DNA of 62,801 nucleotides, filler included, from Rhabdomonas costata (taxonomy: Eukaryota), in assembly GCA_019059605.1 (NCBI GenBank). It is 31 parts of 31 records of this genome, joined end to end, with 100 filler letters (N's around TTAATTAATTAA, not from the genome) between each part and the next. Parts side by side here need not be neighbours in the genome. Positions count along the whole stretch, not along the records: positions 22,297 to 24,224 come from JAHMHO010007283.1; 30 more parts are not named here. One strand, given 5' to 3'. The notes beneath the pieces were generated by a model. The model ran no database searches and was not told the origin of the DNA. It saw only the letters and a program-made list of their open reading frames with translations. The translations under genes and the position numbers were made by a program. Shown here piece after piece: positions 1 to 62,801 of this stretch. Numbering within the stretch: the stretch's first letter is position 1; the number at the start of each line of letters is the position of its first letter.

Positions 1-702
1 GGGGTGTTGTTTCAGGATTAATTTGAACTGGAATTTTTACAACTGGTTCTTCTGTACCAGCACCACCTTTTTTAATTAAATTATGATTTTTAATTAGTTT
101 TTTGACATTATTATTTTTAACTGAGATATTCTCATTTGAAAGTTTGTTGTATTTTGATTTATATTTCAAATATTTATAATGATAATCCATTTGAAATATA
201 TTTATATGAGATTTTTGTATTCATTTATTTAATTTAATTATATATTTTTAACTGTATTTTCAAATTGTATTTTTGTGTATTAAACTTACATATAAAAAAG
301 TATAACAAATTACTTTATTTCACTGTTTAAATATTGTAATATCCACTAATCTGAACACTGCTGCAAAATGTTAAAATGAATGGATGGCTGACTCCATACT
401 TGGATCAGATAGAGAATCTAAGAAGGTTTAACCAATGTTGGTACCAAGCTAGCACAGACCAAGGTACAAGTTTGATACAAAAAAAAAGGAAAAAAAACCC
501 GTCTGTTTGTGATTGTGCAACTTGATATTCGGTAAAAACAACATTTGAGAAGTGTTTAAAGTGATCGCAGAAACAATGCAGTTCATCCAAACGAAGGACT
601 TATATATGTATAATGGACGACTATATATTGAGATTATGTGGTTTGTGTATATGTACTGTAATGTAGCCGTTTGGCACTTGTTTTTTTTTTTACTTTTTGA
701 CA

Positions 703-1258
703 TATTATGTAATTACATATGTCATTGACTATGTCATTGTCTATGTCATCAACAATGTCATTAACTATATCATTGACTATGTGACTGACTAAGTATGCGC
801 GCATATTATGGTTCTTGAATCATTAAGATGTTAATAATCTTTTCTATAAAATATTTTATTGTTTTATAAAAAATATGTAAACATTTACATCAATAGTTTT
901 TTACAAAATATTTTATTGATTTCATAAAAGAAAAGATATAAACACATGTATTAAAATGCACTGTAATAAAAACCATTATATGCGCCTAACATTCCGCAAT
1001 TTAATGTAATTACATATGTCTTTGACTTTGTCATTGATATTGACTATGTATAGGAGCATATTATGGTTCTTAAACCATTGAGATGTTAATAAACTTCTTT
1101 ATAAAATATTTTATTGTTTTATAAAAAATATGTAAACATATGCATCAATAATTTTTTTACAAAATATTTTATTGATTTCATAAAAAATATGTAAACATAT
1201 GCATCATAAATTTTTTTACAAAATATTTTATTGTTTTATAAAAAATATGTAAACATAT
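703..1258. repeat. Nested AT-rich tandem repeats: ~12-bp ATGTCATTGACT units, ~58-60-bp units and a ~300-bp tandem duplication
   Basis: ATGTCATTGACT-like units at ~718-795; AAAATATTTTATTG(T/A)TTT(T/C)ATAAAA...TATGTAAACAT units about five times at ~845-950 and ~1100-1258; the block ATGTAATTACATATGTC...CATATTATGGTTCTT occurs at ~707 and ~1004. Confidence 0.85.
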
Positions 1259-1599
1259 TGCCCGTTTCACTTCAAAACTGAGAGGTGGAAAACCGTTTCC
1301 CAAAAGGGAGACATTTCGGACTTACAGAGGTTTGGAGGGGGAAATTTTCGATTTTCACCGATATTGTCGGAATGAAATGCGCCCTGTGAGCGTTTCCTGA
1401 TGAATCTGGGAGGGTGAGTTTGGTGCCGTTTTTGAACCAGGATAACACCCCTGCTTGTAAGAATTGCCCACATTTTTGCTGACGGTGGTTGCTTTAAGGC
1501 AACTGAAGGAAACTATTCATTTTAGTGTGCATCTTTCCTCGGAGTCCTGACAGTTTGATGTTTGTGTGGGAAACTCTCACTTTTGAGATGAAACGGGCC
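1259..1599. mobile_element. Non-autonomous DNA transposon (MITE), ~340 bp
   Basis: 25-bp terminal inverted repeats: GCCCGTTTCACTTCAAAACTGAGAG (1260-1284) vs the reverse complement of 1574-1598, GCCCGTTTCATCTCAAAAGTGAGAG (22/25). ATAT flanks both sides, and the interior is more GC-rich than its surroundings. Confidence 0.75.
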
Positions 1600-1929
1600 A
1601 TATTTTTATTAAAATGTAATAAAAACCATTGTACAATTCCAGCCTGAAGCACAAAGTGCTTTGAACTTGAATTTTAGATCTCAAGGATCTATACAAATCA
1701 TTGAGATCTCTGCGCTTATTTGTCCGCGATTTTATGTAATTACTTATGTCATTGACCATTGACTATGTTATAATGATGTCATTAACTCTAATTAAGTCAT
1801 GTAATTAACTACATCAGTTACTATATTATTAACTGATTTAATTTATAATTTATTACTTTTGTGTACAATGAATTTATTAAAAAAAATTGAATATTAAAAA
1901 TATTTAATTTAAAAATAAAACAAAAACAC

Positions 1930-2029
1930 NNNNNNNNNNNNNNNNNNNNNNNNNNNNNNNNNNNNNNNNNNNNTTAATTAATTAANNNNNNNNNNNNNNN
2001 NNNNNNNNNNNNNNNNNNNNNNNNNNNNN
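1930..2029. other. Artificial contig-joining spacer (first of 30 identical spacers, roughly every 2.03 kb)
   Basis: 44 N + TTAATTAATTAA (stops in all six frames) + 44 N; repeated identically throughout, and gene content changes abruptly across each spacer. Confidence 0.99.
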
Positions 2030-4536
2030 GGTTTTGCGGTGCCTGGAGCTGCGACTGGACTGGGCGAGCGAAGCCGCAGTGAAGCCCACCATATAGGACG
2101 GACGCCGACCGCCAGGGCGAGAGCGGCGACGTGAGAACCTGGCATTTTTTGGTTTTGCCCTTAAAACTTTTGCGCGGGCATTTTGATCATGCCTTTTCTA
2201 CCTTTTCTACCTTTCTACCTTTTCTAGTTTGTCTTCTCTTTGTAATTGTAATTCCAGGATAGGGTGTGACTTGATACTGCGAATTTAATTTGTTTTCAAG
2301 CTGTTTGTCACCTATGGGAAGTGTGGACTTGCCCTTTGCTGAGCTTTGACAGACAATGGTTTAGAATTATTTGAACGGTTCCATTGCGAGAATGGAAACG
2401 GAATGACACCCCGCATTCAGGCTTTGCATCATCCGTGACTGGATTCCGGGGGGGGGGGTTCCCCCACCTCTCCTCCCTTCCCGCATCTGTGTGACTAGAC
2501 AATTGGTTTCCCCTGTCATATCTGCAGGTTATTGTTAACCATTTGCTTGCTCACATTATTTCCTCGCCTGATTTGCTGGACCAATCTTCAATCTTCATTT
2601 GTGTAATTGTTCCGGCCATCCACTGGTTTTGTTTTGGTCATATGCGTTTGATGGTCCATGTTTAGATTCCTGGCGTTTTTAACCTCCTTTTTCCTTTTCG
2701 AGAGAGAGAGAGAGAGAACCACCTGACACTTTGGTAAGGATGCGGTGGCTTCTTGACATCAGCTATGGGGTTTTGCCGGACCAAAGGACCAGCTTGCACA
2801 GCCTGTTCTACTCCCCGAAGCACAAGGTCTCTTCTCGGCGCTCGTGGTGAGGGAAAGACCTCTTGCATTTCCCCCTATCACGTTTCATGCACATGATAAC
2901 GCTTACCAGCGTTACCGGCGTTTTATTTCCCTTCATCTGTTCTTCAGCCGTTTTATGTCCTCCGAAGCGGTGCATTGTCTGCTGAATCCCAACTCCAGTG
3001 CTCTCCGACCTTTCCTGTGGAGTCTAAATTGGGGTACCTTGCACGAGGTACATGCCACGATTGTGTCCCACCCTGAAGCAAGGGCACAGCATTGACCGCA
3101 GTATTGAGAGGCTCCTAATATTCCTTTGACAGGATGGTGTGCGCTTGCGCGCTCCATCAGGGACACACAAGCTACTCAAAACAAAGACAAACCTTGGAAG
3201 CCTGTGCGTTGTAAAAACTTAGGTGGGAAGTGAAGTGAAACGACCCTTCCAAGAAAGTTGCGGTAAACATTCGAGGAAGCCCTTCTCTTTTTTGCAGGTT
3301 CTGGTTCATCGGAAGGACCTGTTGGAGGAGATAGACAGTTATTTCTGTCCCCGATGTCTGCAGGTTCGACCCGTTTTCTGTGCTTCGATTTAGCAGGTCC
3401 CGAGGGGGCGCGGTTGTACTTCAAGGGTGGGACGAAAGACCCAAACTTCCGGTGTTTCGTGGAACTTTAATTTGCTTGTCTTGTGGCAATGTCTGTTTCG
3501 CTGCGGAAAAGCGAGAACCACAGCTGACGAATGGGTGACTGAGCAAGAACAAGAAGACATATGCCGTGACTTCAAATTTGCCTTCAGGCGAGCAAGGAGG
3601 GCTGTTGGGAGAGGAGAAACAGAAAGGAGAGCAGAAACAGATTTCGATAATTCTCTCAGGTAACGGAGCCGGAAACACCCCAACCCCTCTTGGGAAGGCG
3701 CTTTTTGAAAGTCGTGGTTACGCCAGTTGCACAACATAGTCCAGTCATTCCGCTTGTCGCCGCTTAAAAGGATACAGATGAGACAATGAAGACACATGGA
3801 TGCGGAAATGTTAACTATTTGGTTTCACACGCCCTCGGCAACAGACTGGTCAGACAAGGTTGGCAGCGCTCTTCCATTGAATGTTCATGATGTGGCTTCC
3901 TATGTCACTGCCTTCCTTTGTAGGAGCTGAGCTGCAGCGAGCAATTGGCATACAGGGGNNNNNNNNNNNNNNNNNNNNNNNNNNNNNNNNNNNNNNNNNN
4001 NNTTAATTAATTAANNNNNNNNNNNNNNNNNNNNNNNNNNNNNNNNNNNNNNNNNNNNTGTGTTGGGTGGGATTGCGAGGTCCGCTCAAAGTAATTATGG
4101 CCAGGAGTCTGGTAACGGGTTTTGGAGACAGTGGCAAGCCACCGAGTGGACATAACTCTGAGGAGCGGTTGGTCCGGGAAGGACAAACATAAACCGGGGG
4201 GAGGCCGTATGCGGGCTCTTCAGTTAACCCGTGGATCGTGGATTGCCTTATACCTGAATCTGGTCGGCCGAGTGCGGCCTGATGGCCAGCCTTATGTCTG
4301 GGATATGTCACTTGGGTGGGAGGCATGATCATGTGTTTATGCATCGAAAAAAAACTAAAGAACACTGAGAACGCGGCGTGCAGCGTTTTGCATGGATGTC
4401 ACCACGGTGGGTGGGGGGTGGGGCAAAAACGCAAAGAAGCAAATCCGGAGGAAAGTGAAGTCATGTCGAGTTTGGGTGTGCGTTGACATTACTGTGTTGT
4501 GTGCTGAGCATACGGCTGCAGATGCAGCCGGGAGAC

Positions 4537-4759
4537 CTGGAGCCTCAATGAATCCGGTGGTGATGTTGTCCCCAGCGGAGGTGAGGCCGGTGATGTTGGA
4601 GAACAACTTGCAGGACAGCACGCCCTTGTCGAAGACCCAGCCCTGACAGCCCGTGGTGGCACTGCAAGTGTCACAGCAGGCGCTGGGACTGGCCGCAGAG
4701 ACGGCGGAGCCCATCATGATGCCCACAGCGGTCGTCCAGCGCTGGTAGGAGCACACCCC

Positions 4760-4795
<36 letters not shown>

Positions 4796-5531
4796 GACAT
4801 CCAGACCGCACCGTGCTTCCGGGGAAGAGCTCGCAGAACACTAGCCCGAGCAAAACTTTCTTTTTTTCGTGATTTTAAACAACAACAACCCTCAGCAGCC
4901 AATTTGCACAGAAGCACAGCTGCAGAACAGCGCGTATGAGAGATCTCAAGTAAGCCAACAGCCACTGAAGCTATTGGCTTCCCATTGATACATACACGCA
5001 ACGAGAGGGCGAGGGAAAGGGAAAGAGGGAGGAAGGGGAGCAGGGGGACGAAAACTTCAAGACAATTGATCATTTCCATTTCTCCGTGACCTATATCAGC
5101 CCTTCTCCTCTCTGTTGCCGTCTCCAGTTCGGCAGACCACACGCGTAACCCAAACACACAAGAAGGCCCAGAAATACCCACAATGCAACCCCACCCCTCA
5201 CCCCTCAAAAAAAAACGCAGTCCTACGCCGAGTCCAAGGCAACAGCACCCGAGAGGGGTGTTGGGGAGACCCGAGGGCGTCTAGGGACCGGAAGGCAGAG
5301 GACGTGGGCGACCTGTAGCCATGATGCCTGAGCTGCGGGAGTTGGCGTACGCCCCCACCCCGGTGATGGAGGACAGCAGCTGGCAGGCCCCGGTGGTGGC
5401 CTCGAAGACCCACGCCTGACAGCCCCCTGTGGTGCGGCACGCCGCGCAGCACTGCCCCAAGTTGGAGAGCACCGAGGTTGCGCCCAGCGAGGCGCCCACC
5501 AGACCCGCTCCAGGAAGGTGCGAGCACCCCG
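4537..5531 (-). CDS. Extracellular protein with tandem PAN/Apple domains (partial; exons 5531-5313 and 4758-4537)
   Basis: Two AG...GT-bounded exons each encode C-x~20-CCxxC-x4-C-x2-WVF-x5-C-x-L (QCCAACRTTGGCQAWVFEATTGACQL; ACCDTCSATTGCQGWVFDKGVLSCKL), the PAN_4/Apple pattern. Confidence 0.8.
4763..4791. repeat. (GA)n microsatellite serving as the polypyrimidine tract of the second PAN exon
   Basis: Reads (CT)n-CGCAG on the minus strand immediately before the exon start at 4758. Confidence 0.9.
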
Positions 5532-6092
5532 CTGAGGGACGAAGACGGAGTACAGATAAGAAATGCAATTCCCTGCCCCACCAACCTCAGTAAGTCCAAA
5601 CAGTGCTTTTCGGAAACGTTTCCTACCTCTGACCGTTGAAGTGAAACGGGAAATACAATAAAGTAGACCCCCCTTACTTTGACGCACTTTTCCAGCTCAG
5701 AAGATAACCAAGGTCGTCAGGAGGGGGGGATGCTTTTCGGCCATCAAGCGCACACACCAAGACCTCGCGGTGCTGCATTGTTGCGCACACCATCAAGACC
5801 GATGTTCATAAGTTCGCAGGCAACCCTGTGGGATGGAGCATCAACTTAATTGAAGAGATCCAACAGGAGCAGAATATAATCGCTCCGCTGCATAGTTTGC
5901 GTTCAATTCAGATCTGCCCAACATTCACTGCCACATACCTCCGGTGTAATTACCAGAGAGCCAAAAGGGGGGAGGGAGGGAGGGAGANNNNNNNNNNNNN
6001 NNNNNNNNNNNNNNNNNNNNNNNNNNNNNNNTTAATTAATTAANNNNNNNNNNNNNNNNNNNNNNNNNNNNNNNNNNNNNNNNNNNNTTGGT

Positions 6093-6198
6093 GGGGATAA
6101 TTGTGCGTGCCCTGACCTGCAATATTCCGCTATTCCTCGAAAATAAAAGAACCAGTCCTGAGGAAAGATTGCAGGTCAGGGCACGCACAATTATCCCC
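6093..6198. repeat. Contig-terminal perfect inverted repeat (31-bp arms, 44-nt loop)
   Basis: GGGGATAATTGTGCGTGCCCTGACCTGCAAT (6093-6123) is the exact reverse complement of 6168-6198. Confidence 0.95.
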
Positions 6199-6256
6199 TC
6201 CAACCCTTTTTCGGCCGGAATTCGAAAACCAAAGAGCCAAGATAACATGCAATAGC

Positions 6257-7583
6257 TCACGGACCTCTGCACTGCGGAAGATCGCGATTGGGGCTCGCAC
6301 GGGGGGAGGCACAAGGGGCCGCCAGCTGACTCCGTCCCGGTGAACGCGAGGTATCGCTCGTCTTTGGCAAAACTTCGGCGGAACTGAGGAGGCAGGCGGG
6401 GTACTCACTCGTGGTCCCTGGCAAGCAAAGAATCACCGCGCTGCTGTTGGTTTGATAATCCCCTGCAGTTGAAACCCCAGCAGAGGCATCGATATCGATA
6501 TCGAGCGCCACTTGGTCTGCCCGCACCCTCGTGCCAGGACAACCACAACAGGGAGGAGGCGGTGGTGCCGGAGGACGAGGACGAGGAGAGCCAAGCGAAC
6601 GAAAGCTCGAGCCATCCCCTCCACTCGCTGAGCACGGCAGAGGCGAGGCAGGCGAAGGCGAAGAAACACCAACATGGTTCGAGGGAAAGGCTGGAAGCCG
6701 CAGCTCACGGACTTTCGGATGCTTTCTCGGATCCGTAACCAGCTTGCACAGCTGTGTGAAGAGGTATGCCCACCGGGCTTGAGAAGCACTGAAGCCTCTC
6801 CACCACTCCTCCACTATTGCCGCAGAGCCCTTCCATACCGGAAGCAGTTCACACAACGCACTCAGGGAGGCCTTGTGGAAAGGCTTGCCCCTGTGACACA
6901 GACGGGCCATGGGCTCCAGCGAGGCTCGGCCATCTCCCATGATACACCACACTTGCTCCTGCTCCTGCTCCAGCTCCTCGGAGCCTCGAGCTACACATGC
7001 ACGTACAGTGCTGCGGTCCAGCCTCCCTGAGCAAGGCAAAGGGCGGTCCCAACAATGGGTCAAAATCACACATCTCTATCCCACACCCACACAGAAGGCA
7101 AATTTGAAACCCACTCCCAGGCATCCGCTGAAGTATGGCGGTAGAGGAAAATGGCTGCACATGACATATTATTGAGGACATTATAAAAACAATTATAAAG
7201 CTGTCCCACACCTCTGACGTCGAAATCCGGACCGGCGGGGACGTCCACCGTAACCCCAGAAAACTCTTTCGCTGGTCCCAGGTGCCGGCACCGCTCCGCC
7301 AACTCTCGCAGCGCCTGCCGCTGCCCCTCACTGAACCGCGAGTACCATTGCTTCATCACCCCATTCGGGTCCTCTTGGGCGCTGTACCACACCTCGGGAA
7401 GGCACCGCCCAAGGGCTTCCAGCCGAGCCTCTCGGAACGAAGAAGGGCCTCGGTCTGCTCCAGTGATCTCCTCGAAGTCGCTCTCCGTGAGCTCGTCCCC
7501 GTTGCCCCATACGCACCACAGGTTGAGGATACGGTCGGGATCCTCAAACATGCAGCCCCGAGCAATGAAGGCGGTGCAGACAT
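6257..7583 (-). CDS. Unknown protein with an internally duplicated ~85-aa Trp-rich module (exons 7583-7212 and 6990-~6257)
   Basis: The GT-AG intron 7211-6991 joins two long open frames in phase 1. Both exons carry WCxxGxG...RG...FxxAxLxAL...LP-VW...WxxxFSxxQ...C. Confidence 0.65.
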
Positions 7584-10134
7584 CTGTGGATACAAGCACA
7601 GGTGTCAGTAAGCACCCATCAGGGGAACCTCTGCCCGATGACAACAGAGAGTGTGCAATTTTTTTAACTCAATCTGAAGAACTGTTTCTGGTATTTGGTC
7701 TGCGGAGTAAATATACATATAGCTGGAAAAGAAAAAACGTTGGTTTGAGGAGGGAGGTTCCGCCTGGGGTTTTCATGGATCACCCCTTTTCCTTTTTCTC
7801 CTTTGCGTAACAGTTGCCGTCAAGAGGGGCAAATTAGTCGAAGCTTAACACACGAGTCCGTGACCAATCTGTGGCAAATTAGAATGTTCAGGGATCTACC
7901 CAGAAGCCACTGCAACGACAAGAAGAAGGCTTCTTCAACCGACCGCAAGCGCCTGGCCTCGACGCATAGCCAGCTGGTAGAGAGAACGGCCGAGTTGTTT
8001 TTACGGAACAACAAAANNNNNNNNNNNNNNNNNNNNNNNNNNNNNNNNNNNNNNNNNNNNTTAATTAATTAANNNNNNNNNNNNNNNNNNNNNNNNNNNN
8101 NNNNNNNNNNNNNNNNGTGTTTTGTGGTGCAAACCATACAGACGGCGTTCATGGAACAGTTGAGGGTGGAGTTCAGAAGGGGCAGGGGCTTGTCCGTTAG
8201 AAATGTTGGGACGCAAACATTGCAGTAGTCGCAGTGTGCAGCGCTGAGGACGCATATCGGCTTGAAGAAAAAGGGATCGTGTGACCGATGGTCTAAATGT
8301 GCTCTGGAAACGACCGCGGAAGGACATCCGTCTCCCAGGGCTCTGGACACGCAATGGCCAGTGGATCCGTCAAGAAGGTTAAAAGATATCTATCGCGAAA
8401 GGACGCCTCAGCTGTGGCGTGTAACCCTTTGACTCTACGGAGCCGCCCCAGACAAAAAAGTCCAGACTGCACTGCGTTGGCCCGCAACATGGCTGCGTAG
8501 TGTAAATGCGACGCCAGTTCCATCACTGTCACCGGCAAACACGTCCTCGTGTATGCCATGACAGGAAAGCCGTAACAGGTTTCTTCCATTCCATTACTTC
8601 TTCTCTCCAACTCACCTTCATTGCCCTGATGGTGCCTCTTGCTCGCCGATTATATTTCTCAGGGTTTGAGCAGAGCACGAAAACTGGTTCACACTTCAGC
8701 TTTGTTTCAGAGTTTGCAGAACACTCTGGTGGCAGAACTACGACCTTTCTGGTGACTTCCGCGCTTTGTGCCGCGTGTAGCATGTGCAATGAAAAGATGA
8801 AGAAGAATTATTGTGTAAAAACAATACAAAAGAACTGCAGAAAAACTCAGTGCAGATAAAACGTAAATCTAAAGCATATGCACGTGAAAAATGTGAACAA
8901 CAAGCATTATATCAGCTGCGCGGAGCAATGTTTCGGACGACTTAATCCAATCAACATTTCATTGAAGCAAAAGCAATAGAATCTGCTTGCGCTTATTTTA
9001 CCAGGAGATGTACGTCGATACGTTACTGCGATTCTTCCATGAGAAAATGGGCGCAGGATGGTTTCACTTGCTTGTTTTACTGTGACGTTTACAGCAGCTG
9101 AAAACCTTCTTTATGTCTGATCCGTTTAAGTTCGATGTGGATGCATTTGTGGTGCAATACGTACAAAGGCACTGGTTTTCTGATGAATCTGGCTCCGGGG
9201 GTGATCCTTCATCCAAAGTGCACCCAGCGACGTGAACCGGGAACCGGCAGGGGGTTCTGCTGAATCACGGCAGCATGTCTCGTGTGTCTATCCAGTTATG
9301 CCCACTACACCAAAGCAATTAATCCACGACGTTTTTCACGCTGACCAACCATAAGAGGATTCTAACATCGCAAATCGAAAGAACTTCTGTGTTGGATGCG
9401 GCGGTGGAATTTTCGTCTTTGACGCGCAGTGGACGTGTAGAATCACGACCAGTTTCTCAAAGGTTTACCAGTGAATGATCACTTACGCCAAATCCGGAGG
9501 CAAGCATCGCTTAACCGCCAATTTGTATGTTGCTCTTTCTTTAACAGCTAAAAAACGTCTAACTCTAACCATCACGTCTTTGTGCTTCTTTTTATAGTCC
9601 TGAATTACATATTCCCTGTTCTTCTGTCTCTTCCTGGTGTTCAACTTTTACTCCACCAAGGACTCCAAGGCAGAGATTTTGGGCTTGACAGCCATGGTTT
9701 CAGAACCACTCATGACAGGAAACATTTCCACATGGGAGATGCTCCCGCCTTACGTCCGGAGAATGTGTGCACAAGAGTTATCTCACATTACCATGCATTG
9801 GCGACGGTGCAACTGGCGGTTGTATCCCACCAACATCGATGGAGTAATTTGTAGAAATTGCCAATGCTCCATGGGACCAGCCAGATAACCAATCTGTCCC
9901 CGACGTTGGCACAAAAGTGTTGCAAATCTCCTTATTTGTACTATGACTTTTTCAGTGTTTTATAGAAAACTGTCACGGCACTGCGGCACAGTCACAAAGT
10001 GTTCGTGAAGTGTGCAGCACAAAATACAAACAGGNNNNNNNNNNNNNNNNNNNNNNNNNNNNNNNNNNNNNNNNNNNNTTAATTAATTAANNNNNNNNNN
10101 NNNNNNNNNNNNNNNNNNNNNNNNNNNNNNNNNN

Positions 10135-11460
10135 GTTGGTGGTGAAGCAGAAAGAGCCACCGCACCTCAGTGCAAGTCTGGTCCTCTCCTCCGTCTTCGG
10201 GCTCCTCTCCATGGATTCCCAAGATGCCCAGCAGCTCGCTGTGCGCAGACTCCACGGCCAGGGCTATCGCGCCACCACTGTCCCGCCCCCACCACAGCTG
10301 AGGGGAGGCGACCTTGTAGTCCCCCACCGCAATGAAGGTCGGTGGGGCACCCGAGGAGGACGAGCAGCCCGACCTTGCCCCGGCCTGAGGCTGTGGCTGT
10401 ATATCGTACGCAAAGGGCGGCTTGGGCTCCGCTTTGGTGGACTGCAGCGCTGTGGAGAGAAGGATGCCAACACCTCCGGGAGACAGCCAGAACGCCCCTG
10501 CCGGTGCTCCTCTGATTCTGACATGCGCCAAGAGACTTGCAAGTTTTGACTTGGGCCATCCCAAAAGTACGGAGGGTGCAGTGGGATGGATGACGGGCGA
10601 AGGACATAGCATGAGAGCAACCGCAGACACTGAAGTCAGCAAGACAAACATGGTTGACCTGGGAACGATGTCCGGAACACAAAACCACAAAGTAAAAGGA
10701 GCAGAGGGGGTGGGGAGAAAGACGAAGAGGTTCTCATCACACAGCCAGGCAGCTCACGGTGAACGGTTTGTGGCGAAGGGACGAGTCACGGTGCATACCA
10801 GAAACCACAGTCCTTGTGCGGGGTACGGCACCACCAGCTCGGGCTGCTCCGCCGTCACAGAGAGGTCATAGTGGTGAGGGTCGGGCAACATGTGCCGTCG
10901 CAGCAGCACCGCAAAGCTTCGGTTCATGCCCCCCTCCGCGCACTTTCCGCCCTGTAAAAAGCGCGGCGTCAAAGGAATGTGAAATCCATAACGTCGATCC
11001 TGCTACGTAGAGGCGGCAGTGGTAGTTCTTTCAGCCCTCTGTGTCCTCCAAATCCAAAGGTGTCCTGAAGAGCGGTACTGCTTTCACTAGTATACAATGC
11101 TGCAAGCCGCTGGAAGAGAAAAACGAGGCTGTATGCCAACTGAAGGAGTGGCATACTTTCAGTTGACACCCAGCCACGGATATTCCAGAATTTGGCATCG
11201 CTAGCCAGTATTTCTGTCTAAGAGTAAGAGGTTTGCCCTCGCGTGCATTCATAATTCTGCTAATCCCTCCGACAACACCCAAAAGCTCGACCCCACACAA
11301 GGATGTGGGTGACATCAACTCACCCGAAAAAAGAGGGCGATGGACCTGGCTTGCCATTAGCCGCAGAGAGCTTCCGCTGCGCTCCGCTGGGACTGTGAGC
11401 TGAAAGTAGACGGACCCTGAAGGAGCACATGAGGAAAACAACAGAGCAAAATCCTGAGGG
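10135..11460 (-). CDS. Multi-exon gene fragment of unknown function; possible pre-peptidase-C-terminal/TMEM8-like beta domain
   Basis: GC-rich coding-like segments between AG/GT sites, e.g. FAVLLRRHMLPDPHHYDLSVTAEQPELVVPYPAQGLWFL (~10790-10955) and a longer exon at ~10155-10520. Exon borders are approximate. Confidence 0.4.
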
Positions 11461-12028
11461 CCGCTTTGAAAAGTCACGAAGGGCGGTGGTGCGCAGCGGC
11501 CTTTTAATGAGAATGAAATTTTGATAAAAGCAAAGGGAAGTTCTGCTATTCTGCTGTTGCTTTCATTTGGCATACACTATAGAAAATGAAGCGAAGAAAC
11601 GAAAGGCTAACAAGGATCCCGTGAGGGTGCGCAGAAACACATACCCAGACGGTCTTCCACGAAGCCTGTGGCGATGGTAGGACGCGGGATGGGCCGGTGG
11701 GGAGGAAATGTGCCCACCCAAACGTCGTCATCTGTGCAAGGCCGAGAAAAATCTAGAACCATCGGCACAAGAGGGAATTTGGGCACCACGATGTGTCCGT
11801 TGGGGGGGATGACGCGATTCAAACCCCCACCCCAAACCCCACCACCTAGCACACATTCATGAATTCGACTTTAATAATAGGCTCCACCGTGAACCGTGAG
11901 ATGGGAATGTCACACACACACTTTGTGTATCTTGGCCAAGTGTACTTTGCATACACTTGGCCAAGGCGACTTTTTTCCGGGGAAGACTCGCGTTTCTCTT
12001 CCCGACTGGGCTCCCTACACTCGGCCCA

Positions 12029-12064
<36 letters not shown>

Positions 12065-12332
12065 NNNNNNNNNNNNNNNNNNNNNNNNNNNNNNNNNNNN
12101 NNNNNNNNTTAATTAATTAANNNNNNNNNNNNNNNNNNNNNNNNNNNNNNNNNNNNNNNNNNNNGGGTGGTGGTGGGGGGAAAAGGCACACATCCCAGCA
12201 TACTGACAGCATAGGCGGCTTGTGATGTGAGGGAAATGTGCTCTCCTAAAGGCCACCCTGGCTGCACGCAGAAATTTCCGTCCAAGAGAAGAGAAGCCAA
12301 AGCTAAAGCTAAGGCTGAAAGCAGTAGGCTTA

Positions 12333-13477
12333 ACCTGTATGGCCAGAAGGATCTGCACTGTGGAGTCGGCTTTGGGGTAGCCCGCAGTGACAAAGACAAC
12401 CCTGCTGAAGGAGCGTGCCTGAAGAGCGGCATACAAGGGCTGGCCGGCCACAGGTGCCTTCTCACCTGCCAGAAAGGAAACAAGAGCATCAAGAAAGCAC
12501 GCCATTGCGTCATCCTATCCTCGCTATTCCCCACCTCGCCATGGAGCTACTAATATTACCCATAATGGTGTGAGGAGGTGGCCAGGTGGAGTAGGAATGG
12601 GGGGTGGGGGGAAATCGGCTGACCAATGAGTGACACAAGAGAAAGTTCAAGAGAATGGGGAAAAACCGAAATGGAAAAGAGGACCTGCCACCGCAGACAT
12701 TTCCTCCCGGCAGGAAAGGAGACTGCTTGTTCCCGCTCTCAACGACAAAAACGAAACAGAATACAGAAAACAGCCAAAGATGCCTGAAAAACAAAGGGGT
12801 AAAAAAAAGCTGTCACTACTTCACAAATAGCAGGCAAAAACGAAGGAAGCGCAACGTTTTGGGCGAGAAACGATCGACGCTGCGACGGGATTCGACAAAC
12901 CAAAAAGCAAGATTGAGAACCATTTCCCGGACAGGAGAACCACCAAACATAGCCCACCCAAGAGAACCCACCCCAAAGCAGAGCACTTTGATCAATGCCG
13001 CAAACGATGCTGCAAAAACGATATTGCACACATTGCTTGTAGCGTCTATGTGCTGATCGGGTTTGGATATTTCATTCATGGGGTAACCCATCACTATGCC
13101 TCAACGGCTTAAGAGTTCCTTACAATGGACGCTGAGTGCTCTCCAAGGAGCAAACCGAAAGAGCCTTCTGCCCAGAAAAAAAGACCCAATCCAACTATAA
13201 AACAATAATACCACAGAACATAATCGAAACGGAGTAATCATCAGTCACACGAAACTGGCGGTAGCTGTACATTCAGGTTCGACACAAAATATGCAATACA
13301 CAAGAACATTTTGGGGAGAAATACAGCGGCGGGACAGCACTTTCGCCGCCGCCAACGGAAAGCACAGGAAGCGTTTTTGTACACTGTCAAGCAGGAGCCT
13401 CAGTCTCTCCTCACAAGGGTCGCCCAGCGGCACCACGAGCTCGCGCAGCCGGGGAAGCCTGTGGGGCTGCAGGCGCT
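12333..13477 (-). CDS. Exon fragments of an unidentified gene
   Basis: Splice-site-bounded GC-rich segments RLQPHRLPRLRELVVPLGDPCEERLRLLLD (~13477-13385) and GEKAPVAGQPLYAALQARSFSRVVFVTAGYPKADSTVQILLAIQ (~12465-12333); no family recognised. Confidence 0.35.
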
Positions 13478-16400
13478 GCGAAAAAGGGTAAACCGAGGGA
13501 AGTTATTTTCGGGTCTCTTTTGCCTGCGGTCCCCATTTACTTTTTTCAATTGCACACTAGCACACTCACATGTAAACTCTAAAACTACCACCACATTGTT
13601 AACCCCCAAAACAAGCACTGTAATGTTGCATTCCAAGGGGGAAATACTGTGAAGGGGTGCAAGAGCGAAATGATGTTTGATGTCAGACCGAAATTGAGTA
13701 TTGCATCCCTCCCTTTATCCTATGCTCTGTGCTCTACAGCGAAAACACCACACCATGTGCGCACGTGCAGCACTACTGGAACCCACCAACGAACCGTGGA
13801 ACTGAATGGGAAAAGAAGCCACCAATGCATACCACATGCATGTACATGTGTACATGCGTACAATAGTATGAGGGTTGGAGCCTAAGCAACTTTTTTGCGC
13901 CTTGGCTTTCTCGCTTTTCTCATTATTGCAGTAGGTGCGCTGAGCGAGCCACGCGTTTGTGGTCACGCGCTGCGATGGGGACCGTCTGTTCAAACATGGG
14001 TGATTGCTCTCGAGTTACCTCCACAAACGGGCGCGTAATGAGTACAACAGCAAAGGGATACTACGCCAGTGAAACAAACCACCCCNNNNNNNNNNNNNNN
14101 NNNNNNNNNNNNNNNNNNNNNNNNNNNNNTTAATTAATTAANNNNNNNNNNNNNNNNNNNNNNNNNNNNNNNNNNNNNNNNNNNNTTTTGTGTGTGACGA
14201 AAACAATAAGTAGAGGAAGTTTGCTACCGTCTTCTCGAGGCTTCCATCCTTTTCGGGCTTCACACCACTGAGCTGTGAAGAAAGCAGAGTGTGTCCAGGA
14301 ACGAAACAGTGAAAAAAGCAGTGCCAGGTGAAGGATAAACAAGTTGTCTGCCAAGCGCCTGCCTAGAAACAAGGGGGCGGTTCGAAATGCATCCTAGCAC
14401 CACCATACAATTTCGAGAGGACAGAGCATTCACATTGCAATCGTCATCAAAATGTGGTGGCAAACACGGGTTGCACAAACAGCACACCGAAGACGGTGGA
14501 GGGCCAAAGTCCTGCAAAAATGGAAATGGGCACGAAGTCAACGATGGATCATGCTCCCACACCATTGCACTCCAACAACAGGGGTGGGGCAAAACACTGT
14601 CATACGTCGTCGAGGTCTTCAACCGTCGGTCGCGTTTTCGTCGCCTTCTCCTAAAGGATAGATACAAATAGAAAACCAGAACCCAAGCGCACGGCGAATG
14701 TTGAGACAGAAAAGCCACAGCCCTGCATCATAAAATCTGGATAGCACGTGTCAACGAATCTAATATGCGCCCATAAATGCACTAAAGAAACCTAAAAAGC
14801 TACTTATCAGGAGGCCTAGTGCGCAAAAAAAAACAGCTCTAGGCATGCGCTGTTTGTTGTTTGCTTGTCTTGTGAATTCGCGACGCCGTTTACAAGGATG
14901 TCTGTTCAATGCTTCGGAAGGGATTGCTGTTGACAGCGGCATCTTGCTAAAGCTATGAGGGGATGACGTCATATAAATCCGAGCTTTTGAAACTTCTGTA
15001 GCTGATGCCCGGAATACTTGAGGACAACTGGGCAAACAAAAACAAAGAAAACTACCTTAGGCGAAACCTTGAGCGAGAGCTCCTCCAGCTCCTCCTGAAA
15101 AAGGAGATAGAACGATCCGTTTATTGTTCTTTTGCTTTCCCAGCAGCAGTGGTTTCTGGGCAACACATACTTCCAAAGCGTCGAAGGCGCTGATGGGATC
15201 CTTCCTTGGCAAGCGGGAGAGATCCTGCAGCACAGAGAAAATAAGCGGACTCGTCAAATTCGCCCAAAAAAGTGATTGTCTTGATTGCCGAAACAAAAAA
15301 TGGCAGATGGCGGGACACAGGGGCACTGCCGGTGTGCCGTTTAACGTTTAACATTCCTTTTCTTGACAGCTCACAAAGTATTTCCAGTGGCCAAAGTGTC
15401 ACAGCTCTCAGATGATGCAGGTCCGTCTCATCAAATTTGGGCCCCCAACCTGCCAACCTAGCTGAAGTAAAGTCTTCCTGGGCCATGAAAGGAGTCACCC
15501 AGCGAGTAGGGTTTTGAGAGTGTGATTTGAAGCGCAGAGTCCTGCCCCCTCCCCTTTCCGAATGACCCCTGGCGATTGGTAGAGGTCCGCAGAGGAGGAT
15601 AGTTGGGTGCTGCTGAAAAAATCCCCCTAAACGATAAAAAGGGATTCATCAGAGACATACATGCATACCAGGGTGCCTTTTCGAACTTCTGCAGTCAGTG
15701 CGTCAATCTTTCGGTCCATCACCTGCAGCATCTGCGGGAAGGGGGGGTAGGGTAGGGGCGGTCCCACATCAGAACACCGTCAGCAACGAATTCGGCTGAT
15801 GTGCAAATTAGTAAACGGATTAAAAACAAAGCGGTCGCCTTTGATGCAATATTCATTTGTTGCGAATCACCCATCTTCATTCCAGACAAAGTTTGCTCCG
15901 CTTACTTTTTCTGCTCCTGCAACATCATTTTGATGGAGGGGCCTTGTGGGAGTTGCTTGGGTTCTCTTCATTGCAATTGTAAGTATACTGAGCAGGCTGC
16001 GTGAGCGCGCATGTGCTGAGGCGTGTCTACATACCCTCATTAGGTCAGCCAATGTCACGTCCCTCTTGTAGTGAGTTTCATCCTGGAAAAAAACCGACAG
16101 TTACCCAACAACANNNNNNNNNNNNNNNNNNNNNNNNNNNNNNNNNNNNNNNNNNNNTTAATTAATTAANNNNNNNNNNNNNNNNNNNNNNNNNNNNNNN
16201 NNNNNNNNNNNNNGGTGTTTGGGTTTTTGTCCAGTGGAATGTGGAAGGAAGTAGTTTGTGGTGGAAGGGAATGCAGGGTTTGCATCAAGTCAGAAATGAT
16301 CTGATTTGTTCTGTCACCCATCTGGATTTTAGCCTGGAACTTGAGGAGAGCCGTCTCATTTTGGGGGTGGCGCGAAGCCCTTTTTGCCAGAGCCCTCTCC

Positions 16401-17143
16401 TGATCTCATGACTTGAGTTTGAGTGGCCGTTTGGTATATACAAAAGACCCCAGGCCTGCTTCGGCTTAGCCCTCTTAGTTCACGTTGCCGTTTGGTTAGG
16501 TTAATATTTGTTTCTTTTGTAAACGTTTGTTTTCTCCCCGCAAGCACAAGAGAACAGCATAAAAGCATGTCCACGGGAACACAGAAGGAAAAACCGAAGG
16601 TATCAGAAATGGTCTGGGGAGAAGTGTGAGAAGACAGCGCGTGGGAATGTCTGTGGCGGTGGAGGGCGTGACCGCCAGCACCGCACTAGGGAAGAGACAG
16701 CGCGTGAGCACGTCCATCATGCAGCAGCTTTTGAAGCCTCGCCTTGCTGCGCTTGCTGTAGTCTGGATAAATCGTGAAATCACTTTTTTTGTGTATTGCA
16801 GCCCTTCCTGAATTTGTACTCATGCAACCCCAACTTCAACAACATTGACGTCGACAAGCCCTTTGCGCAGGTCCTTGCGTTTCGCTGCAAACCGTTTTCG
16901 TTCATTGGTGCATTTCCGAATTGAGGTTTTCTTGGGTTCCTTTTTTATCCTTATTTTTCTATGTGCTCATAAATTTGGAGATTGAAAAGGCTTCGTTTGA
17001 GATATCATCACGCTCGTCACCATCACCATCATTTGCAGAAAACTCTAATTTGCGAGCATCAATTGGTTTTATTTCGGTGAAGGAAGGCCGTTGAGCACAA
17101 TTTTTCAGCAACTTTCCTGGTTTTACCATGATTTTGGTTTCAG

Positions 17144-17819
17144 GTGACCGCCGAGTTGATCACGGTTGTAGACAAAGCCAGACAACAGCTGGGATTCACC
17201 TCTAACCCGGCGCCGCCGTTGCCCCCGGCGGGTGGGGAGCAGTCGCAGGCAGGGGAGCCCGGGTCTGGCCGCACCCCGGTCTCAGCCTCCGCCACGTTTG
17301 TGCCTGCCAGCACCCCGTACCTGCAGCTGGTGACCCGCAAGAAGGAGGTCATGAAGGTGCTCACCGCCATGCAGGTCAACCGTGTCTTCCCCCTTCGTTC
17401 AAAATAGCAAGGGCCCACATTTCATTCGGGGTGGTGCGGGAAACGGTGCAGGGTTGTTCAGGAACCGTGGAACCGGTGGTTGGTTAAGATCGTTCGTCAG
17501 AGAGCTAGAGAAGAGATAAGGGCAAGCTGAAGAGTGGGTGTGAGCATTCTGCCGCGTTTGTAGATGGCAAGTGTGCTTGTATATACGTTTAAACGTTTAA
17601 GGAGTTCAACGGCTCGTTTTCTTCTCATTTCTCCTCATGCACCCCCCTCCCTCTCTCTCGTACTCTTTCTGTGCTGATTTAGAACTTCATTGGACTGAAC
17701 CCGGGTCGCGAGCGAAGGTTTCCCGGCAGCAGTGTGATGGCTGTGGATGAGTCCGCCCTGCGGACAATCTGCAGCTCCGAGCACCGCTACCTTGTCTCCA
17801 AGAAAGTCGTCGGGACACG
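17144..17819 (+). CDS. mRNA capping enzyme (RNA guanylyltransferase, RNGTT/Ceg1-like), partial; exons 17144-17374 and 17683-17819
   Basis: The spliced peptide YLQLVTRKKEVMKVLTAMQ|NFIGLNPGRERRFPGSSVMAVDESALRTICSSEHRYLVSKKVVGTR follows the guanylyltransferase N-terminal pattern FPGxQPVS(M/L)D...YxVSxKxDGTR. The phase-0 GT-AG intron keeps the frame. Confidence 0.7.
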
Positions 17820-18764
17820 GTGCCTTCATATCTCTTCTCTTCCACTCCTCCCCCTCCCCCTTCTCCTCGTCCGAAGGCATCAAAGAAGGCATGCCGATCC
17901 TGGGCTTCACATTCCGCGGCAAGCAACTCAAATTTATCGCTTTGCGCTCTGGAAATTTCGCTTTCTGGCAGGATATGAGCTGCATATATCAGTTCTCGCT
18001 TTCTTTCAAGACAAAAACATAAAAAAACGTGAGACAAATGCTTAACTTTCCGGACAACGCACTAACCAATCAATTAATCTCACTCACACTCGCTCGCTCA
18101 CTAACCTGACCACAGTGATCAAATGATATACCCCCCACAACNNNNNNNNNNNNNNNNNNNNNNNNNNNNNNNNNNNNNNNNNNNNTTAATTAATTAANNN
18201 NNNNNNNNNNNNNNNNNNNNNNNNNNNNNNNNNNNNNNNNNGTGGGGGGGGAAGGGGAGTGAGGTTTCTCTGTTTACTCTTCTCTTCACCGCAACAAGCA
18301 AAATGTTAGGGCACCTTGAGTGGGGTGAAAGACAATAGCCAAAAAAAGGAAAGTAAACTCAACCCCTGAGAAAACGGGCGGTGAGTTGCACGGGTGGCCG
18401 CTGTGGTACGCATATTAGCCGGAAGCTGAGTCGAGCTTGTTGGGGAATGGATGTCACTCTCTGCGTCTTTTTTCCCCCTTCTTTTGCCCTCTATCACGCA
18501 TTTTCCTCTGGCGGATGCCTGCCAGTGCATTCGGCTCAAGCCTGACTGGCCAAAGGTGCACTATTGAACACTCTTTTTGTGTGGACACGGCACCATCTGA
18601 ATTGAATTGGAGGCAGAAATATTGAAGCGACGTTCGGTTTTTTTCCCAGATTCTTTTCTCTGATAGTTTGATTGGCTTTTGCAATTGTTAGGGATGTTCG
18701 TGAGGTTGTAAGGCTCCACCTTTTTCGCGTTCCGAACTTGTCTTTTTTGTGTTTTGGGGCGCAG

Positions 18765-18923
18765 GGCTACTTCAGGAAGGGTGCGGCGCTGATGCTGATG
18801 GGCCGTCACGAAGAGGCCCGCAGTGCGCTGGTGGAGGGCCTGCAGCTCGACCCCAACAACGCTGACCTCACTCAGACCCTGAAGTTGCTGAACGAGAAGG
18901 TGGCCTCCGCTCAAATGAAGTAG
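18765..18923 (+). CDS. Terminal exon of a TPR-repeat protein (STI1/Hop-like TPR)
   Basis: GCGCAG acceptor, then GYFRKGAALMLMGRHEEARSALVEGLQLDPNN..., a canonical TPR motif, ending at TAG. Confidence 0.85.
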   Translation, partial: GYFRKGAALMLMGRHEEARSALVEGLQLDPNNADLTQTLKLLNEKVASAQMK

Positions 18924-20295
18924 CCCGCGGCGCAATTGGCGAAGGGCGGTTGAAGGCGCGACCAATCACGTTTTCTCTGGTAGCCCTTCTTTCCGCTGAT
19001 GGCTCACATGTGTTGGAAGAGGACTTCGGGGAACGATTGGGCCTACAGCGTGGACCTGTGATTTTTTTTGTGTTTGTGGAGAAGTGATTGGAGGGTTGCC
19101 CTTGTTGGACTCTCAATCGGCTTTTCTGGGGGTGCCGGAGTCGTGACTCTCGGGGACTTCGTTTTGTAGAGCTCTACTTTTAAAACGTTAGTTCGTTTTG
19201 CCGACCGTGATATCTGTGAACGTCTGCTGGTTCTTTTGCATCCAGTTGGGACTTGACTTCTGCTGAATTGGCTGATCAGGTCAAATCAAACACATGGATT
19301 TTGAGCGATTCAAAATCTTGTCACGAAGACCTGTCCCCCCCGAGTTTCTTGTCGTGGGAATGGTGCTTTACGTGGCACGTGGCAATAGCTTGAAATTATC
19401 TCCGTTTCCGTCTGCAATTTTTTGATGTCGCAGTTGCCTGTTTTTTTTTTCGCCTTTCCGGAAATGAAAGCAGCACTCTTGCTGCTGATCATGGGCGAAC
19501 TTTACCAATGCTCAGCCCAGGTTTTTGTGTGAATGCATGCCGCCAACAGCGTGAAATCGCCCAGGTCAAGTTCGCGAAAGGATGCCAGTCCAGCCACTCA
19601 AATCAGTGTGTGTATGTGTTTGTGAATTTTGGTTTCGAGCCGGTTTCGGTGCCTGACGTCCCTACCAGTGTTAGTTGGAAAATATTGGGAGGTTGTGTTT
19701 GGAAAACACCTTTTTTGCGCTCTTATATTTAGAGCTCCACCCTCTGCGACTACTCCGAGTACTTCACTTCAGGACAGACCCCTGCAAGCGGGAGTTGCGC
19801 AGGTGTGTGTGAGTGTGCGGGTGGGTGGGTGTCTTCTCCGCCCATTCTGTCCTAGGTAATGCAGTTTTTTCCTCCGTGTTTTGATGCCCCGGCTTGGTAA
19901 CCCCTCTTTGTTCTTCTGCTCGCCGTGCCGTAATGAACTGTGAATTCGATAGGATCTAAGGCATTGCACTGAAGAGACGCTCCTCAACAGTTGACATGAC
20001 TACGATCCAGAGTTTACCTCGTCAGCAGCCAAGCCAATGCAGGCCCTGCTCCCTTTTTTCCCTTCGGCACCCTTTGCGCAGGCCCGCTCGAGCGTGCCGA
20101 GAAGCTTTATGTGGCCTTGAACGCGACCTTGTGTGGCGTGGCTGGGGTCGCCTTCAAGGCCACACAAACNNNNNNNNNNNNNNNNNNNNNNNNNNNNNNN
20201 NNNNNNNNNNNNNTTAATTAATTAANNNNNNNNNNNNNNNNNNNNNNNNNNNNNNNNNNNNNNNNNNNNGGTGTGGTGTATGGAATGTGACCGTG

Positions 20296-21577
20296 TCACG
20301 TCAAAAGCAGATGTTCAAAGAAGTCCAGCCTAGAAACCCCACCCCATCCACCCCGAAAGAACACATCACCAGGCTCTGTCCGCAACGCAATCCCGATGTT
20401 GTTAGTGAAGGATGGTGGTGATGGGTTTTCCATTGCAAATGAGAAATTTTCCCTGAGGGTTTCCATGCTTCCCGGTTTTCGCCGAAGAAGCGAGGTAACA
20501 GCCTGCAACTGCGCCACCGCTCACGCTCACAGCCGCCTCAGCACACGTCCCCCGGCTCTTCTCTGCGTTTTTGTACAATCCATTTCGGATATTTTTGACA
20601 CTTTCGACAAAAGCGGTGAATTCAAACAAAAGTAAGAGCAGTTTCCTTTGCTCCCAGCTCAAAAAAGCGTCATTCTAACTCCTGCCCTTTCCCCTCTCTT
20701 CATCCCCCCGCCCCGTTGCATGGGCTCGGACCACTTAATCTTGGGGTGGCCGGGGAGCCGTTGAGCGAGGCTCTGCTTCAAGGTTCGGTTGAAAGTCTTC
20801 ACAATGGGCCGGGTGCAGTCCAGGATGGGCAGAGCGGGGTGGACGTACACGGTGAACCCACGGGAGGCCTGCAGCTCCTGCAGCACGGCGAGGTAAATGT
20901 CCACCGCAACCTGTCCCAGTGAGCGTGCGTGCGTGCGTGCACACGCCACGCGTGGGGTGCAAGCTAGTCGGGGCCTTCAGCTCTGGGCAGGGAAGGGGTG
21001 ACCTGTGTGTTATACCATGCTTGTGTGTGGACCGGTGACAGAAACCGATCGCACGTGACGCTTTGCTACATCATGTGCAGGTTTTGTTTCTACTGAAGAC
21101 GTCCCCTTTTGCTCTTTGTTTCGGGTGAGACGAAAGTGCAACCACCACAGAAAAAGACCGTGCAACGCCGTACCCAGTGTCGGATGCACCCACATTTTGC
21201 CGGTGAAATCAAGGGGAGGCTCCCATGATCTACTACGCCAAGGGCAACACGCAGATAAACCAAAAAAATGTCCATTCATACGTTCGTGAAGATGAGTAAA
21301 AGCGTAGTGCTGAGTGCTGGCATCATGCAAAAGATGGCACCAAGCATGCAGGAGAAGAAAGCTCTTTTCCACCATGTCGCAAAGTGGGATTGAGTGGAGA
21401 TGGTGGTGGACGCAGTATGGAGGAACCTGAATTCCCTCCTGCAGGTCGGCGTATATGCCCTTGTCCACGGCCAGCAGAATGCCTTCCCTGCAGTCAATCT
21501 CTCCGAAGATGAACACCACTGAGGCACCATCGGGGATGCCCTCCACGACGTTGTAAAAGTTGTTTTTGGGGTAGAAC
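20296..21577 (-). CDS. Conserved hypothetical protein with an SGNH/GDSL-like alpha/beta domain (exons 21577-21427, 20910-20732, 20329-~20296)
   Basis: Spliced FYPKNNFYNVVEGIPDGASVVFIFGEIDCREG...GIQ|VAVDIYLAVLQELQASRGFTVYVHPALPILDCTRPIVKTFNRTL...KIKW|LDFFEHLL, with consistent phases. VVFIFGEIDC resembles SGNH block III (GxND). Confidence 0.6.
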
Positions 21578-22355
21578 CTTTTGAAAAAACCGAATAAATA
21601 CAAAAAAGTGGTTCGGTATTTCAATACTGAAGTTTAATAATACAGGATTTTCTTTTCATTTGTTCAGCAGCGCGCAACAACAATGCACAGTTGCAAACCG
21701 CAAAAAAAAAGTGATACAGGAAGCAAACCATAAATTACAGAGGCATAAGACAAAGGGAAAACATGGCCAAATAAGGCAGAAAAGCAAAATTGGGTTCCGA
21801 AGCGAAAAAGGGCCCCCAGGCTACTTCGAATGCTTTGCAACAGTGCAAACCTCAAGCTGCATGTTTTAATCACCTCTTTCCAAGCAACGTGGTTTGTGGA
21901 AAAAGGCGTACACGAGTTCCTGGAGCATTAACCAATGAATTGTGCTAGCAAACGATCCCACCCATTCATTCGCAAGAAGCAAATCACATTCAACCCGTTC
22001 AATGTACTACACGGTTGGGCTACACGGCCCATCAAAGGTGAGTTGCGTCCAATCCAAGAAAGAAAAAGAAAAGGCCTTGCTGTCAGCCGCAAATTCTGCA
22101 GGGCAAGTTCTTTTGGGAGTTGGAGCTGCGCTGGCTGCATTTACTGCAACCCCCCCTCCCTCCCTCCCGTTGGCAGCCCGGGGAAACAGAAGGGTGNNNN
22201 NNNNNNNNNNNNNNNNNNNNNNNNNNNNNNNNNNNNNNNNTTAATTAATTAANNNNNNNNNNNNNNNNNNNNNNNNNNNNNNNNNNNNNNNNNNNNCGGC
22301 GCTGCACAGAGAGGGAAGGAGGGGGGAGGGGGACGAGTGTTGCTCTGTCTCGCAG

Positions 22356-23247
22356 CGGGGTGCACAAGCCCAAGCGCTCGAAGTTTGAGCGGCTGCTGAA
22401 CCATGAGTTTGTGCTGCTCGGGGTGGTGATGTTCCTGATATGCGCGGGGATGGCCGTGGGGACGGGGCTGTGGTGCACCGAGACCTCCTTCCAAATCGCC
22501 GTGGCGGGGCACGGGAGCCCCGCGTGGCAGGGCTTTCTGGCATTTTGGGTGGGCCTGCTTATGTTCCAGGTGCTCATCCCGATCGCCATGTACGTCATGC
22601 TGGAGGTGTGCTCCTCTCGTCGGTTGGATTGGGTGGGATGTTTCTGGTTGGTGATCACTGTTCTTCCTTGGTTATGGGTAGGATTTGGGTTATTTTGGAT
22701 AGTATTTGCAATAGCCCCCCTTTGCCTGACGGCCGCCCCCTTAAGTATTGTCCCTGTCGCCTCAAAAAGGCACAACTGGAAAGCGCGCTCTTCGAGTAAT
22801 TTCGGTCGTGGAAATTCTGGTGAAGTCCTAGTTTGTGCCAGAGATGCATTTGTTTGCAATATGTCACACCCCCATATACCAGCCAGATGTATATGGGGTA
22901 CATCAACCAGGAATATCAACCAGACGCGTAGCAGTTTCAAAACAGTTTTCTCACTCCCTGTGACGTTGGTCCTAGACGCTAACCCCGATGTTTGTATTTG
23001 TGGGATCCTGCGGATGGTTAAGTTGTCAGCTTTTCAGATGAAGTGCATCAGCAAGACCTCTTTGGGTATGAAGAGGTGTTCTCCCGCATGGCTGTGGTTG
23101 TGCAGGCCGTGAAGCTGGCTCTGAGCCGCCTAATCGAGGTGGACGTCGAGCTGTATAGCGAGGAGAGCGACATGAGGACCTCGGTACACGCCATGAACAT
23201 ACCTGAGAACCTGGGGCAGGTCGAGCACATCTTCTCTGACAAGACAG
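22356..23247 (+). CDS. P4-type ATPase (phospholipid flippase), partial; exons 22356-22605 and 23106-23247
   Basis: KRSKFERLLN, two transmembrane helices ending LIPIAMYVMLE, then ...MNIPENLGQVEHIFSDKTG, the P4-ATPase signature (IPISLYV; EELGQVEYIFSDKTGTLT). Confidence 0.95.
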
Positions 23248-23552
23248 GTTTCGCCCCGCCCCGCGAGATACCCTCATCCACACTAATGCAGACAAAGTCG
23301 AGCGCGGGGACATCCCCTTATCTGCCCATCAAGCATCTCTCACTCGGATAAGGATGTGTCCAGTGAAGAAGAAGGCAGCATCCCGCGGGCTTCAGCATTT
23401 CCTTTGTTTTCCTCTCAAGACTCCAAGACGCTGCGGGAGTGAGGGCCGGAAAGCGCCCTTCCCCCTTGTCGTGGTTGGGACTCGGAGTAGTATTGTACGC
23501 CTCGGTTCGTTTGTTGTGCCGGGACACACATGTGCAGGGAAAGGGGCGATGT

Positions 23553-23923
23553 GGCTTCTGGACCGTGAGACGTTATACCATGTAGTGTACTCAACTCAGT
23601 GGCGAGGGAATGCACTGGGAGAAGGATTCCGGGAAGGAAGTGGCATGCCTTCGTACTCCTCCGGAATGCCCGAGGCGATCTCCAGGACGGTCCTCAGGGA
23701 AAGCACGTGGAGCTTCCGCAGTGTCATCACATTGTCCGTAAGCGTGCCTGCGCAACCGCAACCCACAGAATTAGTGACCATGTGCACACCAAAGCAACCA
23801 TAAAACCGCACACGGCCTGGTGTTCTGGGTTGGGTACATCCACCGTCGCCTGAGCACCCAATTACCAGCCTCGGCACTGAGTTGAGTACACTACATGGTA
23901 TAACGTCTCACGGTCCAGAAGCC
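23553..23923. repeat. Pair of perfect 49-bp inverted repeats (23553-23601 and 23875-23923) bracketing the inverted exon
   Basis: GGCTTCTGGACCGTGAGACGTTATACCATGTAGTGTACTCAACTCAGTG and its exact reverse complement; partial similarity continues on both sides. Confidence 0.97.
23649..23747 (-). CDS. Next exon of the same P4-ATPase, in inverted orientation
   Basis: The minus strand reads TTGCGCAG|GC ACG CTT ACG GAC AAT GTG ATG..., completing the phase-1 DKT-G to give DKTGTLTDNVMTLRK. The likely donor is GAAG|GCATGC (less certain). Confidence 0.9.
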
Positions 23924-24888
23924 CCACGCCCTTCCCCCTCCCACACACCTACCCACCTGACTCAAACAAACGCAACAGTTCGTCTAGCTGTTCGTCTAGC
24001 TGACTTCAAATGGAGAAATGGAGATAAGAGCGATAAAGATGAAGAAGAGGTAGAAGCACCCGATGAAATTTAAAATTTAGGCAAAGCAAAGACAAAAATC
24101 ACAGCATTCAAATGTGCAGAAAGGTATACTGACTCTTTAATCTGAGGACGAGAGAACGCTGCTCACCACAAGTACCGTTGTCTACTCCATAAACGGAAGT
24201 GAAGTGCCTTTTTTCACCCAAAACNNNNNNNNNNNNNNNNNNNNNNNNNNNNNNNNNNNNNNNNNNNNTTAATTAATTAANNNNNNNNNNNNNNNNNNNN
24301 NNNNNNNNNNNNNNNNNNNNNNNNTGTGTGGTGTGGTTGAGCATCCGCTGAGTGAAGCTGGGCATTGCTCTTATTTTTTATCTCTTGGCTTTCGTTTCAT
24401 TGGTTTACTAGAGACACAATTTGCCATCCATACTTGCAGTTTCTTACAGTCTCCCTTGAATTCAGCAGAATGAGTGAATGCCTTTCACTGATGTTGGTTT
24501 GTCGGTCATCGTAACCGTTAAAATTGACTCGAAATGTTCTGAAATCTGATGGCTGGGGTTGAACGTCGACACCTGCTACACCGAGAGAGCAGTTGATTTA
24601 AGCAGCCTTTCATATCCGACCCGGTCCAAGATTGCGACCCTGTTGCAAGATAGATCGTTGAGACTGAAACATTTAATCACCGGACCAAACTGGGATTCCC
24701 AAATCCGTTAATTTCTCTCTCTCTTTTTTTCATGAAAGGTCGCTTCTACTAACTGAATAAAAGTTCCCACTTTGATGACACGGGCAATATCCCCGTCGTG
24801 GAGCAAGCGTTGCTCGAGCACATTAGCGATGACTGCGCTGCTTTGGTGGGGTAAACGGTGCAGTTGAGTGGGGGTTCTGCTTTCCCAG

Positions 24889-25724
24889 GTAACCTTGGAG
24901 CTCGTGCGATGCTGGCGGTTCTACCGAGCTTTCCCGCGCTTACCGACCTATGTCTGGCCAAGAATGGGGTTGGTCTGGAGGCTGTCCAGGACTTGGGTAC
25001 GCGCCTTCGCTTTTGCTGCATTCGTCTCTGCTCTGTGTGGGCTGGGACGGCTGATTTTCTGACGCCTCTGGAATCCATACGCATGATTTGACCCCGAAAG
25101 GGGTGCAATGCTGAATCCAGGCAGTTTTATCTTTCGTTTGGCGATTTCAGTGGAGGCAAAGTTTGTGTGTACTTAACACTCTGCTTGCATCTCTCAGCGG
25201 TTTGCACATCGGAGATGGATGCAGAAAAACCGAGTGGGAGAATGGGGTATTGGTGAGTCCAAGAAATTCCAAAGGACCACGCGAATCCCTGCGGCACTGA
25301 AGCAATGCAGAGGAGATTCAATGAGAATAAAAGCGGGTTTCTACGGAAAGATAATTCTCAACCACAAACGGAGTAACTGAAACGGCTCGAAAAAACTCCA
25401 TAAGACAGCCACCACCGGCACGAGGAAACCGCTCGTCGCATACGACCATAGCCACTGTCAGCGGATACCCAAAACCCATTTCCCTGGCACTAGTTTCTTC
25501 TGCTCGCTGGGGGAAGTGGAGGGGGTGGGCGCTCCCTCCGTATGGGCGATCCTGTTTATCATCAGTGCCAAGTTTACTTTTGAAGTGGTCATGTTTAATA
25601 ACGAACTGCCGCTGGGAATGCTGTTCTTCTTACAGCAAAGGTAGCGGCTCAACATCCCGCGCTCACCTCCATTGATCTCACGGGGAACCCCATCGACCGA
25701 GCCGGGGCGAAGATTCTGCTTCAG
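24889..25724 (+). CDS. RNI-like leucine-rich repeat protein, partial; exons 24889-24996 and 25636-25724
   Basis: GNLGARAMLAVLPSFPALTDLCLAKNGVGLEAVQDL|AKVAAQHPALTSIDLTGNPIDRAGAKILLQ gives two LxxLxLxxNxI/V repeats, with a consistent phase-1 junction. Confidence 0.85.
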
Positions 25725-26230
25725 GTCGGCATCCACCCAGCCCTTATTTTTTTCTCATTGCGAGGCAATGCACCCCTTACACGCGGACGTCGAATTTCTG
25801 GGAATGCGGCAAGGGCGTTGGCGGTTGACGAAAGGAGAGTTTTTGATGTTCGCGTTTTTTCTTTCCTGTCCCGTAGTCATTTTTCTTCTTCACTTGCACT
25901 TTTTGAGGCAAAGGACAGGGGTGCGAAACCCCGCATTCAATTTTTGCACTATAATGCCGGGACGCTGTTTGGCGCTGTTTAAATAAGGAACGGCACAGGA
26001 CGAAGGGAGACGAAGGGAGAGGCATTCGAATGTCTGAATTGGTGCGCTTTGAAGCTCTGAATTGAGCTGAACAGAATACTTCGTGGCCATGAGGTCTACA
26101 TACATTTGGGACTCGCGCGGATTGAGCATCCATGATTCTCCTGAAAACCACCTTTTTTTTCCTTAAATGTGTACTCAAATAATGGGGTTCTTTGGAATTG
26201 CACAATTGGGGCTGTTGTGCCACGCAATAT

Positions 26231-26301
<71 letters not shown>

Positions 26302-26302
26302 G
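26231..26302. repeat. (TTG)n microsatellite at contig end
   Basis: About 24 perfect TTG units. Confidence 0.97.
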
Positions 26303-26595
26303 NNNNNNNNNNNNNNNNNNNNNNNNNNNNNNNNNNNNNNNNNNNNTTAATTAATTAANNNNNNNNNNNNNNNNNNNNNNNNNNNNNNNNNNNNNNNNNN
26401 NNGGGGTTGGGGGGGACAAGGTGATTTTTTGCTCAAACGAAATGGGTTGACCTCAGTTTCAGCCGTTGATCTGGTCTTGGTATGAGAGCTCTGCGTGGCA
26501 ACTCGCGTGTGTCTTGCCCATCTTTGCGGTCCTTAGGCGGAGATATTACCAACCGTGTGGTGTAGTTTTTGCCTTCTTCCCTTTCCTTTGTGCAG

Positions 26596-27985
26596 AACGA
26601 CGGCCCGCGGGCCCTGGTGCGGGTGCGAACCCCTGATCCCCGCCAAAACGGGACGTGGATGACGCTTTGGATGGGCAGCGTCTCCGCGGCCGACCCCGCT
26701 GCGTCGATCGTTAGCGCCATTCATATCTGCGGCACCCCCTTCCCTATAGACATCCTTCGCCTGGAGGTGGGCTTGCGTTTTGTGGTAACCTGTGTGTGGC
26801 CCTTTTCTGCTGTGCTTGGAAGGCTGCCCTAGGGAGCATTGGCCCTTTATTTTGCTGCTATTCCAGCGGTGTTATCATCAACTGAGACTTTGTTCTACAG
26901 GCAGAGTTGAACTGTGCCTTGTAAGGCCAACAAAATGGCACATAAGCGCGCAAGGGAACTGGGGTCCCCATTGTGAATATCACTTGGCCTGACAGTTTAC
27001 CTCTTTGGGGTGAGATCAGATTAGATTTGTACAATGCACTCTTTGTGCTTGCTGCGGCTGACTTGGTTTGGCTTCCCTGGGGCCCCAGTTCGACCTCAGC
27101 GTGTACCAGACTTACTCCGAGGTGGCTGGAATCATGCTGATCGGGACCTACGACGCCCCCTCAGGGCAGATCGGCCCCCCGTACCTGCTCGAGTACCACC
27201 CCCCTGAGCTGGGCTGGGGCCTCGACGGCTTCCGCTTCACTCTAACAGACTGCCCTGGGGACTACACCAGGTTCTCGAGCGCCCCCATCCCCCGGTTTTG
27301 TCCACAAGGTCCTCTGTCAGCTGCACTTCAGCACAGGCCGCGACATTCTTTGTCCGCTTATGTTCCCCTGACCCCCGCCGCAACAGGTCAGCCTACCTGG
27401 CAGCTGGTCAGCGTGTCTTTTCCCTGCTCACCTGCCTTCCTTTTGCAGACTTTTCGAGAAATTTGAAAACATGAAAAAAGGGAGCTACTCATAGGACTTC
27501 CCCATTTTGAGGTTCAGGTGAATCCGACTCGCCCTTCACCTCTCGTTTGGCCGACTGTGTCTGCATTTGGGCGTGGGGTGAGTGGTGAGTGAGGTGTACC
27601 TCTGAGCTGCGTGGAGTCATGCCTCGCTATTCCTCCCATTCCCTTCCCCAGAATGTCGGATGACTTCTACTACAACTTCAGCATCACCCATGTCAACCAC
27701 CCCCCCTCGTGGGTGCCCTTCGCCACCACCAGCGTAACGGAGTCTGCCCCCACAGCGCTGTTCCTTAACGGCACGGACGTGGACCTTCCGGCCTCTCCCA
27801 CCACCCTGACCTGGATTTTGCGGGTTGTCCCCACCGCCGGCACCCTCAGCCTGTCTCCCTCTGGCTCCCCAGTGCTGGGGGTGAGCTCGAATTGGGTTTT
27901 GGGCAGTGCGCTGTACTACCAGCCCACCTTCACGACCTCTTCGGCTTACCTGGGCTGTGGGCCTCGGTTTGCGGACTCCTTCCAG
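26596..27985 (+). CDS. Extracellular protein with a discoidin/pappalysin-like beta-sandwich plus cadherin-like (Big_9-type) repeats; exons 26596-26766, 27089-27270, 27652-27985
   Basis: WMTLWMG...ICGTPFPIDILRLE|FD...EVAGIMLIG, then YHPP...GLDGFRFTLTD and ITHVNHPP...LNGTDVD...PTAGTL...YYQP...DSF. All junctions are in frame; clear paralog of 45264-46583. Confidence 0.75.
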
Positions 27986-28902
27986 GTCTCATCCTTCTTT
28001 GCAGTCTATTGTAACGCACACTGTGCCTATGCACTTATTGCCTTGTGGTGGATGTGGTTCCAGCCTTCCAACAGTGAAAGGCCTCATACCGCAAAAAGAA
28101 ACGTCTTCAGTGAAACATTAAACCTGCACAGTGAAGCATGAAGCAAGGGCGAGATTTTACTGCCGGTTTCCGTTTCTTGGTCCGCGCGCAAGACGATAGT
28201 AAATTACACGTGTACAATTGCAGGTCAATCCCACCTCATCCATCATCCACTTCACCTTCCGATCCCCCCCCCCAGCGGGAAAGGAAAACAAATCCCCGTC
28301 CACAGGCGCTCTACACTCCACCACAACCCCNNNNNNNNNNNNNNNNNNNNNNNNNNNNNNNNNNNNNNNNNNNNTTAATTAATTAANNNNNNNNNNNNNN
28401 NNNNNNNNNNNNNNNNNNNNNNNNNNNNNNTATTCCTGCTTTTTTACCTCAACGAAGCCCTTTACGGCGGCTTGTAACGGTTTCTGCAAACTTGTCGATG
28501 AGAAAGGTCATCCGGGGGTGTCATCTCAACCTACTCTTAAGAGACTCTTGGTTGTCGGGATCGCCAAAGAGGAGGGAGAAACGTCTCACCTCACAGGGCA
28601 TGGTTCAAGCAGGCCGCCGAGCGGCCAAGAAATGGGAGGGAACGTGGCGGTGCTAGAAAGTTGTCGGAGTTGTAGGAAAGCCGAAAACGTGAGAAAGCGG
28701 AACAATTCCTTCCTCCCTCCGAAAAAAACTCAGGAACGCAGCGAACGCTGTACGGGACACACGGAGAAACGGTGGGTCGTCCAGAAAAAATTTCGAAGGA
28801 GGCTGTGTTTTTCAGGTTTCAATATGTTCGTCAGTTGGAACTGCAAATTTTGCTCTGAATGTTTCCACTTTCGCAGGGTTGTTTTTTTGTTTTTGTTTCA
28901 TC

Positions 28903-30081
28903 ATGATTGTGAACAGCTGGCAAAAAGTCGACAGTTTCGGAGAGCCCTCTGTTTCTCGCAATAAGCATGCCGCGGCTGTGTACCAGTCGAAACTGTTCGT
29001 CGTTGGCGGTTATTCGCTTCAGAGACGCGAATTCCTCAATGACGTTCTAGCGTTTGACTTTTCCACAAAGGTCAAAATGCTGTTGCTTTTCTGTTCCAAA
29101 TGAGCCGCCCCCCCACCCCCGTGCTACCTTTCGGTTGCCGACCTGCGGCGAATTTTTTCTGCCTTCAGTCGGAGGATTTGGAATTGATTGAAACACTGTT
29201 ATGTGCATAATAGGGCCTGTGAACTTTTGACTTGACAGCATGACCCACGCCTATTTCCTTGCCCTGTTAAATGGGCGGGTTCAGATCACGAGGGGAGGGT
29301 ACATATTCATATACCCTCTCTTGCATTTGAACTCGGACACGTGTGCGTTCTCTGTCGACGATGTTGTGACCTGGGCGATTCAATGGCTGGGCAGTTGCCT
29401 CATCGGACTTGCGCACTTGCGCTTAGGATTGGAAAGCAGCAGAACAAACAGCGCGCTACTAGCAGCACTACTCGACTTAGTAACAGTGGACTGTCGCATT
29501 CGAGCTCTTCTTCTTGTTGTTAATTGTCAATGCACCTCTAGGTTTGGGAGACGCTGCTGTGCTCCGGAACACCTCCAAGCAAGCGCCGGGCCCACAGCTG
29601 CATTGTGGCAGGGCACTTTCTGGTGGTTTTTGGGGGCTACAACGGCGAGCAGTGCCTGAACGACACCTTCACCCTTGACCTGCGCACCCTGGAGTGGAAG
29701 GCCCGCCCCTGTGTGGGGCAAGTCCCTCCTCGCCGGGGAGGCCACACCGCGGTGCTTTGGCAGGGCGACAAGATGGTTATCCATGGAGGTTGGGATGTGG
29801 GCAGCTTGTACTTCGACACCACGTTCGTCCTGCACATGGGCATTGACCGGGACGGCAACGACAGCGAGGTCCCGTGGCGGTGGGAAGCGCTTCCTACCCG
29901 TGCTGCGGAACCCCCGCAGCTTGGGATTACCCCCATCGGTCGAGTGGGGCATGCCGCAATGCTTCTCGAGGAGCGTTTCATGGTCATCTTCGGAGGCTAT
30001 GGGGCAGAGGGGTATTATGGCGACTTCGCGACGCTGGATTTGAAGACAGGGGCTTGGTCGTGTTTTGAGGTGGAAGGACAG
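28903..30081 (+). CDS. Kelch-repeat (galactose-oxidase-type beta-propeller) protein, 5' part; exons 28903-29070 and 29542-30081
   Basis: Four repeats of R-x2-H...hhhhGGY/W...D...W (RNKH..VVGGY; RRAH..VFGGY; RGGH..IHGGW; RVGH..IFGGY); phase-0 GT-AG intron. Confidence 0.93.
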
Positions 30082-30840
30082 GTTTTGTTACTGTTGCGCC
30101 TCTGTACATTCTGCGTCTTTCCTCTCCCTTGCTTCGTTTCAGCATTAGACACACTGTGTAGTGCTGAACTGCAGCCGTTGCATCCTTTTTCTTGCCGCCG
30201 TGTCATCCAGGGAAAACACTCACAGTGACATACTTGTGGTGGCCTTTCATAAGGTTGTGTTTTTTTGTGCTCGAACAACAGATAAAGAACGTAAAAAAGA
30301 ACGTAACAAGAATGTAAACAAACTGGCAACAAGTCACCGAAAAGCGTGTTTTATGCGCNNNNNNNNNNNNNNNNNNNNNNNNNNNNNNNNNNNNNNNNNN
30401 NNTTAATTAATTAANNNNNNNNNNNNNNNNNNNNNNNNNNNNNNNNNNNNNNNNNNNNGGGTGGTTGGTATCATCAAGAAGTAGGAGCACATGGAAGCCC
30501 ACCACATCAGGAAAATAGCAGGCAGTCCTTGCCGAAAAGGCAAAACACCGACGTAACCAAGGCAAGAGCGGAATGAATGGAGTCCACCATAAAACCCCAA
30601 TGGGAGGCAGAGTCCTGAATATTCCGAGAATTAACACAAAGAATGGCGGTGGTTACACGACAGCTGACTTGCGAGAGGGGCACTGGATAAAATATTGCAC
30701 AGGAAAAGGTGCCGTAAAAACAAGGAGGTGTTGCAAGCGTGACATTAGGTACACACAGAAATAGTTCATCAGCGCCAGCAGCATTTTGTCAAGCAAAAAC
30801 GTGGCAGCCATGTGAGCGCATCAAGAGAAGAGGCGAACAC

Positions 30841-31268
30841 CTGTCCACTAGCGGGGCCCACAGCAGCTTCACACTAAAAGGCCACCGGACCAGCGAGAAC
30901 ACCGCCTGCTGCTTGAAGGAAACCCCTCGCTCCTAAATTTCAGCGAAGAAAGCACTGCGGAGCCAGAAGCCTGAGACTATTAAGCAGATGCGAACACGCA
31001 TACACACAAACACACACACGACACGAAAGAACCCGAACCCTTCCACCTGAAGCACGAAGGGGATGCATTCTGCAAATCCCAGAGGCACGCCCTGCAGAGT
31101 GTACAGCAGCAGCAAAAGCACTATGGCCCGACACTCGGAGCCATGTGAGCCCTCGACTTCCACTGTGGTGGGGGGACAGGTCGAACTTTGGTAGGAAAGC
31201 GGTACGTTCCCTGCACTGGGAGGCTCGTGGACAAGACTGGCGCCTCGCTGCACCAAGCAGCTTTTCAT
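30841..31268 (-). CDS. SLC33A1: Acetyl-CoA transporter (SLC33A1/AmpG-like MFS), 5' part; exons 31268-31047 and 30932-30841
   Basis: IVLLLLLYTLQGVPLG...IPFVLQ|ERGVSFKQQAVFSLVRWPFSVKLLWAPLVD matches the family signatures LYxLQGIPLG and WPFSLKLLWAPxVD. Confidence 0.9.
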
Positions 31269-33225
31269 GATACCAAAAGCAAGAAATCAGGTCTTCTACA
31301 CCAGGGCCCTACTCAGAGTTCGGGCCAAAGTTGAGAGGTTTCCATCCAGAAAAGGTTTGAATCACTGCATTACTGTGAAAAAGACGGGGAGATAATCGCT
31401 CACCAACCAACCAAGCAAATTTCTAATTGTTAGCAACACATACAGGGCCGTCACATCTTCCAGGAAAAGAGTGAGTGAGCGGATGAGGATGCCCGCAACC
31501 TACATCGTGAGCTGCGGAACAATGATGTGGGGTGGAATACATTTTTGTCAACTCCCTCCGTTTTTTCCGCACACTTTCTCCCTCCCTCGTTTGTTCCCCA
31601 CCAGTTCTGGTTCTTGCCCTCTCCTTCCCCTTTCACAAGCCCTCTTCTCATGCCTATCTCCCTGTAGCTCAACGGGCTTGGTGTTTTATGTTGAAAATTG
31701 TTTTGTCATGCCAAAACCGTACAATCCTGAGCGACTTTATTATCAACCGAACCGTCTTCTGCCAACAGAGGATGAAAAGGTTAATTACTGGGGTATTTCT
31801 GACAAGTGCATGCTGCAACCGCTCCCGTTGCCCCTGCAGTGCGCAAGCAAAAAGACCCAACAACAGCAAAACCAGCAAAACTTAAATACGGCGGCTAAAA
31901 GCCTACAAGCCTAAGAGCTTGCTCCAACTTCCCCGATGGTGCACCCGTCGCGCCCAGGGCAACGCACGACATTCTCCATGATCCAAAGCATGCGCACTGT
32001 AAATTACCGTGGACAAAATGAGAATCCAACAAAAGTGCTCCCGCAGCAGCGATCAAGGCGGCCAGGGGTGAAGCAGTTCATAAAGCGTGGGAAACGAAGA
32101 AGAATTGCGCAAACCCCATCCTCCAGAAGAAGTGACAAGTTGCCTCTTCCCTTGAATCAGACCTACGAGAAGTACTTCAAGCATGGCAGCGAAGGTATGA
32201 GCAGAATTAAAAGTGGGCACCGAAAAGACACAAGTCCAGAAGGGCGGTTGCAGCAGTTCGGGAGAACTTCATGACACGAGTTTTGCAGATCGCAGTTACC
32301 ACAGCAGGCGGGCCAATACAGCAGCAGCCACCCCCAACCCAAGCATCCACACCCCAACCAAGGGCAGGGGCATGACCCCCAAAACCNNNNNNNNNNNNNN
32401 NNNNNNNNNNNNNNNNNNNNNNNNNNNNNNTTAATTAATTAANNNNNNNNNNNNNNNNNNNNNNNNNNNNNNNNNNNNNNNNNNNNGGAGAACGAGCGAA
32501 GTACTTGTGCACGTCATTGCAACAACTCCCGTGCACATACAGATGCACCAACTTTCGTGTTGGGGGTTTTTGTAAAGTGGTTTGTGTGGGGAATGTGGGG
32601 TTACCAGGTTTGCACTTTTTGTTCTCGAGGTTCAGGGCGATGTACACTTCCCCGATTTTTGAATATAATTTTTTGCAGGGGGTTAGGTTGAGACTCAGGT
32701 GTTTACCTGGAATTTAATAAAAGCGTTTGCAGGGGAGTTAATTGGCGAAGCATGGTTCCAATGATTGAAGCAGTCAATTCCAAGATCCTTGATATTCAAC
32801 CCTCGGCTATTTAATCTTTTTTAAATTGACAGGTATCAGATTACCCCCGCCCGTCCCCATGCACACATACTTAGTATTTTACAAGAGCCCGTGAAATAGT
32901 GCGGGGTGTGGTGTGAAGTCCTGCTGCGGTCGCTTTCTGTCCTTTGTTTGGTCCCTTTTTGAGGACCTCTGTATCTTTTTTGCTGTGTCGCCTGAGAGGC
33001 TTTTTCTGTTGTCAGTGTGCTTTTCGGCGCCTGTGCATCCCCTTCCCCATCCCGTGTACTTTCTCCTTTCACGGTATCACGAACTGTCGTGGATACGTTC
33101 AGCAGCTCATTCCTTGGGAAAGAAGTACGTCGAACCCCTCATACGGTGACGGCAGCAGTTAATTTGCAACGAGAAAGTTTGTAGAGTTCGCGGCTTTCTG
33201 CATCAGGCAAACCGTGACGCAGGAG

Positions 33226-33454
33226 GGTACATTTTGGGCATCCCCTTTACAGTGCATTTTACGGACCTAGCAGGGTGAATTCCTGGTCCTCGCATGGGTG
33301 GCGATGCACGGGTGCCTTAGGACAAGATAGGATATGTCACAAGGGGTGAGGGAGCGATGCCGGTGCCCCTACCGGCAAAGTTGCCCGCAATGCATCCAAA
33401 TGTTGGGTCCATAAAATGCACCATAAATGGGGGGCGGGGTCCCCAAAATGCACC
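33226..33454. mobile_element. Possible short MITE with nested inverted repeats
   Basis: Outer GGTACATTTTGGG (33226-33238) vs the reverse complement of 33442-33454 (12/13); inner GTGCATTTTACGGACC (33252-33267) vs the reverse complement of 33406-33421 (15/16). No clear TSD. Confidence 0.45.
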
Positions 33455-33614
33455 ACTGTCTGTTTCGTAAGACTAATCGCGAACAAGGATGACAGCGCCC
33501 CCTTTTGGGGGATGACGAGCCTGCCTCCGCCCCACGGATTTTCTCCTGCAGTTCATTCGCTGACGCGCTTTTGGGATTTTGCCTAACAACCTATAACAGC
33601 AATTTCTCTCCAAT

Positions 33615-33940
33615 ATGGCCGCCACCGTGGTGCTCCTGTATTTCTTCTTGCTGTGCTTACTGCAGCAGTCCATAGTGGCAGCGTCGGAAGCCCAGGCCAA
33701 CAATACCTCTTTCGGCATGGTTGCTACTGAGGCTCATAGCTCGCCCCCTAACCACTCCTTCGCAGCTGAAAACGCCACTACAACCACAGCAACAACAATC
33801 TGTGAGTACGTCGCTGCGGGGTCGGCTTCTCCGGCGGCGGCTGCTGGGAACCTCAGCAGCTCGCTTCCCCGGTGCTGTTTGGGAGCCTACCCCGCCTTCC
33901 AGGCCTTCTTGGTGCGGCATCTGGACCCCCACCCCGTGCG
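33615..33940 (+). CDS. First exon of a secreted/surface glycoprotein (3' border uncertain)
   Basis: MAATVVLLYFFLLCLLQQSIVAA signal-peptide-like start, several N-x-S/T sequons, and a Thr/Ala-rich stretch. Confidence 0.55.
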
Positions 33941-34571
33941 GTGCGTTATTCTGTCCGCGGCGGCGGAATCCCAGGGCCTATCCTCGCCTTCGCAGCCAGT
34001 GGCGGGTTCAGACCTGGATGGGTTTAGGTTAACCCGGCACTCAGCATGCCACGTTAGCGGCCAAAGCGGCCAGCTCTAGAGCAGAAAATGGTTGCTCCAC
34101 CAATGGTAACCGATAATGTCTAGCCATTGAGAGTTAGATAAACTTGACCAGTTTAGCGTGGATGCGTTTAATTTGGCTTAAAGGGCACAAGTGAGGCTCG
34201 CAGCACACTTAGACGATTCTGTCGTTTGTATTGACGGATGCGCGAGACAGCTATGGCGTCAGAAGCAAGTACCACGGCCTGCAGCCCGCGGCCTGACATT
34301 GTGTACGAGCACCCTGGAAAAAGCATCACAATTGGTAATCATCTTCATCTCTTTCTTTCAGCTTGCGACACGACACCACTAACCCGACAAAAGCACGAGC
34401 ACCCCACCCACACANNNNNNNNNNNNNNNNNNNNNNNNNNNNNNNNNNNNNNNNNNNNTTAATTAATTAANNNNNNNNNNNNNNNNNNNNNNNNNNNNNN
34501 NNNNNNNNNNNNNNTTTTTTTTTTGCAAATTTAACTTTTTCGAAAATTTTGGTGTGAGGTGTAGCCGCATT

Positions 34572-34572
34572 T

Positions 34573-34636
<64 letters not shown>
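34572..34636. repeat. (TTTC)n microsatellite in kinesin intron 1
   Basis: About 16 tetranucleotide units. Confidence 0.95.
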
Positions 34637-34749
34637 TTTTTGCGATTTTCCCTCACGGCCTTTGCAGTTTTTTGTTTTGAAAAAGGGAAAACGATTCCGT
34701 CGCAAATTCGCTTCCAGGGATGGATAGATGCGCGTGCGCGCACACACAC

Positions 34750-34818
34750 CAACTCAGGCTGGCTGAAGCACCGCATTCGAACCGCGACCTTGACATTCTC
34801 CTCCTCGGCCTGAGACAT
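34750..34818 (-). CDS. First exon of a kinesin motor protein
   Basis: MSQAEEENVKVAVRMRCFSQPEL followed by a GTGTGT donor; matches the kinesin N-terminal motif ENVKVAVRxRP(F/L)xxxE. Confidence 0.75.
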
Positions 34819-36735
34819 TCGGGCTCGGGGATGGAGGCAGCAGCAGCCACAGTTGTGTGGGAGGGTCTCAGCAAGAGCTGTGCCGCGACCGATGGAGACT
34901 AGCCGAACGGGAAGGAAGAAAGAAAAATCAGAAAAACCAGAAAATAAAAAAGCACCTGAATCAGAAACAGGATATAATATATCGATGAGAAAACGCGTGG
35001 GGTTGAAGTCATTCGGAGGTTGGGGGCTTCGGTGGACGAGTGGGACGGGTTAAGTACGATATCAACGGCATGCCCGCACGAACGAGGTGCCAAAGTAGCA
35101 GCGGCACATCGCAGAGGGCTGGATGCACACAGGTGGACGGGTTAATTCAGGGACGGAGACCAGTGCCGCTGCACGAGCGGGCAGGTTAGGCAGACAAATT
35201 GCCTGAGGATAGCTTGCTCGTAAACCAACCAACCCCTCTCCCAAATGCAATAGCCCTGAGCTGTTTGCCAGTGAAGTGGTAAGGGATGTTCTCGAGAAGC
35301 TGGGACGGAAACGGTGCGGCAAGGCAGTACACAGGCCATCTCATATTTCCAGGGACCAGGGTGTCTGCACAGGGCACACCACATGGAAATACAGCGAGAA
35401 CAGAAGCAGACAAGCAAACAACACACAAAGCGACATGCCATGGCTCGCATGGAAAGAGGCAAGAAAGAAGGGCCAGAAGCAGAGCGGGGTGGGGCCGTTC
35501 CTTCGTCGTTCCCTCCCGACCCGCGAGCGAATGCAAGGAACATCGGAGAGGGGGTCACGGAACCGAAAAGGACCCGTGGTGGCGGCTCTGCTGCATCAGG
35601 ACTCGAACAGGGCAAGAAAAACAGAGGACGAGAGTGCCAGAGTCGAAGTGTGGCGCCTCTCTGCGAATGGTAAAAAAATGATCGCCTAGCCTCGGTTCCC
35701 TTTTCAAACAGCTAGCAAAAGATCAACGCCAGAAGCCACGCTGAAGGCCGTTTAGCGGAGCTATTGTGTCCAAGCAATTGCTGTGCAAACTGTTGCGACT
35801 GTATTGCACCTTACGCTATTACAGCGAATGTGCTGCCTTCAAACACGTATGTAGTTTCATTTCTTGCGTTTAAAATCCGCTAAATGGCGGCGCTGCCAGC
35901 ACTAACGAGCCACTGATTCAAGCACACATGAACACTTTCATGAGAAAGCTTTGAAATGTACTTTTTGTGCTTGCAGACTTTTCGCTTTGGGCGATTTTCA
36001 ATTTTCAATTTCTTCGGCTTCATCGGCATGGAAACTCGTGTGGAACCGAGGCGAGAAGAGGAGGAAAATAGTGGATGGTGGACAGAAAAGGGGCACAAAG
36101 AAGAAAAGTTATGCCGGACCCACACCAGGCGCGGCGGGTGTGGGGCAGCGAGGGAACTGGCGGGATGGATGGAGGGAGGGAGGGAGGCAGGCGTATTGGA
36201 TACAAAGCAGTCCCTCTGCCAAGCCCGAAGAACAGGGCAAAGCGAGCAACCCCTTCCCCATACCTGGGGAAACACTGGCACCCCCAAAGGGAAGAGACGA
36301 GGGAAAGACACGACACCACCTTGGACATGCACACACATAACCGAACAGGTGTGCCCCACACTGACATTCCGCGAGGACAGGCATGAAAAAAAAAGAAGAA
36401 AGCGACCCTGCATTGCACCCCCTGCCTCCCTTAACCACCCCCNNNNNNNNNNNNNNNNNNNNNNNNNNNNNNNNNNNNNNNNNNNNTTAATTAATTAANN
36501 NNNNNNNNNNNNNNNNNNNNNNNNNNNNNNNNNNNNNNNNNNCCTAAGCCTTTGGGTTGCACAGGTCCGGGTCGTTGTGTGTGCTGGCTCGCCAGATCTC
36601 CTCTGCACTCCCTCCTTTCTGGCCCGATCGATGTTGAGGGGGGGCGAGAGAGTTTGATGCGTTATCCCTTCTTCCCAGCACTATCATCTCTTTCGTCTCT
36701 GTTATGGTGGGTGTGTGGCTTGGCTTGGTTCTCAG

Positions 36736-38273
36736 GTGGCCAAACTGAACGATTCCCAGAACTGCAGCCCGAAGAACTGCGACGGGGCCATCATCTTTGC
36801 TGCCACCGCCGTAGTACAGGCCGCTTTGGCAAGCAAAAGTGCTGTTCTCGGGCTTATGCCCCCTCCCTCCTCCCAAACGCTATCATTTCCACGTTTTTTC
36901 GATCAATGGCAATGGCCCGGGCTCGCCTTTGCTTGCTGTTCCCCTGTTTTCCTGATGCTGCGTTTGCATTTCAGACCAAAGTGATGCGGCCGGATCCAAC
37001 GATCCCTCGATCACCGCGGCACGGCAGCAGGCAAAGGTCTTTTCCACTCCGGCTTTATGCGCTTTGCTTCTTTCATTTCTTAACGGTTCAGCGTGGCACA
37101 CTTACCTTGATGGATCCTGGCAGAAGCGACAATGGGCTTCCAGGCTTTGTGTTACCGAGTGTGCTCCTCCTCTTTTCTCTTTCAGGTGCTTGCTATCAAT
37201 GCTCTGCAAAACCTTCTGAACAGCTCGAACTTCTTCCCTATGACGACCAACGAGGCCAACGCTGCCGTGCAGGTCTCCCATCCCGTTTCTCAAAGCCGCT
37301 TTTTGTTCGGTTTGAATATTTTGCGTGCTCTTTCAGTTCTTCCCAATTCGACCACTCAGCTTATTGCAATGATGACGGTCAGCCTGGATGACATGCCCGC
37401 GGGCTACAATGCCACTCAGGGGGTTTGCTTCCTCCCCTTCCCAGCGCAACCTTCTTTTTTTTGGTCAACAGATCGCATTCTGTTTCGTTTTCATTGCGCT
37501 GCCTGACCACTTTTGTAGCCCTCGTCACCGGTATATGTTCATCTGAATCCTCCTTACCTTGACTCTGCGTTGGCTGTTCGCACAGAGCCCAAGGTTGTGG
37601 TGAGAGCAAGAAAATAGAGCCACGTGAAATGGAATGGAAATTGGTGCCCAAACTTTTCGCCTTTACAGAATTTGCCCCCCCCCGGACCCTGGACCTGCCC
37701 TAACCTCCCGGACGGGCAATTCACTGAAAGGGACACGCTTCACGTCACTGCAGCAACAAAGTTCCGCACGGGTTCAAAAACATAAGTGAGAAACAAACAA
37801 AGGAAGAGATGACTGAAAGCAGGTAACTTCGGAGAGTCATCTCCGGTGTGCAGGATCGGCCAGCACGAACACTGGCATGAGAACAAAGGGCACAAATTTA
37901 CTCTAGAGAGAGAAGGTGGGGTGACAAATAAAATTACAGAGGGAAAGAAGGAACGCGAAGGCGGCAGCAGAACGGACACGGAGACCCGAGGGCAAGGCGG
38001 CCCAACTGGGGGGCATGGCGAGTTGGGCCGAAAGGTTTCCTCAAAAAGGGACATGCTTCACTGCGCCGAGAATGCGATTGAATTAATCAGCCAACGTCTC
38101 AGCAGAACTTCCCGACAGAGATTCAAGGTCGCACGATGCATGCTATGCGCGAGATTACTGTTATGGACTATCTTTTCCTGACGCAGATCCTTGCCTGCGC
38201 CTTGGCTCTGTCGGGCACTCTTCCTGGGACCACCCCTTCCATCACGGGCAAGCTCGTGCTGACACCGGCCCAG
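36736..38273 (+). CDS. Multi-exon fragment of an unidentified, probably extracellular protein
   Basis: Short AG-preceded coding-like segments: VAKLNDSQNCSPKNCDGAIIF..., VLAINALQNLLNSSNFFPMTTNEANAAVQ, VLPNSTTQLIAMMTVSLDDMPAGYNATQG, ILACALALSGTLPGTTPSITGKLVLTPAQ. Borders approximate. Confidence 0.45.
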
Positions 38274-38570
38274 GCATATGCTCCCCTCCATTCCATCAGA
38301 TCCCCATCCGATTCAAGTCAAACCACCTCACACATCCAAGGCAATCAAAGGCACGCATTGAGGTGGATTGACAGATTGCACGGTTTGCCTGTGTGGCGGC
38401 ATCAAAACGCGGTTCCTCGGGGGGTCTGTATCCACCAACCAGGAACCGCGTTTTGATGCCCACACCCACANNNNNNNNNNNNNNNNNNNNNNNNNNNNNN
38501 NNNNNNNNNNNNNNTTAATTAATTAANNNNNNNNNNNNNNNNNNNNNNNNNNNNNNNNNNNNNNNNNNNN

Positions 38571-38608
<38 letters not shown>

Positions 38609-41600
38609 CCTGGGACCAACCTCAGCGGCATTGGGGTCTAAGAACCCCGCCTGGGGTAGTCCTACCCGAGGGGGCAGGGCCCCTCCTCCCTGGCCGTTCC
38701 CGCCCCAGCACCGGTGGACGCTCCGTGGAATGCCACCCATACGGGTTCACCCCCGCAGTGGTCCCGGGAAACATTGGCTCATAGGTGACCTGCAAAGGTC
38801 ATCCCCCAAAGCAACGACCTCTCGGACGTGCCCCGACTGTTTCCCGTAGATTTGCCGTACCAAAGCGACGGAATTTTGTCGGTGTTGAGAAAGAGAGTAG
38901 TTTGTTTTCTTTCGGTGTGCTTTGATTCGCAAGTTGCTTTTCTTTTTCAGGAGTGCAGGAATGAACCAGAACGGGAAACGTGCAAAATATGGGGACAGTT
39001 CCCAGTTGGTAAGCATTATTGTCGGTCTTGGCAGGTGGCTGTACTTCGATCTCTCTGTGAAGCGTGTTTCGCCACATTGCCGGCAAGGCTGTGTGGGTCA
39101 ACTATGAGCCGATCTGATTTAAGAACACCTCCCAAACAGCTCGACCCGTGGCATGAGTGCATTTATTCCCCCTCCCCTCGCGATGTGCGTCTCCACCAAA
39201 CCAAAGGACCGATATGATGTTCGGACCCAGGGAACACATCAAGCGCAAACCTAACCCACTCTACAAAATGTAGTGTTGGAATCCAGGGACGTGTGCATCG
39301 CAAAACTAACCTGAGGCAAAATCTTCTATTAGAATCCTGGTGCCCCTCTTAGGACGGCCTTGCTCATCCCTTGAATCCCACCGAAAAGAGAACATCCAAA
39401 GGACCCCTCGTCGTTTTTTTGGGATGCTACCGCCTACAATGCCGCCCCATACAAGCGGCCCCGAAGTATTTGGATAATGGCTTCCACACAATGCTGAAGG
39501 CGCTTACGATGCAGGCATGAGGTTTTTTGAGGATACTGCAGGCTCCTCCAATTCGACGGCTGCGGGACGGGGGTTGGGGGGCGGCCTGCCATGATCACGG
39601 ATCGCAAATGCCCTCTGCTCGGCACACTCGCGATGCGGCACGACGGGCACAAGGAAAACAGCGCGGTCTTCCGCCTGAGTAAGTGGGGCAAAGAAGGGCG
39701 CGGGGGGACGACGGGAGCATACGAATTGCATTGTAATCTGATGTCGGGTGCCGGTTCTTCAAGAACCCTTGGAACAATAAGGGACAGGCTTTGGGCCACC
39801 ACGCAGGGAGGCTGTCTCGCAATGCGAGAAATACAGAGCAACGGGGAAGGAGCGGGGCACTATAAACAAAATAGTTCAAAAGAAAGTAGAGGGAGCTGCG
39901 AGGAGACGGGAGGCGGATGGGGAGGGGTGAGCTGCCGGGAACAGTCAGCAATTTGAACTCTCATGCGGACGACATGGAGACAATTCCCGCGGTAAAATCG
40001 CTGGTAAACCTTTTTCAAGATCCCGCACCCAGTTTCTAGCACTTGTGGAAACGGGTGGTGGTGGATTGAGTTCTGCGCTCCCACGACACCACATTAACAG
40101 TGGCTGTTCTGAGCGACTTTTCCAGCTTTGTGTCAGCGGCTTCGGGAATTGTCAAGCCTCTCTTCTATCTGCTGTATTTCCACAAATCTCACAACACTGA
40201 AGGTACCTGGAATTTGAAATGACGCATAAAAGACAGCGATGACAGTGGTAATGGCTGTCGAAATCTTTGTCATCATTTATTGAAAAAATTTGGGTAAGCA
40301 GCGTCAGTCAGCGCACAAACATATCCAACGCTAACAAACACATACAGCACCCTCGAAATGCCGTGAACCTAAGATTTGTTTTTGGGATTCCAGGAAAGGA
40401 CTGGTGGGTTCCTCTACTTCGACAGATGAGTGGGGGAGGACTAAGAGCAGACACTTCCTCGTTCCGCGGCAAGCACCGAATTCCACGCGTTGTCTTGATC
40501 TCNNNNNNNNNNNNNNNNNNNNNNNNNNNNNNNNNNNNNNNNNNNNTTAATTAATTAANNNNNNNNNNNNNNNNNNNNNNNNNNNNNNNNNNNNNNNNNN
40601 NNGGGTGGTTGTGTCTATGTGTGTGTGCAGGCCTCCATGCCCCTCTCTCGGACTGACTGAGAGAGTGACCAGCGCGGTTTGGTAGTATGGCTGTGAAGGT
40701 TGCAGGTTTGCGGATGGGGGAAGATGTCTGGTTGTGACCATCGGTCTGCAGCGACTTTTCAAGTTCTTTGTGGCCGGCCGTTAGGTGAGAAAATGTCGTT
40801 TCGTTTCGTATTGATTTTTGTGTTTGGAACTTTTGGAAAACAGGTGTAGCTCGGTCTTGATACTTCAGGTGTCATGCAGTTGTCCATTGTCCCCCCGATA
40901 CCGCAAGCATGGCGTAGCGGCCTGCAATTCTTCCTTATCTGCTGGTGTGCTAACTGGCGTGATGTGCAAAAATGGGTCCTTGCCCCCATCACAGACTCAA
41001 AAAAGTTAGTGTTGGGGTTAGATTAGAAACGAGCGCAATCAAGGACAGCCGAGTGAGCTGATAGGGACATCCGAAGCCAAAATGAAGGTGAAGGGCACGG
41101 ACAATTGACGAATCCATGGAAGCGGGGGCAGGAGCGGTAGCCGTGTTGTTTTATCCCAGTGGAGACATTGACAGCGGAAGGAACTCGAGCCCCAAGGGCA
41201 TCTTCCAGAGTGTTTTCTTTCCCCACCTCATTCAAGAATGAACACGAGAGAACTTCCGCAGCCTGAAGAATCATACAATGGTTCGGTTTCAGTTCTTACC
41301 TCTACACCGAGGGCAGACAAACAAAGCGACATCAGCGGATGGGGACAGGTGCAGAGGCAAAGTTGCTTCTGACAATGGAGAGTGTTATAACCACACACAA
41401 TCCCGGACTATTCCGCATAGCCCTCGGCAGGCAGCCCACCGGAACACCGTTCCGCAGCAGTGCCAGTGCGAACTACAAACCCTTACTGTAGCCCCATACG
41501 GAAACAAGCTGATATACCTGTATCGCCGCTGTGTAGCCCTCCACGCCATCAACTCGGTATTATCTCAGTTTCTCTGCCTAGCAAAAGCGTCAGGAGAAAC

Positions 41601-43548
41601 AACTTTACGCGAGGATCGCGTCGTGGAGGCCATGAGGTCCCGTCTCCTGATGTCACCCTGATGGTGTGTGTCAGTGCGAAAAGCCAGCAGTACCCTCGAT
41701 GGGCCATTTCCCACGGTCAGCTTCCCCACCTTCGTCACCCATTGCTTCGAAGCAAGCGTTGTATTACAGTTCCCATTTCACCGCAGCAAGCGCCGATGCT
41801 GCGGGAAGTTTCCAGAAGTGCAGCGAATCACCATGCAGAGATGATGACGAAGGCGCCGAAACAGCAGTGGCAACAGCAGTGGCAGCAGTGGCAGCAAAAC
41901 CAACCATGAGCCAAAGCAAGCCTAGCACACCAGGGTGACTGGCCACCCACGAGCCGGGGATCAGCGGGGAAGACGAAGTTTCTCTGGCGATCATCTAGGT
42001 TTGTGCAACACCGCCAGCCGCTCCAGCCGACTCCAGTCACTTACGGAACACACCGGTACAGAAAACAGGGAATTGCCAGAATACCGCGGCATCAGCTCCA
42101 CTTTAACCAGTGCGGTGTGTGTGTGCGCGCACACACACACACACACGCACATATACTCTCTCACACTATTTTTTGCAGACTACATCCCTGGCATTGCCTT
42201 GGATCGATTTCTCCTGTTGTGCAAATGGCAGTGGCAGCAGGTCTTGCATAAAACACCGGTGTCATCCCAACCCTTCCCACTGCCGTGTTCCTCTGTGCAC
42301 GTGAAAAATGGCGATTTCGTTGGTGAAGTGGATCCAGACCCATGCGGGGCTGGATATCACGGGCGAGAATCAGGCCAACACCGGATGCTGCGGTATGTTT
42401 CACCGCGCATCCCTTTTTGTGCTATTTAAACGTTCGAAGGCAGCGCCTCCCAACGCGAGGGGTTCAGTTGGAAGTTCACAGCAAGCTAGAGAGTGTACTA
42501 CTTTTTGCTGCGTATCTCTACCCAACCACNNNNNNNNNNNNNNNNNNNNNNNNNNNNNNNNNNNNNNNNNNNNTTAATTAATTAANNNNNNNNNNNNNNN
42601 NNNNNNNNNNNNNNNNNNNNNNNNNNNNNTGTTGTGTGGCCTAATAACTGCTAGAAGTATGCCAGGAGGCCTGAAGCAACACCAATCATGCGACGCTGTT
42701 TCTGCTGGCGTTTTTCTTCTCGCGTTTTGAAAAAAATGAGAAACGATCCCCCAAAAGCCTCTGAAGTGTCTTGATTCCACAGTTGCCGAAGCAGGATAAG
42801 CCCAAGCCTTTTGCGGGAGCGTTTGAGGGGGAACCAATTCTTGCTGATGCCAGGGACATGACGACAGCCGGGGAAGCGGAGCTGACAGCCAAATGCTGAC
42901 TCTAACTCCTCACGAACGCCGATTCCTATCACACGTTCATGGTATCCCCACCATCTAGAGTTTATTTTTTCATACCGAAGACGATGGTGTGGTCACGACT
43001 TCAGCATTGGTGACAAAAACAACGACCTGGCACCAAAAAGTTCACTTCTCTCTAGACAGTGGTTGTGCTTCGTCATATCTCTTGAAGACAAGAATTGGAA
43101 TCAAGGTAGAAGGCAACCTCGCCCGGACCCACATTGGTACGGAGAAGACGGAAAAACTCCTTCTTCCACTGCAACTAGAGACAAACAACAACACCAAGGC
43201 CGAGACCAACAAGCTTCCCATTTTCGCAACCATTGCCCACCCATAGCCTCCGCTCTGTGTTCCAGCCAGGAAAAAAGTGTGCAATGGGAAAGGCTCCTTT
43301 CTCCAACATCATATCTCTTTTCCTACCGAAGGGCTTGCTAAAACGGCATAAGGTGCGGAAGAAAAGGGGGAAAAGAAGCTCTAAACTACCCCGCAGGAAA
43401 ACATCCCGACTTCGCGATTCTCGAAACGCAATGCTGAATTTTGATGACTGCGTTCAGGAACAACGCTGCCTTCCCAGGAAAAGCGGTGCACACCACCTCT
43501 GTAACCCCCAAAAACTCGCTCCCTCCTTTCCTCCCTCTCTCTACATAC

Positions 43549-43770
43549 CCAGTGAGAGGCCTGCCCCCAGTGGTGGTGGGGCGGACCCCCTGGTTGCCCT
43601 TGTTCTGCTGCGAGACGGTCAGGGGGCGGTTCATGGAGGTCCCTGGCCGCGGCATGTCCGCGAGCTGGTTCTGGTCCAGCAGCACCTCCGCCACACCCTC
43701 GTCCTCCAGCTCGGTGTCGTCGATCCAGTTCTTTCCCGTCAGCGCGCGGGCCTTCAGATACCACACGCAC
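43549..43770 (-). CDS. TTC8: BBSome subunit BBS8/TTC8, one internal exon
   Basis: CVWYLKARALTGKNWIDDTELEDEGVAEVLLDQNQLADMPRPGTSMNRP...GVRPTTTGGRPLTG is the distinctive BBS8 N-terminal region; bounded by CGCAG and GTATGT. Confidence 0.93.
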
Positions 43771-45263
43771 CTGCGTCCCACAGGAAAGAGAACCTCTTTC
43801 AGCAAAACAACCACCCCAGGACACAAGGCAAGCCCGACCATCCAGCTAGGTCATCACATTTTTCAACTAATCCCAAACTATCGAAACCAAACCCCTTGCA
43901 GAGTAGAACATTCACCGCACAATCGATTTAATAACCTCTCAAAAAAACGAACTACTAATCTGCGGGATTCACTGAAAAGAAGCCCCATCATCACCCGTTG
44001 CTCGTAAACTGAACGCCGAAACGAAAGGGCCAACATTCCCCACGGCCCCGAAAACAAAGCATTCGTCACGCCATGCTGTCATGTGCCAAAGAGAGAGTCC
44101 CAGCGGCACGGCACAAAGCGGTTCGCTGCCCAAGGTGGTGTTGAGGGAAGGAAGGCTGAAGACGACACCAGCGCTGGAAGATGTTTTTTCTGAACGATGA
44201 ACCTCCTAAATGATCCTTCGCAATTCATAATGATACTTCACAAGCATACACGAACAGAGTGTTGCTTTGACCTCCTTCGCCCGCTCCCTCTCCGGCTCTT
44301 TGCCCAGGGTTGCCAAAAAAAGAACCGCGGCAGGCATGGACGGAAAACAGGGTTTACAAAATATGGCCCGCGTCACCTCATAAGTAAGAGTGACCGTAGA
44401 AAGGTAAAATCAGCTTGAAAGAATAAGAACAACCGATATGCACTGGATCCCACTTTTTTCACCACCCGTTTTAGCTTCTAAGTCCGAAAAAGCCTGATTT
44501 AGTGCACACTTTGGTAAGCTGTGACTTTTGAGGTGACGCGGACAATACCAACAACANNNNNNNNNNNNNNNNNNNNNNNNNNNNNNNNNNNNNNNNNNNN
44601 TTAATTAATTAANNNNNNNNNNNNNNNNNNNNNNNNNNNNNNNNNNNNNNNNNNNNTGTTGTGGGGTCGTACGACAGACCCCCTGAGCAGAGCTCACAGG
44701 TCGCCTTTGAACGTTTTTAATGAGGAAAGAGCGGCAGAATGGTCGCTGACTTCCGATTACTTTACAAGAGACTGGTTCTCTTAGGAAATGTTTCACTTGT
44801 CCTTAGGTGATGTGTGTATCCGGTGTGCAGCACCAGACCAAAATCCGTATTGTTTCCTCAAGCTGCAGAACCTGCAGAGGCTCCCTGTCATCCCCTTTCC
44901 CCACGCTGAAATCGATATATGCGGAGAAGATAAATTTCTCACTGCCCCCTATCAAAAATTCATAAGGCGTTGGCTCTGCACAGCATTGAGAACTGGCTCT
45001 TATCAGCTGACGTGGCATTGCTAGCTAACACTGTTCGGACGACTGTTACAATAGTCGTCAGGTATTTCACAGTCCAGACAACAGCGATCTTCGGTTTTGG
45101 TTGGATTGGGTTGTCAAATGGAATTTACGGCACACGTGCGGCAAAAGTGATGATCAAACGCCATAAAAAACGCGATGCGCAATAAATAAGAAAGCAAGCA
45201 GAAACACAAGAGCAGATAAAAAGAAGCAGAAAAAATGACAAAAAATGGCAAATCCGAACTCAC

Positions 45264-46583
45264 CTCGGTACTCAGCACATAGGGCGCCGGACAGGTATCA
45301 CAAGTGAGTCCGACCACGTTCACCGTCCGGACGGAATCGTACAGCTCCCCATCGTACAGCTGCACCGTGAAGTTGTCCCGGAAGGCCGAGCCGCACGGAG
45401 GAAGGCTGCCCGACGGCACCGAGGCCTGGTAACGAAGCTCTGAAAAGAAGGGCACTGTGCTGTTCAACCCCAACGCAGCCCCACCGCTGCCGACCTGCAG
45501 CATCCCATGCCAGGGCAGCCCCCGCACAACCCACCACAGCTCCGTCAAGGGGTGGTCCAGAGAGCTCCCGTTCAGAACCACTACTACTGGCGAGCTCTGT
45601 TGGGCAGTCACAGGGGCTATCGGGAGGGCAACCGGGGGATGCCCCACAGAGGTGATCGTGATGTCAAAGGTGTACGGGCTGGAGATCTCCAGGAACTGGT
45701 TGGGGCAGTCCGACAGCGAGAAGCTGAAGCTGTCCTGCCCATCGTGCAGGGCGAAGGGTTGGTAGAACAGCTCAAGAGGTGGCCCTACTTGGGCTTTGGG
45801 GGCATCATATGTCCCCACGAGCTGCACCGCGTTGACTTCGATGTAGGTCTGGGATGACATGCAGTCGAATTCCAGTCGGAGGGTGTCCACGGGGAAGGGA
45901 GTGGCACAGATGGGGATCGAGCGCACCACAGGAGCGTTGGGATCCACAGGGAGGGCGGTGCCCATCCACAGCGTCAGCCACTGCCCCGGTTTATCGGGGT
46001 GGGGTGTGCGTACCCGCGCTAGCGAGCGGGGACCATCGGTCTGGGTGGGAAAACGGAGAACCCAATTTCAGGTCCCGCGAAGAGCAGTATTACACAGTTT
46101 GCTGTGTTGAGTGATAGGGATGGGTGGTATTGTGGCCCTCTTCATAGCGTACACCGGTACCAACTCGGTCGGTCCAAAGTGCTTGGACCACCCGGCAGCC
46201 AAAATGGGGATGGTGGTCGCTCTTCACTTTCAGACTGAGGTAGGAGGAGGTGGCGGTGGGAGGAGGTCCGAGCTCCGGGGTTGAAGCCCAATTACGAAGC
46301 AGGCCCGTTTCAGATACGCTCCGCAAGCGCGTTCTTTTGCCCCAAGGGGCACCACCCAGACACACACACACATACAAGGGGCGTACCTCCACAATAATCA
46401 TCTCGGTCGGGAAAAGCTTCGCTGCGAACCGCACAGTGATGAAGTTAGTGTAGCAGAACTGGGTCTCGTAGCAGAACAGGTTGTTCCCGTATGTGTCCCA
46501 AGAAGCGTGATTGCTGCCATAGGTGAAGATATCTTGAGGGCCAATAACGTTGGAGGCAGGCATGAGGGGGTACTCATCACTGA
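45264..46583 (-). CDS. Paralog of the 26596-27985 extracellular protein; exons 46583(truncated)-46387 and 46040-45264
   Basis: ASNVIGPQDIFTYGSNHASW...FITVRF...EMIIVE|TDGPRSLARVRTP...WLTLWMG...ICATPFPVDTLRLEFD...EVNAVQLVGTYDAP...DGQDSFSFSLSDCP...DNFTVQLYDG; 777-nt open exon. Confidence 0.8.
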
Positions 46584-47166
46584 NNNNNNNNNNNNNNNNN
46601 NNNNNNNNNNNNNNNNNNNNNNNNNNNTTAATTAATTAANNNNNNNNNNNNNNNNNNNNNNNNNNNNNNNNNNNNNNNNNNNNGTGAGTTGGTTTCCTTA
46701 CCTCCAAAAAAAAAAAAAAAAAAAAGGAAACGGAACCTCGCGAGTAATTTTCTGTGTGCCTTTTCATCAATTCATTCCTTGCCCCCTTTTTTTGGGGGGG
46801 GATGCAGCGCTTTTTTGGTGAGCACTGTACCGCAGAAGATGTGCATTTTGCAGGTATCCGAGCCAGATTAAACGGCACATTTTTTTACCGGACCTGTCAT
46901 AGTGAAGCGGGGGAATCTTTTTGACGATAATCCTTGCTTTTCACCAAAACAAAACTCAGTGAAAGACAAAGACAAAACACCAACCTGGACAAAGCTGATG
47001 AAGACACTTCAAGGCTTGGAAGTTTCCACACTGCTCAATCCCAAAGTTGGGAGAAATCAACGCGAAGCGGTCGATGCGGTCGTAACAATGAAGAACACCA
47101 ATCAACATAGCATGCTCTGCCCCTTGCATATGCCCCCAACTGCCTCTCACGCAGGCACAGGCGCAC

Positions 47167-47639
47167 CGCGAGTGTGGTGAACATATCTCAGCTTGCTGAG
47201 GACATCAATGCTGTCGAAGCCGCCGTTGTCTGCGAGCTGCCGGGGGATCACCTCCAGGGCCTTGGCGTAGCCATTGATGATCACTTGGGCCTTGCCTCGC
47301 ACCAGCCGTGCGTGCTCCCGCAGGTGCTTGCTCAGCTCCATCTGCAACAGACACCCCCTCCCAGAGTCGAATTCAATCTTTGCTTGCCACGTCACTCGCA
47401 CGCAATGAAGACTTATCATAGAATAAGGGAAGGTGCGCCACGCTGCTGCACTGCGCTAAGACTGAGTGGAGTGACATCACAGATCAGACATCCCTGATCG
47501 GGAAAGGACCCCGTGGACCCAATAAAAAACGAGAGATGAGGAAGCGTCACAAGAGAACAAGTGAAAGGCGACAAAGGTCGCAACCTCGATCGCACCCCCA
47601 CCGGCGACCACAGCGCCCACGGCAACCCCTCCCACAACC
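47167..47639 (-). CDS. CCT7: Chaperonin CCT/TRiC subunit eta, partial; exons 47639-47585 and 47341-47167
   Basis: VVAGGGAIE|MELSKHLREHARLVRGKAQVIINGYAKALEVIPRQLADNGGFDSIDVLSKLR is characteristic of the CCT eta subunit. Confidence 0.92.
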
Positions 47640-50444
47640 CTGCAGAAAAAGGAGCACCGGGATGCGTCCAAAGACAACCAACAAAGTTCTAAAATCTGTG
47701 AAATGTGAGTCGTTTCACTTTGGGTGAGCGTCCTGGAGGAGAAGAGAAGAGCTGAATGCGTTGTTGGTGGTTCATTTCCTTTTCCTTCGCGCGAACAGAG
47801 GGAGAGAAACGCGGAGAATGAGAAAGTCATGAAGCAGGATGGTGAAGAAATTCCACAAAAAAATTCGTGCGTTTCTTTAGTGCGTTTCTTTTTTTTTTTG
47901 CGGAAAGGAACGCTGTCTTCTTAAAAAGAACGGAATTACCAAAAAAAACAGCCTTGCAATAAAGTCTCACCCATAACAATCGTTTGAAGAAAGCGGCTGT
48001 CAGACTGTGAGGATCGTCATCTCTGTGCTGCGCAGAGCGAGAAAAATCAGAAAATGAAGGACGGGAGTGGCAACGTGCAGGCCAATCACACAGTTAGGGT
48101 GGTTTCATCCCAACTGTTCACCTCTGGCACGTTTCTAGACACACATTATCCGGAACTCTTGACAAAAATAAACGACTCGATTGAAGCACAAAGTGAGGGA
48201 GAGAATGTTTGCTGCACTTCGAGCACACCGCTTCAGAGCCTTAAGAACCTTGGCCATGGGAAGGGCAAAGAAAAACCCGCCGCGGCTCTGAAGCCCGCGA
48301 AAGGGTAGTGAGCCAACAAGCCTCACCCACGATCGATTGAGAGGAAGAGGAAGAGATGAATCAACTACAAGCAGAACAAAAGGTATACACACCCACACCC
48401 GTACCGCTGAGAAAGAAAGAATTTGCAGAATGCCAAGAATCTGCGGAGGTTGTCTGATATCCCGATAGCTGAAAAATGCCTCCCAGTTTCCACCAGTATC
48501 ACGCAAAAACACTTTCAAGTGGGATAGGGGGGCACCTCCCGAAAATAGTCAAGCAAAAGACTACTGCCTCCTACAGGAACAGCAAAAGGGACAATCCCAT
48601 TCTTGACTGGNNNNNNNNNNNNNNNNNNNNNNNNNNNNNNNNNNNNNNNNNNNNTTAATTAATTAANNNNNNNNNNNNNNNNNNNNNNNNNNNNNNNNNN
48701 NNNNNNNNNNTACATCATCACAATCTTGATCATGGTTGCCATCGGCGGGCTCCACTTTGCATAATTGGTAACTTTTTGGCCTCATGTCAGCACTAATTCA
48801 GATTAACAAGAAGTACCAAGGCTGGAACAGATATTTCCGTGTTGGTATCAGACGCAATTACGTAGCAGGAAGTCACGACGGAGGAGTGGCCATGCGGAGT
48901 ATTTAACCACTCGTCTTACACAGGGGTGGATTTCGGCCTCAGATGGAGGGGTAAGATGTCATGATAACCTGGGGTAAATTGGGAGGGAATGTGAGGGTGG
49001 AGTAGATACAAACGTCCTGGGAATGTATCTGGATTCCTACGAAGCGAATGTCACCAGATCATCCCATTCTATCTGGGGGTATTTTTCTGATCCAACCTTT
49101 GGGTGTCTGTGTGAATTTTCGCGTAGGTGGTTGTGTTTTTGGGTTTATGTCATTTAGTCATTTCGGATTCATGTTGTTGGATGTAGGGTTTGGTATTTGT
49201 GGTTACGGTGTCTGTGTTCCGGGATATACGTCGATGTGGTGGTTGCAGTGTGGCTACGGTTCAATGCGGGAATGCTGCCATGAGTGGTGCATTGTGTTCC
49301 GGTTTTACGATGTTAGGATGGGTGTCAAGATGTAGTGGGTTCCTCAGTAGCCTTTTGTAGTTTTGGGAGTGTGTTCTACGCTAACGTTGCTCTGTTTGCG
49401 TTATATGGCCTTCATGATTCCACTTGCGTCTGGTGAGCTCTTGGCATTTGGGGTCTTGGTTTGTGTTCCGGCTTCGCGTTCCTGGTTCTGGGTTGCTGAC
49501 TTCAGGTAGCTGTGCCTGTTGTCGTGGAGTTATGGCTAGGTTTTGGCATTAGGTGGGTGGTCTTCGGGGTCAGCCCTCGCGTTTCGTGGTTGGGATTGCG
49601 GTTTGAGTTTCGTACCATTTTGATTCTTTGATAATTATTTCTGGACATGATGTTGGTTAGGGTAATGGAGAATGTGTGGAGTTGCGTGGCTGGGTTTGGT
49701 GGACGGTGTTGGGTTTGGGTCAGTAGTGTGTGTGAGGTAGTGCGTGAGTGTGGGTGTGGGTTCTGCAGTGGGGTTGGAGTCGGTGTCCATGTTGGTGCTG
49801 TTGGTGTTGTGGGTGACTGTTGGCTGTGTTGTTGTGGCCATGTAGTGGATGTGGTCTTGGCGTAATTGATGATATGTGGGTGTGGTTGGTGTGGAGTTGT
49901 ATGGTTGGTGTGGAGTGGGATGATCTGCGCTGCCCTGATGGTGGTGATGGTAATTGTGTGATTTCTGGCGTGGTTTTGTGTGTGATGGTGTGTGGATTTC
50001 TGGCCTCTGTTTTTGAATTTGTTTCTGTTTATTTAGAGGTCACTCGTTATGTCAGGTGATGAGACCATGTAAAAATTACTGAGAGTGCCATATCAAGCTG
50101 AGATTCTGTAGTTAAACCACCTCTCTTTGGACACGTGAACCAATCATGTGAGAGCAACATGTGTGAGCCGTGATTACTACTGTGTTGAAACAGGATCTAC
50201 CACACGAATAGTACGGCAGGCTAGGCATATCATTTGCTCCCACGTGATGGCGTTGGCAACGATGGAGAATGCAAGTAGAAGGCCACTAAAAAACAGTTGA
50301 TGAATTGCTGTTCACTTGACATGTTGGTCAAGTGTACGTGTGGCAATGATGCTGAGTGTCATATGGTGAGCAGTTGAAGTAAACACGTTGACACACGTCA
50401 CATGGCCATATGCAACCAGAGACACTAAACCACAGTGTACGTGC

Positions 50445-50631
50445 GTGTGGATTACCTTATTTTTTGTTGATGGTAGTGGTGAATGCAGTGCAATGCTGCT
50501 ACTCTACTCCTACTCTGCAGTGGTCGTGGAAGTGCTGGTGCGAGTATTAGTGCCAATGCAGAGTAGGAGTAGAGTAGCAGCATTGCACTGCATTCACCAC
50601 TACCATCAACAAAAAATAAGGTAATCCACAC
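50445..50631. repeat. Contig-terminal perfect inverted repeat (75-bp arms, 37-nt loop)
   Basis: 50445-50519 is the exact reverse complement of 50557-50631. Confidence 0.95.
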
Positions 50632-50773
50632 ACCCCCNNNNNNNNNNNNNNNNNNNNNNNNNNNNNNNNNNNNNNNNNNNNTTAATTAATTAANNNNNNN
50701 NNNNNNNNNNNNNNNNNNNNNNNNNNNNNNNNNNNNNCTCTCCTCTGCCCCCGTAACCGCCACCCCGCTGCAG

Positions 50774-52427
50774 GTGTTCACGTTCCCTGCCTTTGGGTGC
50801 CTCAGCGAGGGGTCCTCCCTGTCTTCCTACTTAGTGTTTGGGCAGTCCGCTCCCTTCACGGGGTCCTCCGCGCCCAGCGGGAGGCAGCTCCGGGATGGCA
50901 TCTTGGCGGCCTTCCACCAGCAGAACCTCCTGGGGGGCGTCTCGGGGCACAAGCTGGCTCTGCGGTGGAGGGATGACGGCTACACCGCGGCGGGCGCCGC
51001 GTCGAACACCGTGGAGTTTGCCAGTGAGGGCAGCATTTCCGCGCTGCTGGGGTGTGTAGTTTTGTCGTCGTTGCCCGCCACCGTCTCCCTCTCTGTCCTT
51101 TGGGCCTTGTGGATTCTTTGCTCTGGAAAACGCTACTAACGTTTTCGGTGTCACTCAACGCAGACAAAAGTGGAAAATGTCTTTTCCTCCCAATTTTTGA
51201 TCATGCCCTCCTTTGGTTGCTCTTCAGTCTATAATCTGCATGGGCTGATGTCTAAATTCTCACGTGCTTGCAGCCCCGCACGCCTGCACACGCAGCAGTG
51301 CCAAGGTGGTCCCTTGCTGTCTTTTCCCCGAATGTGGCATGCGTTTTTTTTTTGCCGAACGTGACTATTTTGTAGTGGTGGGTTCTTTGTTTTGTTGCAT
51401 ATCAGTATGCCCACCCGATTTTCCGATCAGCAACAAATGCGCGCCTGAGTGAGTGAGTGAGTGAGTGAGTGAGCGAGCGAGTTTCCTGTCACCTGGTCCT
51501 GTGGTCAGGTACTTCGGCACGGGGACGACCAGTGCCGCCCTTCCCATCGCTGTCAACGCCAGCCTGCCGCTGATTGCTCCGTACACGGGAGCGGACTGGC
51601 TGCGCACTCCGTTCCAGCCCTACGCCATCAACGTGCGGGCGGGGTACACCGACGAGGTCAACGCGTTGGTGAACTACCTCACCACAAACACCCCGTACAC
51701 CCGAGTAGCTATCTTCTACCAGAACGACAGGCTTTCCCTCCCTCCCCGCCTCCTCCCCTTCCCTCCAGCTCTCCTTAGATTTCCAGGAAGCATACGCGCA
51801 ATGGATACGAAGCGTGCTGGCGTCAGGTTCCCAACCAGCAACCGCGCGTCAGAGGGTCAGAAAAATAACGTCTGCATGGAAAAGTATAGAAAACACAAAA
51901 CCAGAAGGAATACGTTTTACTTGGATGCCAGCAAGCATGCGCTTGCACGATATAGTTTCTGTGCTTTCTGCCGCATTCTTGGGAAGAATGACTGTGCGTT
52001 GGTAAGAGGAAAGCGGGTGCCTTTTCAGAAAAACCTGTGGCATTTCCAAAAGAACGGCACCAGCTACGTGCTTACGATACGCGAGGACGCGCTTCTTGCG
52101 CTTACGCTACGTACGCCAGGACGTGCGCGAATGAATCTCGTGCATAAACAAGATTGAACGTCAAGAAACAGCGGCTACAGGGTCTTTTTCGTGCTCTGGG
52201 CTTTTTCTGGAAACACTGTCTTCGGGTGTGTACCACACAGCTTTGGGCAGCAGGGCCTCACTGCCCTCAAGGACGCCTTAGCTGCGATCGGGCTCTCGGT
52301 GTACGGCAGTGGGTCGTACAGTGGGTCCACGGGGGACGTGCGTCCGGGCCTGGCTCAACTCCTGGCCAGCTGCACGGTCCGCGGAGGCTCCACGGTAGCG
52401 TTATGCCCAGAGGCTGTGCTGGTGCAG
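50774..52427 (+). CDS. Intron-containing gene with a type-1 periplasmic-binding (Leu/Ile/Val-binding-like, Venus flytrap) domain; exons 50774-51051, 51509-51730, 52241-52427
   Basis: VFGQSAPFTG...GRQLRDGILAAF...NLLGGVSGHKL...DDGY...LLG|YFGTGT...PLIAPYTGADWLR...INVRAGYTDE...RVAIFYQNDS|FGQQGL; hallmark motifs of bacterial ABC ligand-binding proteins. The second intron is GC-AG. Confidence 0.88.
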
Positions 52428-52771
52428 GTCTGCTCCCAACTCAGAATCGTGTCGAGAGCGAATCCTCGTGCTGATTCACACTGTTTTACTGGATCACACC
52501 TGCTCACACGGAAACCAAATTCACCGCCACTGTGTTCGAAATTGATGGGCGCAGCTCACGGCTCGGAGGAAGCGGCTCATCAGATTTCTTCCATTATGTG
52601 AAAGGCCCACGCATCTCACTCCTCTGCCTCAGCGATTTGGATGGTATTGACACCCCCAAACCCCNNNNNNNNNNNNNNNNNNNNNNNNNNNNNNNNNNNN
52701 NNNNNNNNTTAATTAATTAANNNNNNNNNNNNNNNNNNNNNNNNNNNNNNNNNNNNNNNNNNNNGGTTTTT

Positions 52772-53832
52772 GGTGTACCCCCTGACCTCACACTAGTCGA
52801 CGCACTAACTGGAGGTGGGTCTGGCATTGGGTCTTCGGTGGATAGTGGGCACACTGCAGTCGTCGTGGATCGTACAGCTCACGCTCAGGAGCACTCCATT
52901 GAGAACCAGCTTCCCTTCCTGCAGCAGCTGGGCTACTCCGACCTTCGAATTGTACCCGTGTGTCTGGGTTGGCTGGGCAGCTTGCAAGCTGTGCGGAATC
53001 TTGCCGCTAATCTGTATGAGTCGCTATGCCTCCACACCAAGCTGTGTTCAGCTTCTCAAGCTAACGGTTGACGACTCCTTTTGACGCTCAGTTTCGCGTT
53101 TCATTGCCGGATAAACCCAACCCAGCGAACTCGCCCATTCCAGTTGAGTGGTTACGGTTTCGAAAGGACCCTGCTTGTTGTACTGTGATACACTTGAGCA
53201 ATCCTTTAGTTTGCTGCATTCTTTTTCAATATGGTATGACTTTGCCCACCAACTCATCATTTCGCTCTTTGAAGATCACTTCTTTCATCGAACTCAACCA
53301 AGAAATTATCCGATGATTTTATCTTAATTTCACTTTTTTTGTTGCTTGCTGCGGAATGGGAAGTTTTACCTTTTTGACCTGTTATACTTCTGGTACTTCA
53401 GTGTGTAGTACCTGTGGTGGTGTGCATCGCGGCCGAGTGGTGGCAGTGATTGCGACCACGGATCTCACCCATGCAGGCCCTGGGTATGGGGAATTGCCTC
53501 CGGCTTTGCGCTCTGCTGCTGTCCCAGTGACATTGACAAATTCCTTCTCTCAAGAAGAGTCTGCAGCCTTGCTCAGGGATTATGCAAAACGGCAGGATCA
53601 GCCCGTCGTGGAGGCTATTCTCAGCGGATCCACGGATCAGCTCCTTATCGCGCAAAATCGGACTAAGAACAGCATGTGTGGGCTATGGCCCGCCCTTACC
53701 GCAATGGAGCTCGCCGCCCTTTGTGGGCTCACTCGTGTTCGAATTCTGGCTTACGCCCTCAGCCAAGAAGTCTTTTTTCGCGAAGATGTCTGTGGATTTG
53801 TTTGTTGCTCTTTTCTGCCGCCAGAGACCTGA
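52772..53832 (+). CDS. MEMO1 / AmmeMemoRadiSam protein B family, 3' part; exons ~52772-53066 and 53402-53832
   Basis: AHAQEHSIENQLPFLQ...IVPV, IATTDLTHAGPGYG and NSMCGLWP match the MEMO motifs EHSxE, SxDxxH and xCGxxP. Confidence 0.88.
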
Positions 53833-54792
53833 AGCCCTACCAATTGTTTTTCCCTGTGGAGGTACTCGTTGTCCTTGAGGTGAACACAGAAATACTCCTG
53901 CTTTCTGGTGGATTTCCACATCCCAAGACCTCTTGCCTGCTTGCACACCGTCCAGCCATTGATTTCACAACGATGTTGCTGTTGCGCCTCCTCGTCCCTT
54001 GTAGCAATGCATTTTAGATCACACTCACACGCCGTCGCGGCATCATGTAGCTATCCTATTCTCTTCTTTTTGTTCGTTTTTGGTGTACAGTTTTGTCCGA
54101 AGAGCATCGTATAGCAGCGCAGCCTGACAGGGTGCAGAAGCATTCTACGTCGGATGATTGTCAGCAAAATTCAAGCACCCATGCTTTCCGCGTCACAACC
54201 CCTCCGGCGACGTTCGCGTCTTCGCTCAGGGTTGTCCTTGGCCCTAAACCTACGGCGGTAATCCCAGGTCTTTGGAAACTTTTGGACTTAAAAACTTTTG
54301 TTTGTTTGTCCCATTGGCCAGCCTTGAAAGACCAATCTGGGTGCAGTTCCTTTTGGATAATGCGGCCTTTGGGATTGGTTTGGCGGGCTGCCCTTCGTAA
54401 GTTCCAGCGCGCGTTTTCGGACGGAATCTTCCCGAACCCAAACCGCCCTTCTTCCTAACTCGCGGGGTCGAATCTTGGCGCCGACGCGAACGTAGACCCG
54501 TCCCTGGCCAACGGTCATAAGGCCGGTGGCCAGAGATGGATTCGACCCTGCTGCCCGTCATAGGAACACAAAAACACAAAAACAAGCAAGAACACAAAAT
54601 GCCCCTGGTACACGAAGCATGGGTGCGTCAGCGCGCCATGCGTCGTAGAGAGTGTCCCCGAGTTAAAGAACCCAGATGCAAGACTCCCCACNNNNNNNNN
54701 NNNNNNNNNNNNNNNNNNNNNNNNNNNNNNNNNNNTTAATTAATTAANNNNNNNNNNNNNNNNNNNNNNNNNNNNNNNNNNNNNNNNNNNNT

Positions 54793-55340
54793 GTGGTTTT
54801 GAAGGCTGACAACTATAGAGGCAAGTCTGGTTTTCGGTGCTGTGACAATAACTGTCGAAGAACGGTGTCTCCTGGAGGGCTCAAATCTTTCGGAGAAAGA
54901 TTTCCTGATCTTGATTTACTTCTGGGCGCACGATTGCGGTGGTTTACGTGCTCAAGAGATGCTGGGTCACTCCTCTGCAACTGTGGCTTCTTGGTCTTCC
55001 AGGTTCTCGCAATATGTCTTTAACCAACAGGATGCTTTGGTCGATGTCTTATGGGGCAAGGACCTGGAAGTGGAGGCGGATGAAACAGAGATTGGTCGTA
55101 AACGCAAGGGCTTGCACGTTCATGACAAGCAAGTCTTGTCTGACGTTCTCGGTGTCTTTGAAAGGGAGGCTCTACTTGGAAACATTGGCAAGCTATGCCC
55201 TGATTCTGATGAGCGCATATTTGGTCTGCCGAACAAGGTGGAGGCTGCTGGGTTGTTCGACCATATTGCCGCCGGTTCTATTCTGTTCGTCGCTGATGGC
55301 GCGAAGGCCTACATTGGTCCCGCAAAGGAACAGAGCCTCT

Positions 55341-55385
<45 letters not shown>

Positions 55386-55600
55386 TCTCACTCAACATTC
55401 TGTTGATCAGGGCGCGGGCGAATACACCAGGAAGGAGCTCATCAGGGGCAAGATCCGCGTTATCAGCACCAAGGGCATCGATGGAGCCTGGGGAAATTTC
55501 AAGATTTGGCAGTGGCGGCCAAGGGTGTAGTAGCGAACACGGATCATATCCTGGGCTTCGCTCGGGCGTTTCAAGGGAGACACAACATTGGCTCCCGAGG
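54793..55600 (+). mobile_element. Decayed Merlin / IS1595 (ISXO2-like) DDE transposase pseudogene
   Basis: Cys cluster FRCCDNNCRRTVS, HTH-like region, VEADETEIGRKRKG, LFVADGAKAY, then HSVDQGAGEY and STKGIDGAWGNFK. There is a frameshift near 54870 and a (CA)n interruption at 55343-55382. Confidence 0.85.
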
Positions 55601-57579
55601 CCCCGTTCGTTTAACGCCAGAGAGGGAGCAGCACAAACAGCAGAAATCAGGAACGGCAGAAATCAGCGCGCATGGCGATTTTCGACTTAAGCCATTCTTG
55701 TGTCGCTTTTCCTCGTCCCGGGCCATTGCTTGGCGCGCGAGCTGGGTCGAACGAACCCAAGCGACAGGCATCGTGTGGTAACGCCGCGTTTGGGGCGTTT
55801 CGGGCGTGGGCGGAAACACGGCCCACACGGAATACCAATGACGGGAGCCCGTGCACGAATGGCCGTTCCAGAAATTGAACGGGTTGAGGGCAGCGCTCAA
55901 GACCCAGAACAAGAGTACACGGCCGTGTCAACAGCACAAAACTAGAGAGACTTACATCATCGTGAAACGCACACTCAGCTGCTATATATTGCAGCATTTT
56001 TGAATAAGCTTGCACCAGGCCGTTCTCCTTGGGGGTCCAGGGAGCTGCACCGCATTACGTAAAGTCTGCGTACGTTTCTACGCGCCAGCACTGGCGCTCA
56101 GATCTTTGTTGAAAAAATGACTCTTGCCTTGTTATGCAGCATGGCCGCCATTCAAAAAACGAGGCCCGCCACGCCTTCTTCGTGAGTTCAAAAAGTACGA
56201 TAAATCCACCACCACAGGTGACAGTTGGCCACAATTCAACAGCGAATCCGCAGAGGTCTGCCCACACAGAAGGCGATTCTGAGAGTTTGCATGCGCAATG
56301 TGTCCAACACGGGGCCAGGTCTCAGCGGAGCACAAGATGGCTCGCTGAAAGATGTGCCTGCATCAGGGTAAAAATGCAACGTCAGCCAAGAGAACAGTTA
56401 ATCATCTTGTGGATCTTACTTGTTATTAGATGCGGAGTGCCAACAAGCGGTTTTGATTTGTTTGTTTTGGGGAGATCCGGTGACTATTTGTTTTATGTAA
56501 AATAACTGACGGTTTGAAAGACCACAAGGTGACGTGGAACATCGCAACAGGAACATCATCGCTCATTTGCGCGAATGGAGAGATTTGCTCTCGAAAAATT
56601 ACAATGATCTGCAATGGGTACAGAGCAAGGTCGGCTGGAAGATCTCTCGAATCTTAACTCTGAGTGGTGAACCCTCCGGGCACGTGCCCCCCTGAGCCTG
56701 CGTGCGCGTTGCCCCCCAACCNNNNNNNNNNNNNNNNNNNNNNNNNNNNNNNNNNNNNNNNNNNNTTAATTAATTAANNNNNNNNNNNNNNNNNNNNNNN
56801 NNNNNNNNNNNNNNNNNNNNNTGTGTTTTTTAGCCGTTCATGCGTTCTTGCGCACACTAGGGAACTCTTTTTTGTCGATTAACATTGCTATGGATTGCGA
56901 AGAGATCTCCGATATGGGAACATTTGTGCTGGGTGTGCCTCTTTGAAACGAACGCTGTGAGGAAATGTATGAGTTTCTATGTTCACGTTCATGACATCTC
57001 TTCTTCCTGTCTAAGATGGACAAGTTCAGGAATACATTGACCTCACGGGCCCCGAAGAGCAGGAGCTCCCTGACTCCTTTGTTTACGCCAAGCTTCCGCT
57101 TTCGCTGTACACCAAAGGCATGCGGTTGTTTTCGGAGCCGGGCGCTATTGGGGCGCATACCCCCTTCGCTGTCAGTGGTCATGGGCAGTTCCTTGTGAGA
57201 GACCAACTCTATTGCTTCCCGTAAGGGATTCACATTGGGTCCACATTGCCCTCGCGGTTACGGTCCGATGGCTGGGGTACAGAAGGAATTCTGCCTTATT
57301 TTTTTTTGAAACCCCTGAGGCACAGCCCTTGAACGAAATGCTCGGAAGCGCACTGAAGCCTCGCACGGACAGATGTGTTATTAATGTCAACTGCCAACCT
57401 ACTTCGCTTCCCAATGCTGTGTTAACACGCGCGGATGCCCTCCTTTCTTTCTTCCTGCCTCATCTTTCTTTTGTGCGGCGGTTTCATGTAGAGGACCTTT
57501 GACGCTGGACATTCACTACTTTGGTGGAAATTTTATTTCCGGGTGAGGAAATGTTTCCACGCACCCCTCGCCCCCACAG

Positions 57580-58747
57580 TTGTGCGGTTCATACACGATG
57601 CCCGGCTACTTGGCGCCGCAGTGGCAAGGGCTGGAGAAACGGGGGGAACCTCAGCTTCGTCCAGTGCGCAGGGCGCAGACGGGGTGGTGGTGAAGGGGTT
57701 TTGGGCGGAGGATGAGGACCGAAGGCTCGTCGAGCTGGTGCAAGAGTTTGGGGTGAAGGAGTGGAGAACTGTCAGCGCGTATCTTCCAGGGAGGTGCGTA
57801 CCCCTCCTTGTTGAAATTCCTTGTTCTCTGTTCAATTGCTTTGTTCTGGAACCGTTTTTTATGAGCTTCTTTGGTTAGTTCTTAACTCTCTCTTTGGGGC
57901 TGAAGCTAAAGCGCCTCGGAAATTGAGTTTGACGGGGTTTTAAAGAGAACACAATAAGTATCGAGAAGGGTGACAAAAAGCAATCGGAGACCATTGAGCA
58001 GCAAGCAGAGAATTCCTTGCTGCAACTCCTTCAGTTAAGATAATGGTAACTCCATAAACGTGTAATCCCGTCTAAACTGTCGTGTGTAGTTAAAGGATTG
58101 GGAAAGCATACTTGCACCTGATGAAGATATTTTCTTAAAGGAAGCTATAAATATTTTGACCGTTTCGTGGTGTTAGACGAATAACGCCCTCGATATGGAT
58201 GTGTTCCACATGGGTGCACAAAAGCCCCTCTGCCATTCAAAACACCCAGGAAAGGAAAATACTCTCACCATACCCTCTTGTTTCATTTTTTTTTTAAAGG
58301 AATTCAAAGCAGTGTCGAGAACGCTTTGTGAATCACCTCGATACCAACCTATGCAAAGAGAAGTGGACTCCTTTGGAGGACCATATCATCTTTGAGGCCC
58401 ACAAGAAGCACGGTGTGCCTGTTTTGGCCAGGAAGACTGTGCTGACGGGTTGGGATTCTTCAAGTCGAACAGTTAGTGTTATCTTCCACCGCACCGTCCA
58501 GCTCCCGTCAAATTTCATTCGACTTTGCACTTTGCCCTCCATCTATTTTGGCATGTCCCCTTGGTATCATTGTAGTGTGTGGGGGTGTGAATTAGAGCAA
58601 GTTGGCAGGGAGGGGGGGGAATGTTTCCCCTTTTTGCCTGACCATCCCTTTAAGGATAACCAAACATCGTTTCATTTCTAAAACCTCAGGGAACCAATGG
58701 ACCAAGATTGCCTCCTTACTGCCCCTGAAGCGAACCGCCAACCACCC
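57580..58747 (+). CDS. R2R3-type Myb transcription factor, partial; exons 57580-57793, 58300-58412, 58690-58747 (truncated)
   Basis: KGFWAEDEDRRLVELVQEFGVKEWRTVSAYLPGR|NSKQCRERFVNHLD...KWTPLEDHIIFEAHKKHG|NQWTKIASLLP; junction phases are consistent. Confidence 0.95.
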
Positions 58748-58848
58748 NNNNNNNNNNNNNNNNNNNNNNNNNNNNNNNNNNNNNNNNNNNNTTAATTAAT
58801 TAANNNNNNNNNNNNNNNNNNNNNNNNNNNNNNNNNNNNNNNNNNNNG

Positions 58849-58975
58849 TGGGGTAAACCTCATGTGCTTCTTGCCGCACTCCTCGGAGACTTCACCCGGC
58901 ACGGCAGCAGCGCAGTGAGAGGCCTCAAAGCTCAACTCCGAGGAGTGCGGCAAGAAGCACATGAGGTTTACCCCA
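58849..58975. repeat. Contig-terminal perfect inverted repeat (40-bp arms, 47-nt loop)
   Basis: TGGGGTAAACCTCATGTGCTTCTTGCCGCACTCCTCGGAG (58849-58888) is the exact reverse complement of 58936-58975. Confidence 0.95.
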
Positions 58976-59399
58976 ACCGCCAAACGCAGAGACCGCGGGA
59001 GACCCCGAAGCGCAACGCGTAGGCTGGCCCGCAAGCAGAGCATGCACCTTGGTGAAGTGTTAGAGCCCGTCTATAAGAGACTCACGAGACTGTGTAAGCA
59101 AATTTGGGGCTTCACAGATCAGTGAGTAAAGCGGCCTTCTCTTTCTGTTGCGATGATGGGTTGTTTCTTGTGTTGTGTGTTGCTCGCCCTCAGCGGACGG
59201 GCTCTCTTGTCAAAAGGTTGTGTTGCGCCTTGCGGTCTTGGGATTGGAGGGACGGCTTGGGTCCCAAAGTTTTCTCGGGATGAGCTAGCCTTGTGTTAGC
59301 CTTATGCCATCCACACTGACCCCTGCTACTGCAAAAGCCTCTGCGCCGTAGTGCCGTGAAAAAATGACATGCTTTCGAAAGGCTTTTGATTCCAACGCA

Positions 59400-60760
59400 A
59401 AAAATTTTTCCAATATGGCTTATTCACAGATACTGTTGAAACCAGACAGTCCAAGCGAAGTAGGGTATTTTCTCAGACGTCAGCCATGACACGCAAGGGT
59501 GGCGAGCCGTCCTGGGTCGTTACAGAGGACTTCATGAAGGTCTCCAGAAAACGGACGAGCTAAAATCTTTGGCCCCCACTGTCAATGAAGTGGTTGAACT
59601 TTTCAGAGACATCGACCGGAAAGCTCTCCTGAGTCTGTGCACAGACAGCAGCAGGCATTCCCCCACGGCGAATTGAAGCCATTGAATACGCGTTCATTGC
59701 CCTGTCCAGCCACGATCAGGCGGACCAGGCGGAAAAGTATGCGCTTCTGGGTGACAATGTCCGCCTCCTACAGCCCTTTGCTAAGGAGGAACCCCCCCCT
59801 CTCATGTTGCAGAACGACTCTGGGTGGACGTGTTGTTTCCTTAGGCAAGCGGCATGCCTTTTGCCAATAATGAGGACCGTGGAGAAGCCGTCGTAATCGT
59901 CAATGAGCGAGAGCTCTTCTTCGACAACAACATTAGTGTCTTGAGGCTCATCGGCGCAACGCCCAAACGCCGACGCAGAAGAGCTGGTCAAGATAACACG
60001 CGCGTCAAATGTCCGCTAAATATACCTCAACTCTGAATTGTGCCTGACAAAACGTTCATCCCCGCGCGCGCGGTAGGTCGACCTTCAGGTGACCAACCTC
60101 CTCACTCTTTCCGAGAAGCTGCCGGAGCAGTTCGGGGGCTACGTCGTCGCCGTCGCTCAATGGGGTAATTTCCCAGAACAGTTCGGCACTAGACCCGTTC
60201 CAGTTTTCTGGTAGCAGGCGGTACTGGCAGGTCCTGAGTTCAGTCAACCGGCTGGCCCTTGCCCTCCAGTCATTGACGCTCTCGGTCAAACTAATTTGGT
60301 TGAACTCCCTGGCTCAATATTTAGGGTCCCTTACAGTTGACGAACACAACTGTTAACTGCATCTTTCTCGACTGGTATCTGGGTGGGGTGAGTTTTCTGT
60401 CCTGTCAGCGCTACTTTCTCAGAGGCGCATCACGATCCACTCAACCTTGACCACAGGAAAGAGGTCCACGAAAGTGGACTTTCCGCTCCTCAAGCGACCC
60501 ACAAGGCGACAAACCAAGTCACATGAATTCACCGGCTGAAAAGCAGCTGCCTGCCTCCAGAGAAGATTTAATTTGTCCAAGAACTCCCCATTCCCCGCAA
60601 AAACCACTTCGGCTTTGTGAGTTGGTGTCGCGAAAGCGCTCAAGGCCTTCACACTGCAGAAAACGTCCCCTTGAACATGGTCTAAAGACAGGTGGGCGTT
60701 ACTGCGCAGTTCCTCCCCTATGGCGGAAGCAACGAAAGGTAGAAAATGAATTATTGGCAA
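59400..60760 (-). pseudogene. Degenerate, apparently intronless P-loop NTPase resembling the AAA-ATPase-like domain usually fused to PD-(D/E)XK nucleases
   Basis: Motifs in order FLDK...GRLRSGKSTFVDLF (Walker A), LSLIDDYD (Walker B) and LIVAGQ...VFNGFN, spread over several broken frames with stops. Confidence 0.45.
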
Positions 60761-61970
60761 AGGTAGAAAACCAANNNNNNNNNNNNNNNNNNNNNNNNNN
60801 NNNNNNNNNNNNNNNNNNTTAATTAATTAANNNNNNNNNNNNNNNNNNNNNNNNNNNNNNNNNNNNNNNNNNNNTGTGTTGGGTCGGCTTCTGGGGCCTT
60901 GCGCTTCCCTTTCGCGGCCATTTCAAACACACCGAAGCACTTCTTCATTCCGCGACAACGCGACAGCAGACGATAACCACCAACGAGAAAAGAAACCCAC
61001 GGTTGGAACCCTTTCAAATGCACCTCTGCGAAACAAGAGAACTAGAGAAAGAGGACCAAGCGGAAAGTAGCGCAGAAATGTTGCAGGGATTCTTTCTTAA
61101 TTCCTGGTAGTTCACCAGGAGAATCCTGAAAATATTCTTATGACATGAAAGTCCTTATGACATGAAAGTCATCGCAAAACAAGACCGGCTCCATATTCGG
61201 GTCACCACATCCCCACACCGTCATTGCCCGGGTTGATGGGGCCTCAGTTCAACTGATTAGTGTACAAAGAGCACAGAAGAAAGCATGCTAGACAACAGCA
61301 TTGCAATGGTTCACCTGGGCCCGCAGACATGGCAGGCAGTTCTTGCCCAGTCGAAGAGGGAAAAATAAACGGCAGTTGACAAGTGTCTATGGCAAAGGCT
61401 CCGCACAGCTGGATGACGCCCACTCTGAAAAGAGTCTCTCCATTTAAAGAATAAACAAGCTGCCGAGGCCGAAATGAGTCATGAAGTTCAACGCCGACCA
61501 ACCGCTCACGGCTGCGAAGACGTCTTCCATGCATCACGATGTGTTCAAAACACATCGAAGAGTAGAAAGTTGGCCGGAAACAGTTAAGCCACATTCCTGG
61601 CCTTTTTCGCAGCCACGGGTCTCTTGGAGGCCTTTTTCGGTGCCCTGCAGAAACCACAAAAGGGCGGTTTACCATGACACCAAAGTTGAAAACAGTACCT
61701 CGACAACGTTTCGGTCCAACGCACTCGCCATTTTGCAGATACGCTAAAAAAAAGTGAAACAACTGAACCTGAAAGCGAATGTGCGGGTACTAGCGTGGCG
61801 CCGCTGTTTAACACCCCAGCAGATTTGTGCAAGAGTTCGAGTTAAAGCCGATGCCGAAGCTTCAGCAGTTGCGGCAAGGTGCGGAAAGAGTGGCAACCAT
61901 CCCTATACCTCTTCGGAGAAACTGCCTTTGGGGCTGGAGCCTTGCGGCCCCGCTTCACCGTCGGCTTTGG

Positions 61971-62021
61971 CTTCGCCTTCCTCGAAGCCTTCGGGTTCGC
62001 CTTCCTCGAAGCCTTCGGCTT
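61971..62021. repeat. 24-bp tandem duplication inside a basic low-complexity ORF
   Basis: TTCGCCTTCCTCGAAGCCTTCGG twice; on the minus strand it encodes PKASRKA(N/K). Confidence 0.85.
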
Positions 62022-62801
62022 GCTCCCCTGGCGTATACAACACTCAAAAGATACAGCTATCTCGGCGTATTGTACAATTCTTGCGTGAGGACCGGGGACA
62101 CAAACCAGCCGCACTTGAGGCTTTGCTACATTGCTGTCAAGTGCACGTTTGTTTCACTAATGATGATTCCCTGATGTACATTTTTTCTTGCCTCGCGTGC
62201 ACGCTTGAGATGAGAAGAGCAACTACAGAAAAAAAAATACCAGCCGAACTGGGATACCAGTTGATGTGGAGAACAAGGAAATGAAAGAACAATCCAGCTC
62301 CATTAACATGACACACCAGAATGGCTTTGGTTATGTGTGACTTTGGGTTTGATGATAACACAACATAACACACCCCACAGAAACAGAGTTCTGGTGAAAG
62401 GGATCCAACGAAGTGCACGGCAAAAGCGCAACCTTGGCTGGATTCCCGCAGTACGACAAATAATCATCCAAAGTCAAGTCCTGCAAAGAGCACGAACCAG
62501 AGAGAAAAAAACGTCATCGCGTTCAGCGGGATTCGCTGTTGTCATTTTTGCACTGTTCACTCTTATAGACTGAAAGAGCCCAAAGAGACACCCAGAAAAT
62601 AAGAAATTGCCGGATGGAGGTCGTATCAATCCAGGCCCTACGGTACAGCATGGAGAAAAAATAAGTTCACGTTGTGAGGTGATGAACGACCAGTAATTCC
62701 CCACGTCATAGTACCGGGGTATCCATCATGGGATTCCTGGGCTCCATCATCGGAGTCACTATCATGGTTTTGGGAATTCTTCAAGATGGACCCAAAACCC
62801 C

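Follow-up and report, generated by a model that had tools for sequence, protein, structure and literature searches.

The gene fragment described here raises the question of whether an exon of Rhabdomonas costata that lies antisense to its neighbours belongs to the genome of this euglenid or to the procedure by which its DNA was amplified and assembled. Two exons of a P4-ATPase (E1 and E2) are read from the plus strand of one contig, and the exon that continues them (E3) is read from the minus strand between two exact 49-bp inverted repeats (arms A and B). We put at about 0.58 the probability that E3 owes its antisense position, at a hairpin-forming site of an ordinary flippase gene, to an artefact of amplification or assembly. 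Its orientation, and possibly the second of the two 49-bp repeat copies as well, most likely originated outside the cell.

The window, by which we mean the whole stretch of 62,801 nucleotides that was analysed, is composed of 31 separate, unrelated contigs of 1,918-1,978 bp each, set end to end with linkers of the form N44-TTAATTAATTAA-N44 between them. These linkers produce 60 runs of N and also surface as 'repeats' in a repeat search; features that apparently cross a linker anywhere in the window (1-62801) are meaningless. The earlier note had viewed the stretch as a single window and overlooked the 31 joined contigs; the flippase feature is confined to one unplaced contig (Table 1). The first contig (1-1929) has a GC content of 27.9%, against 47-57% in the other 30, and may be of organellar, contaminant or repeat origin.

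Table 1. Features of the flippase contig, and terminal hairpins found elsewhere in the window (positions count along the whole window; a slash marks an exon boundary).
Feature	Position	Strand	Remarks
Contig with flippase feature	22297-24224		1,928 bp, stand-alone, between two linkers; sole context of the feature
E1	22356-22605	+	P4-ATPase TM3-TM4 region, ends ...LIPIAMYVMLE; acceptor ctcgcag, donor GAG/gtgtgc
Intron 1	22606-23105	+	GT...AG, 500 nt
E2	23106-23247	+	ends ...NIPENLGQVEHIFSDKT-G (first base of Gly codon); donor ACAG/gtttcg
Intron after E2, 5' part	23248-23552	+	last 16 nt similar to the reverse complement of 23924-23937
Arm A	23553-23601	+	exact 49-bp core; imperfect extension 23537-23607
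Spacer	23602-23874		273 bp; carries E3 antisense to E1 and E2
E3	23649-23747	-	(G)TLTDNVMTLRKLHV...; acceptor ggttgcgcag/GC at 23747; putative 3' end 23649
Arm B	23875-23923	-	reverse complement of arm A without mismatch; extends imperfectly over 23869-23937
Right flank	23924-24224		without recognisable exon; terminal 10 nt read inward (GTTTTGGGTG) G/T-only, amplification-primer-like
Terminal hairpins	6088-6203, 38390-38470, 50445-50637, 58848-58975		arms 28-79 nt, loops 23-47 nt

Judged by its sequence, the gene is a P4-type (lipid flippase) P-type ATPase, of which the contig holds three exons with about 165 residues. E2 translates as AVKLALSRLIEVDVELYSEESDMRTSVHAMNIPENLGQVEHIFSDKT-G and closes on a GT donor. 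Searched as a 76-aa stretch against PDB, it returned 19 matches, all 19 of them P4-ATPases, the best being yeast Drs2p (PDB 6psy; E 5.7e-6), to whose residues 510-563 it aligns up to the phosphorylated Asp motif. E1 matched 77 proteins at E<=1e-3 in a library of 1.8 billion proteins, with 41% identity at best. Similarity to P4-ATPases thus covers the TM3-TM4 region and the entry to the P domain. In a word-index search against longer proteins, E2 gave one match (P0079, 60% identity), which bears PF16212, PF16209 and PF00122; no match was obtained for the E1 region, nor for the frame that runs across the left arm into the spacer and would represent protein fragments of an alternative junction. 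The family signature IFSDKTGTLTxNxM is present as well: E2 ends in HIFSDKT-G and E3 opens with (G)TLTDNVM. It differs from that of other family members in being split across strands, the two halves being read from opposite strands.

The homology of E3 extends over its first 14-16 codons (about 23747-23700). Its 3' end at 23649, a putative GC donor, was proposed in the earlier note, whose arithmetic of a frame-neutral exon of 99 nt is correct if that donor is used; GC-AG is counted among the conventional intron types of Rhabdomonas costata in the genome paper (PMC8219788). E3 alone yielded no match in PDB and is too short for database detection. Its motif T[LI]TxNxM occurs once in the six frames of the 62.8-kb stretch, at E3 itself, and in none of 2000 shuffles of the contig. 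When eight full-length homologues were aligned, E1 and E2 fell on consecutive residues in all eight, and E3 followed directly after E2, with one residue to spare for the split Gly codon, in seven; in P0004, for example, the three exons correspond to residues 323-400, 401-447 and 449-464. The eighth homologue, P0006, had its best local alignment to E3 elsewhere. In tblastn searches with 10 homologues, E1 and E2 were recovered by all 10 and E3, owing to its shortness, by one on the minus strand (P0002, residues 431-449 on 23748-23692, E 0.42); these searches of the contig and the window revealed no exon besides E1-E3. The catalytic exon therefore lies antisense between exact inverted repeats at every coordinate originally given for it, in a gene whose homologues order the exons consecutively, and the earlier note is right that cis-splicing of the locus as assembled cannot yield a functional enzyme. 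The polarity of the gene implies that the sense orientation is the ancestral state.

All three exons are intact. The acceptors of E2 (tgtggttgtgcag/GC, 23086-23105) and E3 (tgcggttgcgcag/GC, 23748-23767, minus strand) are nearly one word, and could represent a local splice-site consensus of the organism. Intact exons and similar acceptors are expected of a working gene rather than a decayed one, which counts for an artefact, and the flippase gene itself is probably ordinary and intact. A transcript-derived protein of Rhabdomonas costata joining E2 to E3 was not found in the word-index searches or the exhaustive search with E1.

Eighty metagenome loci encoding relatives, the closest of them about 50-60% identical at the protein level, were used for comparison. 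DKTGT[LI]TxN is contiguous in 74 of the 80, and a contiguous variant (M/R) in four more brings the number to 78. In one locus (L058, 1952-2095) an intron follows right after DKTG and GTLTCNIM is found about 80 nt downstream on the same strand; in another (L059) no matching motif was seen past DKTG. The motif lies solely on the opposite strand in none of the 80, and the exon arrangement of the flippase contig is exceptional. The intron of L058 is at the same position as the intron after E2, or adjacent to it.

The 49-bp repeat occurs twice in the window, as the two arms, against 0.00 copies expected, and has no match among the metagenome contigs, so that the further copies for which the earlier note suggested a search were not encountered in either set. 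Imperfect similarity lengthens the arms to about 71 bp, the outer side having 13 of 16 matches plus two indels and the inner side 5 of 6; the mismatched similarity noticed on both sides of the core is thus real. Past about 16 nt on the outer and 6 nt on the inner side, there is none above that of shuffled sequences, the observed values being equalled by 163 of 200 and 182 of 200 shuffles, respectively. E3 is separated from arm A by 47 bp and from arm B by 127 bp. The predicted RNA fold has an energy of -225.6 kcal/mol, against -158.1 +/- 6.4 (z -10.6), and the predicted hairpin of single-stranded DNA one of -122.3 kcal/mol, against -63.2 +/- 4.2 for shuffled sequences (z -14.1). A search of the contig against Rfam at E<=1 gave no match. 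The proposed stem of about 50 bp, looping the exon out of the pre-mRNA, is therefore strong as a prediction, and would exist in the organism if both copies of the repeat are genomic. In that case, and with E3 in sense, the layout would resemble that of exon-circularising introns, in which repeats of about 30-40 nt reportedly suffice for back-splicing (Liang and Wilusz 2014, PMC4201285): the complementary arms here are 49 nt long, and the short exon would be 127 nt away from one and 47 nt away from the other. The likeness applies only to the hypothetical sense arrangement.

Several simpler origins of the repeat were considered and rejected. A fold-back of the whole contig does not fit flanks that are unrelated beyond about 16 nt, and mirrored gene copies do not fit the tblastn results, in which neither E1 nor E2 recurs on the minus strand. 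By inspection, neither boundary of the repeat shows the target-site duplication of a transposon, whose 'cargo' would here be a host exon. A nonconventional euglenid intron was dismissed on the ground that the stem encloses an exon and does not join two. Nor is the outer flank primer-derived or the repeat an internal adaptor: the outer flanks of both arms contain A and C with no pure G/T run, the contig continues for 301 bp, and the universal amplification primer has no match at the repeat.

The contig ends, 62 in all (for example 1, 4059, 12165, 24325, 34414, 50637 and 62801), carry a record of how the DNA was prepared. When read inward, 45 of the 62 ends have at least 10 G or T among their first 12 bases, against 3.08 expected from internal 12-mers; 21 of the 62 are pure G/T over all 12, and the mirror control with A and C gave 1 of 62. 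The right end of the flippase contig bears this footprint and its left end does not. The footprint matches the G/T tail of a published tagging primer, TGTGTTGGGTGTGTTTGGKKKKKKKKKKNN, which we take to belong to the same kit family as the Sigma kit used for Rhabdomonas costata, and at the contig ends 4059 and 60875 the sequence opens with 10 bases identical to the beginning of its universal part. In this assembly, the end of a contig reflects a primer site and not biology. The primer has a K10NN tail and belongs to a heat-fragmentation procedure (PMC10781638), and GenomePlex is characterised as displacement DOP-PCR, that is, isothermal synthesis followed by PCR (PMC5611438). According to the genome paper, DNA from 69 microdissected and about 2,000 sorted cells was amplified with Sigma WGA4, sequenced as MiSeq 250 and HiSeq 100 reads and assembled with SPAdes 3.7.0; the assembly has an N50 of 1,194, a GC content of 51.6% and an estimated coverage of 10-20x, and its fragmentation is blamed by the authors on uneven amplification (PMC8219788). 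Two other 1928-bp contigs of the assembly are labelled cov_2.18 and cov_1.36 (PMC8219788, supplementary file 6). The properties of the stretch agree with what the paper describes.

Five inverted repeats of at least 24 nt were found in the window, and in four of them the distance to the nearest contig end is 0-6 nt. At 6 of 62 ends, an exact inverted arm of 12 nt or more begins within 20 nt, compared with 1 of 248 internal control sites, and arms of at least 16 nt at 4 of 62 and 0 of 248, respectively. By inspection, the mismatches in the outer arms at 6088, 38470 and 50637 mostly have G or T in place of A or C, which is what bases derived from the primer should show, and the sole difference in the repeat at 58848 is T/G. 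No coding sequence was recognised near the hairpins at 6088, 50637 and 58848. The four terminal hairpins are probably primer-tagged fold-back chimeras of amplification, in which short tagged molecules would have turned back on themselves and outcompeted the natural continuation. On this reading, amplification chimeras are present on 4 of the 31 contigs, and rare molecules can dominate a locus. These four repeats combine an outer arm at a contig end with a G/T footprint; the flippase repeat does not.

Footprints, terminal chimeras, amplification from few cells and low coverage together render the assembled orientation of E3 doubtful. From the observed anatomy of the locus, the observed footprints and the observed frequency of inverted chimeras we infer that the flippase inversion is one such chimera. 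In the correct gene the third visible exon would follow E2 in the same direction. The DNA of very few cells would have been fragmented, tagged by a degenerate G/T primer, replicated with a displacing polymerase and amplified by PCR, and the inversion could then have arisen by two routes. If both arms are genomic, strands stalled in one arm may, in later cycles, prime anew in the opposite arm of a strand with like polarity, which inverts the spacer one junction at a time, leaving a scrambled mixture from which the assembler would choose arbitrarily. If one arm is genomic, a nascent strand may jump to the opposite strand and back again, guided by the 13/16 and 5/6 flank similarities, and produce the inversion and the second arm together; a mismatched 3' base would have to be kept at both jumps, which an exonuclease-free enzyme would presumably tolerate. 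A second genomic copy of the repeat is plausible, as is its creation by the same template-switch event as the flip; that both arms are genomic and E3 is in sense falls a little short of an even chance. With few founder molecules per locus and a k-mer coverage of about 2x, a chimeric molecule, or a mixture resolved arbitrarily, could have become the only contig.

A close parallel is the mechanism described for inverted chimeras of multiple displacement amplification: the 3' end of a displaced strand primes again on a neighbouring strand with the same polarity, and inverted sequence results (PMC1855051). The four primer-tagged fold-backs at contig ends are of this type. The flippase piece differs in being internal, in returning to the original strand, in its 273-bp spacer and in the absence of a footprint, and the kit used here is a displacement-plus-PCR hybrid, not multiple displacement amplification. 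Further points stand against the artefact. The clear chimeras of the window have spacers of 23-47 bp, and 301 bp of sequence lie beyond the flippase repeat. Both in-vitro routes demand two non-natural junctions, or a 50:50 mixture and an arbitrary choice, whereas a real inversion demands none. Since no break interrupts the contig in either arm, the reads seem to have held a single arrangement. An internal, footprint-free repeat that is shorter than the reads and lies on an unbroken contig keeps our confidence from rising above the value given at the outset.

The preference for an artefact over a switch, voiced in the earlier note, is shared here; its assumption of a pure mis-orientation by the assembler is less likely than scrambling or chimera formation during amplification. 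The repeat of 49 bp is spanned by reads of 100 and 250 nt and is shorter than the larger k-mers normally used by SPAdes, so that simple blindness of the assembler is unlikely, and the window contains direct traces of such amplification events.

A genuine recent inversion in the sequenced clone, giving a null allele or a very young pseudogene of one flippase paralogue, is a serious alternative to the artefact and should be entertained, if tentatively. The exon with the TLT of the DKTGTLT phosphorylation motif would have been flipped in one of two ways. Either the arms were already in place and recombined, or allowed a template switch between them during replication, or else one two-hop switch copied about 322 nt from the opposite strand and created the second arm. 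No extra artefactual junction is then needed, the contig is continuous through both arms, and the primer footprint that marks the obvious chimeras is absent from the repeat. The exact core with its abrupt, short and imperfect flanks would also suit a recent template switch or inverted duplication. Template switching between arms, as treated by Abraham and Hazkani-Covo 2021 (PMC8604942) and Loytynoja and Goldman 2017 (PMC5453318), can make a short, imperfect repeat both longer and perfect, with which the exact flippase core between imperfect flanks is comparable, and its two hops invert the spacer; in yeast coding genes it is reported both to invert spacers and to lengthen arms (PMC8604942). 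In the natural cases from coding DNA given there, spacers measure 2-5 bp and arms 10-16 bp, whereas the flippase arms are 49 bp long and the spacer, at 273 bp, holds a whole exon; the spacer inversions documented in yeast are likewise of 2-5 bp (PMC8604942). Weak support comes from the intron tables of the genome paper, in which NODE_7909 and NODE_7929 alone are of 1928 bp and neither is annotated as an ATPase, the term 'ATPase' occurring there in Table S8 only. No 1,928-bp contig listed there with a transcript-supported intron could be the flippase contig, which is compatible with low or no expression. Perfect arms, intact exons and intact splice sites would require the event to be very recent. 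The inversion would moreover have been met in amplified DNA of about 2x coverage in which 4 of 31 contigs bear inverted chimeras, and none of the 80 related loci shows the arrangement. If it is real, the locus would offer a clean natural example of a large template-switch or repeat-mediated inversion, of the size of an exon, that inactivates a conserved pump gene; the mutation would be of a known type and very young.

Very improbable, by comparison, is a programmed and reversible inversion in which a catalytic exon bounded by repeats turns the flippase on and off, the arms being genomic and the 273-bp segment being flipped within the living cell when they recombine or when a template switch takes place between them. 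Inverted repeats do bound the segment, and flipping it restores an in-frame DKTGTLT. In these respects the locus resembles the bacterial intragenic invertons described in 10.1101/2023.03.11.532203, where inverted repeats lie within genes and the orientation of the segment changes the product. Those systems are enzyme-mediated, reversible and seen in both orientations, whereas the flippase, a spliced eukaryotic gene, is seen in one orientation and with no recombinase recognised on its contig. Pfam searches of three reading frames of the contig, which is short (1,928 bp), gave no match above threshold, to a recombinase or to any other family. Copies of the repeat beyond the two arms are absent from the window and from the metagenome contigs, and no relative has the layout. 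Nothing thus supports the regulated switch offered as one possibility in the earlier note. Should the inversion be real and reversible as well, eukaryotes would have a gene switch of a new kind and, with it, their first counterpart of the bacterial intragenic invertons; in the 'on' state, the arms would loop the exon out of the pre-mRNA.

Euglenids possess abundant trans-splicing machinery, and exons of the antisense strand are joined by trans-splicing in Drosophila mod(mdg4). A reading in which E3 is correctly oriented in the assembly and trans-splicing of E2 to the opposite-strand E3 completes the mRNA is nevertheless the least credible of all: E3 retains a good acceptor resembling those of E1 and E2, and spliced-leader trans-splicing of Rhabdomonas costata transcripts is described (PMC8219788), but an artefact or a recent event would account for an intact acceptor just as well, and since the E2 donor transcript and the sequence upstream of E3 both carry the same-sense copy, the arms would not bring the two together by pairing. 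For antisense trans-splicing, as for a regulated switch, the support is confined to the anatomy of the locus. The presence of HIFSDKTGTLTDNVMTLRK in the transcriptome of Rhabdomonas costata would indicate that a sense copy or trans-splicing exists.

Whichever reading holds for the flippase, the Rhabdomonas costata assembly consists of amplified molecules in which footprints and fold-back chimeras are still visible. Strand switches, palindromes, inverted repeats and 'mirrored gene copies' in this organism call for confirmation at the level of reads before they are interpreted biologically. An internal match of 18 nt to the universal primer, with 3 mismatches, is found at 47668-47685 on the minus strand, where 0.09 such matches are expected per window; it may be due to chance, or may be an internal adaptor remnant that marks a chimeric join.
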